Shown one piece after another: positions 1-64,000 of a stretch of DNA of 64,000 nt. The DNA comes from Naegleria gruberi. Taxonomy: Eukaryota. How positions within the stretch are numbered: the stretch's first letter is position 1; each line of letters begins with the position of its first letter. The notes under the pieces were generated by a model, which saw only the letters and a list, made by a program, of their open reading frames with translations, did no database searches and was not told the origin of the DNA. Position numbers and translations under genes: made by a program. The stretch lies in the NCBI GenBank assembly GCA_000004985.1, contig GG738857.1; one strand, given 5' to 3'.

Positions 1-891
1 AGCAGCTGAGAGTTTACAAAGCAATTGATCTTTAACTTCAATTGTTTTGTAAAAGTGTCCATACCATTTAAAGGCAATTTTGTAATTATTCAAAGAATAA
101 CTAGTCAAGAATTCGATAATCAAAGGAAGAGAAACAACACCAGTGAATTCTTCACCCTTCTTCTTATTGGCCTCGTTCATCTTCATCATGATTGAGTTGA
201 TCAAATGGAAAGCCATCAATGGAGCCAAGTAATATTTAAACAAAGTCCAGAATCCACCAAACCAAACCATGAAATAGGTAAAGAAAGATGCGAATAGAAT
301 CAAGACAATGGAATTGGTAATCTTATTGAAAGTATTTCCTTTTGTGTCAAAGTAAATATTGGTAACAATGCATTCCCAAATTGAGGTAAAGAACCAGAGA
401 GGACTCTTTGCTAATTTGAGCATGGCACCAAACATGAAGTGTGGTTGTGAACTTTCTTGTGGATAGGTCTTGAGATATTTCACATTTTCGAATGGATACA
501 ACAATGGCAACATGCAAACTAAACCAACCAATTGGTTAAGCCATTCAGGAAGTGTCTTGACATTGAAGAATTGATTAGTGGAACAACCATACGCAACAGA
601 AACCAATCGACAAGCACAAAATCCCAAGAAAATCCAACAAATTGGAAGTAAATACCAAGGAATGTTTACAACAAACAAAACACCAATGAGAATTAAGAGT
701 AAAGTCATGGACAATTGGATGGCAGCTTTGAAATTTGAAGGGGTAAAGCTACCTTCTACATGTTTCAGAGCTTCATTATGAAGAATGGAATCTTCACTAT
801 TGGCAGCAAACTCAGTTTTTACACTGGCAGCTGTCAGAGAGGTAACAGATGACATTTTTTTGGGATGATATTGAGGATAATAATCACTCAT
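1..891 (-). CDS. Multi-pass transmembrane protein of unknown family. The N-terminal exon starts at ATG 891-889 and the reading frame stays open to the window edge, so the C-terminus lies outside the window.
   Basis: By-eye reverse-complement translation from 891 down to 1 has no stop (MSDYYPQYHPKKMSSV...IGVLFVVNIPWYLLPICWIFLGFCA...FGGFWTLFKYYLAPLMAFHLINS...). It contains at least 5 hydrophobic helices. The ORF track omits it because it has no stop inside the window. Confidence 0.45.
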   Translation of the reverse strand, partial: MSDYYPQYHPKKMSSVTSLTAASVKTEFAANSEDSILHNEALKHVEGSFTPSNFKAAIQLSMTLLLILIGVLFVVNIPWYLLPICWIFLGFCACRLVSVAYGCSTNQFFNVKTLPEWLNQLVGLVCMLPLLYPFENVKYLKTYPQESSQPHFMFGAMLKLAKSPLWFFTSIWECIVTNIYFDTKGNTFNKITNSIVLILFASFFTYFMVWFGGFWTLFKYYLAPLMAFHLINSIMMKMNEANKKKGEEFTGVVSLPLIIEFLTSYSLNNYKIAFKWYGHFYKTIEVKDQLLCKLSAA

Positions 892-1197
892 TGATGTTAT
901 AACAGCAAGATATGCCTTTTCAATTGCAAATTGCTCTTATTCTTCAACATTGTGTTTGGAAGTTTGAAGATTGTTGAATGTTTTTTGTGCGATAAAGTGT
1001 CCACAAAATTTTGTAAAGTTTTGAGACATCAATTTTATTGTAATGCGTGTATTTACAGTCTGTAGAAATTATTTGGGTAAATATTGAATGAGTCATTGAG
1101 GGTTTATTACAATTATGAATTGGTTCTAAAAAGGACACATGTTAAATTTCATTAAAGCTAAAGTTTATTCTGATTCAGAATTATAAAACTGAAAACA

Positions 1198-2531
1198 ATG
1201 AGTATGGATATATTAGTTCGTGATCAAGGTTACTGGAAAGATCCTTCATCATTACTGAATAACAGTCGTTTCATTTCTGTTTACGAAATTCTCAATGAAA
1301 CAGTTTCGAATGACGATTTGAATAATTACAATAACGATAGACACATTCTAATTTCCNNNNNNNNNNNNNNNNNNNNNNNNNNNNNNNNNNNNNNNNNNNN
1401 NNNNNNCGTTATTTTATATGAACATGTTAAACTCAATTATTTCACTCTTCTGAAAAATGTAAAGATTTTACATTTAGAATGGAAAGACCCCAATGTGGAG
1501 GGTTTATAAATTTTGAAAATGTAAGCAATTTAACAAAACTAGAAGCAAAGAGTATTCCCAAATATATATATGCAAAATTCAACTCTTCTCTAAGGGAATT
1601 GCACCTGTCAATGTCATCTTTCAATCTAGACAATAATTTTGATAATTTGAAAAAATTGGAACTCATCAATGTTGGAAATTTATTAAGAGCCACCAGCACT
1701 ACATTTCCCTCCTTGGAATATGCCTATTGTACGAATTGTAATTTTTCCTTTAATGGAATTGAGTTTTTTTCCCAAAGCAAAAATTTGAAGAATTTGATTT
1801 TGAGGTGGTGTGATCTAGGAAAGGTGGAAACAGCCGAATTTCATTGTAGAGAATTGGAAGAATTGGATCTGACTACTGAGAATCCAATTAATCTTGATCT
1901 TTCGACATTGAGAGGACTAAACTTGAAGAAGCTCACAATTTATCCGAAATATATCAATAACCAAATAGATCTTTCCGTAATTGAGCAAATGGCAAGTTTG
2001 GAATATCTGAATTTAGGCGAATATTATGAAAATCTATCATTTTCCCAATTGACCAAATTGAATTATTTAGAATTTCGAAAAATTCGCATTTCAAAAAAGA
2101 ATCTAAAGGTAGAAAATTTGCTTTATGAAAATTTACTAAGAAATTGCGTCATTTACTTTAATAGTATAACCATTGAAGAGCATTGCATGCCATTTCCAAT
2201 TTTATTCGAAAGTGGAACTTTGGAAGGATCATTATTCGAATTAATTGCTTTGAAATTGAGAGAGCTCTGTATTGGTGTGAAAGGTGTGAAATTTGCCTTA
2301 ATGTCAGAGAAATTTATCTATGTTTCGTTTAATAGACAATCAAAGAATAAGCTATATTCGTATCCAAGTTTTATTCTATTCGAAACTGAAAGTCCGAACA
2401 GAATTTTGGAGCACAGAAGAAGTTTGGAAAAGAAACAAGAATTTTTTAATTTTACATCAAGTATCGAATATTTAATGCAACTGAAAAATTATTCTACTGT
2501 ACGAAATGGACGAAAGTGTGAAATTCAGTGA
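1198..2531 (+). CDS. LRR-like (F-box-associated type) protein, paralogue A. The N-terminal part is interrupted by the N-gap, and the two ORF pieces are probably joined by a roughly 42-nt intron near 1494-1535.
   Basis: ORFs 1198-1509 and 1479-2531. The 350-aa part aligns along its length with the ORF at 3346-4497 (FPSLEYAYCTNCNF vs FPSLEYVYCLDCDF), and both end in KCEIQ*. A GTTTAT...AACTAG intron would restore the frame. Confidence 0.5.
1357..1406. other. Assembly gap (N run, about 50 nt)
   Basis: Literal n characters in the sequence. Confidence 0.99.
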
Positions 2532-2597
2532 ACTAGTGAACATTCGAATATAATTTTCATTTAATATTTAAAATAATTAAAAACTAAACTAAAAAAA

Positions 2598-3302
2598 ATG
2601 TCCCTTCTCGATCTTCCCAGAGAAATTTTCGTTCTCATCCATTCATATACCGATTTTCAAACTATTCTAAACCTCCGAACCATTTGTAAATATTTATCCC
2701 TCACTTCCAAATATTATCAATCAGAAGTTGTGGATTTTACAAAAGATTATTCTGATTATTATTCATTGGGCGAAACTATATTCGATTTTAAAGGAAAGGA
2801 AAATTTGAATAGTTACATTGAGCCGACAGTTTTGTTTCTCGGTGAAAATATTGGAAAAATTGAATCGGTTCAGGTTCAGATGGACGAATGTGGAGAACCA
2901 AGTTTCGGATTTATTGAAAATATATTCGAAAGTTGTTTACAGTCAATTTCAGAGCTGAAATTTGATTTGTGGTTTCCTAGAAAAAGTAGCAAAGCACAAG
3001 TCAACACAGAACATGGATTAGAATCAAGTCAGTCAAGATTCCTGTCAAAATTCATGAGATTGAGAGCACTGTCATTGATTTTAACACATACAAGTCATGA
3101 ATATTTTAATTTGATTTTAGATGAAATAGAAAGAGGAAATTTCAAAGAATTGAAGAAATTTGAATTGTGCATTCGATGTACAACTCTTTCAGATTCGAAT
3201 ATTCAACAACTGGAGAGAATAATCAATCGAATGAAGACATTGACGCATTTGACATTGGAAATATATCACACTCATGAGCAACAAGAGTTGGTGAATCAAT
3301 AA
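2598..3302 (+). CDS. F-box domain protein
   Basis: The N-terminus LLDLPREIFVLIHSYTDFQTILNLRTICKYLS matches the F-box consensus (LP.EIL..IF..L....L...R.VCK.W). Intact 234-aa ORF. Confidence 0.55.
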   Translation: MSLLDLPREIFVLIHSYTDFQTILNLRTICKYLSLTSKYYQSEVVDFTKDYSDYYSLGETIFDFKGKENLNSYIEPTVLFLGENIGKIESVQVQMDECGEPSFGFIENIFESCLQSISELKFDLWFPRKSSKAQVNTEHGLESSQSRFLSKFMRLRALSLILTHTSHEYFNLILDEIERGNFKELKKFELCIRCTTLSDSNIQQLERIINRMKTLTHLTLEIYHTHEQQELVNQ

Positions 3303-3345
3303 AGAAATCAATGTCATATATTCCATTCCTTAAATTGAGTTTAAA

Positions 3346-4497
3346 TTGAATAGTAATCTTATGATGGATTGTTTGGAAAGTATTTCCCAAAATTCGAAGG
3401 ATTTATCTTTGATATTGGAAGATGGAAATCTCATGTCCGATCAATTGAAATTGGATCAATTGAGGAATTTGTCAAAGTTAGAGATTGATTACCTGCCTTC
3501 CTTTGTTACCGTGATGAATCCGCATCTAGTTGAGTTGCAAGTTGGAAGTCTTTTGAACAACAATTTCTTTAACAGAACATTGACCAATACGTTGCTTTTG
3601 AAAAGTACATTTTATAATTTGAAAAGATTGGAACTAACCAACGTTGGAAATATGTCAGAAGCTCCTACCTATGTATTTCCCTCTTTAGAATATGTCTATT
3701 GTTTGGATTGTGATTTTGGTAGTGGAATTGATTTCTTTTCGAATAGTACAAAATTGAAGAGTTTAATTTTGATATGGTGTAAATTTAAGATTCTATCAAA
3801 AACTAAATTTCAATGTCAAGGATTGGAAGAATTGAATATTTCCACAACTAGTCCACACAAATTCTTCGATGTTTCCACATTGAAAGGACTACAACTAAGG
3901 AAACTAAATATTTATCCTGTAGGTATCACTGGCGTTAGTCCAGTAACAACAGCTGATCTTTCAGCAATCGAAGAAATGACGAGTTTGGAACATTTAACAT
4001 TTGGAGAATATATTGAGAAATTTTCATTTGCCAAATTGACCAATTTGAAATACCTACAGTTTCGTAAAAGTTTTGCATTTGTAGGAATTCTATCATTAAG
4101 CTCATATGAACACTTACTTCATAATTGTGTCATTTACTTTGACGTTGCAGCATCTGATGTTCCTGTACCTGCTTTTTCAGAAAATGGAAGAGTTATTGTT
4201 AATTCATCCACTTGTCGATTAATTGCTTCCAAATTGAAAGAGCTCAATATTAGTGTGAATGGTGTGAAATTTGTAATAATGACACCAACGTACATTTACG
4301 TTACTTTCAATATGCAATCAAGGAAACAATCTCATTATTCCTATCCTAGTTTTATTCTATTCGAAAGCAAACAACCACACACAATTGTAGCCAGCGGAAG
4401 AAGTTTGGAAAAGAAGATGGAAGTACCAAAAATCACCATTGATTATTTAATGAATTTAAAGTTTGAAACTAATGAAAAAAAATGTGAAATTCAATAA
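3346..4497 (+). CDS. LRR-like protein, paralogue B of the gene at 1198-2531
   Basis: Intact 383-aa ORF, collinear with paralogue A (about 40-50% identity by eye over the C-terminal 300 aa). Confidence 0.6.
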   Translation: MNSNLMMDCLESISQNSKDLSLILEDGNLMSDQLKLDQLRNLSKLEIDYLPSFVTVMNPHLVELQVGSLLNNNFFNRTLTNTLLLKSTFYNLKRLELTNVGNMSEAPTYVFPSLEYVYCLDCDFGSGIDFFSNSTKLKSLILIWCKFKILSKTKFQCQGLEELNISTTSPHKFFDVSTLKGLQLRKLNIYPVGITGVSPVTTADLSAIEEMTSLEHLTFGEYIEKFSFAKLTNLKYLQFRKSFAFVGILSLSSYEHLLHNCVIYFDVAASDVPVPAFSENGRVIVNSSTCRLIASKLKELNISVNGVKFVIMTPTYIYVTFNMQSRKQSHYSYPSFILFESKQPHTIVASGRSLEKKMEVPKITIDYLMNLKFETNEKKCEIQ

Positions 4498-4510
4498 ATT
4501 ACAATGAATA

Positions 4511-6343
4511 TTAATTTTGGAATGGTTGTGGAACAAATCCTGGTTGTTGAGTTTGTACTGGTTGTAAAGTAGAAACTGGAATTGCTTGGAGATAACCACC
4601 TCTACCTCTTCCACCCCTAATAGATAAGCCACCTCTGCCACCCCTAATAGGTAATCCACCTCTTCCACCCCTAATAGGTAATCCACTACCTCTACCACTG
4701 TAAGAATAAGTGCTACAGGTTATTCCTCTTGGCATTGTTCCTTTCGGTTGTTTTGTCCTTTCTGTGTTGGGATCTTTAAATTTTCCATTCTTTCTAGATC
4801 GTGGTCGTGCTTCCTCCAACAAATCATCAACATGTTGTTCATTAAATTCGAATTGAGGAAACTCTGCCCTTACAGAATCAATAATCTTTGCTTTGAACAT
4901 TAGCAAGGCATTGGTGAAAGACTTTCTTGGACCATCACTAAGGAACATGTGAAAAATCTCCTCCTCTGTTAAGGTTGAGTTTGGAAATTTCCACATGTGA
5001 AATTCTTTCCACTTTTGAATCATGAATACTGTAAAATTGGTAAAGATCTCGAGATTTGGTTTGCTCAAATCCAATGCACGTCTCTTCATAATTCTTCCTA
5101 GAACATGTTGATACAAGCTCATAAAATCATTTGTTCTTGGTGTCATTAATTTTGGGTTATTTTTGGTCTGTTTCAGTAATCTGAATTCTCCATGAGCGTA
5201 ATTTCTTTCAAACAGATGGAAGAATAAATTCTTTTCGTCCATTTTGGTTGCCAATCGTATCATTTCTTCCAAAGGTTTGCAGTCAATTTGCAAAGATTTT
5301 TCACTATGCTTAGGGGAGGTCTCGTTGAGTAAATAAAACTTTGTCCATTTGAAAACTTGTTCTGTAAAATCAAGATGAAGACGTTTTTCCATTTGTTTTT
5401 CAAACATTAGTTTCCAGTTTCTAACTTTAGATTTGGAGAGTCTCAATCTGTTGGAATCAAATAATAGAGAGTTCAATTTCATATCTAAACTCTCGAAAAA
5501 TTCAAACTCTTCATCTCCAAATGAAACTACTGGAATTCCTACCTTCTTTACATTAAGCAATGTTTCGTATAATCTCTCAACATTTCTGTGTTGCTTAATG
5601 TAGGAATGCATTGAGGTAGTGTCACCAAATTCCTCCTTTGAAGATAACCAGTGAGGGAAATACTTATTAAGGTCTCTAATAGAATTCTCCAATCTAAAGA
5701 AAACTTTTGATGCAGTAAATTCTGACTTGGGGTTTCGAATTTGTTTCTTCATTTCGCTTTTTTTAGCATAATAGTAAAAATAAACTTGCTCCTTATATTG
5801 TAATTGATTCCATTTCGTTTTCAATTCCTTACTTGTAGATACCAAATCATTCTTCCTATTAACAAACTTTTCCTTTCCATTCGCGTAATTCGAAAACCTT
5901 TCAATTTCATTTCGAATAGCCAAGAAGGTCAACAATTCATAATAAGGACTCGATCTCACCTTCTCCACTTCCATCTCTTTCAAACTAGAAACACCCAACA
6001 TTTTACAACTAATCTCTGAACTGATCAACAATAATTTCTTCACCACTCGATCATTCAAATCCAAAAACAAACAAATGTGAAAATAAATTTCCCAAGGCAA
6101 ATGCGCAAAATCTTCATCATGATCTCCTCGTTTCATAGGAATACTTGTATTTCGTCTGCTCCTGTGTGTAGTTTCAACATTATTCGAATCTTGAAGACCA
6201 AAGAGAATGAAATCCTTCTCTTTCCATTGATTCTTTCTAATATTCTTTCTTTTTTGCTTGTTTTTAATGCCCTGTTCTGAAAGACCAACAAGCCTTCGTT
6301 TAACACCTTTGGGGAGTGAATGGGGAAGGAAGTTTTGAGACAT
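4511..6343 (-). CDS. F-box-like protein with C-terminal Gly/Arg-rich repeats (GGRGGLPIR x4, RGG-box-like)
   Basis: 610-aa ORF. F-box-like segment HLPWEIYFHICLFLDLNDRVVKKLLLISSEIS; C-terminal ...GRGSGLPIRGGRGGLPIRGGRGGLSIRGGRGRGG. Confidence 0.55.
   Translation of the reverse strand: MSQNFLPHSLPKGVKRRLVGLSEQGIKNKQKRKNIRKNQWKEKDFILFGLQDSNNVETTHRSRRNTSIPMKRGDHDEDFAHLPWEIYFHICLFLDLNDRVVKKLLLISSEISCKMLGVSSLKEMEVEKVRSSPYYELLTFLAIRNEIERFSNYANGKEKFVNRKNDLVSTSKELKTKWNQLQYKEQVYFYYYAKKSEMKKQIRNPKSEFTASKVFFRLENSIRDLNKYFPHWLSSKEEFGDTTSMHSYIKQHRNVERLYETLLNVKKVGIPVVSFGDEEFEFFESLDMKLNSLLFDSNRLRLSKSKVRNWKLMFEKQMEKRLHLDFTEQVFKWTKFYLLNETSPKHSEKSLQIDCKPLEEMIRLATKMDEKNLFFHLFERNYAHGEFRLLKQTKNNPKLMTPRTNDFMSLYQHVLGRIMKRRALDLSKPNLEIFTNFTVFMIQKWKEFHMWKFPNSTLTEEEIFHMFLSDGPRKSFTNALLMFKAKIIDSVRAEFPQFEFNEQHVDDLLEEARPRSRKNGKFKDPNTERTKQPKGTMPRGITCSTYSYSGRGSGLPIRGGRGGLPIRGGRGGLSIRGGRGRGGYLQAIPVSTLQPVQTQQPGFVPQPFQN
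4594..4700. repeat. Tandem 27-nt repeat, about 4 units, encoding the PIRGGRGGL repeats of the gene above
   Basis: Units such as ccacctctgccacccctaatagataag / ccacctcttccacccctaataggtaat are directly visible. Confidence 0.6.
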
Positions 6344-6508
6344 TTTTTTTTCTAGTATTTACGGTCAAATATTTCGGAACTACTTCCGTAAGAAATCATC
6401 TCAAAGGAAGGACAATGATTGAAGTTCTGTTCGTGTTCCGCTTTACAACAAGGAGTATCTCAAAATATATTGTTAAGGTGGTGGGTGTGTGTATTAATAA
6501 TAGTTAGT

Positions 6509-6940
6509 TTACAATTTATTCTTGTCGGCAGTTGCTGCAAGAATGTAAATTCTACAATTTGCATTTCTTTGTCTATTCTCTTTCAAAATATCAAAGTATG
6601 TACTGTTTCTACTTTGTAACAAGTTAATATTATTCACAATGATGGTATTAAAGTGATTAATTTTGGCTTGTCCTGGATAATCACCTAAAACATCATTAAA
6701 AGCATCCCAATTATTTCCAAAATAATCCACAAATTGTAAAGTTTCATTAAAAGTTGTGAATAATGCTTGAGCCGAGTCCAGTTTATCTCCTCTCACATTG
6801 ATAATGGCCACATTTTGATTGGTATTCAATTTGTCCTTGCAACCTTGTTCGATTTGAGCAAGTTTACTTCTCTCTAAAAAGATAATTTCATCTTGTTGGT
6901 TATTCAAGATATCTTGAATCAATGTATTAAAATCTGACAT
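6509..6940 (-). CDS. Barstar-like (barnase-inhibitor fold) protein
   Basis: 143-aa ORF. The core NVAIINVRGDKLDSAQALFTTFNETLQFVDYFGNNWDAFNDVLGDY aligns with barstar ([40 protein letters not shown]). The C-terminal half also follows the barstar pattern. Confidence 0.6.
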   Translation of the reverse strand: MSDFNTLIQDILNNQQDEIIFLERSKLAQIEQGCKDKLNTNQNVAIINVRGDKLDSAQALFTTFNETLQFVDYFGNNWDAFNDVLGDYPGQAKINHFNTIIVNNINLLQSRNSTYFDILKENRQRNANCRIYILAATADKNKL

Positions 6941-7112
6941 TTTTTTCTATTGTTTTTGACCTCACCAAAGCTATGCTTTTAATCATGCTTTTAATTAGCA
7001 AGCGGAGTCATGATTTTATAAAAATAGCAAGTAACCTTCTAAATTTTCGATTATCCTTATTCATATTGGTGACTTGATTTTCTTTGAATTATTGTAATAA
7101 TGAAGAATCAAA

Positions 7113-7493
7113 TTATTGTAAAATCATTTTCAATTCTTGTCTTCTCTCCTCAAATCTCTGCACAATTTCCAAATAATCATTCATAACACAATTCTGACAT
7201 CCATTTCCACAGCACACTATTGTATAACTCTCCATATCTGGATATAATTTTTCCAAATCTTTAATATTATCCACTCGATTAATCTTTTCCAAAACTTGAT
7301 CCTTTTGCTCAAAGGTAAAACTCTTCAGCGATTGATGAAATGATGATTTGGTCAAAGTAGTCCACCCAAAACTAATACTATTATTCGGATTAGAATTACT
7401 ATTTATCAGCAACATCTTCTTTATATTGTTGCTCTTTGGAAAATTAATTCTTCCTCTTCCGAATGAAAAAAGACTTCCTAGATGATGAAACAT
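7113..7493 (-). CDS. Oxidoreductase-like-domain (OXLD1-type) protein, probably mitochondrial
   Basis: The C-terminus carries the diagnostic YTIVCCGNGCQNCVMNDYLEIV motif (CCGxGCxxCVW family). The N-terminus is basic and hydroxylated, resembling a presequence. Confidence 0.6.
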   Translation of the reverse strand: MFHHLGSLFSFGRGRINFPKSNNIKKMLLINSNSNPNNSISFGWTTLTKSSFHQSLKSFTFEQKDQVLEKINRVDNIKDLEKLYPDMESYTIVCCGNGCQNCVMNDYLEIVQRFEERRQELKMILQ

Positions 7494-7681
7494 TTTTTAT
7501 ATTTCAAAATTCAATCAAAATTAATCATTGCTTATTTAAATATTAAAACATTGATATCCAAGACATGCTGATGTTATCTTCTTTCAACATTCTAATTTCA
7601 ATTCTAGTTGATACCATACCAATTAGATGATGTTGATGAACATTATCTTTCAAAAGTTTTAACAGAAAAAATTGAGAGAAC

Positions 7682-9145
7682 ATGAAGCGGAGGTTATTGA
7701 GCATGATTCCTCAGCATCAGAGAGTGGTGGGATTGCTTGTGCTGATCGTGATGATGATGATAATAACATTAAATATTGTCGAGTCCGCATCAAACTCTAG
7801 AAATATTAAACTTGTTGATCAAAAAGGCTATATAGATAGCGATTGTACAAATTGTATAAAAAGTAATAAGGGTATGAAATCTTGATCAATTAATTGGATA
7901 TTCATTATAATTATATTATTAATTAATTAATTAATTAATTAATTGGAAATTTATTTCATTGTATTTGGAAAATATAGTTTGGTGTGCTTTGGAACATGTA
8001 TGCACCAATACTATCGCGGAATGCCAATCAAGACAGCCATTCAATGCTACATGGTTTGTTTCTCCATCTGTGAAGGATGGTTCATTAGAAAGTGTGGAAG
8101 CAATACCTCTTCATTGTCAGACAGGTATTATAACATCATTGGATCAATGTCCAAGTTTTAGATGTAAGTAATATTCCTCTAATACTATTGGAACTGATTA
8201 ACAAATATATTTACTATTGAATATTAAATATTATTAAATATTAATATGATGTAAATATTTTGGATTGAAATGTAAATAGTTGATGTTATACGTTCTTCGG
8301 AAAGTATTCTGAGAAACTTTGTGGTACCAATGACACAACAACCAATTCTTAGTTTACTATCAAAGAATTTGGAGCCATTCGAGTATCAATATGATCAAAC
8401 TAATGGAGAGAATAGGAATTTTGCTGTTGGAGCTTATTATGTATCGACACTTTCTTCATTAAAGGAAGGAAAACCAAAAGTCTCAGATAGACCTGGGCTC
8501 TACTTTTCATACAATTTTCACACAGATCATGTTTCACCAATTATTTATCAACCTGCTGTGAGTGTACAAGATTACAGACTTGTAAAGTTTGCTGATCTTT
8601 CTGTTGCAGTTCAACAACCTAATAATTATTATAGATTGGGATATTCTATCATTAGAAGAGTGGACATTGCTAATTCTTCATTCTCCTATCAATGTTCGTT
8701 CAATTCTACTAACTATGATGTTTGGATTGATCCGGATTACAAATTTACATACACTGGATTCCATGTTGTTGCTGGTATTCCATTGTTGGTTATTTCTGTT
8801 ACCTTACTCTCGGTTCTTTCCTTATGTTGTGTCAACAAGTTTGCCATCACCAAACACAACAGATCTCTCTTATTGAAGGATGAAGAGGAAGAACAATACT
8901 TTGATGAAATTCACACAGAAATGTGCATGACCTCAAAGGAAAAGGAAGGTTTCAAACAAAAAAAGAAGGATTATCAAGATTTTATCATTTACAAACACAG
9001 AAGAAACTTCTTTGGGGAGACACTATTCAAAAAACCAATACCTAACTCTGAAACTAATTCATTTGATCAAGCTGATGATGAGGAAAAGTTTACTGATCTC
9101 AAGAGCAAATTGAAGCATGTTTCAAGATTTTATAATCCATTTTAG
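7682..9145 (+). CDS. Type I membrane protein of unknown function with 3 exons (7682-7871, 7978-8163, 8280-9145). It has a signal peptide, a Cys-rich exon and a single TM helix.
   Basis: Donor GTATGA at 7872 and acceptor ATAG at 7977. Donor GTAAGT at 8164 and acceptor AATAG at 8279. The phases (1/1) join ORFs 7682-7885, 7959-8171 and 8321-9145 into one frame. Signal peptide VGLLVLIVMMMIITL; TM helix VVAGIPLLVISVTLLSVLSLCCV. Confidence 0.5.
7917..7946. repeat. (AATT)n microsatellite inside intron 1 of the gene above
   Basis: aattaattaattaattaattaattaatt is visible in the sequence. Confidence 0.8.
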
Positions 9146-9178
9146 AATTTTACCATCTCTCTTCTTTTTGATACTCAA

Positions 9179-11313
9179 TTGGTTAATCAATGTGGTACAG
9201 ATGTATACTATTATATGTGGTTCAGCAAGTATTTGATTGTTTATGTGGTTGTTTGTGGATTGGTTGCTTGTGGCTCTCTTTTGCCAACCTATTTGACCAC
9301 CACTGATTACAATGTCTCATTTGGTGACTTTTCTTCAACTAGTATTGCCAACATGAGTATCAAGACCAATGATAAGATTTACGTCTTTTTCCTTGTTACT
9401 ATTGCATTCCCAATCCTTGGTCTTGTCTTTATTTATGGTTTGAATAGATTGTCTAGACAGTTAATCAAGTCAAGAACCAACATTGGTTCCTTGTACACTG
9501 TCATGGTTAATGGAATTTCAAGAAGTGTAAGAGATAGGAAGAAATTATTGGAGGACTTTAAGCAAAGATATGGAGATTGTGTTGTTGATGCCCATTTAGC
9601 TCTTGATCTCAATAATTTGAGTGAATTGGATGAAAAGAGAGAGGATTTGGAGAGGATGTTGAGAGGAGCTGAACGTGAATATGAAAAGAGTGGCCGTAGA
9701 CCACAAATCAAAGTTAAGGGTCTGATGGGATTTTTCGGAAAGAAGGTTGATGCTATTGAAGAATACAGCAAGGCCTTGGAAAGTGTCAATAAGGAGATTA
9801 ACATTCTCAGACTCAATCCAAACAAGACTATTCACGGTACCGGATATGGATTTGTGACCTTCTCAACAATGGATGACGCACAAAGATGTCTCAATGAACA
9901 CAAGGATATCAATTGTTGTTGTGGTATTTCTATTCCTTGGTGGTTATGCTCTCCAAGTGGATGGGGATACGGAGGTATTGAAAGAGCTCCAGAACCAGAT
10001 GATGTTCTCTTTGAAAATTTGAGTATTGGATCAACCAATCGTTGGGTTAGATCATTGATCTCATCTGCTGTTATTACATCCTTCTTGCTTTTGATCTATG
10101 CCATCTCAACAACAGTTTCCTGGTACTATTGGTATAAGGGTCAAAACTATAGCTCTGTAAAAGATTACTTTATAGATACTGATGCTTCCGTTATTGGAGT
10201 TGATACTTTGGCCTTAGTTTTGATGGTTCTGGCCGAGTTGTTGCCTGAAGCCGTCTCACTCACCAATGAAATTGTTAAACCAGTCATTGAAGTTTTGAGT
10301 GACTATGAAAAGCATCCATCAAGAACATCCAGAAGAAAAACCATCCTCAGAAAGACAATTTTCTTTATTACCTTGTCTATTATGATCTTCCCATTCTTTA
10401 TCAGATGGATTAAGGCTGTGTGGGGTGTTAGTATGAATGCAGATTTTCCATTCAACAATTATGCCTATTTTTTCAACTTTATTGGCACTGAAGTGGCTAC
10501 ACTTATTATGGCTTTGTGTACAATTGCCAAATCTTTGGAATATACATTCATGTTTATCATTATAATGGTCAAGTATAGATTCAGTGACAATGGTAATGGA
10601 AATAGGGAATTAGAAAGACTTCCTTTCGATTATGAAGCCAACATTGGAGTCAAGATTGCAATTCTCATGCTAACCCTTCTTTACGGAAGTGCTGTCCCAT
10701 GCATGTTTGCATTCTCCTTAATTTACTATGTGGTTACTTATTATTTGGACAAGTATTTGATTTTATACTTTTTCGAGAAGGCCCCAGACAGTGATGGTAC
10801 TCTAATGAGAACTACTTCAGACACATTGGCTTACTATCTTTCCATCTATCCAATTTTGGTTATTTTCATGATTCCTTCATTGGCTAGCTTATGGTCAACT
10901 TGGCTTATTTACTTGCCAACTATTTTTGTTTTCTACATGGTTGTTCGTATTGTTAGAAATAGAATGTCAAGATCAGAGATGGACATGTTGGTAGTTTCCT
11001 TGAGTAGTATGCCTCATGATGATATTGAAAAACAAGAGGAAGTGGATATTAATGCAGGAGATAGTTTGGAAATGGAGGTTACCGATTCAGCTAGTCCATC
11101 TTCACCAATTTCCATTCCTCAAAGAATTCCAGTCAAGAATGGCATTGCCACATCCTCTATTAGGTCCTTGATGAGCTTTGTTGCTGGTGAGGAACAAGTA
11201 GTTTCCATCTATGATAAGGAAGTTGAGAAACGTCTTGATGTCGATCAAAGAGTATTGGCCTCTCGTTACAGACATCCATACTTGAAAAAGGATAAGAGAA
11301 GAGCTGCATCAGC
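9179..11313 (+). CDS. OSCA / TMEM63 / CSC1-family (DUF221, RSN1_7TM) stress-gated cation channel. The 3' end is lost in the assembly gap. The true start is probably the ATG near 9214 or an upstream exon.
   Basis: Domain order: N-terminal TM helices, then a cytosolic domain (..MVNGISRSVRDRKKLLEDFKQRYG.. and ..KTIHGTGYGFVTFSTMDDAQRC.., an RRM-like PHM7_cyt pattern), then a 7-TM block typical of CSC1/OSCA. Confidence 0.65.
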
Positions 11314-12236
11314 NNNNNNNNNNNNNNNNNNNNNNNNNNNNNNNNNNNNNNNNNNNNNNNNNNNNNNNNNNNNNNNNNNNNNNNNNNNNNNNNNNNNNNN
11401 NNNNNNNNNNNNNNNNNNNNNNNNNNNNNNNNNNNNNNNNNNNNNNNNNNNNNNNNNNNNNNNNNNNNNNNNNNNNNNNNNNNNNNNNNNNNNNNNNNNN
11501 NNNNNNNNNNNNNNNNNNNNNNNNNNNNNNNNNNNNNNNNNNNNNNNNNNNNNNNNNNNNNNNNNNNNNNNNNNNNNNNNNNNNNNNNNNNNNNNNNNNN
11601 NNNNNNNNNNNNNNNNNNNNNNNNNNNNNNNNNNNNNNNNNNNNNNNNNNNNNNNNNNNNNNNNNNNNNNNNNNNNNNNNNNNNNNNNNNNNNNNNNNNN
11701 NNNNNNNNNNNNNNNNNNNNNNNNNNNNNNNNNNNNNNNNNNNNNNNNNNNNNNNNNNNNNNNNNNNNNNNNNNNNNNNNNNNNNNNNNNNNNNNNNNNN
11801 NNNNNNNNNNNNNNNNNNNNNNNNNNNNNNNNNNNNNNNNNNNNNNNNNNNNNNNNNNNNNNNNNNNNNNNNNNNNNNNNNNNNNNNNNNNNNNNNNNNN
11901 NNNNNNNNNNNNNNNNNNNNNNNNNNNNNNNNNNNNNNNNNNNNNNNNNNNNNNNNNNNNNNNNNNNNNNNNNNNNNNNNNNNNNNNNNNNNNNNNNNNN
12001 NNNNNNNNNNNNNNNNNNNNNNNNNNNNNNNNNNNNNNNNNNNNNNNNNNNNNNNNNNNNNNNNNNNNNNNNNNNNNNNNNNNNNNNNNNNNNNNNNNNN
12101 NNNNNNNNNNNNNNNNNNNNNNNNNNNNNNNNNNNNNNNNNNNNNNNNNNNNNNNNNNNNNNNNNNNNNNNNNNNNNNNNNNNNNNNNNNNNNNNNNNNN
12201 NNNNNNNNNNNNNNNNNNNNNNNNNNNNNNNNNNNN
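11314..12236. other. Assembly gap (923 N)
   Basis: n run. The ORF-track entries translated as X across this span are artefacts. Confidence 0.99.
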
Positions 12237-14174
12237 CTCATCATTATCCTCTCCATCTGAAGATCGATTCGTATTTTTCACAAATAAACAGCAATAAATT
12301 GAACAACTCGAGAAACAGAGCAAAACTAAAAAGGTCAACCCTAACACTCCAACCATTCCATATCCAACCTCAATTGGGAATGTGTTAAAAATTGGAATCT
12401 TTGGACTTCTACTATAAATAAGTGGGAAGAATAAACAAATGGCAGAGAAGAGTAGAAAGATGAGTACAATAATCAATGTGCATAGCCCTCCAAAAGCACA
12501 GCACAGAGAATACCAAATATTATCACCTGGTGTTGAAGTTTGCTCAATCACTGCTGCAGGAATATAAATCCCAGAATTGTTACTTGTTGAAAAGGATGAA
12601 AAGTAGCTCGGTATCTTCTTAATTTGAACAATATTCTGATTCAAATCTTGTTGGTGAACTGCTTGTTGCTGCTGCTGACCTTCTTGATTGCCGATTGCTG
12701 CTGCTGTTGCATTAGTGTTAGCTCCATTTCCCTCTTCAAGTTTGTGTTGTTGGTTTGGATTTTCCATTGTATTGACATTCTGGTGTTCATTCTCGTCCTT
12801 TGTGTGAAGTTTGAAAAGTGTTTTAATTCCCTCAAAGTTTTCAGCACTCGTTATATGCAAATAACACAGCAATTGTTCACTCGTATACTTGGACAGCAAT
12901 CTCTTACTTCTATAATAGTCATAGTAACGATAGTTTTGTCTGAGCTTTCTTCTCTTTGATTCCAATTCTTCAACTTCTTGATTATCTATGATATTGTGAT
13001 AATCAAATTCAATTTCAAAATTTGGGAAAAACTTGACTCCAATATCATAAATTGCTTCCTCAAATACCTCGTGATAATGTGCCAGAGTTGACTTTCTAAA
13101 TTTGTGTTTTGGTCTATTCTTAATATTAAATACTATACAAAGGAGAATGCATCCAACAAGTGTAATTGTGAAAATTGCACTCAAAACTATTGAAAAAGTT
13201 CCTTCAGCAACTGCATCTTTTAAAACTACAAAGTAAATGAGAGCTAGTGCCAAAGTACCGACAGCAGCTGCCAAAGTTGAAACACACAAAATGAAAAGGT
13301 AGACATTGACAGATTCGAATATTGAACATTTCATCAATTCATCTTGAGTAATTCGTTTCATCACATTTCCCAATAGCATTAATTCCTTTCTCTGTTTATC
13401 AGTCAAATTCAATGAATGAAGTGAATAAATTATTTGTTGTTGTTGCAAAATGGTCAATCGTGTTCTCAAATGTGCTGGAATTTGTGGAATTTCAGAAAGT
13501 AAATCAAACGAAATTGGTGGAGGATCTTGACTTTTCAACAATTCCAATTCATCAGGTGTAAAATCAAGATCATTATCTAACAAATCATTTTCTGTATCGT
13601 CATCATCATAATCTTCCTTTCGTTTCTTTTTCTTCTTTTTTCCTGAATTTTCTTGTTTTTGATCTACTGCACCTTGTTGCTCAACTGTTGTTGCTGTTGC
13701 TGTTGCCACTACTACACCTGCTAATTGTTGTTGTTGTTGTGGTTGTTGTGGTGATTGAGGCACAGTGGAAGGAGAGGCAACTCTATTTGGTTGTAAAGGA
13801 TGATCATTGGTTGTAATGGGTGGTGAACAGGCAATATTTCCATCATTGTGAATGTTATTGTTGTTGGTACTGCTGTTGTTCGGAATATTGTTCAATTGTA
13901 CTGTCATTTCCTGTTGTTGTTGTTGTTGTTGCAAATTCAAATTCAAATTCAAATTATTAATAGTATTATTATTAGTATTGGAATTAATTTGATTTGGTGG
14001 TAATGAGACAAGTGTTGGTTGATCGAAATTTCTAGTGATGGTTTTTTCGGGAGAGTTATTGTTTATATCTGGTAGGACAACAATAATTTGAGAAGCATCA
14101 TGGTTAGTCGTGGCCACCTCCTCCAATTTGGACTTGTCACTTGCTTGTTCGTTATTGGGATGGAGTTGTGACAT
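12237..14174 (-). CDS. Poly-Q/N-rich multi-pass membrane protein. It starts at ATG 14174 and its C-terminus is lost in the gap.
   Basis: ORF 11160-14174 minus the gap portion. The N-terminus has long N/Q/T-rich tracts (NNNTINNLNLNLNLQQQQQQQ), followed by two hydrophobic multi-helix blocks. Confidence 0.5.
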
Positions 14175-14510
14175 TTTTTTACAGTTGTTGCGATGGCATT
14201 GATGAGTTTTCGTTGTTTATTTTGAAGCATTGTCTTCATTATCAGAAAAAGGAAGGTGGAGACTTTATGAATCAGGTGAGTATCACTTTCGGCGTTATCA
14301 TGTTTGTATTGTGGACGTCGTTGCTTGATATCATCATGTGTGCCTTGATTTTCAATGCAATTGATGAATGGGATTCTCTCTCTTTATGAAGGGAGGATGT
14401 TTTGTTGAGGAGAACAATAATTACAGTTCCTTATTAGCATTTGAAATATACGTACGAAATGAAGGAAGTTGGAAATGGAACTGCTTTAGAACAGTAGTAG
14501 TTCAGGATTT

Positions 14511-16724
14511 TTACATGACCAAACACTTGTCCTTATTATTTGGTCCTGTGGCTACGTGAAGTGTATCACCAAAGTTGAAGACATACTTGACGAAACTGTT
14601 CCAATCGATGGTTCTGGCTACTTTTCCAAATTTGTTGCACTTGTGGTACTGTTGGACAATGGCTTGTTCTAGTGCCTTATTATTGGTAATGTTTTCTCCA
14701 GTTTCACTGCTCACTTCAACATAGATTGGAGGAACAGAGCTGTAGATAAATTTGTTCTTGATGATATCTTCCACTTGTTCCTTAATATAAATGTGTTCAG
14801 CAACATCGTCCATAATATCTAACTTGTTACCACAAATAATGATAGGTATTTGTGAGAGTTCGAGAAAATGTTTCCTGTTGAGAATTTGATCAATAATCTT
14901 TTGAGTGTATGGGAGAGTTTGTTCTGAATTAGTCAAATCAAAAAGAAGGATGAATAAATCAAAATGACTAATATTGTAATCTAAAAGTATATCAGATACA
15001 TCTTGTCCAGGTGTATCAAAAATATCAATACTATAAGTTTCATTATCAATAGTTATCAAATCATCCTCTGGGTTATGCTCAAAGAATTCGTCATAGTTTC
15101 TGTGAGCAAATTTCATTGAGAGCATACTTTTACCTGTTGTCTTGTCTCCCATGATTGCTACCCTGATGATTCGAGATTGAGATTCTGTTGAGAACTTGTC
15201 ATTTTCCAAATATTCCTCTTCCTCAATTTGTTCCTCACTTTTTCTGAATGTTTTGTACATGGTTTCATAATCGAGAGTATTATTGGAGCTGTATGTACGT
15301 CTGTGAGATACTCGTGAAGGAGTGGCAGTTAAGCCGCCTGCACCACCTCTTTGTGGTGTAGTTGGAATGGAGCCCATTGATGTATTATGAGAGGGAGTTG
15401 GTGGAAAATTAAAGCTGTCATGAGGGAGCAATAGTAAATTTGAATTTGATGATGAATTGCTCAATCCTCGGTCTCTTGTAGTATCTGATAATTGATCAAG
15501 TGATACTCTGCCTGAATATTCTGTAAGTTCTTCGTTACTATTGCAATCGGTAGAAGTAAGGTTAGTGAGTGTGTTGGTATTATTATTTACAAAACTTCCA
15601 TTTCTTGATGGAGTTCTTGGAGAAGCTAAAGAACCAAAATTGGCACTACTTGGATAATCGAAACTATTCGTCACATTGAATGATTGAGATCTGCCGTGGC
15701 GTACTCTGGATGGATGTTTCCTCTTTCCTTTTTCAATTTCTGTATTTCTGTACAAATACCATGCGTGATTAATTTTTGAAAACAAACCCTTATAGTCTGT
15801 TGGATTGGATTGTGAAATATTGTCACTGATTGATTGTCTGTGGAAGTAATCAGTGTTTTTCAGAGCTGTCAGTGAGATTGCTTTATCAGGTTTCTTATCT
15901 GGCATTTGCTCACTTATGTGTTTCAGCTCGGTAACGTAATTTCTAATATCTCTGAGAATGAGCCTATTGGTATCCTCTGATGTCATCCACAAAAACTTTA
16001 AATGTAAAACATCTGCATAAAAGATTGGTGAAAAGTGCCTTCTCACAACAAAAAAGAAATCCTTATTGACAAGCTCCAAGCTATGAATGACATCTCTCAT
16101 AACAGTCACACAGTCAATCAATCCTATCATACCCTTTCCATATATTTTAGAAGGACGACGAGCTCTTCTACTGGAAGAATGCGACGTAGTATTTACACTA
16201 AGCAAATTCATTGCTGATTGAAAAATGTTATTCACCATACCCTTGCTTTCTGCAACATCCACTCTATCCGAAATGATTGGAATTAAAAACAAGAGAATGT
16301 GTTTAGTAATTTCTCTATTCCACATGATTTTTGTACTATGTCCAAATCCAAAATTAAATAAATTCTTCCTAACTGATCCTCCTTGAACATTTCCACGATC
16401 AATAGAAGTTCTTATATCGGATGAACGATCAATACTCGTTCTAGAAACTGCATTAGGTGGTGTTTTTAAAGGTGATGCTCCTTTTAAATTAGGTGTTGCT
16501 GGTGATATATTTTCATTAATATTATTGTTGGCCGTAGTGGCAAAAGTTATTGATGTTGTAGAAGGAAGAATTGATGATGATTTTGATGGTGTTTTACTCT
16601 CCTTTTCGGGTGGCGAAGCAATACTAACTGTTATCAGTGTATTAGAAGAATCGGATGTATTCTTGTTCTTATTTGTGTCCGACACTGATGATGATGAGGA
16701 TGTTGTTGATTGTTTACTCATCAC
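14511..16724 (-). CDS. Ras-superfamily small GTPase domain protein with a roughly 450-aa Ser/Thr/Asn-rich N-terminal extension
   Basis: C-terminal G-domain motifs: G1 IMGDKTTGKS, G3 DTPGQ, G4 GNKLD. 737-aa intact ORF. Confidence 0.6.
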   Translation of the reverse strand: MMSKQSTTSSSSSVSDTNKNKNTSDSSNTLITVSIASPPEKESKTPSKSSSILPSTTSITFATTANNNINENISPATPNLKGASPLKTPPNAVSRTSIDRSSDIRTSIDRGNVQGGSVRKNLFNFGFGHSTKIMWNREITKHILLFLIPIISDRVDVAESKGMVNNIFQSAMNLLSVNTTSHSSSRRARRPSKIYGKGMIGLIDCVTVMRDVIHSLELVNKDFFFVVRRHFSPIFYADVLHLKFLWMTSEDTNRLILRDIRNYVTELKHISEQMPDKKPDKAISLTALKNTDYFHRQSISDNISQSNPTDYKGLFSKINHAWYLYRNTEIEKGKRKHPSRVRHGRSQSFNVTNSFDYPSSANFGSLASPRTPSRNGSFVNNNTNTLTNLTSTDCNSNEELTEYSGRVSLDQLSDTTRDRGLSNSSSNSNLLLLPHDSFNFPPTPSHNTSMGSIPTTPQRGGAGGLTATPSRVSHRRTYSSNNTLDYETMYKTFRKSEEQIEEEEYLENDKFSTESQSRIIRVAIMGDKTTGKSMLSMKFAHRNYDEFFEHNPEDDLITIDNETYSIDIFDTPGQDVSDILLDYNISHFDLFILLFDLTNSEQTLPYTQKIIDQILNRKHFLELSQIPIIICGNKLDIMDDVAEHIYIKEQVEDIIKNKFIYSSVPPIYVEVSSETGENITNNKALEQAIVQQYHKCNKFGKVARTIDWNSFVKYVFNFGDTLHVATGPNNKDKCLVM

Positions 16725-16922
16725 GAATTTTTTTTTTAATTTAATTCAAAAAGACCATTTTTACTTTTAGTTAACGGTACAATTTTTGCGAGACAGGCAA
16801 CGTTTGCTTGCTTGAAAAAACAATATTAAGGGCGGGAAATCTTGAATAACTTTGCAAAACCAATTCATTTATTTAAAATTAAGGAATAGGCAAGCTTTTA
16901 AAAAAAAATCAACAATATCCCC

Positions 16923-17878
16923 GTGCGGATTTTTTCATTTTCGTTGAACGAGGATATGAAGAACGTTAATACAGCAATTGTGTTACGAGGACTCCTTCAT
17001 AATAATTGTTTCGGAGTGCTGAAGGGAAGGAATAGAATGGGAATCACGAGGAGAGGAGGATATAATCCCTTCGGAATTCAATTTTTGGTAGTATTCTTAA
17101 TAATTACGATTTATGTTACCTCGACTTGGAAGGAAACAGTTTTCTGCAGAGAACAAGTTAATTACCCTGCCCAGCAACATCAAAAGCTTGTGGAAAGTTT
17201 GTTGAATATTGTAACCTCTCCCAGAGAGAGAAACATATCGGAGACATTTTCCCTCTTGTCTCACAATTATTATTTAAAGGTTTACGGTTCTGTGAAGGAT
17301 TCATCAATTAGCTTTTCAGGCTCGTACAAAGGACCAAAAGCTTGGGAATTGTTTTACAAACAGTTGAGTAAGGTTTTCAATTTGAATAAGTATGAATTTA
17401 AGGAATACACATTCATGGCTGGTCCTACTGGTCAAGTGAATCAATCGAGCGTTGTTCAGTTATACGATATTCATCATACAATTTATCAGAGCCTTAAGGT
17501 TTCAATAAGTGAGATGATTTATTTCGAAAGTGATCCTCTCAATAATGTAATCACTGAAACTCATTTGTTTTGTGACACCAATCACTTGGCAAACGTTCTT
17601 TCAGTTGACAGTGGAAAGACAGACACTGAAACTTTCTTTGTTGTTGGAGCTGGATTAATTGGCATGCTAATCGGATCAGGTAGGTCAATTTCACGTATTT
17701 TATTTCCTAACTGGATCTATTATTGCTTTAAATGATCTTGTCAAAAGCCATTGCAACAACTGCCATTCTTCTTTGTCAAGATTTGAGAAGGAGAATAAAA
17801 CAAGCGGAAAAGGATAGGATGAGAAAGGTTACCCTCATGAACAATTCATTTACCGAGCCGCCAATGTTATTGAGATGA
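16923..17878 (+). CDS. Single-pass membrane protein of unknown function with 2 exons (16923-17679, 17748-17878). The first Met may instead be the one at about 17037.
   Basis: Donor GTAGGT at 17680 and acceptor AAAG at 17747, phase 1. The joined sequence gives a TM helix FFVVGAGLIGMLIGSAIATTAILLC followed by a basic tail QDLRRRIKQAEKDRMRK and a TGA stop. Confidence 0.5.
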
Positions 17879-18316
17879 AGCTCAAGTAATTTGATTTACA
17901 GTTTCGTTTTCAAAAGAGGATCTTGAAAAAACGGACTTATTTCTTCTGTGTTAGAATACAACTTGGAAATCGTCTCATATTGCTTTGGTAAATTGGAAAC
18001 AAACCAAGAAGACCGTTATTTTTAAAACGGCCGTACATTTACATAAGGTCCGCTAATGATTTTTTTAACAAGACGGTCAACCAGCAAGTCTCAATCAATT
18101 TGCTTCAACTCCAACTCAAATATTAGCGCACGATTAATTATAGCTTCCTACGCAGTATTGTGCACGTGTTGAAAATGTTGTTTTCCTTGATAACGCAATT
18201 ACGTAATGAAATGCATTACTCTCAACCAAAAAAAACAAATTGACAGCTCTCGACAGCAATCATTACAGCATAAAACATTCTCTAAACAACCATTTTACTA
18301 ACAGACTCAAATAAAA

Positions 18317-18828
18317 ATGGTTTCCGATAGTCACTTCCACTCCTCATCCTCCCAGCAGGATTTCCAACAAGTTGTGCAACAATACAAGTTTACCATAGAA
18401 GCAATTTTCGATAACCAAGAAGCAAGAGCTTTGTTTAGAAGCTTTTTGAAGAAGGATTTGAATGAAGGTATGTTGTGATGTTTAGTTTTATTGTTTATTA
18501 ATTACAAATTCTTTACAAATAGAACCATTCCTTTTCTATGAATCTGTTGAAAAGTATAACAAGACAAGACTTGATAAGAATAGATTCGAATTGGCTAGTG
18601 AAATAATAGACAAGTTTATGGTTGTGGGAGCTCAACACGAATTGAATTTGTCAACTACACTGAGGAATGACATTTTGAAATCATGGAAACAAATATACGA
18701 AAAGAATAAGGATTTACCTGACTCTGATTTGATAACGTGTCCAAAAGATTTATTCACTAAGGCCCAAGACATAATTTTCATTGAACTCAAACAAGATAAT
18801 TTCCCAAGATTTGTAAATTCAGAAACTT
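18317..18828 (+). CDS. RGS (regulator of G-protein signalling) domain protein with 2 exons (18317-18467, 18523-...). The 3' part is lost in the assembly gap.
   Basis: MVSDSHFHSSSSQQDFQQVVQQYKFTIEAIFDNQEARALFRSFLKKDLNE|EPFLFYESVEKYNK... matches the RGS-domain consensus (F..FL..E.SEEnL.F...v..Y). Intron GTATGT...AAATAG, 55 nt. Confidence 0.6.
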
Positions 18829-19993
18829 NNNNNNNNNNNNNNNNNNNNNNNNNNNNNNNNNNNNNNNNNNNNNNNNNNNNNNNNNNNNNNNNNNNNNNNN
18901 NNNNNNNNNNNNNNNNNNNNNNNNNNNNNNNNNNNNNNNNNNNNNNNNNNNNNNNNNNNNNNNNNNNNNNNNNNNNNNNNNNNNNNNNNNNNNNNNNNNN
19001 NNNNNNNNNNNNNNNNNNNNNNNNNNNNNNNNNNNNNNNNNNNNNNNNNNNNNNNNNNNNNNNNNNNNNNNNNNNNNNNNNNNNNNNNNNNNNNNNNNNN
19101 NNNNNNNNNNNNNNNNNNNNNNNNNNNNNNNNNNNNNNNNNNNNNNNNNNNNNNNNNNNNNNNNNNNNNNNNNNNNNNNNNNNNNNNNNNNNNNNNNNNN
19201 NNNNNNNNNNNNNNNNNNNNNNNNNNNNNNNNNNNNNNNNNNNNNNNNNNNNNNNNNNNNNNNNNNNNNNNNNNNNNNNNNNNNNNNNNNNNNNNNNNNN
19301 NNNNNNNNNNNNNNNNNNNNNNNNNNNNNNNNNNNNNNNNNNNNNNNNNNNNNNNNNNNNNNNNNNNNNNNNNNNNNNNNNNNNNNNNNNNNNNNNNNNN
19401 NNNNNNNNNNNNNNNNNNNNNNNNNNNNNNNNNNNNNNNNNNNNNNNNNNNNNNNNNNNNNNNNNNNNNNNNNNNNNNNNNNNNNNNNNNNNNNNNNNNN
19501 NNNNNNNNNNNNNNNNNNNNNNNNNNNNNNNNNNNNNNNNNNNNNNNNNNNNNNNNNNNNNNNNNNNNNNNNNNNNNNNNNNNNNNNNNNNNNNNNNNNN
19601 NNNNNNNNNNNNNNNNNNNNNNNNNNNNNNNNNNNNNNNNNNNNNNNNNNNNNNNNNNNNNNNNNNNNNNNNNNNNNNNNNNNNNNNNNNNNNNNNNNNN
19701 NNNNNNNNNNNNNNNNNNNNNNNNNNNNNNNNNNNNNNNNNNNNNNNNNNNNNNNNNNNNNNNNNNNNNNNNNNNNNNNNNNNNNNNNNNNNNNNNNNNN
19801 NNNNNNNNNNNNNNNNNNNNNNNNNNNNNNNNNNNNNNNNNNNNNNNNNNNNNNNNNNNNNNNNNNNNNNNNNNNNNNNNNNNNNNNNNNNNNNNNNNNN
19901 NNNNNNNNNNNNNNNNNNNNNNNNNNNNNNNNNNNNNNNNNNNNNNNNNNNNNNNNNNNNNNNNNNNNNNNNNNNNNNNNNNNNNNNNNNNNN
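18829..19993. other. Assembly gap (1165 N)
   Basis: n run. Confidence 0.99.
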
Positions 19994-20008
19994 TTGAATT
20001 ATTGTAAT

Positions 20009-20989
20009 TTACCACATTTCAGCCAGTCTGAAATTGCTTGCAAAGTAAGTTGTAATAAGACCTCCCCAAACATGTGGACCATAATAAGTAGATTGAATGT
20101 ACCACCTATCTGGATTCTTATAAGCAGCAGGAATATTATTTGCAGTGTCAGCAACAACTTGACGAAGTCTTGGCTTGACATCCTTAGAAAAGACAAGAGT
20201 TTGTCCCACAGTTGGATAGGTCAATTCATAGGAAGCAATCACATCATCATAACCCCATGTATTTGTAGTATTAGTGGCAGCTCCATTGAAAAACCAATTC
20301 TTATTTGGAACACGTGATGGACTAACTGAGGCATAATGCAAATTGAGTTGATAGAAAAGTGTCAAACTTGGAGCATCATAATTCTTCAACACAAATGAGG
20401 TAATGAAAGTAGCTTGAGTAATACATGAAGAAGCAACTTGTTGAATGTAATAGGGTCTTACATTTATGGTATGTAATAATTGCTTTCCATTATTGGCAAG
20501 TGGACCTTCAATTGCTGGAACGAAAGGGGCAGTATCATACGTATTGGAAGTGGTTGGTTCAGCAAATAAATTGGCTTCCACACCACAACCTAACAAATTA
20601 CCATTCAGGGCTAGCTCAATAGTATCATTTCCTGGAGTGAAAACAACACGAGAGCTTGGATTAGCTACAGAATATTGATTATTGAAAGCATTGAGTTCGT
20701 AAGCATTTTCCCATTGAGCAACATGCCAATTTGAAACACCAGGGGTTCCAGGAGTTTTCAAATTTCTATTGTAAACTTTGGCGCCCATCTTGTAACCTGT
20801 GGCTTTAGGTACAAGGTCATTGTAAGTGACAGCCAAAACCAAGACAACTTGATAGAGGAACACTGTTGTAAAGATTAAGAGAAATCTTGATGAATATTTG
20901 GATAACATTTTTTTTTTGAATGGAAATTTAGAGATCTTTAAAGCTGATGTTAAATAGCTTTTCGAAACTTGCCGAATCGTTCGTGTCAT
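20009..20989 (-). CDS. Secreted protein of unknown family, about 300 aa. The probable start is the internal Met of MLSKYSSRFLLIFTTVFLYQVVLVLA.
   Basis: Intact 326-aa ORF with an N-terminal signal peptide, and Gly/Asn/Trp-rich with no TM helix. No family recognised by eye. Confidence 0.5.
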   Translation of the reverse strand: MTRTIRQVSKSYLTSALKISKFPFKKKMLSKYSSRFLLIFTTVFLYQVVLVLAVTYNDLVPKATGYKMGAKVYNRNLKTPGTPGVSNWHVAQWENAYELNAFNNQYSVANPSSRVVFTPGNDTIELALNGNLLGCGVEANLFAEPTTSNTYDTAPFVPAIEGPLANNGKQLLHTINVRPYYIQQVASSCITQATFITSFVLKNYDAPSLTLFYQLNLHYASVSPSRVPNKNWFFNGAATNTTNTWGYDDVIASYELTYPTVGQTLVFSKDVKPRLRQVVADTANNIPAAYKNPDRWYIQSTYYGPHVWGGLITTYFASNFRLAEMW

Positions 20990-21217
20990 TTGTTTACAAT
21001 GTGGAAATGTGATATTAATGAACGAGCTAGAAGTTCGATAGAGAACTCGTTATTTCTTTCTTATAAGGAAATGGAATATTAACATCTTCTAATAAAATAC
21101 CCTCCAATTTCAACTACAATTTGTTTATTAGAAACCTTTCTAACTTATTTTACAACCATATAAATTTCATTGTTATTCATCAATGAAAACAGTTGAAATT
21201 ATTCATTGCCAGTAAAT

Positions 21218-21458
21218 TAGATTGTTCTATTGGAAATAGAACAGAAGAGATTTGTAAAATAAGGAATTATTTGATTGGTTAAATGATTAATTTCTATTGG
21301 TTGAACATGTTGTAAATATTGTGATGGAGCAATTCAATTTAGTATAAATTGAACGTTGACAACACTCAATAACACTCAAGAGCTCCAAAGAAAATGTCTC
21401 AACAACAACAATCACAACAAAATCAACAAACTCTACAATCCTACCAACCAACCAACAG
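21218..21458 (+). repeat. Terminal repeat A1 of the element. It contains the ORF1 start codon and the first codons of ORF1.
   Basis: Direct repeat of 25142-25374. A2 has a 9-bp deletion (taaaataag) relative to A1. Confidence 0.8.
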
Positions 21459-22122
21459 TTTTGATGCTTTCTCTACTAGAGATATGAATATTCCACAACA
21501 AAATCAACAACCTACTCAACAAACAACCCCACAAACAACTCAACAACCTAATCTCCAACCAAATCTTCAACCTAATCTCCAACCTCCTCAAGATGAAGAG
21601 GATGAAGAAGATGTTATCTTCAATGATAAAGAAGAAATTGATAATTTAACAGACCAACTCATGGAATTGTTTTACAAAGCAAAGCATAACAATATCAAGT
21701 TTGGTTCATTGCAAGATTTAGTTCTAATGACTTCATTTGAAAAACCAGTCATCAGTAAAGAGAAGGGTAAAGAATTACAACAGGAACTCAATTCCATTAC
21801 TGCTGGTCATTCAGTTCTGTTTGGTAATAATAGATCCAACGAGTTGACCAATGAGAAGTTGAGAAATGATTATAACTTTGTACTCATGGTTGGTAAAATG
21901 AGCGAAAGAATGTTCAAAGTTAGTTCTGCCCAAGAAATGTCTAACATTATGAACCTATTAATTAATGTTGCTACCTTTAGAAAGACAATTTATGATGTAG
22001 CATTATCCACCAATTCTGTAGATAAGATTGCAAATGTCGAAAATACGATGTCAGTTTCTGCTAATCCCTACACTAATGAGGTTATGAAGGAATTAAAAAA
22101 AAGAAAAGAAGAAAGAAACTGA
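21394..22122 (+). CDS. Element ORF1, a gag-like protein (Q/N/P-rich N-terminus, 242 aa)
   Basis: Position and composition are typical of DIRS-like ORF1. No zinc knuckle seen. Confidence 0.5.
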   Translation: MSQQQQSQQNQQTLQSYQPTNSFDAFSTRDMNIPQQNQQPTQQTTPQTTQQPNLQPNLQPNLQPPQDEEDEEDVIFNDKEEIDNLTDQLMELFYKAKHNNIKFGSLQDLVLMTSFEKPVISKEKGKELQQELNSITAGHSVLFGNNRSNELTNEKLRNDYNFVLMVGKMSERMFKVSSAQEMSNIMNLLINVATFRKTIYDVALSTNSVDKIANVENTMSVSANPYTNEVMKELKKRKEERN

Positions 22123-22220
22123 AACTAACATTTTCCAAATGGTAAAGAATAGAAATAATAATTACAGACACGACTATAACAAAAGGAAAAGAGACAGTAG
22201 TAGTTACAACCAAAAACAAT

Positions 22221-24176
22221 ATGATTACCAAAACAGAAGAGGTGGTAAACGGTATGACTATAATAACTCCAACAAAAATGGAGGAAAAAATGGAACCTCA
22301 AATTCCAAGTGACCCCATAATAGGGGGAAGGTTATCCAAATTTTCAAAGGAGTGGGAAAAGATAACCTCCAACAAAACAATATTAGATTGGGTAAAGAAT
22401 GGTCTAACAATCAACCACAACCCCCAACTAATCCATCCACTTCCACAGAGAGAACCAACGAAAGAGAAAGAGAAAATTTGGTTCCAAGAACACATAGAAC
22501 AACTGAAACAACAAGAAATGATTATAGAAGTTTCCAACAAAGAAGAAGTATTAATTCACCCAATCTACCTCATACCAAAGCGAAATTCAACAGAGCCATT
22601 CAGACCAATTTTAGATATGAGAGGGGCAAACTCTGGAATAGAAACGCTTCACTTCAAACAAGAAACGTTGAAGACAATAATGAAATTGTTAAAAAGAGGT
22701 CAATGGTGTGGAAAAATAGATCTGAAATCTGGTTACAATCACCTAAAAATAGAACGCAATTCACAGCATCTTCTAGCCTTCCAATTCAACAACAAAAGGT
22801 ACAAATACACAACTCTTCCATTTGGGCTAAATATCGCACCAAGAACATTTCACAAGATTATGAAAACAGCAATCACTCAATTAAGAAAAGAAAGTATAGT
22901 CATATTCTTCTATCTGGACGATATTTTAATAATAGGAAATTCCTTTCAAGAATGTCAGAAAAACATAGAAAGAACGAGACAATTATTAGAAAGTCTTGGC
23001 TTTGTAATTCAGATGAAAAAGTCAGTACTGTCTCCTGTTCAAGAAATAGATTTTTTAGGATCAACAATCAACACAAAACTAGGAACACTTTGTCTTCAGA
23101 AAGAAAAAATCAACACAGCCCAAAAGATCCTCAAGAAACTAGAATTGAAACATTTAAGTCAACGAAGAATCAAGATCAGAAAGTTCCAATCAATAATAGG
23201 GAAATTGATGTTCCTAAGTACAATAGACAAGAACTTAAGACCTTTTCTAATTCGACCTCAACATCACATTTCAAATATGGTAACAAAGAAAGGATGGTTA
23301 GGAGAAATGCATATCTTACGAAGCGATTTTCAAGATTTAAAGACAATCTCTGCAATCCTAAAACAATCAAAAGGAACAACGTTCGAACTAGAAACAACAT
23401 TACAAATCCTAACAACGGACTCATCGACGACAGGTTTTGGTGGAGTATCCAAAAACCTAATAATGCATGGCAGATGGAGCCATCAAATTCAAGAATACCA
23501 TATCAATTTAAAAGAATTACTAGCAGTCGAACAAATGATATTGGCAATTCAAAAGAACAAGTCTTTTTCAAAAGGAACACAATTTCACGTACGAACAGAC
23601 AATCAAGTAATCATGACTTACCTCAAGAATGGAGGAGGAAAAGTAGATTACTTAGCAACAGTAGCAAGAAGAATATGGAAAATATGTATCAACAACAATT
23701 GGCTAATCAGAAAAGTAACGTACCTTCCTTCCAAAGAAAATTTCTTTGCAGACAAGCTCTCAAGATTGGGAGAATGGGAAATAATCAATTCAACTTTCAA
23801 TCAACTCCAGCAAAAATTTGGTCCTTTCAGCATAGACCAATTTGCAAGCCAAACAAATTGCAAAGTAAGAAGGTTCGGTCAAAGAAACTTCTATCAGGAT
23901 GCTTTTTTGAACAATTGGGAACAGGAGAACAATTATTTGGTTCCTCCCTTAGGCTTAATCCTCCCAACAGTAACACACTTACTAAAAAGCAAAGCAAAGG
24001 CTCTTCTAATCGTTCCAAAATGGGAAAGCGCAGTTTGGTGGCCAGTTCTAATGAAGATAACACAAGAAACATTATTCTTAACGAAAGAGGACATGATCTT
24101 CAATCAAGACATGGAACTATCCAGAAACTCAGAATGGAACTTTGTAGCACTAAAGGTTCAAGCAACCACCTACTAA
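22221..24176 (+). CDS. Element ORF2, reverse transcriptase plus RNase H
   Basis: RT motifs ...LPFGLNIAPRTFHKIM... and YLDDILIIG. An RNase H-like C-terminal part follows. 651 aa. Confidence 0.75.
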   Translation: MITKTEEVVNGMTIITPTKMEEKMEPQIPSDPIIGGRLSKFSKEWEKITSNKTILDWVKNGLTINHNPQLIHPLPQREPTKEKEKIWFQEHIEQLKQQEMIIEVSNKEEVLIHPIYLIPKRNSTEPFRPILDMRGANSGIETLHFKQETLKTIMKLLKRGQWCGKIDLKSGYNHLKIERNSQHLLAFQFNNKRYKYTTLPFGLNIAPRTFHKIMKTAITQLRKESIVIFFYLDDILIIGNSFQECQKNIERTRQLLESLGFVIQMKKSVLSPVQEIDFLGSTINTKLGTLCLQKEKINTAQKILKKLELKHLSQRRIKIRKFQSIIGKLMFLSTIDKNLRPFLIRPQHHISNMVTKKGWLGEMHILRSDFQDLKTISAILKQSKGTTFELETTLQILTTDSSTTGFGGVSKNLIMHGRWSHQIQEYHINLKELLAVEQMILAIQKNKSFSKGTQFHVRTDNQVIMTYLKNGGGKVDYLATVARRIWKICINNNWLIRKVTYLPSKENFFADKLSRLGEWEIINSTFNQLQQKFGPFSIDQFASQTNCKVRRFGQRNFYQDAFLNNWEQENNYLVPPLGLILPTVTHLLKSKAKALLIVPKWESAVWWPVLMKITQETLFLTKEDMIFNQDMELSRNSEWNFVALKVQATTY

Positions 24177-25099
24177 CATTATTCAAAGCAAGAGATGTTA
24201 TCCTCAAATACAAGTTAGCTGATTCGACAATCAGAACATACAGAAACCACGTTAACAAATTTAAAGATTTTTGTTTCTGGTATAACATTGAAAGATGTTG
24301 GAATCTGAATTCCATTTCCCTTTATCTCACAAACATGTTATTGAAAGGCTCAGGTGGGTCAGTGAAACAAGCATGTGCCGCCCTTCAACATGAAACCAAA
24401 TGTTTGGGCATTGTGGTTGATTGGAAAAATTCAATAATTTCCGATATCAGATCATCTACAACAAAGATATGGTCTCTCTTTGATAGAGAAAAACTAATTA
24501 GAGAACCATTTGATTTAGCTAACCTAAAATATTGGTTAGAAAACCCACCAAACATTGACCCTTGGTCATTCAAACTCTATGCTGCAGTAATTGCTGTTGG
24601 TGTTCGTGCATTAATGAGACCTGGAGAGTTAGCGGATTTGTCATTCGGTGATGTGTCTTACAATAAGGATGGTCATTTAGTTTTCACTTTAGGACAAACA
24701 AAAACAGATCAACAAGGAAAAGGTGAAAAAATTACTATTGAACCTTCCTATTCCGAAATATGTCCTGTCAAAATATTCCAAACCTATTATGATCACTGTA
24801 AGCAATTTAAATCTCCTAAGTGCCCATTATTTAGCAACCCTAGATCCAACACATTCTTTAGAACTGCAGATATTTCTAATATAGTGAAATATGTATCACA
24901 ACATAATCCAAACAACACTTCAATTGTCTCTGGACATTCACTTAGAAAAAGAGGTGCTACACATCTTGCAAAATCTGGTTACACATCTTCTCAACTAAAA
25001 GTTGCTGGACGATGGAGATCTGATTGTTACTTAACATACATATCAGAAGAAATCTTACCTTCCTTAGGTACTTCAAATACTTTATTCTCGGGACAATAA
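24134..25099 (+). CDS. Element ORF3, tyrosine recombinase (phage-integrase-like). It overlaps the end of ORF2 in another frame.
   Basis: Catalytic-residue pattern R (ALMRPGELADL), H-x-x-R (GHSLRKRGATHLA) and the nucleophile Tyr region (WRSDCYLTYI). The upstream part of track ORF 22352-25099 is an overlapping-frame artefact. Confidence 0.6.
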   Translation: MELCSTKGSSNHLLTLFKARDVILKYKLADSTIRTYRNHVNKFKDFCFWYNIERCWNLNSISLYLTNMLLKGSGGSVKQACAALQHETKCLGIVVDWKNSIISDIRSSTTKIWSLFDREKLIREPFDLANLKYWLENPPNIDPWSFKLYAAVIAVGVRALMRPGELADLSFGDVSYNKDGHLVFTLGQTKTDQQGKGEKITIEPSYSEICPVKIFQTYYDHCKQFKSPKCPLFSNPRSNTFFRTADISNIVKYVSQHNPNNTSIVSGHSLRKRGATHLAKSGYTSSQLKVAGRWRSDCYLTYISEEILPSLGTSNTLFSGQ

Positions 25100-25141
25100 C
25101 CCAATTAGTATTTAAAATAATTTATTATTTGTAGAAATCTT
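25098..25141 (+). repeat. Element repeat B1 (44 bp), identical to B2
   Basis: aacccaattagtatttaaaataatttattatttgtagaaatctt occurs at both places. Confidence 0.8.
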
Positions 25142-25374
25142 TAGATTGTTCTATTGGAAATAGAACAGAAGAGATTTGGGAATTATTTGATTGGTTAAAT
25201 GATTAATTTCTATTGGTTGAACATGTTGTAAATATTGTGATGGAGCAATTCAATTTAGTATAAATTGAACGTTGACAACACTCAATAACACTCAAGAGCT
25301 CCAAAGAAAATGTCTCAACAACAACAATCACAACAAAATCAACAAACTCTACAATCCTACCAACCAACCAACAG
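25142..25374 (+). repeat. Element repeat A2
   Basis: Direct copy of A1, including the ORF1 start ATGTCTCAACAACAACAATCACAACAAAATCAACAA. Confidence 0.8.
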
Positions 25375-25832
25375 CCCACCCATTTAACCAATTCCTTAAC
25401 GGAATTAGTTAAATTCCCACCCTTTATACATATTATTGTAAGCAGTAACAAATAAGCACATTTGTTCACTTACCTCAGTAAGCTAGAGTTAGCAGACTTC
25501 TCTACAACTGAGTACACATCATTCTTAATTATAAATAGAATGAGTGAGTTCTCTGGAACAATTGGCCATAACGGTTGAATTTCAACTTCTAGGTCAAATT
25601 TATTAGAAAACTGCATTGTAATTTTAGATTCTCCAAAAAGTCTGTACAAGAAGGGACAAGAGAAAAGATCTTTAGCACTAAAGAGACAGACCTTTGAAAT
25701 GTGTATCTTCAAAGTAATACTTGTGCTTTAGTTTATTAAATCTCGATTTCTCGGGACCAAAGCTAAAATCTATCTCAAATTCCACTTTACTTGTAAAGCA
25801 AAATTTTGTGAGACATCTTATAGGAGTAATAA

Positions 25833-25876
25833 AACCCAATTAGTATTTAAAATAATTTATTATTTGTAGAAATCTT
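25833..25876 (+). repeat. Element repeat B2, the 3' terminus of the element
   Basis: Identical to B1. Unique flanking sequence resumes at 25877. Confidence 0.8.
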
Positions 25877-25881
25877 AATAA

Positions 25882-26895
25882 ATGTTTAAAAGAAATTACA
25901 AAAAAATGCAAGAAATCAACGAGCACCCATTCGACGATTTGATCATTAGTAAAATATTAGAATATCTATCCTCATCCACATTAGAAATCATCAATTTAGG
26001 ACAAGTTTGCAAATCATTCCGAAGAATTTGTCTTCATCCTTCCACAAAATTATCATTTTCCAATTATTTATCCAAAAATCGTGATGAAAATTGTGATGAA
26101 TACAATGATCATGATACAGTGAAGGAATATTTACCATTTAATTGGGAAGCATGTTTCGATTTTTTACAATATTTCACAACGATTGATTTGGGATGTCAAT
26201 TTGGGATGCCAGATGCAATGGATTATATTGTTAATGTGGCACTTGCATCGACGAAAATTGAAGAATTATATTTGAAAAATTGTGAAATTTATGCATTGAC
26301 TAATGTAAATTGTAAAATATCGAGATTGGAATGTTGTCAAGTTGTCGTTCCATTACAATTTGAAAGTATTATTCAATATTTTCCTTATTTGAAACATTTA
26401 AAAGTTGAAGATTGTCATGTCCAGTTGGAATGTTCACCAAAATTGCAAATGATATGCGAATGCTTGGAAAGTTTAGTTGCAATTGATTCGTTGAAAGATT
26501 TATTTACAATTAATATTCAATTTGGTCAATTAACAGAATTGACATTTATTTCAACGTTTGAACAGGAAATGTATTTTGAGAAAATTGATTATTGTATGAA
26601 TTATGAAAATTTTCCAAAATTGAAAAAGTTAACTTTGAAAGTTCCATCGAAATGCATTCAATTAGATTTACCAATTTTGGAAGAATTAGTATTGGAAGCA
26701 GAAATAGATTATTATGATTTTCGATCAATGCACACAATGCTTAAATTAGAAAATTTAAAAAAATTGGAAACTACTTCTTTCGATGTATGCAAAGCCAATT
26801 TAATTGCTCCAAATTTGGAAACTTTGATCATTAGAGACGAATTTAACATTGTAAAATCGTGGAATATTAATCCGATTCCCCAAATCGATAAATAA
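25882..26895 (+). CDS. F-box-like / LRR-like protein
   Basis: The N-terminus HPFDDLIISKILEYLSSSTLEIINLGQVCKSFRRICLHP is F-box-like. The C-terminus has repetitive Leu-rich segments. 337 aa. Confidence 0.55.
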   Translation: MFKRNYKKMQEINEHPFDDLIISKILEYLSSSTLEIINLGQVCKSFRRICLHPSTKLSFSNYLSKNRDENCDEYNDHDTVKEYLPFNWEACFDFLQYFTTIDLGCQFGMPDAMDYIVNVALASTKIEELYLKNCEIYALTNVNCKISRLECCQVVVPLQFESIIQYFPYLKHLKVEDCHVQLECSPKLQMICECLESLVAIDSLKDLFTINIQFGQLTELTFISTFEQEMYFEKIDYCMNYENFPKLKKLTLKVPSKCIQLDLPILEELVLEAEIDYYDFRSMHTMLKLENLKKLETTSFDVCKANLIAPNLETLIIRDEFNIVKSWNINPIPQIDK

Positions 26896-27181
26896 TTTTA
26901 TTGTAGTTTCTTTCCCTGGGGAACCCCTTTAATTTCTTAGAGTTCAACTATTACTAGAGCTAAACCTAATATCATACCAATGATTGATCTATTCGATTGT
27001 GTGTTTAATTGTTACATGTAAACTTGATCACTTTCCACTTTCTTTCCATTACAACATGCATTTTAGAAGAATATTTGATTTATCAATTTTCAATGAAACA
27101 TTGAGTTTTACGAGGTTTCACACATTCTGAGAAATAAATAGAGTGCCTCTTCCTAATTGGGAATGAGACAAGAGAAAAAAA

Positions 27182-30100
27182 ATGCAACAATTTGTAAAGC
27201 GAGCAAAGAGTAGGGAGAATGGAAGGGATGGCCAACTGTAAGTGTTTTGGTGTGTTTAGAATAATAATTATTGATGTTTCGAATAGTGGTCAAAGAGGTG
27301 AAAATGGTCATGTAAGTTAAAACTAAAGATATTCATCATACATTATTGATGTGCATAGACTGGAAGACACGGTGCTCACGGATATGGTCATGGAGGGAAT
27401 GGCTATCACGGAGAAAGGTAAATTAAACTAATATTTAACTAAAATATCTTCAAAAAGAGGAGGCAATGGATTTAACGCAACCAATGCTTGGCATGGTGAG
27501 AATGGTGAAGATGCAAAACACGGCAAAGATATTCACATTCTATTGGAAGGTGATGTCATGTCAACTGTTGTTGTGAGTGGTGACTTTAGTTATGGAGGAG
27601 GTGTTTGTGAGATGGTTTGTGTATCAGAGGGAGGAAAGTAAGTTTAGCTTTAAATGCACATGTATTGAAATTAATATTCGAAAGTGGTGGAAATGGTGGA
27701 AAGTAAGTTTGGTTTTGTGAATAATGTTATTAATTTACAAAAAAAATAGTGGTGGAAAGGGAGGCGAGTAAGTAGAAGAATTCCTATAGTTCTGTATTCT
27801 AATTTCGAATAGTGGTGGAGCTGGTGGTCAGTAAGTTTTACTTTAATTTCTATTCGAAATGAACATTTGAAAAAGAGGTGGAATAGGAGGTGCTGGTTCA
27901 CAAGGTAAAAGAGGTGCACCAGGTCAAAATGGAGAAAGGTAAGCAATTATTCTTAACATTAGATTCTAATATTAATATTCGAAATGTAGAGGTGGAAATG
28001 GTGGCAAGTAAGTTTTACATTTTGCAATTATACGAATCAATTCAGTGGTGGAGAGTAAGTTTTTCAAAATTTCATTAAAATTCACTTTTCAAGTGGTGGA
28101 GAGTAAGTAAGAAAGTCTTTTTTAAACTTTATTCGAAACTAATTAGTGGTGGCCATGGAGGAAAGTAAGTTGTTCCTTAATTTTGTAAACAATTTTTACA
28201 CAAACAAGTGGAGGAAATGGTGGCAGGTAAGTTGAAAAAAGGAAATTTCATATTCAAATAACCTTTCGAATAGAGGAGGAAATGGTGGAAATGGAGGATC
28301 AGTCTATATTGACACCACCAATCCATATTTATTGAATTATATTGAAGGAACGAGTATTTCAGGAAGAGGAGGATCTGGTGGTAGAGGTGGAAATGGAGGA
28401 ATTGGTGGCAGTGGTGGAAGGTAAGTGAACTTTCGAATATGTTGAAATTGCAACCTGTTTAAAAGTCCTGGAGAGGGTGGACATGCTGGAAAGGGAGGTG
28501 ATCCAGGTGATCCAATCACCATTACTAGAACTCTTCCAGATAATAGAGTTCACACAGAAATTAAGAGATTTCATCATGGACCAGATGGATCAAAAGGTTA
28601 CAGAGGAAAACAAGGAAAATCTGGAACTAATGGTCAATCAGGACAATCAGGACAACAAGGAACTGATGGAGTTTGTGGAGCTGTCATGTACAGAGTTCTT
28701 GATCCATTCACTAAAATGGTCATTGAACAATCAGCTAAAAAGTACAAACTCAAAGTTATTGATTTTTCATTTGTTCCATTAATTGATGATGGAATTTTGG
28801 AACCAGGAGAACAAGCCAAGATTACAAATTTTGTAATTAAGAATGAAGGTGGATTGACTGCTCCTGCAGGTGCTGAGGTTTCATTGACTGGTGATGGATT
28901 TACTGTTTGTAATATTCCAAAATTCATTCTTCCACAACCAATCGTGCCAGGTCAAGTAATTACTATCACTGATCAGGAATTTCTTGTCCGAGTTGAAGAA
29001 AGAATGAATAAGGAACCAAGAAATTTTGGATCTTTTGCTGCCAATGTCAGATTGAATACTCCAACTAAATATTATGATAAGAAACATGCTAAGGGATGTG
29101 AGAAGAATTTCACAGCAAGACTTCCATTGGCAATTGAATATGCCAACTGTACAAAGGCAATGGATAAACTTCAAAGAGGAATAATGAAGGTTGGTGTGAA
29201 GAATTTGGCAACATTACCTTATGGATCTATGAGTCAATCGATGGTTTGTCAAGTTGGATTGAAAATTGATTTTGATCCAAGAATGGTTGTTTTCCCAGAG
29301 TTGATTCCTAATGCAACAATGGTTGAACCAACCAGTCTCTATATTGAAATTCCAAATTTAATGGCTCTTTCATGTTTGGAACATAATATTGAGTTTGCAT
29401 TCACTGATAGAGTTAATTATTTCGACACCTTGTACTATTCCATTTCTCTTATTTATAAGGGAGAACAAATTGAAAAGCATCTGATGGATGTGAGAATGGC
29501 TCCTTCCTATATGCCTTCACCTCAAGGAGAAAATACATACGATGTCATTTTCTTTACTAATTCTCATATTAATAATGTGGAATTTATGAATTATATGAGA
29601 ATATTTGATGGATTAGCATTGAGAGTTAATTTCTGGGATATTCAAATTAATCAAGGATTGAGTTTCTTCAATAATGATGGAAGAACCAGACATCCAATTA
29701 CTTGGACCAATGATAATCAAGGAAAGGTAATTGTTTATCCAATGGCAAATGATATGGAATATCAACTCATGTTCTCCCATGATATTGTCAATATTGTAAA
29801 GCCAAATCCAGAAAACAAATTATTAGAAGGTGGAATAATTCTAGTTGGTAATGTAACCAATCAACAATTTATTGCCCATTTGAGAACTGCTTCAACAGAA
29901 GTCAAAATTCCAGACGATTCCATCTCTGACAGCTATGTCATTTCAAAGCCAGTTCGTGATCATTTAACTCAAAAATCCAATGAATACATTAAGAAGGTTG
30001 CAGTTACCAAACCAGCTCAGAATTTAGTACTTGGCAGAACTGTTTTCAATCCAAAGAAAATTGGTTCATTCAAAACGCTTTTAGGAGAAGCTTATTATTT

Positions 30101-30833
30101 GGAATTTGGTTTGTTGGCCAATGCCAATTGTTATGCCATCAATTCCAACTCTGCAAACTTCCTCTCACAACAAAGATCAGCCACTCTGTCCACACTCTCC
30201 GGTGTAGGTCAAATGACCATGTCAATCTTGTTGGCTCTTCCACTTCCAAAATTGTTGTACATTTTGAGAAATCCAACAGAATGGCTCAAGACAACAAGAT
30301 TTTACAATGAGTACAAATCTACTGAACAAGGATATTACGAATTGATTGCCTGTGCCTTGTATTGTAAGATTTATCATTCCATTATTTTGAATAGCAAATT
30401 GGAAGAGAATTTGAATTATATTTTACAAGAGTTTGAAAAGCAAACCTCCAATTATGAGAAGAATCCTGAAAAGATTGCCATTTGTGAAGCTCTCTTGTTG
30501 GCTTTCCATCATTTGGGTTCTCAAATCAAGTGGAAAGTTTCACTTTTTAAGAGCTTACCACAAAAAGATTCGTTTGACAAGTTTATGGAATCATTTTCAC
30601 AAGTTTTATCAAAGATTATTGGAGATCCTAATCATGTTAAGAATTTAAAGAAGAATCTTCCAACTATGATTAAGGATTTGGGAAGAGAAAATTATCTTCA
30701 CATTTTGGCAAGTATTCACAGACTTGTCTATGATCAATATCATAAGGCCATTGAGGATGAAATAAGATTGAAGGAAAAGACAGGTCTATTCGCATCAGTT
30801 TCGACTGATTCTCCTGTTAATTATTTAGATTAG
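27182..30833 (+). CDS. Collagen-like / Gly-rich repeat protein with a 780-aa C-terminal domain of unknown family. 15 exons: 27182-27237, 27287-27311, 27359-27417, 27458-27637, 27685-27702, 27750-27767, 27813-27830, 27876-27938, 27990-28007, 28046-28054, 28094-28102, 28147-28164, 28209-28226, 28274-28420, 28466-30833.
   Basis: Each exon ends at a GTAAGT, GTAAAT or GTAAGC donor and starts after a TAG, AAG or CAG acceptor. The phases are consistent throughout and run into ORF 28686-30833. Exons encode G-X-Y-like and GGNGG units (GQRGENGH, GAPGQNGE, GKSGTNGQSGQSGQQGTDG). Confidence 0.65.
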
Positions 30834-30886
30834 TTTTATAAATTCCCATTCCAATTTTATAGACGAAAGAATTTCATTGCATTATT

Positions 30887-31696
30887 TTACTTTCTCTTAT
30901 AAAGAATCATAAAGTTCTTTCTCAATTTAGCTTGTTCAACCTGTTTCTTAAACTCAACTCTTCTCTTTCTCCAATCAAATTCGTATTTGAGATTCTCTGA
31001 TTGCATATTGAGCTTGGCAGTTTCCAATTGAAGTAAATCTCTCTCGGAAAGAATGTACTTTAACTTGATGTTTCCACAAACTCTATCATGATATTTCATA
31101 TACTTGTTTTTAAAGTGTTTGTGGCATTTTGGACATTCTTCCAAACAATCGGCAGTTTTCTTCTTGTTTACACTCTTCTTTAGGAAGATTTTCTTTGGAA
31201 TGCACTCAGTTGAGTGAGATTTCTTGCAGGTTACTTGTTCTTCTCCTTTAGAATAGGCCTTCTTCAATTGCTCCTTGTAAAAGTTTCTTGATTCATAGTA
31301 CATTTCTTCCAATTGAGCAACTCTTCCTTTCATCATCATTAGTTCACTTTCTAATTGTTTCTTCTCCCTTAATAAAGCTTGAATAAACTCCATTTGCTTC
31401 ATTTCAGAGCTTTCACATTTTGTAACTGTTGGTTCTTGAATTTGAGGAACTTTTTCAACATTTTCATTAATTTCATTCTTGAAAATCTTTTTTTCTCTTT
31501 TCTTTTCGGAAGCTTTCAATGCCAAATCAACACGAATTGACTTTCTCTTCAAATAGGGTTGTTTCTTAACCCAAACCTTCTTTTGGATGACAACATTATC
31601 AAAATCATGACAATTTTCTTCATTAAAATGTTGACAATTGACTTGTTCTGGTTGACAAACTTCCAATTCTCCTTCCGTTGATTCAATAAAAGTCAT
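30887..31696 (-). CDS. Coiled-coil protein with a C-terminal C2HC-type zinc finger
   Basis: 269-aa ORF. Heptad-rich central region; CPKCHKHFKNKYMKYHDRVC fits the CxxC...H...C pattern. Confidence 0.55.
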   Translation of the reverse strand: MTFIESTEGELEVCQPEQVNCQHFNEENCHDFDNVVIQKKVWVKKQPYLKRKSIRVDLALKASEKKREKKIFKNEINENVEKVPQIQEPTVTKCESSEMKQMEFIQALLREKKQLESELMMMKGRVAQLEEMYYESRNFYKEQLKKAYSKGEEQVTCKKSHSTECIPKKIFLKKSVNKKKTADCLEECPKCHKHFKNKYMKYHDRVCGNIKLKYILSERDLLQLETAKLNMQSENLKYEFDWRKRRVEFKKQVEQAKLRKNFMILYKRK

Positions 31697-32743
31697 TTTT
31701 CAAATATTATACAATTTTTCACGTTAATTTCCTGCTCGTTAGTTGTTGCAGATTGGCGGCAATTGTTTTTTTTGTTTTTTTCATCTCCTTAACAAAATAC
31801 TGCCTTAAATTGCTGCTCAGCAAGTGAAATGAGAACTCAGTAAATATCTCAGCAATGAATTGTTGTTGATGTTACTTGGCGCGCTTAATATTAAATTTGG
31901 TATTTGTTTTACTAAGAACAAAGGAAGTTGGAACTCTGGAGATGTACAGCGTAATACTGTTGTGTTGATATTATTTCGAGGAGAAAATTAAGGATTCAAA
32001 ATTTCAGCTTTATTGAGAGAATAAATGAATGTGTAGAAAATGTTATACAACATGGGTTTGTAAAAATGATTTTAGTTTTTGAAAGAAGATTAGGATAAGT
32101 GACAAAATGAAATATTTAAGATTGGATTCTTTTGACCATATGTAACATTTCCAAAAACAAAGTTTGAAGACTTGCCAAATGATATTGTTATGGATGCATT
32201 GGTGGTTTCAGAAATGGAAATGTTTCGAATAATAGAAAATGAAATGGAAAATATAGCAAAATTCTAATGATTTCTCTTGTACTTGCTTATTATCAGAAAG
32301 CTTTCATCGTGTAGGGATTTTGCCCAACAGATATTGCTGTTACTTGATAGCGTTGGATATTTTTATTCGAAATCTTTCCCTCGGTTAACATCGAAAACCT
32401 AATAGTTTCGACAACGCTATTTTCAAACCCCTCAATACATTAGAGCATGAATATCCTCTTATTTTCTTGTATCTAAGGTTCAACATCAGGTAAACAAGTT
32501 TCGAATAAGTTTTGAAAAGTGCGAAGGGGAAATGCCAGTATACTTTTATAGTAAGAGTCTAATAATTTGGGTTGTGCCTGTTTATGATTGTATTTCGACA
32601 AAGTTGTAAATTTACCGTAACTTTCCTTTTTTGCTAAAGTTGGCTTTGTAGTTTGTACGAAACTAATGATGTTGTTGGGTATTGAACATCACTTGTTACA
32701 TTTTCACAACACAAAAAATTAAAAACAAAGAACCTCTGCTAAC

Positions 32744-33994
32744 ATGTCTGCCGAACTTGTTTCGAATGGTGTTTTGAATCTATTCGAAACGTTAGCAAGC
32801 AACTCAACAATAACAAACACAACACACGAATCTCTTGCCAGCACCTTTCCTCAATATTCCCAAAACGTTGGTTCGATTGTTGTATCATGTGTTTTCATCT
32901 CATGCTATGCCATTGTTGTTGCCATCATGAGTGGTATTCTTATTCGATACAGGAAGGAAATGAAGAGAAACCAAATTCTAGTCTTCTTCTTGGTGTTTTG
33001 GTGCATAGGTCAACAAACTCTTGCATTGATTTTTCGACTTGCCTATAATGGGAGAGCCCTCTGGATAAACTTGACTTATTCAGACTATACCAAGATTGAA
33101 AATTTCAATCAATTACTAATTCCACTCTATGTATTCTCTGCCATAGAGAGTGTTGCTGTATATTTGCAGGGAGCTGTAATTATAGTCATTATTTGTTTCA
33201 TTTTGAATATCTTGTAAGTATTTTCTTCATTGATTCGAATATTTAATTTTGGAAATAGTTTGGACACAGCTCGTGTTGTTAACGCCATGACCCAAAAGGC
33301 CCACAAATTCATCAAATACTTCTTCAACATCATATCTACCCTATTCGCTGTCCTAATCTTCCTACTTGCCTTTGTCCACGTTGGAGTTGTCCTCGCCTCA
33401 AAAGTTGCCACAAATTTCAAAGCCAATGTCATTGCAATTCTCATCGTTATCTTTGTAATCTTTGCAGTTACAATCACGATTGAATCTATCATGTTTGTTT
33501 TTGTAGGAGTTCGTCTAATTCTCTTTGTACGAAAGAATTCTCTTGGAATTTCACAAGCTAGCTCAAATTTCCTTCAAAGACCAGAAGTCAAAATTGGAGC
33601 ATTGATTGTTGGCATGTTGATTAGTGCCTATTTTCAATTACTAGCTTCGATTGTTGCGATTATTACTACGAGTTTCAATCCAGTGTTGCATGTAATTGAT
33701 TATAGTTTGCAAGCTTTGGGAATTTTACTCTTTTCCATATTTGTACTATTAGTTTACAATCCACTAGTTTCGTATAACATGATGAATAATAAGAAGGATG
33801 GGAAAGTGATAGGAAATACTACAAGTGAAATGAAATCTGAAAGATCAACAAATAATTCGAAACGATCAAAAGGTCTTTCACAAATTCCAAATTCACCAAA
33901 ATCACCAGTGGTTGACATTGCTCTTGCTGATTGTGTTTCACCTTCTGCTACCACAACAACTTCTGTTGATCAATCTGTAGAAGAAGATAAATAA
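32744..33994 (+). CDS. Seven-transmembrane receptor-like protein (possible GPCR) with 2 exons (32744-33213, 33259-33994)
   Basis: ORFs 32744-33217 and 33230-33994 are in the same frame and separated by a 45-nt GTAAGT...AAATAG intron. The joined protein has 7 hydrophobic helices and a Ser-rich C-terminal tail. Confidence 0.55.
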
Positions 33995-33995
33995 A

Positions 33996-34050
33996 TTTTT
34001 TAAATATTTTATTTTATTTTTTTATTTTTTTATTTTTATTAAATAACTAA
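33996..34050. terminator. T/A-rich spacer between convergent genes, likely containing the polyadenylation regions of both
   Basis: The sequence aaattttttaaatattttattttatttttttatttttttatttttatt lies between the two stop codons. Confidence 0.3.
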
Positions 34051-34051
34051 A

Positions 34052-37000
34052 TTAGGCATTGTAAATTTTCTCTAAACGATCAACAATTTCTTGAATATTA
34101 GGACGTGTAGAAGGAACGGGAGACCAACTTTGTCTAATTAATTCAGTCAAATCGAAAATTCTTTCGTACTCATCTGGAGAATCGAATTCCTTACACCATT
34201 CTTTGCATTCCTCCAAATCTGTGAATGGAATAATTGGTCTCAAATTATTTTCACAAATTCCCTTGTGAAGTTGATAGGAAGATTCAACATTGCTTGGTTC
34301 TTCTAATCTTAATTTTTGTAAAACTCGTGAGTTTCTACTCATGTATGGATCGGTACATTCGAATAGTACTTGCCAAATGATAATGGAGAAACTGTAAATG
34401 TCGATTGCTCTGGCATCTTCACCAAGTATATCGCTATTACTGGAAATCATTTCAGGACTTAAATAGTAACAGGTTCCTATTTGACTTGTGACAGAAGTTC
34501 TGTAATTGGATAACATCTTGCTGAGACCAAAATCACAAAGCTTACAAACTCCAAATCTGTCAATCAAAATATTGGCAGGTTTCAAATCTCTATGCAAAAT
34601 TGTTGGAGATAATGTATGAAGATAGAGAATTCCATTAGCAACATTTGTCAAAATTTCCAATTTTTGAGTGAGAGAATACTGAACTGATTGATTTTGCATT
34701 TCTGTTACTAAATTATCCAAACTCTTCTCCAAACACTCCATAGCAATGAATCTCTTTGTAGGACTCGAAGAAATTCCGTAAAATGTGATAATGTTCGGAT
34801 GTCTTAATTTCGAGAGAATGATAGCCTCCATGAGGAAATCCTTTTCAGAAATATTCATGTTGTTCATGTCAAATACCTTGACAGCAATAATGTTATTCTT
34901 CCAACGAGTTTGGAATACAGAACCAATTCCTCCTGAACCCAATCTCTTGATTGGTTTGTCCATGTTTAATTGTTCAATTGGAATAATGAATGAAGAATTG
35001 TCAGAGTTGTTAATGTCCATAAATTCAAAGGTTTCTCCAACTTCAGTTTGAGATAGTAATCTTTCGTCCAACATTTGATCCATTTCAATAATTTTCTTTT
35101 GCTTTCTATACTTGGAAAAGAAGATTACCATTGTTAACATGGAGAAACAAAGTAACAATAAAACAAATATACTAAATCCAACAATGGTTCCAATCAAAAC
35201 ACTGTTATGTTCACATTCCTTTCCAAAGCTATTACTGCATTGACAAATATCTGGAGCAACACACAAATTTCCATTGCATGCATCAGCTCCTGATTTTCCA
35301 AAGCAGGTGACCATTCTGCAATCTGTTCCAATATATCCATAGGAGCAGGAGCAAGTATCTGGTTTAAGACATGTTCCACTAGAATTGGAGCATACAGCCG
35401 AACTAGAACTTGAAATGCCAAAACAAACTGGATACTGACATTGATTTCCACTATATTGAGGGGGGCAAGAACAGGTATCACTATCTAAACATATTCCATT
35501 TCCGCTACATACTTTGGAATCCAAACTGGTCCACTCAAAACATTTTGGAATGCATCTAGTTTTCTCTGGATTAAGCACATAATTATTTTCACAGAATGGA
35601 ACTAGTTGTTTCACTACATTATTCAACGAGTCAGATACGAATATCTTTCCAGTATTATCCACAAATGATACGCCTTCTGGCTTTGAGAGAGGAACTTCCA
35701 CTGCTGTCAATGATGATTCAATAAGATAACTGGCAACAATATCGACAACATCAACTGTTCCGTTACCAGCCATTGAATAAATATATCTCTGGCCATTAAA
35801 ATTAAACACTCTTCGTAATCTTCCATTATTCTTATCACAAAAAACAAATTCTTCATAAGTTGGTGGAAGTAACATTATACATGTTGGTGAATTGATATCT
35901 GCATTGATGGCAAGACCATTATCTCCAGAAAATCCAATATTTCCAGTTCCACAAACTGTACTAATTGTTCCATCTTTGGAAGAAATCTTTCGAATTCTAT
36001 GATTGTTGGTATCGCTGAAATAGATATCTTCATTTAGGGGTGAAACTGCAATTCCAGATGGAAATGCCACAGTAGCACTTGTAGCTGGACCATTCTCTCC
36101 ATGGAATCCATAATCTCCAGTTCCTGCAATTGTACTAATAACTCCAGTCATTCCATCAATCTTTCTAATAATATTATTCAAATTATCTGTTATGTAAATG
36201 TTTCCACTTTTTGCTCTGACCATGCTTAGAGGAATAGCAGATGATTGATTGGCTGGAATATTATCACCAAAACCTCCAGAAATGGTTGTTAGTAAATCAT
36301 CCTTAATTGAGTACTTTCTAATCTTGTTATTCGACGTGTCAGCAATATAAATTACTCCATTTCTATAGTCCAATGCCTTTGGATATTTCAATTTGGCAGA
36401 TCTTCCTCGTGATGGTTCTGTTTCTTGAACATCATTGGCTCCACCAATAATCGTCTTGATTATTTTAGAATCTGCCCATCTTATTCTGCTATTGATAGTG
36501 TCAGCTATTGCGATTGGTTTTGGTAATGCACTAGCATACTGATTTTCGGATGAACTATCAGCAGTAGAAACAACAGAATATGGGTGAAAGAATTTTGCCA
36601 TTAATGGATCACCATTGTCACCACTGAAACCAGCTCCGAGTTGTGAGTCACCTGCAGTTACTGAGTACATCACTGGTCCATCACCATCACTAGTAAATCT
36701 CAATCTCTTAATTCGATTATTGTAAGTATCTGCTACATAAAATGCAAAACATTTATCACATCCGTGCACATCATGAGGTGTATTATAGTATCTACTATCA
36801 CTGCTTGCAACTCCCATTCCAGATATGCTAAGGATAGGGAAAATGGAAGATTCGTTCAGAGTGGCATTGAATTTGATAAATCTAATTCTGTGATTTAAAC
36901 TGTCAGCAAAGAGTATACCTTGTTGTTTTACAGGAATGTTAACTATGGTCATTCCTCTTGGCTAATTAATTATCAATTGATTGGTTGGAAAAAATTGTTT

Positions 37001-39044
37001 CATTTCAACTTACCTCATTCAACAGAGATTGTGTTGCATCATTAGAATTTCCATTATATCCAAATTGATCTGGAATACCAGCTAGTATTGTTATTACATT
37101 GGTTTCTAGATTGATTTTTTTGATGGCATGTCTTCCAGTTTCTGAAAATATTAAATATCTCGCTCCAGTGCTCGTCACATAATAAGCAAGACCAGTTGGT
37201 TTCTTCACATTCTTAACAATTACCTTGACATTATTAGTATTATCAATGAGCTTGATATTGTTATTGTATGTGTCAGATACGAAAATACCCATATCTGTGG
37301 CAACAATTCCCTCTGGCTGATTGTAGGTGACTGAGGAGGCATTCATATAAGTGGGCATTCTTGCAGTATTGTTAGGTCTCAAAGCATTTCCCACCACCAA
37401 TGATATTTGTCTTGCTTTTGAATAAATATTTTGGGAAACTCTGATAATGGCATCACTGTAAACTCCACTTTGTTCATTCAAAATGTAATATTCAATTGTG
37501 TCACCATTGACCACTCCAACACTAAGAGACATTGGTTTGGATGACAGGGAATAGTTTAAAGAAGAATCAATATAAGTGGAAGACTCCAAATTGACAAATC
37601 CAGGATTAAGAGTACGAACAGTTCGAGTTGTCAAATCATAATATCTAACTGCTCCAAAGTTTGATTCACTAATAAATAGTACCTTCTCCAATTTGTTTGT
37701 ATTCTCATTTAAATGATAATCGAAAGTAAGACCAGTTGGCTGTCTCAATGGGAACTTTATCCCTTTCATCCCATCCACTCTCGGTATTTGATCGCCATTT
37801 GAAAATACTGGAGAAATCATCTTGGTTTCCAAATTGAGAATTTTGATATTTTTCGAGTCTACCATTAAAACAGACTTTCCATCTGGAGAAATTATAAAAT
37901 TAGAAGAAAAAACAAAATGACAATCAAATGCTTGAGTTATTCCATCTTTGCATTCTTCTGCTGAGGAATCACTTTTTCCTGCCAGTATTTCCAGCTTTAC
38001 GGATCCATCTGTATTATTGATGGTCAACCTTTTCAATAAGCTCGAAGTATCAGTGAAATAAACCATATCCAATTCGTTCATAGTATAAGCTGATAAATAA
38101 GAGGGACAACTATAATCATATTCATCATCATAAGGACAAGTGGACATTGAAACTGGCAGAAGTGGAAATTCATGCCCATACATTGTTGTAATATTACCAT
38201 TCTGGAGAATCTTTCTGAACCTATTGGATCCCCTTTCTGAAATGTAAATCTCATTCTTGTCATTTAGTGAAATACTGTTAGGGGACAATAATGTTGAACT
38301 AATTGCAGGAAATTCGCTATCTAGATAAACTCCAGCACCTCCACAAATTCTATAAACAGTACCATTTTGAATCTTTCTCAGAATATTCAAATCCAGAACG
38401 ATAACATTCGCCTCTTCCACAGAATTCACCACTTTCGGATAAACAACCATATCACTCAATGAAAGGAATTTGATTTCACTTGCTGGAATCACATCTGGGG
38501 CCGCAAAATTCAAATTACCTGCCAGAATTCCAGCAATATGGTCAATAATTCCTGTCTTGGTTCGAATCCTCCTAACAGAAAACAAATCCACCAAATAAAT
38601 CACATCATACAAGTTTCCACTACTTTCGTCCTTTTCTGCAACCACATACAAATGATTCACAAATATAAACGTTGCATTTTTCACTGGTCCTCCATTTCCC
38701 TCAATACCTCTACCAGGAGATTCACTTCCTGTAATAAATTCCTGTTGTCCAGTTACAAAATCCAATTTAGCAATGACAACCTGATTCACGACATAATAAA
38801 ACGTATTTTCATATTGAACGGAAGGAGCTAACCCAACAAGTGAAAAGGTTTTTGTTTCTAATTTTGATGGGTAATCTAATTTTCCAATAATTGATTCTGC
38901 TTGATATTTAACTTGTGATTTTAAGAATCGGATAGTTTCGTTCAAATTACACGTCGAAAAGTGAGAGAAAATCATCAGAAGGCTGATGAATAAAAACATT
39001 CGGCATAGTGAGAATCGATTCTGCCGTAAACATTGTGTTGACAT
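34052..39044 (-). CDS. Receptor-like protein kinase of about 1645 aa with 2 exons (39044-37014, 36961-34052). It has a signal peptide, two large NHL-repeat (beta-propeller) ectodomains, an EGF-like Cys-rich module, a TM helix and a C-terminal Ser/Thr-type kinase.
   Basis: Signal peptide MFLFISLLMIFSHFSTC. At least 8 NHL-like repeats (N..IRK/IRF motifs). Cys-rich segment CSGNGICLDSDTCSCPPQYSGNQC.... TM helix IGTIVGFSIFVLLLLCFSMLTMVIFF. Kinase motifs HRDLKPANILID, DFGLS and SPE. A 52-nt intron (GTAAGT...AATTAG, phase 0) joins ORFs 37005-39044 and 34052-36952. Confidence 0.7.
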
Positions 39045-39911
39045 TTTTTTTAAAATGTTCCTGCGGAGTTTATTGTAATGAAACTCTTTATTTCAATGTT
39101 ATTGGAAAATGGAAGATTAAATGGAAAGATTATTGGAAGTTGGATGGAGTAAGTTGTGATCTATTGGAAAGATACTTGTTTGATTGGCGGAAAACAACTC
39201 CTTGATGGACGGGAGCATTATTCTAAAGGGTTTAGTTTCGTTTAGGATATTTAAAGATTGTTGTGAATGAGTGATCTTTTGTGATGTATTCATGACAGTG
39301 TATTGTTGGGTAATTGGTGTGTGATTCTTTTTGGTGACCTTTCGAATAGAAGTTGAAGGTTGTGAATTTTCTTTCGTAAAGAATAGAACAGATTCATAGC
39401 TCTGTATTGAAACTTTCTTCTTTTTAATGACGCTGAACATTGATTTGTTTGGTGTGTACACAACTCGATCAAAATTATAGTTGTGGTCACCCACCATTTT
39501 ACTTTCGTTTCTATTGACTTTATTCGAAAGCTCACTGTGTTTAGTTTGTTGCTTGTCCATTTTTTCTGTGTGTGTTTATTCAAAATCCCAAGTCACCAAG
39601 AATCAATCTGAAAACACACAACAAATCTGTGGAAGAAATAAATCCATTTCCAGATGAAAAAATTTACCAAAATCTAAGAAAAATTAAAAAATACAAAATT
39701 GTAAATTGAAGACTACTTTAAAAGCCATGAAAATTGATGAGAGATTCTTTGTGAAATGATGATCTTACATCTTCGAATACAAAAAGATGGATTCGAATAA
39801 GATTATTGGAAAGTAAAAACTTTCTTGTAATGGAAAGAAATTGACCTATTTGTAAAGATAAATTCTTTATTCAAACTTTACAATAAAATTAATTGCGTTA
39901 TTCGAAACTAT

Positions 39912-40633
39912 TTATCTAACTCTGTAAACCTTAGTGAACTTCAAATAAGCAGAGTAATAACCCATATCTCTTTGACGAACTCCAGTTCTAGAATTTTCAG
40001 CAGAAACAACTTGATTTCCACCAACATAGATACCAACATGCTAAAATATTCGAAACATTATTCGAAAGAAATTAATTTTTTTGTGAAAATTCAATTCAAC
40101 TTACACCTGGTCTGAACAAGATATCACCAACTTCCATTGGTTGTCCAGTAACTTCATAGATATTTCCATTTGGATAAACTCCAGTAGAAGTTGGAACTGT
40201 CTTTCCTTGAGATTTGTAAGCAGTGTAAACTATTTATCCAATAATAAATAATAAAATGGAGAATTGATGCACGATATTCATGAATTATTGATCAATAATT
40301 CATATAATTTCCATTTCCAAAAATACGAAAATTTGTTAATTTTCTAAATATGGAAAGTGTAAAAAAAAACAAACCTAAACCGGAACAATCAAAACATGGA
40401 TTACCAAGTCTATTTTGTTGAGAGTAACATTTACCAACTTGTTGTTGAGCAAATCTGGCAGCATTGACAGCAGCTGGTGAAGCAGTTGAAATGGCATCTG
40501 ACATTTCGTATTCCTTTTCGAAAGTACCCAAGATGGATTCGATAACGGCATCAGATGGGATAGCACTAGCAACAGCAAAAGTAACCAACAATGCGGCAAC
40601 GATTGCGAGAAGAATGACCTTGGAAATTGACAT
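39912..40633 (-). CDS. Secreted NlpC/P60-family cysteine peptidase-like protein of about 170 aa with 3 exons (40633-40375, 40229-40105, 40040-39912)
   Basis: Signal peptide MSISKVILLAIVAALLVTFAVASA. The NlpC/P60 signature NPCFDCSGL|VYTAY...GDILFRPG|HVGIYVGGNQVVSAENSRTGV shows the Cys and His catalytic contexts FDCSGL and HVGIY. Introns of 145 nt (GTTTGT...AAATAG) and 64 nt (GTAAGT...TTTTAG). Confidence 0.6.
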
Positions 40634-41527
40634 TTTTTTTTAATGATTTTTTACGTAAAGTCGATTGACAGGTTGAATTTGCTGCAGAAAAAGCATGTTG
40701 AGAGATAGTTATAATCGTGTGAATTTAGAAGGTCATATAGTATTCAAAGTAATTGATTATGTTATTCGAACATTGAGGTTTACAACATTTGTAAATTTTA
40801 AAAGTACAATTTTTCACTTACAGAAACAAAATGCAATTAATCTTTTGAAAGAAGAGAATCATTACAGTATAGAATTGAATCAAGAAATTGTTGAACAACA
40901 AATTAATCAAGCTCACGTGAAAAAGTTTTTTTTTCAATTTTCTAAAAAATCGCAATTTCATCATCACATGAAAACTTGAGCTTGTGCTTGGTATTTCTTC
41001 TTCTATCAACAATAATGGTGGTGAATATAGGGAAGGGTGATGATTGTGGCGTATTGGTATAAAACTTCAACATAAGCTGTTATTGCTCATCAATAATTAA
41101 TAATTAATTAATAATAATAATTATGATGATTTGGAAGGCCTCCTGCTTTATTCCTTTGTGGAAGTTTTAATCCGATTACCAATTTGCAAATCTCTGAATG
41201 TTTTAAACAACCAACAAGATTATTTACATAATGAAGAGGGATATCATGTTGTTGTTGTTGAAGGATTTATTTCTCCTGTTCATCAGCCAACAACATTTTC
41301 AACAATTAGACATGCAAGGATTGAAAAACTCCCTCAAACAGCACTAATTTCAAACTATGGTGATGAAGACTGGCCAAATTCTTGAAATCTATTTGCTGGG
41401 TGGTATTTTTGCTCCAGAGCAAAAACCACATCAACGGACCTTTCAAACTGATCTGAGGAACAACAAATAACTTTAAACTTGATTGTTCTTACTATGATGG
41501 TCATGTAGAAAAGAACAATAACAAAAA

Positions 41528-41803
41528 ATGAGTGCAATAGCAGTTATTCGATTGATCCTTGTCATTCTCTGTCCTCCTCTCGGCTTGTTGTTCATGTATC
41601 ACTTTGAAATGGATGCTGCAAGTAGACAAATATTTGATCGGAAGAATAACAAACCAATGTGGAAAGTCACTCTACTCAATGTTTTATTAACATTATTGGG
41701 ATATCTGCCAGGATTTACTCATGCCTTCTTGTTATCTTCAATAACAGGTACAAGATCAATAGAGGAAAGTCAGGGAATATTCACTCAGTGTGTAATATTG
41801 TAA
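41528..41803 (+). CDS. Pmp3/UPF0057 (RCI2-like) proteolipid with an unusual roughly 27-aa insertion between the two TM helices
   Basis: IRLILVILCPPLGLLF ... LLTLLGYLPGFTHAF corresponds to the Pmp3 consensus (ILAIILPPLGVF ... ILLTILGYIPGIIHA). Confidence 0.4.
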   Translation: MSAIAVIRLILVILCPPLGLLFMYHFEMDAASRQIFDRKNNKPMWKVTLLNVLLTLLGYLPGFTHAFLLSSITGTRSIEESQGIFTQCVIL

Positions 41804-41828
41804 ATAATGAACCATCATTCTTATAATT

Positions 41829-44800
41829 TTATTATTTAATTTTCAAGAGTTTGGATTTCAAGAATTGAAGAGGTTGATCTGATTTGGCTCCTAACAATTC
41901 AAATTTAATCTTGACATCTCCTAAATATTCATCTTCTTGATGGAGAGATTCTGGTGAAGGAATGATTTCCTTCTTGATCTTGTAATATTTAGTTCCATTT
42001 TCAATTTCAGAGAAGGGAATGAAAATAAATCCAATAACCTCAGTTGTCAACATGTCTCTATCACTGACAGAGAATAATAATCCATGCCTTTGAATAATTT
42101 CAGAAACATTTCTAGAAGAAGTGAATTAATTTCCAATAGATTCAAATTGATAACTTACAATGTAAACGTTTCATTATTCCAACGAGGATTCAAATTCTTC
42201 TTGATAGTTTTGGTCTTGTAGGTTTTCTTCTTCTTTTTGGAAGTTAATCCCTTCTCATTTTCAATATTGTAAACCTTTACAAAACCATCACAAAGTCCAG
42301 AAATGGCATCCATGACAGGTAAATTCCTTGCTTCCACAATTTGAACTTTGAGTATCTTTGGAATTGGTGCTAAGAATTTAGTCAATTCGCCACCCATTTG
42401 CTTTCGTTGCAGTATTGGATTAATATGCCAAACCTTGCTAGAGTTATCATTGGAGAAGATGGACCTGATACTACAGAGGAACAAGTGAGAATTAATCTTG
42501 GATTGATTTTCACCTGCCTTGTAAGGAATTTGAGAAGCAGGAATTGTAAATCTAAATGCCTCACTCTTAGTTTCCATGTTGTAAACCTTGATGACAGCAT
42601 TAAGCTGAGACAATAATTCAATTACATCTTCAGGTGGAATTTCCTTCGAGTTAATCACAATATAAATCTTCAATAGAATGGAAAAGTGATAAACTGGAAT
42701 TGGCTCAGGTAACATGAAATCCTTGTTTCTTCTGAATGACAGACGAACCATAGATGGGCTCAATGCTTGAACCTTGCTATCATCAACAGAGTCGAGCATC
42801 ATGTAGCATTGAGTCTCATCATATTCTCCTTGCATTGGCCATTGTACTGATGTGGCAGTTGGCAAGGCTCTATCAATGAGAGCAGCAAACTTTGTACTGT
42901 CATCAGCAAGGTACTTTTCCACACTGCCAGATTTTGGCATTGAATTTGAGGAGCTCAGTACCTTGGTAACATCTCCCTTCCAATTATAACAAATTGCCTT
43001 CATTCTTACAATGGTATGATCGATAAGGTTTTTTGTTTTCTGGGCTTTTTTAGTTGTTCCAGCTGTGAGAGGACTCAAATCACTTCTAAATGGAACCTTT
43101 TTGGTTGTATCTTCCAATCTTACACCAAAGCAAATATATTGTGAAGGAGAAGGAATGGGAGCATGAGACAATCTTTCATTGGTCACTCTTTTATACTTGG
43201 AATCTCCCATTAGGAAGAGATCTGACAAGTAATAAACCCATGAATCATCTCTTTTAGTAACGGAGGAATGGTCTACATCTATTGGCATCCATTCACCAAC
43301 GTAGGAAAGTGACCACTCTTCCTTTTGCTTTCTTTCCATTTTGAAAGCCAACAGGTGTTTGTATCCCTCAAAGTCAGCCACCTCCTTTGGGCCATTGTTT
43401 TCATGATTTGAAATCTTGAAGATATCACATAAAGGAAGAGAGAATAATGGTTTTCTTGTAACTGGATCGATAACAAAAATGTTTCGAATAGTTTCATCCT
43501 CTTCCTTTTCGGCAACAGAGTTTCTTGGTAAATCATCTTCATCCTCAAACGTGACAGTTCTGTTATCCTCCCTAACCGCATGTTCTCGGTAGGAAACAAT
43601 ACAAAAGACAATTCCTGCCTTTTCCACCAATCGAGGAATGATTGCCATTGGATCGATTACGCCATCCAAAATTGGGCCTTCTCTTCTCAATTCCACATGT
43701 TGTTTCTTCAAGAAATAGGCTTCCTTATCAAATGTGAATACAGTGAGTTTAACAAGCAAGTCTGAAGGTTTACAAAGATGAGGATGACTAGCTCCTTGAA
43801 ATTGTAACATGATTGGGTGAGAATTTGAAAACTTGACAGGAAAATCATAAGTTGTAATCTCTTGTCCTTCCTGAACTACAGCAGATCTACAAAGGGAATC
43901 AGCTCCCTTATTGAAATGGTAGTGTCTTATGTGTCTCACAATTGTTGAAAAGCAAGTTTGTTTTGGTTTCTTCTCAACTGACATGTGCTCACCAAGGAAT
44001 TTCATCACAAAGGATTGGCCAGTGGCGTGTGAAACCTTCCCCCAGATGATGCAATTACTTGGATGAGGAGGCGTTGGGAAGTTTCTAATGTTAACTTCAT
44101 TGTTTGACTTGTCAATATAACTCAATCCAAACGAAGAATCAAAAAAGAGATAGCTTGAAATGTTATTCGAAGCAGTGTTGGTAAGGCCCATTCGAGGTAA
44201 TTCTGAATGTTCATATCCATCTCCGATCATTGATACGAAATAAATTTCATGAATATGTTTCAAGTTTTCCAGTTTGAGGTCAAAGTAATCGAACGATGAT
44301 TCGAATGAATTATTGTTTCCTACAACACCAACAGCCATGTGACTGGAAATTGTTGGCTCTCCAGAAACAGTATGGTTACTAAATCTCTTATCGTGACTCA
44401 CAACATCAACAACTCCTCCAACAGAATCCATCAAGACACAGAAATGATTAGTTCTAATTGGTCTTATTCCAATAGCTCTATTCTCCTCTGTTATTCTCAA
44501 CCTCAATTTTTCACTGTCCACAAATATGGAGTTGTTTGAACCTGCTGCCTTTGGAGGAGAATTACTTTTCACATCTCTAGTTTCAAGTACAATGTTATGA
44601 TTCTCTCTAATTGGCTCCAAAACTTTAGGTAAATGGAAAAGACAACTATCATTTGGTAGAGGGAATGGCTGACAAGATAGGGAAGAATTATTGATAGAGC
44701 TGAGAGGATCTGCTAAATCAACCTTGTACTCTTTTTTGAGTCTGTCATAGGATAAACTGAATAATGTTGTAATGGTATTGCTCTTATTCATTAGAGAGGG

Positions 44801-46507
44801 TTGATTCACTTCAATATTCAAGTTATGAATGAACTTGGAGGCTGAAACACGATAGGCATTCTCTTCATGAATTTCAGACTTGGTAAATACCATATCATTC
44901 TCAAAGGAGACTTGAATATCACCTTCCAAACAGTTCAGGTCACCTTCTAAGAAGAATATCAGTTTGGTATATTCGCCAAATGGGTTATCACTAAGATAGT
45001 TACTGATTCGCTTTGATTTAGCAACATCATATTTTGTTAACATGACCTTATCGATGGTTTTTTTACAAAATTTGAAATCTTCCTTCTGTACAACCTTTTC
45101 CTCTTCATCATCAGATTGCTTTTGAACTTTCGTTGTTGACATTGTAAAGCTATTCAATAAATTATTGAAATCTGCTGCATAGCCATGGGTAAGATTTTGG
45201 AAAATTCCACTAGATTGATAATTTGTTTCATCATTGGTTTTCCAATCTCTGACTTGGATATTGAATGATTGTTTCAATTTTTCATAGGCCATGTCATCCT
45301 TCACATTTCTTGTATGCATCTCATCTACAATATTTGATAGTTTTTGATGTTTCTTTTCTGGTTGTTTGTTTTCCTCCTCATCAGCATTGGATTTTCTGTT
45401 TGTTCTCAATACAAAACCTCCAATAGTGGTCTTTCCTGATGAAGAAGTTGTTGTTGAGTTAGCTGATGTACTGTTATTGAGTGATCTCATTCCTAAATAC
45501 TTTCTTTGGGAGGAATCAGATAGCAAATCATTCAATTGACATTCCAATGCAACAAGTGGTGTTTGAGTGGTTGTAAGTGCAGAGTTTGCTTTTGCAGATT
45601 TCTTTGATTTACGACCACCACTTTCTTCCACATTATTTACAACTGCTTGATCCAATTCCTCAACATTTTCCATTCCTTTAAGGTTTAGAATATTTTCAAC
45701 ACAAAGTAAACTCTTTGCTTGCTCCACCGTAATGATATCAACAAGTTTTCCTTCAGAATTCAAGACGAAACAACCAACAGAGAGTGGAATCTTTTCAGTT
45801 TCCTTCTTTGATGAACCAGTCTTGGAAACTTGCATAGAAAAGTATCTACCCATTCCTCCCTGCAATAAGGCATTCCTATTTCTTAACATTTCGAATGAGA
45901 ATTTTACCGAGAGAGCCGATGAAGTCAAATTATATTCATCCATATCAACTATTTGATCATTATTATACGAAACTGACATTCTATTATTCGCATTCTTGGC
46001 ACTATTAATCCACAAGGAAGATGATGGAATAGTCACCAAACTGGGAGAATCCTTCTTTCCAATTCTTGACAAATTTCTCTTTTTAATATTTGCAGAGTTA
46101 CTAGGTTTCAATTCGTGTGGTGTTGTATCATAAACACCACTATTCGAACCATTTCCAGAACCATTCGATCTATTACTTCTAGCCGAAAGAGGAGACTTGG
46201 CCAATCTGAAACTCTTTCTATTCTGCTCACTTCCTGGTGAATTTGGAGGTGGCATTCGAATCCTCATTGAAGAGGCACCATTTGGTGATCTTGGCGAAAC
46301 AGGAGGAGAACCTACACTCTGATCATCCTGCACGGCTCGAATATTTGCTGTAGAAGTTGCCTGTGTTGTATGATGATGATTATTTGTTGCTGGTGATGAC
46401 TGATTGGAACTATTACTAGATCCCGAGGTTGATAAATTGTCATCCTCGTTTGTATCTTCTCGATTGTTTGGTTGTTTGTTGGAGGAGAGAGAGGCAGGTC
46501 TACTCAT
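41829..46507 (-). CDS. Large protein of about 1520 aa with a C-terminal C2 domain, 2 exons (46507-42159, 42110-41829). The Ser/Asn-rich N-terminus and the central region are of unknown family.
   Basis: A 48-nt intron (GTAAGT...TTCTAG, phase 2) joins ORF 42155-46507 to ORF 41832-42053, completing a C2 fold (KVQIVEARNLPVMD...NPRWNNETFTL|LNVSEIIQRHGLLFSVSDRD...IGFIFIP). Confidence 0.6.
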
Positions 46508-46710
46508 TGTTTTTGTTTTTTATGAAATGAATTGAATTTGCAGGAGTGAAGTTGAAATGGCGCCAAAAGTTTGATTTCATCAGACATCACGTGCTGGCAC
46601 TTCAGGTGATGAAGAAAGGTGAACTGTATTCATGAATAAGGGTTAATTTAAAAAAAAATGCAACCACATCACCTCCCACACCTTGATAGATTATTATTAA
46701 TTGAAAAAAA

Positions 46711-46939
46711 ATGGCCGATCACAAAATGGTCTGCAAATTGGGTTTGTGTTTTGAGATGCGAGATTTAAAATTATTTATTAAATGTGTGATGATTACAGGC
46801 TGATAGGAAATATGTGTTGGAAGCTGTTAAACAAAATGGGTTGGCACTTGAAAATGCCGATGAATCTGGAAGCTGTTAAACAAAATGGATTGGCAATTGA
46901 ATTTGCTGATTCATCATTAAAAAAGATAGAGAAATTGTA
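46711..46939 (+). pseudogene. Disrupted 5' region of DUF4116-kinase copy 1. The mini-exon 1 homologue is out of phase, a DUF4116 repeat unit is truncated, and a poly-A run carries a 1-nt deletion.
   Basis: Compared with copy 2 (59873 onward), this region shows three frame disruptions. The repeat-encoding frame switches from frame 2 to frame 0 and back to frame 2 around 46860 and 46905. Confidence 0.45.
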
Positions 46940-49699
46940 TTGGAATCTGTTAAACAAAATGGATATGCATTTAAATATGCCGATGAGTTATTGAAAAAAG
47001 ATGAAGAGTTTATATTGGAAGTTGTTAAACAAGATGGATTGGCAATTAAACATGCTGATTCATCATTACAAAAAGATAGAGAAATTGTATTGGAAGCTGT
47101 TAAACAAAATGTATATGCACTTAAATATGCAGATTCATCATTGAAAAAAGATAGAGAAATTATATTGAAATCTGTTAAGAAAAATGGATTGACACTTGAA
47201 TTTACTGATTCATCATTGAAGAAAGATAGAGAAATTGTATCGGAAGCTGTTAAACAACATGGATTGGCAATTGAGTTTGCTGATTCATCATTTAAAAAAG
47301 ATAGAGAAATTGTATTGGAAGCTGTTAAGCAAAATGTGTATGCAATTGAATTTGCTGATTCATCATTGAAGAAAGATAGACAATTTGTACTAGAAGCTGT
47401 TACGAAAAATGGATTAGTACTTGAATATGCTGATTCATCATTGAAGAAAGATAGAGAATTTGTATTAGAATCTGTTACGAAAAATGGATATGCATTTCAA
47501 TATGCTGTTTCATCATTTAAAAAAGATAGAGAAATTGTATTGGAAGCTGTTAAACAAAATGGAGCAGCGCTTAAATATGCTGATGAATCAGTTAAGGGAG
47601 ACAGAGAAATTGTATTGGAAGCTGTTAAACAAAATGGATTGGCATTTAAATATATTTATTCATCATTGAAAAAAAATAGAGAAATTATATTGGAAGCTGT
47701 TAAACAAAATGGATCAGCACTTAAACATGCTGATTCATTTTTGAAGAAAGATAGAGAAATTGTATCGGAAGCTGTTAAACAAAATGGATTGGCACTTCAG
47801 TTTGCTGATTCATCATTTAAAAAAGATAGAGAAATTGTATTGGAATCTGTTAAAAAAAATGGATCAGCACTTGAATATGCTGATTCATCATTTAAAAAAG
47901 ATAGAGAATTTATTTATTTGCTATTTAAATTGAACAAAGAAAATGCAAGAAACTTCTCACCATCTATATCCAAAACCATTGAAGAATGCTTAAATATTCA
48001 GAGAAAGCTGTCAAGCAATATAACTGAACAATACTCCAAAATATTTATGGATGAAAAGGATTTATATTATGCTATTGAATTAACAAGTCTCTTTAATCCA
48101 ACACCAAAAGGTACAATATTCAATTTCAATTCTATCTATACACCAATATTTATTGAAAAATTGATTATTTTTCAAATATTGAAACAAATGAACCATTCAG
48201 AATTGTCTAATGATATTATTGCTCTTATTGATTTACAAAGTACCAAAGCTAACTATTATTTATATTGTTTCAGATTGGACAAATTTCTTGAAGATAATCC
48301 CTGTCAATCAACAAGAATGAAAGATTTGAAGAATATTGTGGAACAAGTTGCAACAAACTTTGAAACGTCATTTTATACAAAACAGGAAATTAATGAAATT
48401 ATGATTTTTGCCAACAAGTGGTTTGAAAATGAGCAAACATTTGAAAATTACAAACAAATAATTTGTAAATATAATGAGCTGAGAGGAGATTTATCAAAAG
48501 TATTCAAATCTCTTAATTATTTCTATAATTATTTCAAAAATGATTATGATTTCATTTCAGTATTAGGATATGGAGGTGAAGGTGTTGCATTCAAAGTATT
48601 TCATAAAAGTAGTAAATCATTAAGGGCTTTAAAATTGAAATATGACCCAGAGGAATCTGAAGAATCAACAAAAGAAACCATTAATTTATTGAAAAGAACA
48701 GACATTGAAGGAAAGATCAAATGTTTTGATTGTGAAATTATTCAAAATCATTTATATTCAGTGATGGAACTTGGAGAGGAATCATTATCAAATTACATTT
48801 CAAGAAATAATGAAAGTGAAATTTATAGAAATGGATTCATTATTAAGGAAAAACTAATTGAAATTCTTGATATATTTATCAAAGTATTGAACTCAGTTCA
48901 ATCAATTCATGATCACAATATTTTACACAGAGATTTAGATCCTCAAAATATTGTCAAAGTTCAAGATTTATACAAAATTATTGATTTTGAAACATCAAGA
49001 GTGATCAAGACAGGTAATTCAATTACAATTGCTCGTGGAAAGTTTGCATACATGTCTCCTGAAGTTTCACATGATAATTATTCTGATGATTTATTGAAAA
49101 GTGGTAATGATGAAAAGCTTGCTCACAATGTTGGACAAATTACCATTTCATGTGATATATTTTCATTGGGATGTATTTTGTTGAAATTATTAACCAATTG
49201 TCCTTTGCAACTATGTTCAACATTTCTGAATGATTCAGATGTCTCTAAATATAATGATAATTACTTGTATTTTAGTGGACATGGAAAATATTTCTATACA
49301 GTTGTGACAACAACAGAGGGAGAAATGAAATTACATTATGCAATTGAAAAACTAATCAATGAAACAATTAATCCAGATTTAGGAGTGAATAACATATTGA
49401 TTAGAAGCATTATTAGCATGATTCAAAGAGATTCATCAAAAAGATTGGATTGTTATTCTCACAAGTTAACAATTGAGAATATTTTGAAATTTTTGAAAGG
49501 AGAAATCAAAGATATCACTTTCAATATTGAAAAACAAGTTGGAGAATTGAAGAAAATATCACCATTAAGAAGTTACTCTCAACTTGTAGAGGAAAATACC
49601 AAACTATTAGAAAGAATTAAATTATTGGAAGAGAACTCTTTATTGGAACGAATTAAAATGTTGGAAGAGGAAATAATAAATCTAAAAACAGACCAATAA
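46940..49699 (+). CDS. DUF4116-repeat protein with a C-terminal atypical protein kinase domain, copy 1. The long ORF is intact from the TTG at 46940, but no in-frame upstream ATG is available.
   Basis: About 11 tandem 29-aa DUF4116-type repeats (LEAVKQNGLALxYADSSLKKDREIV). The kinase part has GYGGEGVAFKV, HRDLDPQNIV, DFETSR and YMSPEV, followed by a C-terminal coiled coil. Confidence 0.6.
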   Translation: MESVKQNGYAFKYADELLKKDEEFILEVVKQDGLAIKHADSSLQKDREIVLEAVKQNVYALKYADSSLKKDREIILKSVKKNGLTLEFTDSSLKKDREIVSEAVKQHGLAIEFADSSFKKDREIVLEAVKQNVYAIEFADSSLKKDRQFVLEAVTKNGLVLEYADSSLKKDREFVLESVTKNGYAFQYAVSSFKKDREIVLEAVKQNGAALKYADESVKGDREIVLEAVKQNGLAFKYIYSSLKKNREIILEAVKQNGSALKHADSFLKKDREIVSEAVKQNGLALQFADSSFKKDREIVLESVKKNGSALEYADSSFKKDREFIYLLFKLNKENARNFSPSISKTIEECLNIQRKLSSNITEQYSKIFMDEKDLYYAIELTSLFNPTPKGTIFNFNSIYTPIFIEKLIIFQILKQMNHSELSNDIIALIDLQSTKANYYLYCFRLDKFLEDNPCQSTRMKDLKNIVEQVATNFETSFYTKQEINEIMIFANKWFENEQTFENYKQIICKYNELRGDLSKVFKSLNYFYNYFKNDYDFISVLGYGGEGVAFKVFHKSSKSLRALKLKYDPEESEESTKETINLLKRTDIEGKIKCFDCEIIQNHLYSVMELGEESLSNYISRNNESEIYRNGFIIKEKLIEILDIFIKVLNSVQSIHDHNILHRDLDPQNIVKVQDLYKIIDFETSRVIKTGNSITIARGKFAYMSPEVSHDNYSDDLLKSGNDEKLAHNVGQITISCDIFSLGCILLKLLTNCPLQLCSTFLNDSDVSKYNDNYLYFSGHGKYFYTVVTTTEGEMKLHYAIEKLINETINPDLGVNNILIRSIISMIQRDSSKRLDCYSHKLTIENILKFLKGEIKDITFNIEKQVGELKKISPLRSYSQLVEENTKLLERIKLLEENSLLERIKMLEEEIINLKTDQ

Positions 49700-50392
49700 G
49701 TGATAAATATTAAAAAACGAAAGTAAATGCAAGAGAGTTTCCCACACATTCATACTTCTTGCTAGAGATGCTTCCAAAAAGCCCAATTTTATCCTAAACC
49801 ATAAATCTGTGAAATTCTCTGAAAATTTACAAAATTTATTACATTCATTTTTCACAGATTGATTGGTGGCATGTCCAACTAGGTGTCTCTTCCTTCATTT
49901 CTTCCCCGTTACGTTGCACGGATTGAGGGGGGTTCTGGTCAACCTTACTTAAGAAAATGATCAACCAAATACTAAACAAAACCAAACACATAAACAAAAT
50001 TATTCGTCCGTTGCTTGCAGATACCAAACTACAACGTAAGCTAATTTGGTGGATCTGTTGGGAGAGATTCGGCATTAGGTGTTCCATTGAAGCTATGCTG
50101 GTAGATCCTTGTAAAAGGAGAGTTGGCATGTCATCATTTTAAGGTTTAGTTTTGTTTCTTCTTGAAAATATTCGAAAGATATGAGGTGTTGTGGATCTAG
50201 GTCTGGTCATAACTTGATGTTTTTTGAGTTTGCCGCTCAATCCTAATTAAGTAGCTTGTCAGTAATCAACTTTAAAAAAAAATATCAAAAACAAAACGCG
50301 AGTTTTCGTCATCCATTTATCAATTCTGAATACTAGTAGCCTTCTTCAAAGCCTTTAATTTTTTTCCAACTACAAAATAGTCAAACTGCCAA

Positions 50393-51865
50393 ATGCCAAG
50401 TTTCATCAAGAGATTATCGTTACGAAATTCATTTCAACAACGTCAATCCATTCACCAAGATCGTAGAAGAACGATCCGAGCCATTCCCTTCTTTCAAGAT
50501 TTTAAAATTGCCATCATTGGAGATGAATGTGTTGGAAAATCGAATATTGCAATGAGATGTGCTGGAAAGGAGACGTTTGTGCCAGAACATGAACCAACGA
50601 TTGAAGATGAGTATAATTGTAAGGTACAGTTTATGTTTAGGTTGCCAGCACCTTTGGTGGAAGAAATAGTTTCGAATGGTGGTGAAGGAGATTCGAATGA
50701 ATTAATGAGAAGTAATCCCAAAGGTGATATTTATGGATATAAACAATTGGCACATGATTTGGAATTAATACCAATGGAATTGAGAAATTATATGAAATTG
50801 GATAATACTTTGCTATCAATTATTCAACAAAAAAGAGAAAAGGAAGAGGAAATGAAAAAAGCACTTGAGGAGAAACAAAAGAAAATGTTTAGTTTATTCA
50901 AGAAGAAATCAACAACGAGTGATTCTCCACAAAAATCTTCTCATGAGCATGCTGGAAATAATCAATCAGGAGAGGATGGAGATTTTGGAAGAGTAATCAC
51001 TGAGGAAGAGGACATTGATGATTATGTGGATGAATTACTTTCGGATGTGGTTTATAATTTCGAGCAGGACATTATTTGTAGAGTGACCATTGTGGATACG
51101 AGTGGGAGATCGGAAGTGAGAAAGGAAGCAACTGATTTGTCTTCAGTGGATGGATACATGTTGGTTTTTGATATGAATAATAAGGCATCATTTGCCAAGA
51201 TTCAGAATTATATTGATGAGTGTAAATTTGCCTACTATGAAAATCCTGCAAGGAAACATTCGGATGCAGCTGCTTCACACAGTTCGAGTAGTGCTCGATT
51301 GTCCTCTGCAAGTAATAATAGTTCAGCAACAATGAATTCAACCTCCTCAGCAAGTGCTGCCTCTTCCAATGTAAATAGTTCTAAACCATCGACAATTGAT
51401 AATCCTCCAATGGTCCTTATAATGAGTAAATGCGATCAGAAACCATCAGCCCTCAAGACCATTAATGCAGAGTATGGCTATGCTCTTGGAGATACTCATC
51501 ATTTTCCATTCTTTGTCACTAGTGCATGTGAAAATTTGAATATCCAAGAAGCATTAGAAGGTCTCCTGAGTGAAATTATCAAGAAGAACATTGAGGAAGG
51601 AGTTTACGAAACTCAAAACAAATCAATGCCAACACCACTACCATCTGCTGATGAAACTTTAAGCAAGACCAATAGTAGAAACTTTAAATTTGAGAATCAA
51701 AATATCAGTATCAGTAGCAATGCCAGTGATTACACTCCTGAATTGTTAACGTTCAGTGTTGGAAATGGAGTTGTTCCACAGAGTCCTCCTGAGAAGAAGA
51801 TTGTTCGTCAGAGTGTCTCTGCAACTCTGAGAAAGTATGTCGTTCAACAATTTAAAAAGAAATAA
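50393..51865 (+). CDS. Highly divergent Ras-like GTPase of 490 aa with two large insertions and non-canonical catalytic residues
   Basis: KIAIIGDECVGKSNIAMRCAGKETFVPEHEPTIEDEYNCKVQF aligns with Ras residues 5-45. A roughly 150-aa insertion follows. Then CRVTIVDTSGRSE (DTAGQ replaced by DTSGR), a roughly 60-aa Ser-rich insertion, PMVLIMSKCDQ (NKCD replaced by SKCD) and TSAC. Confidence 0.6.
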   Translation: MPSFIKRLSLRNSFQQRQSIHQDRRRTIRAIPFFQDFKIAIIGDECVGKSNIAMRCAGKETFVPEHEPTIEDEYNCKVQFMFRLPAPLVEEIVSNGGEGDSNELMRSNPKGDIYGYKQLAHDLELIPMELRNYMKLDNTLLSIIQQKREKEEEMKKALEEKQKKMFSLFKKKSTTSDSPQKSSHEHAGNNQSGEDGDFGRVITEEEDIDDYVDELLSDVVYNFEQDIICRVTIVDTSGRSEVRKEATDLSSVDGYMLVFDMNNKASFAKIQNYIDECKFAYYENPARKHSDAAASHSSSSARLSSASNNSSATMNSTSSASAASSNVNSSKPSTIDNPPMVLIMSKCDQKPSALKTINAEYGYALGDTHHFPFFVTSACENLNIQEALEGLLSEIIKKNIEEGVYETQNKSMPTPLPSADETLSKTNSRNFKFENQNISISSNASDYTPELLTFSVGNGVVPQSPPEKKIVRQSVSATLRKYVVQQFKKK

Positions 51866-51913
51866 ATGAATCTCTTATAATATTCCTTTTGTAACATTGT
51901 TAGAGTTTTACAT

Positions 51914-53080
51914 TTAATTTGTACAATTTTGATTAAGCTGTATGGATTCTAATCTAGCCAACGTAGCTCTGTGATTCTCTCTACGTGTGCGTTTCCATTT
52001 GGACTCAAATGAAACCTTAGAGAGCAGGAAAACAAACATTAAGAAATATGCCAAGCAACAACAAATGAACGAAGTTATTGAAGGCAGGAGGGCTTGTGTC
52101 TTATGGCTAATTTCATAATAATTGGATAGATCAGTAGCGACTGGCTGAATATATAATTTAAATAAGCTCAGAAAAACCATGGTAAGGCAAGTGTAGCTAT
52201 AATAGTATAACAATACAGAGTCTAAAATAACCACAGAGAATGCAATTAACAATGCTAATACCCACAGTGATCGTTTGTGATCTATGAATAATAATCTTTC
52301 CTCTTCACTTCCTTTAATCAATTCTTGGATTTTCTTTTCTTCCAACTCTTTCAATTCTTCTTCCAAATTAGTATTGGATTCAACCTTGGTGACACTCGAA
52401 ATCACTATTTCCTCTTCTAAAGCTGCTTGTTTCAATTCATTATTAATTGAATTTAACACTGGTGGCACAACGGCAATATCCTCAACTGCCAGTGTATCTT
52501 GTAATATTGGTTGAGTACTTGTCGAAGGAGTTTGTAGTGCTCTGGCTGGTGTATCAATATTAGGAGTAGAGAAGAGTGACAGAATCTCTGATTGCTGAGC
52601 TGAATTGGGTACAATTGGTGTTGTGGAACCTCTCTTCACTTCCACATAATCCAACTCATCATCGACATCAACAAGAGACGAAGCCATTGGAGGAAGAACT
52701 GAAGTACTAAATCTATTAGGAGTTCTCATGAGTGCCTCATCAGAAATAGGTCTTTCCTCAGCAAAGGAACAAACCCTTCGTGAAGATGAATTTTTAAAGG
52801 TTCTTTCTTCTGGTTGTCTGTGTTGTGTTGGTGTTGCTTGTTGTTCTTCTTGTTCTATTGGTGTTGTTGTTGTTGGTGACGAAGATGGTGATGAATTGTG
52901 CAATTCCTTCTTGACTACTTTGATTTGCATAGAAGTTGGTGATTTCAAGTTGTAATCCTCTAATAATGAACGAAAATCATTGCCAGTCACTGGAGATGAT
53001 ACTTCATCTGTTTCTTCTTCAGTAGCAACAACAGCCTTTCTATTCTTATTCAAAGGAGTGAGGTTCAATTTTCTTTCCAT
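51914..53080 (-). CDS. Hypothetical protein with an acidic/Ser-rich N-terminal region and a C-terminal multi-TM region
   Basis: Intact 388-aa ORF. Hydrophobic segments WVLALLIAFSVVILDSVLLYY and ITSFICCCLAYFLMFVFLL. Confidence 0.5.
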   Translation of the reverse strand: MERKLNLTPLNKNRKAVVATEEETDEVSSPVTGNDFRSLLEDYNLKSPTSMQIKVVKKELHNSSPSSSPTTTTPIEQEEQQATPTQHRQPEERTFKNSSSRRVCSFAEERPISDEALMRTPNRFSTSVLPPMASSLVDVDDELDYVEVKRGSTTPIVPNSAQQSEILSLFSTPNIDTPARALQTPSTSTQPILQDTLAVEDIAVVPPVLNSINNELKQAALEEEIVISSVTKVESNTNLEEELKELEEKKIQELIKGSEEERLLFIDHKRSLWVLALLIAFSVVILDSVLLYYYSYTCLTMVFLSLFKLYIQPVATDLSNYYEISHKTQALLPSITSFICCCLAYFLMFVFLLSKVSFESKWKRTRRENHRATLARLESIQLNQNCTN

Positions 53081-53513
53081 CTTCTTGAATAATTAATGAT
53101 GATGATGAATATTAACCGATCGGGTGATGATGATAATTATCTTTCACGTTGATAATGAAGGTAATGAAGACTTGATAAATTAACAAAACTTGTTCTAGTG
53201 CCTACACGAACTCGAATAATAATACAAAGCCTTTTTCTTCTTAGAATTTTAGCAGCCTTTGCTGTTGTTTTTTTCGAATGATGAATTCAAAGCAAATTTT
53301 GGCGGTTTCACGTTTAACGCATTTTTTATGAAGCACAAGAAAAATTGTTTCCTTCTAAAATTTATGATGAAGACGAAACACCACGTGTTTGATACGATTA
53401 CAATATGAAAATAAGCTTTTTGATATAATACTTTTGAAAAGTTATTAAGTTGATATTTAAATATTAAATATTGAATATTGAATAATTAAAATCGGAAGAA
53501 GAAAAACAAAAAA

Positions 53514-56500
53514 ATGACAAAACTTGTTTCTTGCCTTGCCACGGCCATCAAACTCGGAGTGGTGAGCACGTTTGTGTGCTCTTTTGTTTTGTTTCATATT
53601 TATTTCTTTTTGGAGAGATCTCCACCAGCTAATACAAAGCATTTTGATGATATGAATACTAATCCTTTAAATTTTGCTGATTTGAATTTATTTTCCATTC
53701 ATGATGAGAGTAGTATTGTGAAGGAAGGTTCATCGTCATCACCCGGAAAGAATAGAAGAAGACTTGTTCAACCAAAGAGCTTGAGAAAAATTGCTCTTGA
53801 TGAAATCGGAACTGTAAATTCAACCAAAGTTGTGAATGATGGTATGTAATATTTGTACAATAATTTTCAATTAATAATTAATAATTAACAATAATATAAT
53901 ATACAATGCAATATTCATCAATGAATAACAATAATTTTGGAATACTTGGAAAAATCTTCATCATGTGGATTAACAACAGATGACGAAAAAACATATTATA
54001 CTATTTTCCAAATTCATGGAACTCCTGGATCTAGACGATGGAGGTATCCAGTTGATCATCACTTTGTGAGGACTTTCGGAGGAGACAAAAAGTTGAGAAT
54101 TCTCAGTCTTGATAGACCTGGTATTGGTCAATCTACTCCAATAATATCTAGTATTGACTCGGAAGGTAATCCTGTCTATAATTTGGAACCTTTCAATGTG
54201 GATTATTATGAAGCTAGTGCTTTGGACCTTTTATATGTTGTGAGAAAGTTGAGATTAAAGCACTTTTCACTCTTTGCTTATTCTCAAGGTGCTGCTCATG
54301 CTACAATGCTTTCACACTATTTGGAACAATTAAAGAAGAGAGAACGTGGTGAAAAGGTAACTCATGCTCACTTGAAGAGCACTGAAAGATTCCACAATGA
54401 CTTGATGACCAAGATTTTATTGTCAAAGGATTCCGAAAAGTATTGGACTTTTGAAAATGGAGTTTCAAACTATACATCATCTACTGAATGGTCATGGAAA
54501 GATGTTACCATCGACAGAGTTGTCTTGATGGCACCACAAGGTTTCTATTCAGAAAAGGTCAGACAAGCTCTCTTGAAAGAGCAAGACATGACCATTCCTG
54601 AGCACAAGAGATGGTCTTCAAACCTTCATCAAATTTATTCTTTCCACAATTATCAACCACCACTCGGAACTAATATTGTTCATGCTGTATACAAGATGGT
54701 TTCACAATTGGGATTTATCACTAATATCAAATATTGGGAAGAAAATATGAAATTCATGCTTGATCCTTTGGGAAGAGATTCATTCATTTTCCATGATGAA
54801 GCTACTGGATGGAAGAAGGCTTTTAACAATACCATGATTGATACCTACAGATTTACTACCATGACTTTCCTTGTAGAAGTTTATAATAGTTATTATTTCA
54901 CTGAAAATTATGGACCTAACTTTGATATTTCCTTGAAGAATATTCCAACATGGATTTTGAAAGCTGAGGATGATATTCTTGTTCCAATTGAAGCTTTTAA
55001 TACCTTTGTTGAAAAGGTTTGCACCAATAAGGAAACTTGTAATGTCACTGTTGCTTCCAACACTACCCATTTCCAAATTTTCAAGAATTATTACACACAA
55101 TCTATTCAACACCTTGTGAAGGGAGTTTTTGGAGAAAGTGTCAGCCTTAGAAAGCCAAGAAGAAAGATTATTGTTATTGGTAGTGGTCTTGCTGGCTTGA
55201 CAGCTACTCTCGAATCTGCCTACACCTACGATCAAGATGTCGTTCTCATTGAAAAGGAACCTAGACTTGGAGGAAACAGTGCCAAGGCAACCAGTGGTAT
55301 GAATGCTATCCAAACAACAACACAAAGAAACGTTCTCGTCTTTGATTCATATACTCACTTTTGGAATGATACTATCAAGTCTTTCACAGGAGGAAAGGTC
55401 TTGTCTACCCTCAAGGAAGCTAGAAGAATCATTAGAAATCCAAAGAATAAGAAGAAGGTTGAAGGAGAGGAAAATTTAATTACAGAAAATTCTTGGAGAA
55501 TTTTGGAAACTCTTGTCAAGGATTCCAAGCCAGCCCTCCAATTCTTACAATCATTTGATGTGAAAATGGATGTTGTTTCCCAATGTGGAGGCCACTCAAA
55601 GCCAAGAACTCACAGAAGCATTAACAAGAGTGACAAACCAATTAACATTGGAAGTGATATTATTTCCAAGCTCTCTGCTTTTATTAGAGAAAAATTGGCT
55701 GAGCGTGTTGTCATCAAGACTGAACATCATGCCATTCAATTAATTTCTGAAGAAAATGATCTTGGAGAAACCATTGTCAAGGGTGTCAAGGTTTTGAACA
55801 TTAAGGAAAATACTACTGAAACAATTATGGGAGATTCTATCATTTTGGCAGCTGGTGGTTATGGTCAAGATAGAGATGGTTATTTGAAGCAATTCGCTCC
55901 ACACTCTGTCAATTTACCATCAACTAATGGTTTGTGGGCAACAGGTGATGGTATAAAGATGGCTGTCAGAGATGTAAACGCATCCTTGATTGATATGGGA
56001 GAAATTCAAATTCACCCTACTGCCTTTGTTGATCCAGCCAATCCTACTGCAATGACATTAATTCTCGCTCCAGAATCATTGAGAGGTTATGGTGCTATTA
56101 TTGTCAATCAAGAGGGTAAGAGATTTGTCAATGAATTGGGTACAAGAGATGAAGTCAGTGATGCCATCTTTGAAAATTGTGGAAGGAAGGAAATTATCCT
56201 CACGTTACTGCCTACATGATTATGAATGAATTTGTTATGAAATCATTTGGTGAAAGCTTGACCTCCTTCTATGCCAAGAAGGGTCTCATTCGTAAATATG
56301 AAAACTTTGAAGATTTGTGTCAAAAGGAAGAATTGAACATGTCTGCCAACTTTTGTGCCAACCTCGAAGATACCATTATTGATTATGATTATTCAGTCGA
56401 TTATAGAAGATCAGATCCTAACTATAAGGATTCATTTGGAAAGACAGTTTTCCCATCTAAATTCAATTTGGAAAAGAGTAAGGAAACTACTCCATTCTTT

Positions 56501-56731
56501 GTGGCAAGAATTACACCTGCTGTTCACTACACTCAAGGTGGTCTCTTATTCAACAATAAGGCACAAGTTTTGCGTAGAAAGACTCAAGATACAAACGAAG
56601 TAATTAGAAATCTCTATGCTGCCGGTGAAGTCACTGGTGGATGTCATGGTAAGAATCGTTTGGCAGGTAACAGCTTGTTAGAATGTGTAGTTTTTGGTCG
56701 TATTGCTGCCTCAGAAGCTGCCCAAGAATAA
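53514..56731 (+). CDS. Fusion of an alpha/beta-hydrolase-like domain with a soluble FAD-dependent fumarate reductase (flavocytochrome/OSM1-type). There is a possible 5' signal-anchor exon at 53514-53841 and an apparent frameshift near 56175-56200.
   Basis: Hydrolase part: HGTPGSRRW...[13 protein letters not shown]...[13 protein letters not shown] part: [17 protein letters not shown]...[15 protein letters not shown] ... [34 protein letters not shown]. ORFs 53937-56219 (frame 0) and 56177-56731 (frame 2) overlap within the ggaaggaaggaaatt run. Confidence 0.6.
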
Positions 56732-56812
56732 ACTCTTATTAAAAACCCTATTTTATTCTCATTCACTTTCCAAGTATTTTAGAATTTCTTGACCATGACA
56801 AGCACTTGATTT

Positions 56813-57749
56813 CTAACACACGACAATTGAAATCAAGATCATTCCAAGAAACATTGCAATAGACACCAATGAAGAATCAAATAGTCCACTAGTTCCACTG
56901 CTGATATTCCTCGTAACAAACGAACCATACTTGTACGTTTCTCCAAACAATCGAATGGCACAATGTGTACAATTCTGCTTGTTATTATTCAACCAATAAA
57001 TCAAATCAATTGCATCAGCTATTATTCCCTCAACTGTTCCATCCATCACTTCCTGGAATATGCCATCATAATTCTCCTTATAAATAATGGATGCATTTGG
57101 AAAGGTGGCTTGACCCAAAGCAACAAAATAAGATCCCTTCAGAACTGTAAATGCTGGTGAAGGAGCTTTTTGTAAATCTTGAATTGAGGAATAGTTTAAG
57201 GCATGTGCCTTATTCGAAAGTAAAACTCCAGTGGAAGAACTTCCATATCCACAATTAAAATTAACTTTTCGTGCTCTTTCCTGTGAATAAATTGTATTAC
57301 TCGTGACAACATCACACAATCCACTGTCGACTGCTCTTGTCAATGTGTCAAAATATCCCAAAATGGAAGTATTAATAATGATATGATTGGCTTTCAATTT
57401 GGCATCTGGATATTTGGAATTTAAAGTGGAAACTAGTAAGTCACCTGCTTGTTTATAGAAATTTCTCCAGACATCTGTTGGTTCTTCATAACAAATGTTT
57501 AGTTTAGTTTTGGTTGTTGGAAAGGGATTCGAATTGGGATAAGAAGTTGTTCTTTCGACACAAGAAGGGACTTGGAAGGCTACTCACGACATCTGACATT
57601 GCTTTATCAATTGCTTGATAAATGTCATTCGACATGTATTGAGTTTCGGATAATGAGGGAGTAATATAGTCTGCAGAAACTCGGGGAGAAGTGAGTAGTA
57701 CAATAAATGTAAAGCAATAAAACATCAACGACAAGCAAAATAGTTTCAT
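56813..57749 (-). CDS. Secreted bacterial-type solute-binding-protein family 3 (periplasmic-binding-protein type II) domain protein with a hydrophobic C-terminal tail. It has at least 2 exons, and the intron boundaries are unresolved.
   Basis: Exon 1 is ORF 57504-57749, with signal peptide MKLFCLSLMFYCFTFIVLLTSPRVSA. The downstream frame is open from about 57540 to 56813 (...YKQAGDLLVSTLNSKYPDAKLKANHIIINTSILGYFDTLTRAVDSGLCDVVTSNTIYSQERARKVNFNCGYGSSSTGVLLSNK) and matches the SBP_bac_3 pattern. The two frames differ, so an intron or frameshift must lie near 57520-57560. Confidence 0.5.
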
Positions 57750-58033
57750 TTCGAATAAGTTTCTCCTAGAGCTAGTTTTGTTATTTTTTTAAGAGCTAAA
57801 TACGATGTACTAGTAGACAATGTTACTGAAGTTTGAATCTTTGATTCTTATCCCTTCCTTTCAGAACATAATTTACAGAAACTAGTCCGCTATACGAAAC
57901 TTCCTTAAACATGTCACTCATTGTCAGTTGGCATATCTCTGTAAGAAATTTGGGCTTAATGTACGAAATACAATTATGAGCTCATCCAACATCATTTATA
58001 GTCATAATTTCCATTCGTTTAACTAATTAAATT

Positions 58034-59705
58034 TTATTCGAAAGTTACTATTTCAGCGTTTTGTAAAGTATCTAATAGAAAAGATTTGGCAATTTCGAAA
58101 GGTGTCGCCTCAGCAAACAAACAAGTCAGTACAATCTTGACATTTTGTTTCCATGCGAAAATACTTGCAAAAATTCTTCCCTCCACAAGAATAATCTTGT
58201 CGAAAGTTGTATTCGAAAGTAGATTCGTAATTTCAGTGGTAGAAATTGGTTTCTTTTCTGCAATTTCTTTCATAAAATCAGAAGAATCGTCCAAATCGCA
58301 TTTTGCATTCAATATAAATCGAATAGTTTCGTATTCTCCAATTAACATGCTTTCAATTCTAGTTTTCTTCTCAACAAATGAAGATAGCAAATGTAATTTC
58401 AGAAACTTTCCAATACTAAACACATTTCTTCCATTCAAGTCAGTTGATTCTCCTTTAGGCCATTCCACTTTCGTCCTTTTTGGCAATTCTTGCATTCCAA
58501 GTTGTTTCGTCTCAGGTATATATTGGAAACGAAACTCGACATGAGCTAAACGATCGATAAATAATTTCTCCTCGTAGATTCTTCCAGGTTCCAAATCTTC
58601 TGGAAAGATTGATAATTTCTCAGTTTCGAATGAAACTTTCTTTCCATTGGACGAATCAGTTCCCATTACGGTAATTCCACCATTCCATCCATTTCCTGAA
58701 AAATTGTAATTCCATTCTCCATTCTTACCACTTTCTGCATAGAAAGATCCATGAGAATTCTTGGAATTATTACAAGCTGAAAGATTAGTGACATTTGAAA
58801 GATTGACAACTCTTTCTACCCAAAAATTCATAATTCCATTTGCAACTCTACTTCTCTTTTCCTTAATTCTCAAATCTTTTGCCAATCTTTGCAAAAATGA
58901 TAAAACTTGTGCAAATTCTTGTTGATTTTCATAATCTTTTAAAACTTGTTTACAAAATCTTACAATGGATTGATCGTATTTTACAAATAAATTATGGAAA
59001 ATTTGATTATTCTGAATAGATTGAGTGTAAATCTCCATTTCATATTTGAATTGTTCACTGAAAATTTGAAATTCCATTACAATTTCATGATGATCAATTG
59101 ATTGATCAATAATCAAGTTTAAATCTTGACGATTATTGTAATGTAAAATGCCAATTCGTTCAAAATCATTTTCTCTAAACCAAACTCTTCCCAAATCTTT
59201 ATCAGATTTTTCCATTGTAAAAGTGGAAGGTAGTTCAATTGACCAAGGATAAGTTTTGTAAAGTTTGAAACCTTCTGTAAGAGTTTCAGGTGGATTTACA
59301 ATAGAAAGTGAACATTCTAAATGTAAAACACCTCCTTTATCAAATGGGAGTTCTATGTATTTGCGCAAACCAGGTTTTAATTGGTCAATTGACAATTGGC
59401 AACTTCCAATCAATTTCTAATAAACTTTCCATCAATTTAAACTAAACTAATTGACTTACATTTGATTGAAAACGATTCCAGTCATATAACCGAAACATTA
59501 TCTGCTCATCATTCTGAAGAGATGTAAATTTCACATTCAAATTCCATTCGGGATTCAAAGTCTCCTTGATTACTGACGTTTTGATTGCATCATTTTCCTT
59601 CTCTGATTTTAAATAACAAGTTAAATAGGGATCACTCGTACCAGATCTATCAGCAGCATGAATATTTGTTGCTTTGATGATTTTTAATTGCAATTCAGTT
59701 GACAT
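58034..59705 (-). CDS. N-terminal C2-domain protein of about 550 aa with 2 exons (59705-59460, 59416-58034)
   Basis: MSTELQLKIIKATNIHAADRSGTSDPYLTCYLK...ETLNPEWN...RLYDWNRFQSN|KLIGSCQLSIDQLKPGL... shows C2 beta-strand motifs. Intron of 43 nt, GTAAGT...TTATTAG, phase 0. Confidence 0.6.
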
Positions 59706-59872
59706 TTTTTTTTTTGATTATTATACTAATCTGACACCTGATATTTCATTACCCAATTACAACAACGTACTATCCTCATGTCAAACCACAAATTTACAAA
59801 CCATTAAACGTGATCGGTAATGAGAAGGAATTAAATTATTAATATTTAAATTATTTTTATTATTTAAAAAAA

Positions 59873-61305
59873 ATGTCTGAAGATTGGGTTTGTGTTTTGT
59901 GATGCGATTTTATTAATGGGGGTGTGATGACTATCACAAATAATAGGCCGATAGGACATATGTGTTAGAAGCTGTTAAACAACGTGGAAATGCACTTAAA
60001 TATGCCGATGAAGCATTTAAAAAAGATAGAGAAATTGTATTGGAGGCTGTTAAAAAAAACGGATTAATAATTCAATATGCTGATTCATCATTGAAAAGAG
60101 ATAGAGAAATTGTATTGGAAGCTGTTAAACAGCGTGGATATGCAATTCAATATGCTGATTCATTGTTAAAGAAAGATAGAGAAATTGTATTGGAATGTGT
60201 TAAACAAGATGGATTGGCACTTGAATATGTTGATTTATCATTACAAAAAGATAGAGAAATTGTGTTGGCAGCTGTTAAACAAAATGGATTGGCACTTCGA
60301 TATGCTGATTCATCATTGAAAAAAGATAGAGAAATTGCATTGGAATCTGTTAAACAACGTGGATATGCAATTCAATATGCTGATTCGTTGTTAAAGAAAG
60401 ATAGAGAAATTGTATTGGAAGCAGTTAAACAAGATGGATTGGCACTGCAATATGCTTATTTTCAAAATGACAGAGAAATTGTATTGGAAGCTGTTAAGCA
60501 AAATGGATCAGCAGTTGAATACGCTGATTCATCATTGAAAAAAGATAGAGAATTTATATTGGAATCTGTTAAACAACATGGATTGACTCTTAAATATGCT
60601 GATTCATTATTGAAGAAAGATAGAGAAGTTGTTTCGGAAGCTGTTAAACAAGATATATTGGCACTTAAATATGTTGATTCATCATTTAAAAGAGATAGAG
60701 AATTTATATTGGAAGCAGTTAAACAACATTCATTGGCACTTGAATATGCTGATTCATCTTTACAAAGAGATATCGTTTTTACTTATTCACTTTTTAAATT
60801 GAACAAAGAAAATGCAAGAAAGTTCTCACCCTCTATAACCAAAACCATTGAAGAATCCATTAATCTTCAGAGAAAGCTGTCAAGCAATATAATTGAACAA
60901 TACTCCAAAATATTTATGGATGAAAAGGATTTATATTATGCTATTGAATTAACAAGTCTCTTTAATCCAACACCAAAAGGTACAATATTCAATTTCAATT
61001 CTATCTATACACCAATATTTATTGAAAAATTGATTATTTTTCAAATATTGAAACAAATGAACCATTCAGAATTGTCTAATGATATTATTGCTCTTATTGA
61101 TTTACAAAGTACCAAAGCTAACTATTATTTATATTGTTTCAGATTGGACAAATTTCTTGAAGATAATCCCTGTCAATCAACAAGAATGAAAGATTTGAAG
61201 AATATTGTGGAACAAGTTGCAACAAACTTTGAAACGTCATTTTATACAAAACAGGAAATTAATGAAATTATGATTTTTGCCAACAAGTGGTTTGAAAATG
61301 AGTAA
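59873..61305 (+). CDS. DUF4116-repeat + kinase gene, copy 2. Mini-exon 1 (59873-59887, MSEDW), an intron at 59888-59946, and a repeat exon from 59947. The reading frame ends at an in-frame TAA at 61303-61305, where copy 1 has CAA.
   Basis: Donor GTTTGT and acceptor AATAATAG, phase 0. About 10 DUF4116-type repeats. The downstream sequence stays collinear with copy 1 beyond the TAA. Confidence 0.55.
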
Positions 61306-62574
61306 ACATTTGAAAATTACAAACAAATAATTTGTAAATATAACGAGCTGAGAGGAGATTTATCAAAAGTATTCAAATCTCTCAATTATTTCTATAATTA
61401 TTTCAAAAATGATTATGATTTCATTTCAGTATTAGGATATGGAGGTGAAGGTGTTGCATTCAAAGTATTTCATAAAAGTAGTAAATCATTAAGGGCATTA
61501 AAATTAAAATATGACCCAGAGGAATCTGAAGAATCAACAAAAGAAACCATTAATTTATTGAACAGAACAGACATTGAAGGAAAGATCAAATGTTTTGATT
61601 GTGAAATTATTCAAAATCATTTATATTCAGTGATGGAACTTGGAGAGGAATCATTATCAAATTACATTTCAAGAAATAATGAAAGTGAAATTTATAGAAA
61701 TGGATTCATTAAGAAGGAAAAGTTGATTGAAATTCTTGAAATATTTATCAAAGTATTGAACTCAGTTCAATCAATTCATGATCACAATATTTTACACAGA
61801 GATTTAGATCCTCAAAATATTGTCAAAGTTCAAGATTTATACAAAATTATTGATTTTGAAACATCAAGAGTTATCAAGACAGGTAATTCAATTACAATAG
61901 CTCGTGGAAAGTTTGCATACATGTCTCCTGAAGTTTCACATGATAATTATTCTGATGATTTATTGAAAAGTGGTGATGATGAAAAACTTGCTCACAATGT
62001 TGGACAAATTACCATTTCATGTGATATATTTTCATTGGGATGTATTTTATTGAAATTATTAACAAATTGTCCATTACAACTATGTTCAACATTTGTTAAT
62101 GATTCAGATGTCTCAAAATATAATGACAAGTATCCATATTTTAGTGGTCATGGAAAATATTTCTATACAGTTGTAACAACAACAGAGGGAGAAATGAAAT
62201 TACATTATGCAATTGAAAAACTAATCAATGAAACGATTAATCCAGATTTAGGAGTGAATAACATATTAATTAGAAGCATTATTAGCATGATTCAAAGAGA
62301 TTCATCAAAAAGATTGGATTGTTATTCTCACAAGTTAACAATTGAGAATATTTTGAAATTTTTGAAAGGTGAAATCAAAGATATCACTTTGAATATTGAA
62401 AAACAAGTTGGAGAATTGAAGAAAATCTCACCATTAAGAAGTTACTCTCAACTTGCTGAAGAAAATAACAAAATTACAGATGAAAAAACCAAACTTTCGG
62501 ATGAAAATAGCAACCTGTTAGAAAGAATTAAAATGTTGGAAGAGGAAATAAGAAAACTCACACAAACCATATGA
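61306..62574 (+). CDS. Kinase-domain portion of copy 2, in frame with and downstream of the TAA. It is either a separated ORF, the tail of a pseudogene, or part of a readthrough product.
   Basis: Near-identical to copy 1 at 48430-49650 (GYGGEGVAFKV, HRDLDPQNIV, DFETSR). The C-terminal coiled coil differs (LAEENNKITDEKTKLSDENSNLLERIKMLEEEIRKLTQTI). Confidence 0.5.
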   Translation, partial: TFENYKQIICKYNELRGDLSKVFKSLNYFYNYFKNDYDFISVLGYGGEGVAFKVFHKSSKSLRALKLKYDPEESEESTKETINLLNRTDIEGKIKCFDCEIIQNHLYSVMELGEESLSNYISRNNESEIYRNGFIKKEKLIEILEIFIKVLNSVQSIHDHNILHRDLDPQNIVKVQDLYKIIDFETSRVIKTGNSITIARGKFAYMSPEVSHDNYSDDLLKSGDDEKLAHNVGQITISCDIFSLGCILLKLLTNCPLQLCSTFVNDSDVSKYNDKYPYFSGHGKYFYTVVTTTEGEMKLHYAIEKLINETINPDLGVNNILIRSIISMIQRDSSKRLDCYSHKLTIENILKFLKGEIKDITLNIEKQVGELKKISPLRSYSQLAEENNKITDEKTKLSDENSNLLERIKMLEEEIRKLTQTI

Positions 62575-63120
62575 GACATACATTCACAGCATACCAAAAC
62601 TCCCTTACCTCATATATAGCTATAGATATTTAAATTCTTGCTAGTTGAGTGCCAAGTTGGTTTGATTGCAACGTCAAATCGACTGTCTTAACAATTGAAT
62701 GATCATGTGATTGGTTGTTCTAATTTCATATTATGATAGTAATTCTTCCTTAAATAACATGACAATCATTGTCATCATGATGAATTTATTGTTTTTACCT
62801 TCATTTCTTATTATCCAAACTATTATAGTATTAAGCACTGTGCTTTTAAAACATGATCTTTCAATTAACTATATAAGTAGTTGTTAAAATATTGAATAAC
62901 AGCTATTGACATTTCACCAAAATTATGTAAAATTAATTTCCAAATATTATCATTATATTGAATGGAAAAATAAATTCCAATTTCATGATGATAATTACAT
63001 TCCATTAATCTTTGTCATGAACAAAAGAGCCAATTTTGAAATGTAAAATACCATAACCCATTACTGGAAATGACTTGTGTTTCAAAGATGTAATTGCTAA
63101 ACGACATGCTTCTGGCTCCA

Positions 63121-64000
63121 TTAATTTAGAGGCTCCCAAAAACCATTGTAAGGCACTTTTTCTATTAGATGCTCTTTTCTTGATAACGTGTTATCGTTCA
63201 ATTGTTTTTTTTGCCTTTGTTTCGAATACCACAAGAGTACATTCGTAAGCATTTCTCCTAGATGAATATCTTGCATCAACTGATATATCCAAAAATATTG
63301 CATCATGAATGAAGGAGTAAATCAATGCCGGAACTTCTCTTCCCAGTTCAAATGCAGAAATTAAAGGACCAAGCACTTGTTTCATTTTCTGATTTGCAAT
63401 CTTTTCCAATTCCTTGTCCATTTCTTGATTTAATACTTGACTACTACTGCTCCATAACTTGTTTGTTGCTTGATAATATGATTTCTTAATAATTATTGGC
63501 AATCCGACAAGGGTTGTAAATGTTTTAAATGATTCATAGGTAGAGTTCGAGAGTTCAAATGATTGAATAATATGTCTATTCAATTTAAGATTCCTTGGAC
63601 ATGTTCTAAAAACAAATACCGTATTACAAGCCAAGTAAAACGGAATATCTCTTCAAATCCATTTTTAGTAATTTCTCTTAAATGTATATTTGTGCTCTCA
63701 CAGATTTTACACTGTACTGGTTTCACAATACGAATCAAGTGGTCAGTTGGAATAATGGTAAGGCCGATATTTTGATTTTCTAAACTTTTAAATGGCTGTG
63801 GGTAAAAGGGTAAAATGTTACTTTCATTATTTCTCTGTGAAAGCTAGTATCTATTGATCAAAATTTGAATAATCATATGCGTGAATGCTTAAAATCCAGC
63901 AAAGTATTTGATTTTCAAAACCACAAAAAAAACAACTCTACTTTAAACTGAAAATTTGTGCTTGTTATGAAAGAGTACGATATTGGACATGGTTTGACAA
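63121..64000 (-). CDS. Multi-exon gene of unknown function. The 3' end is at 63121, there are at least 3 exons, and the 5' part runs to or past the window edge.
   Basis: Three ORF-track pieces in different frames are joined by plausible short introns. One is about 51 nt, GTATTCGAAAC...TTATCAAG, at roughly 63190-63240. Another is about 44 nt near 63580-63625. The joined sequence reads ...CKICESTNIHLREITKNGFEEIFRFTWLVIRHIIQSFELS...RRNAYECTLVKRASNRKSALQWFLGASKLMEPEACRLAITSLKHKSFP.... Confidence 0.35.

What the first reader, a model, noticed from the sequence alone, without database searches (positions are those of the whole stretch)
53514..56731. Alpha/beta-hydrolase domain fused to a soluble FAD-dependent fumarate reductase, with an in-gene frameshift in a GGAAGGAAGG run
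A 760-aa ORF joins an N-terminal alpha/beta-hydrolase-like domain (HGTPGSRRW..., nucleophile-elbow-like AYSQGA) to a flavocytochrome/OSM1-type fumarate-reductase FAD domain (GSGLAGLTA...[13 protein letters not shown]). The FAD domain's conserved C-terminus ([29 protein letters not shown]) is only reached after a -1 frame change located within ggaaggaaggaaatt at about 56175-56200. The frame change is either a sequencing or assembly indel or a real frameshift. The hydrolase-FRD fusion architecture is unusual.
Basis: partly seen in the sequence, partly recalled or inferred. Interest (0 to 1): 0.5.

Follow-up and report, generated by a model that had tools for sequence, protein, structure and literature searches.

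The report
Naegleria hydrolase–fumarate reductase, one base missing
This is a real Naegleria gruberi gene for a membrane-anchored protein that joins an alpha/beta-hydrolase domain to a yeast-Osm1-like fumarate reductase; its apparent frameshift is one missing A, which the public gene model hides with a false 32-base intron.

Summary
The window is Naegleria gruberi nuclear DNA.

**Gene structure**
- Exon 1 is 53514-53841.
- A 138-nt GT..AG intron follows.
- Exon 2 runs from 53980 to 56731.

**Protein**
- An N-terminal membrane helix.
- An alpha/beta-hydrolase-fold domain.
- A soluble fumarate reductase. It is closest to yeast Osm1 and keeps all six catalytic residues.

**Frame break**
- N. lovaniensis and an N. 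fowleri-type contig read TGT GGA AA(G/A) GAG here. The window reads TGT GGA AG GAA.
- So one A is missing from the run at 56183-56184.
- The GenBank protein (1015 aa) is reproduced exactly by removing 32 nt (56154-56185). That "intron" deletes 11 conserved residues just after the catalytic arginine, so it is an annotation artefact.
- There is no slippery heptamer, and the orthologues have no shift. Programmed frameshifting is therefore rejected.
- No independent N. gruberi sequence was available, so I could not decide between an error in the draft assembly (my preference) and a recent or allelic mutation.

**Fusion**
- It is genuine and conserved in Naegleria, Willaertia and one uncultured eukaryote.
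- The hydrolase domain was found nowhere else among 1.84 billion representative proteins.
- Its function is untested.

The parts
53514..53841 (+). Exon 1: start codon, N-terminal hydrophobic helix (aa ~7-33) and low-complexity linker (aa 1-109 plus the first base of codon 110).
   Evidence: ORF. The best Kyte-Doolittle 19-residue segment scores 2.01 at aa 15-33. AlphaFold models a helix at aa 2-35. The motif FLE(R/Y)SP.ANT.H after the helix is conserved in all family members.
53842..53979 (+). Spliceosomal intron of 138 nt, GTATGT...TTAACAACAG, with a length divisible by 3.
   Evidence: Sequence. The spliced translation is open and aligns with N. lovaniensis P0002 across the junction.
53982..55136 (+). 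Alpha/beta-hydrolase-fold domain (aa 111-495). It has the motif HGTPGSRRW, the nucleophile elbow A-Y-S211-Q-G, D440/D441, H473, a helical lid of ~190 aa, and an invariant Cys457/Cys463 pair.
55137..56183 (+). Fumarate reductase FAD domain, the part read in frame 0 (aa 496-844). It carries GSGLAG, H788, E808, R811 and the catalytic R832.
   Evidence: Pfam FAD_binding_2 E 1.1e-45. Alignment to Osm1 5GLG.
56183..56184 (+). Frame-break site. The assembly has an A-run of 2 (GGA AG) where the orthologues have GGA AAG or GGA AAA, so one A is missing from the Lys845 codon.
   Evidence: DNA and protein comparison with L001 and L002. Osm1 has C-P-K at the same place.
56154..56185 (+). The 32-nt GT..AG 'intron' of the public gene model. 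I judge it an artefact that bypasses the frame break. It removes aa 835-845 ([11 protein letters not shown]).
   Evidence: Deleting exactly these 32 nt reproduces P0001 residue for residue. The stretch encodes residues conserved in the orthologues, Osm1 and Fcc3.
56186..56731 (+). Fumarate reductase C-terminal part, read in the -1 frame (aa 846-1026, stop at 56729-56731). It carries H959 and R1003.
   Evidence: Pfam FAD_binding_2 positions 354-414, E 5.2e-16. It is 79% and 77% identical to N. lovaniensis and N. fowleri, no lower than the upstream part.

Best explanation
One N. gruberi gene of two exons encodes a protein of about 1026 aa. Its parts are an N-terminal membrane-anchor helix, a linker, an alpha/beta-hydrolase-fold domain, and an Osm1-type FAD-dependent soluble fumarate reductase with no heme, ApbE or cytochrome-b5-reductase domain.

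The reading frame in this assembly is broken only because one A of the Lys845 codon is absent (GGA AAG has become GGA AG at 56183-56184). This is not an intron and not a programmed frameshift. I judge it most likely a base-calling or consensus error in a draft scaffold. In that case the organism makes the full-length protein reading ...[13 protein letters not shown]....

Inferred mechanism: the C-terminal domain reduces fumarate to succinate at a non-covalently bound FAD, using the conserved His/Glu/Arg/Arg/His/Arg set. As in Osm1, electrons would come from free reduced flavin or a partner flavoprotein, because no electron-input domain is present. The protein is tethered to a membrane. The hydrolase domain is a lineage-specific accessory module. 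In Naegleria it keeps a Ser/Asp/His triad and may be an active esterase or thioesterase. In the relatives the triad is lost, so its shared role is more likely structural or in binding.

Shown here: gene structure, domain identities, conserved residues, the position of the missing base, and the taxonomic distribution. Inferred: the cause of the missing base, the substrate, the electron donor, the membrane and its topology, and any hydrolase activity.
For: - Identity: the GenBank N. gruberi protein P0001 is 99% identical to my repaired product and is reproduced exactly from the window.
- Missing base: both orthologous loci read TGT GGA AA(G/A) GAG in one frame. The window's two frames match them up to Gly844 and from Lys845 onward.
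- No decay: the downstream 181 codons have no stop and are 79% and 77% identical to the orthologues, against 76% and 74% for the upstream reductase part.
- Active site: Osm1's six essential residues (PMC6242907) align to H788, E808, R811, R832, H959 and R1003. The last two lie beyond the break, so a truncated product would be inactive.
- Draft quality: the window holds an N-gap of ~1165 bases.
- Against the intron: the 32-nt stretch encodes 8 of 10 residues identical to the orthologues plus the conserved Lys. It also lies in a helix modelled at aa 832-843, directly after the catalytic Arg.
- Against programmed shifting: there is no X_XXY_YYZ heptamer in 56160-56220, and the orthologues are unshifted.
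- Fusion is real: both domains lie in one uninterrupted 760-aa ORF. The same architecture occurs in N. lovaniensis, N. fowleri, three Willaertia magna paralogues, and a metagenome eukaryote whose contig also carries an IBR E3-ligase gene.
- Hydrolase fold.
Against: - No reads, ESTs or second N. gruberi assembly could be examined. Ten possible product forms were absent from the 15-billion-protein collection. The error-versus-real question therefore rests on priors.
- N. gruberi behaves as a strict aerobe in culture (PMC6205838). A fumarate reductase could thus be dispensable in the laboratory strain, which makes a real recent inactivation plausible.
- The structure models have low confidence (mean pLDDT 51 and 57), so the triad geometry and the domain interface are unknown.
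- The hydrolase nucleophile is not conserved outside Naegleria, which weakens any claim of hydrolase activity.
- Two aromatic residues of Osm1's second-flavin pocket are replaced here (W295 to T, F297 to I; my reading of the alignment, numbered as in PMC6242907). The Osm1-style electron route is therefore uncertain.
Confidence: 0.6

Rival explanations
1. The one-base deletion is real in strain NEG-M, either on all copies (a very young pseudogene) or on one haplotype of a polyploid, heterozygous genome. The locus as sequenced would then yield an 855-aa product lacking H959 and R1003, which is inactive as a reductase.
For: The sequence as given carries the shift. N. gruberi shows no anaerobic energy metabolism in culture (PMC6205838), so selection on this gene may be weak in a long-cultured axenic strain. 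Short purine repeats such as GGAAGGAAGG can slip during replication (general knowledge).
Against: There is no second lesion anywhere in 1026 codons, and the downstream part is at least as conserved as the upstream part. Any real lesion must therefore be very recent. The scaffold is draft quality. The annotators' pipeline bypassed the shift rather than calling a pseudogene, which is uninformative either way.
Confidence: 0.32
2. The 32-nt GT..AG stretch 56154-56185 is a genuine very short spliceosomal intron, as in the public gene model. The true protein would then be the 1015-aa form.
For: It has GT and AG ends, and its removal restores the frame. Gene predictions in Naegleria include introns down to about 30 nt (PMC8296547, methods).
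Against: - The stretch is translated in frame in both orthologues. It encodes [10 protein letters not shown] against their VSDSIFEHCG, and it also aligns to Osm1 and Fcc3.
- Removing it deletes the helix that follows the catalytic Arg832.
- It has no GTAAGT/GTATGT-type donor, no TTAAC-like branch site and no pyrimidine tract, unlike the gene's real 138-nt intron.
- The average N. gruberi intron is 203 nt (PMC8296547).
- Homology-based gene callers are known to insert tiny introns at frameshifts (my own knowledge).
Confidence: 0.04
3. Programmed -1 ribosomal frameshifting, or transcriptional slippage, at the GGAAGGAAGG run produces the full-length protein from the shifted gene.
For: The shift is -1 and lies in a short repeat. 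The downstream frame is intact.
Against: No X_XXY_YYZ slippery heptamer lies in frame in 56160-56220. The A-run is only 2 bases, too short for polymerase slippage. The orthologues encode the same residues in a single frame, so no conserved recoding signal exists.
Confidence: 0.02

Closest known systems
Yeast soluble fumarate reductases Osm1/Frd1 (PDB 5GLG, 6KU6)
   Same: It is the best solved relative (E 2.5e-83) and the top Foldseek hit. It shares the FAD_binding_2 fold without a heme domain. All six catalytic residues are conserved: H281/E301/R304/R326/H435/R477 align to H788/E808/R811/R832/H959/R1003. Osm1 is also targeted to and associated with membranes (ER and mitochondria; PMC6242907, PMC5638582).
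   Different: The Naegleria protein has an extra N-terminal part of ~500 aa (membrane helix, linker, alpha/beta-hydrolase domain). It has an insert of ~30 aa that the Osm1 alignment skips, at about aa 585-615. The second-flavin pocket is only partly kept: K76, L298, F362 and Y363 are retained, while S78 becomes T, W295 becomes T and F297 becomes I (my reading).
Shewanella flavocytochrome c3 fumarate reductase (Fcc3; PDB 1QJD, 1QO8, 1D4C)
   Same: It has the same flavoprotein and clamp domains and the same catalytic residues (E about 1e-50).
   Different: Fcc3 receives electrons through an N-terminal tetraheme cytochrome domain. Here that position is occupied by an alpha/beta-hydrolase domain with no recognisable redox cofactor site.
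Trypanosomatid NADH-dependent fumarate reductase (FRDg/FRDm1), the name attached to the GenBank entry
   Same: The central fumarate reductase domain is of the same family.
   Different: By general knowledge, the trypanosomatid enzymes carry an N-terminal ApbE-like domain and a C-terminal cytochrome-b5-reductase (NADH-binding) domain. Pfam finds neither here. 'NADH-dependent' is therefore an unsupported transfer of a name.
Lid-bearing alpha/beta hydrolases of the Abhydrolase_1/6 type (e.g. PhaZ 8YNV, ABHD6 7OTS, monoacylglycerol lipase, type II thioesterases, haloperoxidases) and the non-catalytic NDRG2 (2XMQ)
   Different: Identity is only 9-19%, so no subfamily can be assigned. The lid is much larger. 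The triad is complete only in Naegleria. In Willaertia and the metagenome relative the nucleophile is Gln or Gly, as in pseudo-hydrolases such as NDRG2.

Membership tests
Osm1/Fcc3-type soluble fumarate reductase (FAD_binding_2) | N-terminal Rossmann FAD-binding motif GxGxxG and a full-length FAD_binding_2 domain | tested here: met
   GSGLAG is present. Pfam FAD_binding_2 covers profile positions 2-309 (E 1.1e-45) and 354-414 (E 5.2e-16) across the two frames.
Osm1/Fcc3-type soluble fumarate reductase (FAD_binding_2) | Six residues essential for fumarate binding and catalysis (Osm1 H281, E301, R304, R326, H435, R477; PMC6242907) | tested here: met
   They align to H788, E808, R811, R832, H959 and R1003. 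All six are also kept in N. lovaniensis, N. fowleri and P0006. R832 and H959 are lost in Willaertia.
Osm1/Fcc3-type soluble fumarate reductase (FAD_binding_2) | Fumarate reduction activity with non-covalent FAD | not testable with these tools
   This needs recombinant protein and an anaerobic assay.
Trypanosomatid NADH-dependent fumarate reductase | ApbE-like N-terminal domain and a C-terminal cytochrome-b5-reductase/NADH-binding domain | tested here: not met
   Pfam finds only Abhydrolase and FAD-type families. The protein ends 9 residues after the reductase motif ...ECVVFGR (R1017).
Alpha/beta-hydrolase fold | Core beta-sheet/helix topology | tested here: met
Alpha/beta-hydrolase fold | Catalytic triad: nucleophile in a Sm-x-Nu-x-Sm elbow after strand 5, acid after strand 7, His after strand 8 | tested here: inconclusive
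   N. gruberi, N. lovaniensis and N. fowleri have A-(Y/F)-S-Q-G, DD and H directly after the predicted strands 204-210, 433-438 and 463-468. Willaertia has Q at the nucleophile position, no aligned Asp, and N at the His position. P0006 has G, D and H at these three positions. The geometry was not checked.
Programmed -1 ribosomal frameshift site | Slippery heptamer X_XXY_YYZ in the zero frame, and conservation of the shift in relatives | tested here: not met
   There is no heptamer in 56160-56220. The orthologues are in one frame.
Spliceosomal intron (the annotated 32-nt intron 56154-56185) | GT..AG ends, non-coding content, and removal from the mRNA | tested here: inconclusive
   GT..AG ends are present. 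However, the content is conserved coding sequence in the orthologues, Osm1 and Fcc3. Removal from the mRNA cannot be tested here.

The most novel reading that the evidence does not exclude
The hydrolase domain is not a passive appendage. It has replaced the heme, ApbE or OYE electron-input modules of other soluble fumarate reductases as a functional partner. One possibility is a docking or substrate-delivery module that couples the membrane-anchored reductase to another flavoenzyme, for example Ero1-type oxidative folding under hypoxia as shown for Osm1. Another is a second catalytic site, making a bifunctional (thio)esterase-enoate reductase unique to heterolobosean amoebae, including the pathogen N. 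fowleri.
Probability: 0.15. Interest if true: 0.6.

Novelty: new variant of a known kind. Interest (0 to 1): 0.35.

Why it matters
**Annotation.** The reference protein for this gene (1015 aa) lacks 11 conserved residues next to the catalytic arginine, because a gene caller bypassed a one-base gap with a false intron. Its 'NADH-dependent' label is also unsupported. Both points affect anyone who uses this entry for metabolic reconstruction of Naegleria.

**Biology.** Soluble fumarate reductases are known with heme, ApbE/cytochrome-b5-reductase or FMN/OYE partner domains, or with no partner at all as in Osm1. A membrane-anchored form with an orphan alpha/beta-hydrolase domain is a further architecture. 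It is conserved in Naegleria, including N. fowleri, and in Willaertia. It bears on the open question of why these aerobic amoebae keep 'anaerobic' enzymes. Its function is untested, so for now it is a lead and not a discovery.

Tried and rejected
1. **Profile search with the N-domain alignment A3, and a single-sequence search with the P0006 N-domain** (search for homologous proteins). Both returned no hit at all, not even the query's own family. I treat this as a limit of the word index, not as evidence. The exhaustive phmmer run is the result I rely on.
2. **Exact look-up of ten possible N. gruberi product forms** (repaired, truncated, unspliced, alternative starts), **and of P0001**. None is on record, so no independent N. 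gruberi sequence could be used to test the missing base.
3. **Full-length AlphaFold model from 8 sequences**. Mean pLDDT was 51, too poor to read a domain interface or triad geometry. The N-domain model (pLDDT 57, pTM 0.62) was used only for fold class.
4. **The afdb50 fold library** was not available.
5. **Programmed frameshifting** is rejected: no slippery site and no conservation.
6. **A real 32-nt intron** is judged very unlikely.
7. **N-glycosylation sequons as a hint of lumenal topology.** There are ten N-x-S/T sites in 1026 aa. By my rough estimate that is about what composition predicts, so I drew no inference.
8. **Conserved synteny with Old Yellow Enzyme genes.** It is seen in N. lovaniensis and the N. 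fowleri-type contig but not within 10 kb in this window. I did not use it as functional evidence.
9. **Literature searches** for Naegleria or Willaertia fumarate reductase found no description of this fusion. The 2010 genome paper is not held.
Full report
**1. What is in the sequence**

The window has about 33% G+C and spliceosomal introns. A search with the repaired product returned the GenBank protein 'NADH-dependent fumarate reductase [Naegleria gruberi]' (P0001, 1015 aa) at 99% identity. The window is therefore N. gruberi nuclear DNA. An N-run of about 1165 bases at ~18829-19993 shows it is a draft scaffold.

On the + strand there are three ORFs:
- a 111-aa ORF, 53514-53849
- a 760-aa ORF, 53937-56219
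- a 184-aa ORF, 56177-56731, one frame back

Pfam places Abhydrolase_1 at the N-terminus of the 760-aa ORF (28.2 bits, cut-off 25.8). It places FAD_binding_2 profile positions 2-309 in the rest of that ORF (E 1.1e-45). Profile positions 354-414 fall in the 184-aa ORF (E 5.2e-16).

**2. Gene structure**

Exon 1 ends at 53841, before GTATGT. The next AG that keeps the frame is at 53978-53979, preceded by TTAACAACAG. This gives an intron of 138 nt, a length divisible by 3. The spliced product (...VVND|[14 protein letters not shown]...) aligns with the N. lovaniensis protein across the junction.

**3. The frame break**

N. lovaniensis (P0002, 1038 aa) and a protein from a Logan assembly (P0003) both read ...[17 protein letters not shown](A/S)PYPHVTAY... 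in one frame. P0003's 90% cluster contains N. fowleri XP_044564755.1.

The DNA at the site reads as follows:

| Locus | Sequence |
|---|---|
| N. fowleri-type contig (L001) | TGT GGA AAG GAG |
| N. lovaniensis (L002) | TGT GGA AAA GAG |
| Window | TGT GGA AG GAA GGA AAT |

Frame 0 of the window matches the orthologues through Cys-Gly (GGA at 56181-56183). The -1 frame matches them from Lys-Glu (AAG at 56183-56185). One A is therefore missing from the run at 56183-56184. Yeast Osm1 has Cys-Pro-Lys at the same position.

Adding one A gives a 1026-aa protein with no other defect. The 181 codons after the break are 79% and 77% identical to N. lovaniensis and N. fowleri. The upstream reductase part is 76% and 74% identical. 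There is no sign of decay.

**4. The public gene model**

Deleting exactly 56154-56185 (GTCAGT...GGAAG, 32 nt) from exon 2 reproduces P0001 residue for residue. That 'intron' removes [11 protein letters not shown]. These residues are translated and conserved in the orthologues, where 8 of 10 are identical and the Lys is also kept. They also align to Osm1 and to Shewanella Fcc3. They sit in a helix modelled at aa 832-843, directly after the catalytic Arg832.

The stretch lacks the donor, branch-site and pyrimidine features of the gene's real intron. The average N. gruberi intron is 203 nt (PMC8296547). I conclude that the intron is an artefact of a gene caller stepping over a frameshift. That homology-based callers behave this way is my own knowledge.

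**5. Other readings of the break**

Programmed -1 frameshifting is rejected. No X_XXY_YYZ heptamer lies in frame in 56160-56220, and the orthologues need no shift.

I could not settle whether the missing A is an assembly error or a real lesion. None of ten possible product forms, nor P0001 itself, could be traced to any other N. gruberi data.

I favour an error at about 0.6, for three reasons:
- The scaffold is draft quality.
- The lesion is a single base in a short purine repeat.
- The rest of the gene is flawless.

A real recent or allele-specific mutation remains plausible at about 0.3. N. gruberi shows no anaerobic energy metabolism in culture (PMC6205838), so the gene may be dispensable there.

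**6. The reductase domain**

The best solved relative is yeast Osm1 (5GLG, E 2.5e-83). Shewanella flavocytochromes c3 follow at about 1e-50, and urocanate reductase at 9e-41. Foldseek with the full-length model gives the same order.

The six residues shown by mutagenesis to be essential in Osm1 are H281, E301, R304, R326, H435 and R477 (PMC6242907). They align to H788, E808, R811, R832, H959 and R1003. H959 and R1003 lie beyond the break, so the truncated 855-aa product would be inactive.

No heme, FMN_bind, ApbE, OYE or cytochrome-b5-reductase domain is present. 'NADH-dependent' is therefore unsupported.

From my reading of the alignment, Osm1's second-flavin pocket is only partly conserved:
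- retained: K76, L298, F362, Y363
- replaced: S78 to T, W295 to T, F297 to I

**7. The N-terminal domain**

Pfam Abhydrolase_1 is above threshold for the three Naegleria sequences. The predicted secondary structure has the canonical order:
- Ser211 in A-Y-S-Q-G follows strand 204-210 and precedes a helix.
- Asp440/441 follow strand 433-438.
- His473 follows strand 463-468.
- A helical lid of ~190 aa lies in between.

**8. Distribution of the fusion**

An exhaustive phmmer search of 1.84 billion representative proteins with the N-domain gave only four hits at E <= 0.001:

| Hit | Source | Note |
|---|---|---|
| P0001 | N. gruberi | the protein itself |
| P0005 | Willaertia magna | three paralogues, 1164-1183 aa |
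| P0006 | JGI metagenome | 936 aa |
| P0007 | not identified (1483 aa) | unrelated fibronectin-repeat protein |

(Sources.)

The true relatives (P0005 and P0006) both carry the same C-terminal FAD_binding_2 domain. In the alignment these proteins also carry an N-terminal hydrophobic helix followed by a conserved FLE(R/Y)SP.ANT.H motif, except the Willaertia paralogue P0005, whose predicted N-terminus lacks the helix. The metagenome contig also carries an IBR/RBR E3-ligase gene and has 36% G+C, so its source is a eukaryote.

The fusion is thus real, old enough to be shared by Naegleria and Willaertia, and apparently confined to this small group.

The hydrolase triad is complete only in Naegleria. 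The table gives the residue at each triad position:

| Lineage | Nucleophile | Acid | His |
|---|---|---|---|
| Naegleria | S | D | H |
| Willaertia | Q | none aligned | N |
| Metagenome protein | G | D | H |

- Willaertia has also lost the reductase's R832 and H959 equivalents.
- The metagenome protein keeps all reductase residues.
- An invariant Cys457/Cys463 pair is present in all members.

**9. How it most likely works (inference)**

The protein is a membrane-tethered Osm1-like fumarate reductase. With no built-in electron-input domain, it probably oxidises free reduced flavin or a partner flavoprotein, as shown for Osm1 with Ero1 and Erv1 (PMC6242907, PMC5638582).

The shared role of the hydrolase-fold domain is probably structural or in binding. 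In Naegleria it may additionally be an active serine hydrolase. The membrane, the topology, the donor and any hydrolase substrate are all unknown.

**10. Verdict**

- The frameshift itself is mundane: one missing A, most likely a reference error, masked by a false intron.
- The architecture is a genuine, conserved, uncharacterised variant of soluble fumarate reductase. It is of moderate interest.

Noticed in passing
window ~18829-19993: A run of about 1165 N (a scaffold gap). It explains the apparent 13.9% G+C in the composition profile and shows that the window comes from a draft assembly.
   Followed up: yes
window 46940-49699 (+); 59962-61305 and 61558-62574 (+): There are two paralogous genes with DUF4116 repeats followed by a protein-kinase domain. 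The first is a single 919-aa ORF. In the second, the repeat part and the kinase part are in the same frame and appear separated only by one TAA at 61303-61305. That TAA overlaps a GTAAAC that could start a short intron. Otherwise it is an in-frame stop, meaning a pseudogene or an error (hand reading).
   Followed up: partly
L001 4080-6586 and L002 9370-11959, versus window 50393-51865: In N. lovaniensis and the N. fowleri-type contig, the fusion gene is followed by a Ras/Roc GTPase gene, Old Yellow Enzyme (Oxidored_FMN) gene(s) and a DUF938 gene. In the N. gruberi window a Ras/Roc gene lies upstream instead, and no OYE gene was found among the ORFs of at least 120 aa scanned within about 10 kb. 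OYE domains are the NADH-input module of some bacterial fumarate reductases (my own knowledge). The adjacency in two species may be worth a look, but it is not conserved here.
   Followed up: partly
P0005, P0008, P0009 (Willaertia magna): The three Willaertia paralogues of the fusion have lost the hydrolase nucleophile and His. They have also lost the reductase's catalytic Arg and one substrate-binding His. They carry long low-complexity inserts. They look like pseudo-enzymes retained in triplicate.
   Followed up: partly
window 56813-57397 (-) and 57504-57749 (-): The 194-aa ORF immediately downstream has a weak match to bacterial solute-binding protein family 3 (E 1.2e-4, below the Pfam cut-off) and a hydrophobic C-terminus. 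The next ORF upstream of it on the minus strand begins with a signal-peptide-like segment. These may be two exons of one secreted or membrane protein.
   Followed up: no
GenBank/UniProt entry for P0001: The product name 'NADH-dependent fumarate reductase' is not supported by the domain content, which has no NADH-binding, ApbE or cytochrome-b5-reductase domain. The deposited sequence also lacks 11 residues because of the false intron.
   Followed up: yes

What the first reader, a model, noticed from the sequence alone, without database searches (positions are those of the whole stretch)
56813..57749. Stand-alone bacterial-type solute-binding-protein (family 3) domain with a eukaryotic signal peptide and hydrophobic tail
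The domain (..KANHIIINTSILGYFDTLTRAVDSGLCDVVTSNTIYSQERARKVNFNCGYGSSSTGVLL..GIIADAIDLIYWL..) matches periplasmic amino-acid-binding proteins, not the split S1/S2 arrangement of ionotropic glutamate receptors. It has an N-terminal secretion signal and a C-terminal hydrophobic segment, possibly a GPI-anchor signal. It is a candidate horizontally acquired nutrient or chemosensory binding protein. The gene model also needs an intron or frameshift near 57520-57560, and I could not resolve it from sequence.
Basis: partly seen in the sequence, partly recalled or inferred. Interest (0 to 1): 0.5.

Follow-up and report, generated by a model that had tools for sequence, protein, structure and literature searches.

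The report
Broken amoeba surface amino-acid-binding gene
This is a Naegleria gruberi gene for a secreted, probably lipid-anchored protein built on the bacterial amino-acid-binding fold; it belongs to an uncharacterised amoeba gene family, and in this assembly a 38-base deletion, not an intron, breaks its reading frame.

The parts
57747..57749 (-). Start codon ATG of the gene
   Evidence: The same ATG opens the intact 325-codon ORF in orthologue L001.
57672..57749 (-). Signal peptide, residues 1-26 (MKLFCLSLMFYCFTFIVLLTSPRVSA). Cleavage after VSA is inferred.
   Evidence: Hydrophobic N-terminus (Kyte-Doolittle 12-residue mean 2.2 in the orthologue), as in the full-length family members. The cleavage site is inferred from the -3/-1 rule; no predictor was run.
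57579..57671 (-). Start of the family-specific N-terminal extension (residues 27-57, including the conserved IYQAIDKAM helix), still in frame with the ATG
   Evidence: Aligns with the F.QAIDAA motif of the family. Helix 33-48 has pLDDT above 90 in the model of the orthologue.
57578..57580 (-). Deletion junction. 38 nt present in the orthologue (CTTAGAATGGATCTCCATATTCCAGTCTCTTTCTGTCC, encoding about LEWISIFQSLSVP) are missing here, which shifts the frame.
   Evidence: The missing segment is conserved coding sequence in the family and is modelled as helix 50-57.
57504..57506 (-). Premature stop (TAA) reached in the start-codon frame after the deletion. The product as assembled is 81 aa.
56816..57577 (-). 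Remainder of the coding sequence (FQVPSC...IVVC), open but out of frame with the ATG
   Evidence: 98% identical to orthologue P0001. 10 synonymous against 5 non-synonymous differences across the whole CDS.
56912..57505 (-). Bilobed type II periplasmic-binding-protein (SBP family 3-like) domain. The partial Pfam SBP_bac_3 match covers 57101-57352.
   Evidence: Ligand-motif equivalents Arg (SQER), Gly-Ser (KGSY) and Asp (IADA) are all present.
56816..56869 (-). C-terminal hydrophobic tail (LVSIAMFLGMILISIVVC), preceded by the small-residue stretch SSGTSG. Probable GPI-attachment signal; the alternative is a tail anchor.
   Evidence: The tail runs to the last residue with no cytoplasmic residues, as in nearly all family members. 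GPI itself is inferred.
56813..56815 (-). Stop codon TAG

Best explanation
Window 57749..56813 (minus strand) is the Naegleria gruberi copy of a single-exon gene. The gene belongs to a multigene family whose named members all come from Naegleria species or Willaertia magna. The family encodes secreted, cysteine-rich proteins of about 300-340 aa. Each has a signal peptide, a family-specific two-helix N-terminal extension, a type II periplasmic-binding-protein (SBP family 3) clamshell and a C-terminal GPI-signal-like hydrophobic tail. Shown: the homology, the fold, the family, and conservation of the residues that clamp the alpha-carboxylate (invariant Arg; Gly-Thr/Ser) and the alpha-amino group (Asp) of an amino acid. 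Inferred: the mature protein sits on the outer face of the plasma membrane on a GPI anchor and closes around a free amino acid or similar small carboxylate. It would then either report the ligand to a membrane partner (chemosensing or feeding control, like bacterial SBPs that feed chemoreceptors and like the GPI-anchored EhVFT of Entamoeba) or hand it to a transporter. In this particular assembly the gene is broken. A 38-nt deletion at 57578-57580 removes about 13 conserved codons and shifts the frame. Translation from the ATG therefore ends after 81 residues, and the binding domain has no in-frame start or signal peptide. As assembled it is a recent pseudogene or null allele, or else an assembly fault. 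There is no intron.
Against: The window sequence alone does not reach Pfam's gathering score. The bacterial beta-hairpin that supplies side-chain contacts in lobe 1 appears to be replaced by the N-terminal extension, and Thr80/Gly78 equivalents are not conserved, so the ligand may not be a standard amino acid. GPI anchoring rests only on sequence shape; no predictor or experiment was available, and a C-terminal tail anchor is possible. No binding partner was identified, and the neighbours (a fumarate-reductase-like gene and an unknown ORF) give no hint. Whether the 38-nt deletion exists in living NEG-M cells or on all haplotypes is unknown. The 1-nt frameshift in the adjacent conserved gene raises the possibility of local assembly or haplotype problems. 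No expression data were available.
Confidence: 0.75

Rival explanations
1. The gene is intact in this genome and the two frames are joined by a short spliceosomal intron. The only GT...AG pair that keeps the first strand of the domain is the 46-nt interval 57597-57552, GTCAGA...GAAAG.
For: An in-frame GT-AG pair exists at 57597/57552, and other longer ones exist. A perfect-looking GTGAGT donor sits at 57587. The 38-nt indel is not a multiple of 3, as expected for intronic sequence.
Against: The GTGAGT donor has no AG acceptor that retains the first strand of the domain. The 46-nt candidate would delete the nearly invariant Pro66/Cys68 and helix 50-57, which are conserved and confidently modelled. 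In L001 the interval is open and encodes the family-conserved motif. The N. fowleri relative is single-exon. The spliced product is not in the 15-billion-protein collection.
Confidence: 0.05
2. The frameshift is an artefact or a single-haplotype variant of the reference assembly. Living N. gruberi NEG-M carries at least one intact, functional copy identical in layout to L001.
For: The rest of the CDS is undamaged and shows 10 synonymous against 5 non-synonymous changes. A second frame-breaking indel (1 nt in an AAA run, after 56182) lies only 1.4 kb away in a conserved fumarate-reductase-like gene whose FAD_binding_2 domain is split by it. That pattern suggests local sequence-quality or degenerate-haplotype problems.
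Against: A clean 38-nt loss is not a typical base-calling error. No second N. gruberi allele could be found: the metagenome scan found nothing, and the only close relative is L001. Nothing here shows an intact NEG-M copy.
Confidence: 0.3
3. It is a recent horizontal transfer, or contamination, of a bacterial ABC-transporter binding protein that still works as a transporter receptor.
For: The nearest non-family relatives are bacterial: multi-SBD GlnP-type permease fusions (SBP_bac_3 x4-5 plus BPD_transp_1) and polar-amino-acid SBPs.
Against: Identity to bacterial proteins is only about 22-30% over about 90-145 residues. The family has many paralogues in four Naegleria/Willaertia species. It has eukaryotic features: a signal peptide, six conserved Cys, NxS/T sites and a GPI-like tail. 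GC content is host-like at 0.357. It is flanked by N. gruberi genes, with no permease or ATPase gene beside it.
Confidence: 0.03
4. The family is an enzyme derived from an SBP (cyclohexadienyl/arogenate-dehydratase-like) rather than a binding protein.
For: CDT and its reconstructed ancestors are among the best sequence and fold hits. The family has a conserved Asp (19/26) at the position of the CDT general acid Glu173 (role of Glu173 from 10.1101/157495).
Against: The residues that build the CDT hydrogen-bond network, Asn128 and Asn133 (and Lys100), are Tyr/Phe and variable in the family. The best hit is AncCDT-1, the non-catalytic amino-acid-binding ancestor. A GPI-anchored, extracellular location is odd for an aromatic-amino-acid biosynthesis enzyme.
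Confidence: 0.04

Closest known systems
Bacterial polar-amino-acid solute-binding proteins of family 3 (Pfam SBP_bac_3; type II PBP fold; e.g. GlnBP/GlnH, ArtJ, LAO/HisJ, GlnPQ SBDs, reconstructed AncCDT-1 and AncQR)
   Different: Eukaryotic signal peptide in place of a periplasmic or lipoprotein signal. Extra N-terminal extension of about 55 residues with two helices. Six conserved cysteines. N-glycosylation sequons. GPI-signal-like tail. No linked ABC permease or ATPase. The lobe-1 hairpin with side-chain contacts is not recognisably retained. Only 13-19% identity in structure alignments.
EhVFT of Entamoeba histolytica (GPI-anchored stand-alone Venus-flytrap protein; PMC12965686)
   Same: An amoeba surface protein made of a signal peptide, a periplasmic-binding-protein-like clamshell and a C-terminal GPI signal, with no transmembrane signalling domain. 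[quoted passage not shown] Knock-down affects motility and phagocytosis.
   Different: EhVFT is a type I PBP (ANF_receptor / LIVBP / class C GPCR-like), not SBP family 3 (type II). It is a single gene in Entamoeba, not an expanded family. It is from an unrelated lineage (Amoebozoa, not Heterolobosea). Its ligand is also unknown.
PfVFT1 (Plasmodium falciparum PF3D7_0606800; PDB 5jkq)
   Different: 8% identity in the structure alignment. No identifiable membrane anchor is reported for PfVFT1. It is not detected by sequence searches with the Naegleria family.
Ligand-binding domains of ionotropic glutamate receptors (eukaryotic iGluR S1S2; bacterial GluR0)
   Different: No pore/transmembrane module is inserted between the lobes. 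There is no Lig_chan or Lig_chan-Glu_bd match. Sequence is clearly closer to transporter SBPs than to eukaryotic iGluRs.

Membership tests
Pfam SBP_bac_3 (PF00497), bacterial extracellular solute-binding proteins family 3 | Score at or above the curated gathering threshold (26.4 bits) for the sequence itself | tested here: not met
   Window domain: 21.5 bits, E=2e-4. Orthologue P0001: 19.6 bits. 9 of 20 family members hit at E<=0.01, best 9.8e-8. Paralogue P0005 (32 bits) and P0131 (27.1 bits) do pass.
Pfam SBP_bac_3 / type II PBP superfamily | Statistically significant homology of the family to solved family-3 SBPs | tested here: met
   Profile of 20 members against PDB: AncCDT-1 2.2e-18, AncQR 2.1e-14, E. 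faecium Glu-SBP 6.2e-13, GlnBP 4.7e-6. Single-sequence phmmer: 5.8e-7.
Pfam SBP_bac_3 / type II PBP superfamily | Two alpha/beta lobes joined by a hinge (clamshell), superposable on solved SBPs | tested here: met
Polar amino-acid-binding SBPs (AABP subgroup) | Alpha-amino-acid-binding motif: Arg for the alpha-carboxylate, Gly-Thr/Ser at the lobe-2 helix N-terminus, Asp for the alpha-ammonium (AncCDT-1 Arg85, Gly130-Thr131, Asp170) | tested here: met
   Arg 32/32, Gly 23/30, Thr/Ser 28/30, Asp 21/26 in the family, and all are present in the window sequence. Motif and Asp170 role from 10.1101/157495; the Arg/Thr roles come from general knowledge of GlnBP and HisJ. Thr80 and Gly78 equivalents are not conserved.
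Polar amino-acid-binding SBPs (AABP subgroup) | Actual binding of an amino acid | not testable with these tools
   Needs DSF or ITC on a recombinant ectodomain.
ABC-transporter substrate-binding component | Genetic or physical linkage to an ABC permease and ATPase | tested here: not met
   Neighbours are an Abhydrolase_1 + FAD_binding_2 gene and an ORF with no Pfam hit. The N. fowleri locus shows NIT, CRAL_TRIO and NUDIX neighbours. Eukaryotic genes are not in operons, so absence of linkage is weak evidence.
Ionotropic glutamate receptor | Ion-channel transmembrane module (Pfam Lig_chan) inserted between the S1 and S2 halves of the binding domain | tested here: not met
   No Lig_chan or Lig_chan-Glu_bd hit in 20 members at E<=0.01. 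The domain is contiguous in a 325-aa protein. Best eukaryotic iGluR LBD: E=1.5e-3.
Cyclohexadienyl dehydratase (SBP-derived enzyme) | General acid Glu173 plus the Lys100/Asn128/Asn133 hydrogen-bond network | tested here: not met
   Position 173 is Asp (19/26), 128 is Tyr/Phe/Leu, 133 is Tyr/Phe and 100 is variable. Residue roles from 10.1101/157495.
GPI-anchored surface protein | N-terminal signal peptide plus a C-terminal signal: small omega-region residues, a short spacer, then a hydrophobic stretch running to the C-terminus with no cytoplasmic tail | tested here: met
   Window tail...NISSGTSGLFDSS-LVSIAMFLGMILISIVVC*. 22 of 23 members examined have a hydrophobic 14-residue window in the tail with Kyte-Doolittle mean above 2.0 and 0-6 residues after it. 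This is sequence shape only; NetGPI and PredGPI were not available.
GPI-anchored surface protein | Demonstrated GPI attachment (PI-PLC release, metabolic labelling) | not testable with these tools
   Experimental.
Unitary pseudogene / null allele | Frame-disrupting lesion relative to an intact orthologue in sequence shown to be coding | tested here: met
   38-nt deletion at 57578-57580; stop after 81 codons. The deleted codons are conserved in the family.
Unitary pseudogene / null allele | The lesion is real in the organism and present on all gene copies, with no functional transcript | not testable with these tools
   No reads, alternative haplotypes or RNA-seq were available. A second nearby frameshift keeps an assembly or haplotype artefact open.

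The most novel reading that the evidence does not exclude
The Naegleria/Willaertia family is a previously undescribed class of eukaryotic chemoreceptor. Its members would be GPI-anchored, bacterial-type (type II) amino-acid-binding clamshells that signal through an unidentified membrane partner to steer chemotaxis or feeding on bacteria. This would include the pathogen N. fowleri, and would be a convergent counterpart of the type I EhVFT of Entamoeba. Paralogue turnover, such as the broken copy seen here, would reflect rapid adaptation of the sensory repertoire.
Probability: 0.25. Interest if true: 0.6.

Novelty: new variant of a known kind. Interest (0 to 1): 0.4.

Why it matters
Stand-alone periplasmic-binding-protein clamshells on the surface of free-living and pathogenic amoebae are only beginning to be studied; EhVFT was published in 2026. 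This family shows that heterolobosean amoebae, including the brain-eating N. fowleri, carry an expanded set of bacterial-type amino-acid binders with a eukaryotic secretion signal, disulfides and a probable lipid anchor. They are candidate nutrient or prey sensors and candidate surface antigens. Database records call them only 'hypothetical', 'predicted protein' or 'solute-binding protein family 3 domain-containing'. I found no paper that mentions the five locus tags and accessions I searched for. For genome annotation, the practical point is that this locus in the N. gruberi reference should be treated as a frameshifted gene, not repaired with an artificial intron. The neighbouring fumarate-reductase-like gene has the same problem.

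Tried and rejected
1. Intron models. I enumerated every GT...AG pair that joins the two frames. The canonical GTGAGT donor has no acceptor that keeps the first strand of the domain. The only candidate that keeps it (57597-57552) deletes conserved residues, and its product is not in the protein collection. I rejected all intron models once homologues showed the interval is coding.
2. Single-sequence AlphaFold of the window domain gave pLDDT 37 and was unusable. It was replaced by the alignment-based model.
3. The search for homologous proteins with the window domain returned only the metagenomic orthologue. With the family alignment it returned only 3 proteins and missed the NCBI Naegleria members. 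The exhaustive HMMER search was what revealed the family.
4. A scan of JGI metagenome contigs for further close alleles found none.
5. A look-up of the N. gruberi contig annotation through a neighbouring protein was not on record, so I could not see whether the reference annotation has a model here.
6. The Foldseek afdb50 library was unavailable.
7. Literature searches found nothing for project PRJEB11402 or for family locus tags, nor for Naegleria together with solute-binding protein. The PfVFT1 structure paper is not held.
8. No other family member lies in the window (tblastn). There are no tRNAs in the window.
9. iGluR, recent-HGT and dehydratase readings were considered and rejected, as set out under rivals.

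Full report
**What is at the coordinates**

The window is low-GC (about 0.33) and gene-dense. Three of its ORFs match Naegleria gruberi proteins exactly: XP_002679622, XP_002679511 and XP_002679612. The window is therefore N. gruberi nuclear DNA.

The feature lies on the minus strand.
- An ATG at 57749 opens an 81-codon ORF beginning MKLFCLSLMFYCFTFIVLLTSPRVSA, which is a typical signal peptide. This ORF stops at 57506-57504.
- A second frame is open from 57583 to the TAG at 56815-56813.

**Is the domain really an SBP?**

On its own the sequence gives only a marginal signal.
- Pfam SBP_bac_3: E=2e-4, 21.5 bits, below the 26.4-bit gathering score.
- NCBIfam LAO, GrrP, cystine, ArtJ and GlnH binding-protein models: E=4e-4 to 4e-3.
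- phmmer against PDB sequences: the reconstructed amino-acid binder AncCDT-1 at E=5.8e-7 and AncQR at 3.8e-5.

An exhaustive HMMER scan of 1.84 billion representative proteins found 125 relatives at E<1e-3 and 43 at E<1e-10. A profile of 20 of them hits solved polar-amino-acid binders strongly: AncCDT-1 at 2.2e-18, AncQR at 2.1e-14 and an Enterococcus glutamate binder at 6.2e-13. The best eukaryotic iGluR ligand-binding domain reaches only 1.5e-3.

No Lig_chan or Lig_chan-Glu_bd match appears in any of the 20 members.

The observation and the 'bacterial-type, not iGluR' reading are confirmed.

**The family**

Every relative that carries a name comes from N. gruberi, N. fowleri, N. lovaniensis or Willaertia magna. 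The records call them 'hypothetical', 'predicted protein', or (UniProt automatic names) 'solute-binding protein family 3/N-terminal domain-containing protein'. The rest come from metagenomes.

Full-length members are about 280-340 aa and share one layout:
- a signal peptide;
- a family-specific N-terminal extension (F.QAIDAA..., W..., FP[IV]P.C), modelled as two helices with pLDDT above 90;
- the clamshell domain;
- six conserved cysteine columns;
- several NxS/T sequons;
- a Ser/Gly/Ala/Asn-rich stretch followed by 14-20 hydrophobic residues that run to the very last residue.

That tail is the classic shape of a GPI-attachment signal. GPI anchoring is my inference, not a test.

The residues that hold the alpha-amino-acid moiety in bacterial binders are conserved:

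| AncCDT-1 residue | Family conservation |
|---|---|
| Arg85 | Arg in 32/32 |
| Gly130 | Gly in 23/30 |
| Thr131 | Thr or Ser in 28/30 |
| Asp170 | Asp in 21/26 |

The motif and the role of Asp170 come from 10.1101/157495. All four residues are present in the window copy. The Thr80 and Gly78 equivalents are not conserved, and the lobe-1 hairpin of bacterial binders is not recognisable. Ligand specificity is therefore open.

The dehydratase-specific residues Asn128 and Asn133 are aromatic in this family, although position 173 is a conserved Asp. An enzyme role is unlikely.

The nearest non-family relatives are bacterial permease fusions with 4-5 SBP_bac_3 stretches (GlnP-like).

**The frame break**

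The only close relative is a 3.6-kb metagenomic contig (L001, ENA ERZ929261). It is 98% identical at protein level and keeps the same neighbours. In L001 the gene is one uninterrupted ORF of 325 codons from the same ATG.

The window lacks 38 nt that L001 has at 57578-57580. The apparent GTGAGT donor at 57587 has no AG acceptor that keeps the first strand of the domain. The only GT-AG pair that keeps it is 57597-57552.

Homologues settle the matter. L001's AMSDVVSSLEWISIFQSLSVPFQVPSC aligns residue for residue with N. fowleri GVTEMVQTASWRKLFSDLNLPFNIPQC and with the rest of the family, including the nearly invariant Pro and Cys. The segment is a confidently modelled helix. The N. fowleri gene FDP41_012477 is a single 1014-nt exon.

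The interval is therefore coding. The 38 nt are ancestral, and the window carries a frameshifting deletion. Translation from the ATG ends after 81 residues. The binding domain has no in-frame Met until far downstream, and no signal peptide.

Apart from this lesion the two sequences differ by 10 synonymous and 5 non-synonymous substitutions and three 3-nt indels in the tail. The gene was under purifying selection until recently.

**Pseudogene or artefact?**

I cannot decide this with these tools. Across the 3.6 kb shared with L001 there are 35 mismatches and two frame-breaking indels, both 'missing in the window'. One is the 38 nt described above. The other is a single A after 56182, in the adjacent gene for an alpha/beta-hydrolase + FAD_binding_2 (fumarate-reductase-like) protein. 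The FAD_binding_2 Pfam domain is split across that break.

Two lesions 1.4 kb apart could mean a degenerate haplotype, local assembly error, or real loss of function. I give about 0.3 to the view that an intact copy exists in the organism. No further N. gruberi allele was found, and I could not retrieve the reference annotation of the locus.

**How it most likely works (intact members)**

Shown: a secreted clamshell of the amino-acid-binding class with the alpha-amino-acid clamp conserved.

Inferred: the protein is tethered to the outer leaflet by GPI and closes on a free amino acid or similar small carboxylate. It then passes that information, or the ligand, to a membrane partner.

**Origin**

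The bacterial affinity in sequence space makes an ancient bacterial origin plausible. Several facts rule out a recent transfer or contamination:
- only about 22-30% identity to bacterial proteins;
- many paralogues in two genera;
- eukaryote-specific additions to the protein;
- host-like GC content.

I built no phylogeny.

**Verdict**

The locus is a frameshifted copy of a member of an uncharacterised Naegleria/Willaertia family of probable GPI-anchored, bacterial-type amino-acid-binding surface proteins. The fold and the general idea are known. The architecture and lineage-specific expansion are, as far as my searches show, undescribed in the literature. Interest is moderate (0.4). Novelty is 'new variant of a known kind'.

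Noticed in passing
window 53937-56731 (+), break after 56182: The neighbouring gene (Abhydrolase_1 + FAD_binding_2, fumarate-reductase-like) is split into two frames by a 1-nt deletion (GGAAAGG to GGAAGG) relative to the 99%-identical contig L001. The FAD_binding_2 Pfam profile is divided across the break (positions 2-309 and 354-414).
   Followed up: partly
window 18001-20000: Extremely AT-rich block (GC 0.139 against about 0.33 elsewhere) carrying long overlapping ORFs on both strands (18591-19997 + and 18819-20015 -). Tandem Repeats Finder reports no array.
   Followed up: partly
window 9179-14174: Two ORFs of more than 1000 aa on opposite strands overlap by about 1.2 kb (9179-12388 + and 11160-14174 -), with a third 315-aa ORF inside. 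At least one must be spurious or low-complexity.
   Followed up: no
P0005 (N. gruberi NAEGRDRAFT_68554) and P0015 (Willaertia magna KAL9652493): P0005 (462 aa) contains the family domain twice in tandem and lacks a signal peptide. P0015 (557 aa) has an ABC-transporter-like N-terminal part fused to a family member. Both look like merged or mis-started gene models, and they hint at tandem paralogue arrays.
   Followed up: no
N. lovaniensis loci C9374_002535 and C9374_002538 (P0018, P0014): Two family members lie three locus tags apart on the same 689-kb contig, which suggests local clustering of paralogues.
   Followed up: no
L003-L005 (JGI 3300057222, JGI 3300057245, Logan SRR29605744), gene at about 4254-5210: A distant branch of the family (P0131 and P0045, 22-24% identity, same signal peptide and hydrophobic-tail layout) recurs on about 6-kb contigs read from 24 blocks of the collection, near a Band_7 gene. 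The organism is unknown.
   Followed up: partly
L002 (N. fowleri VFQX01000013.1), gene 6001-7014: The closest named N. fowleri relative (FDP41_012477) is single-exon but not syntenic with the N. gruberi locus. Its neighbours are NIT, CRAL_TRIO and NUDIX genes rather than the fumarate-reductase-like gene, so it may be a paralogue rather than the orthologue.
   Followed up: partly
family alignment, P0001 residue 253 (window motif IADAIDL): A conserved Asp (19/26) sits at the position equivalent to the general-acid Glu173 of cyclohexadienyl dehydratase. This residue is not typical of bacterial amino-acid binders. Its role (ligand side-chain contact, structural cap or catalysis) is unknown.
   Followed up: partly
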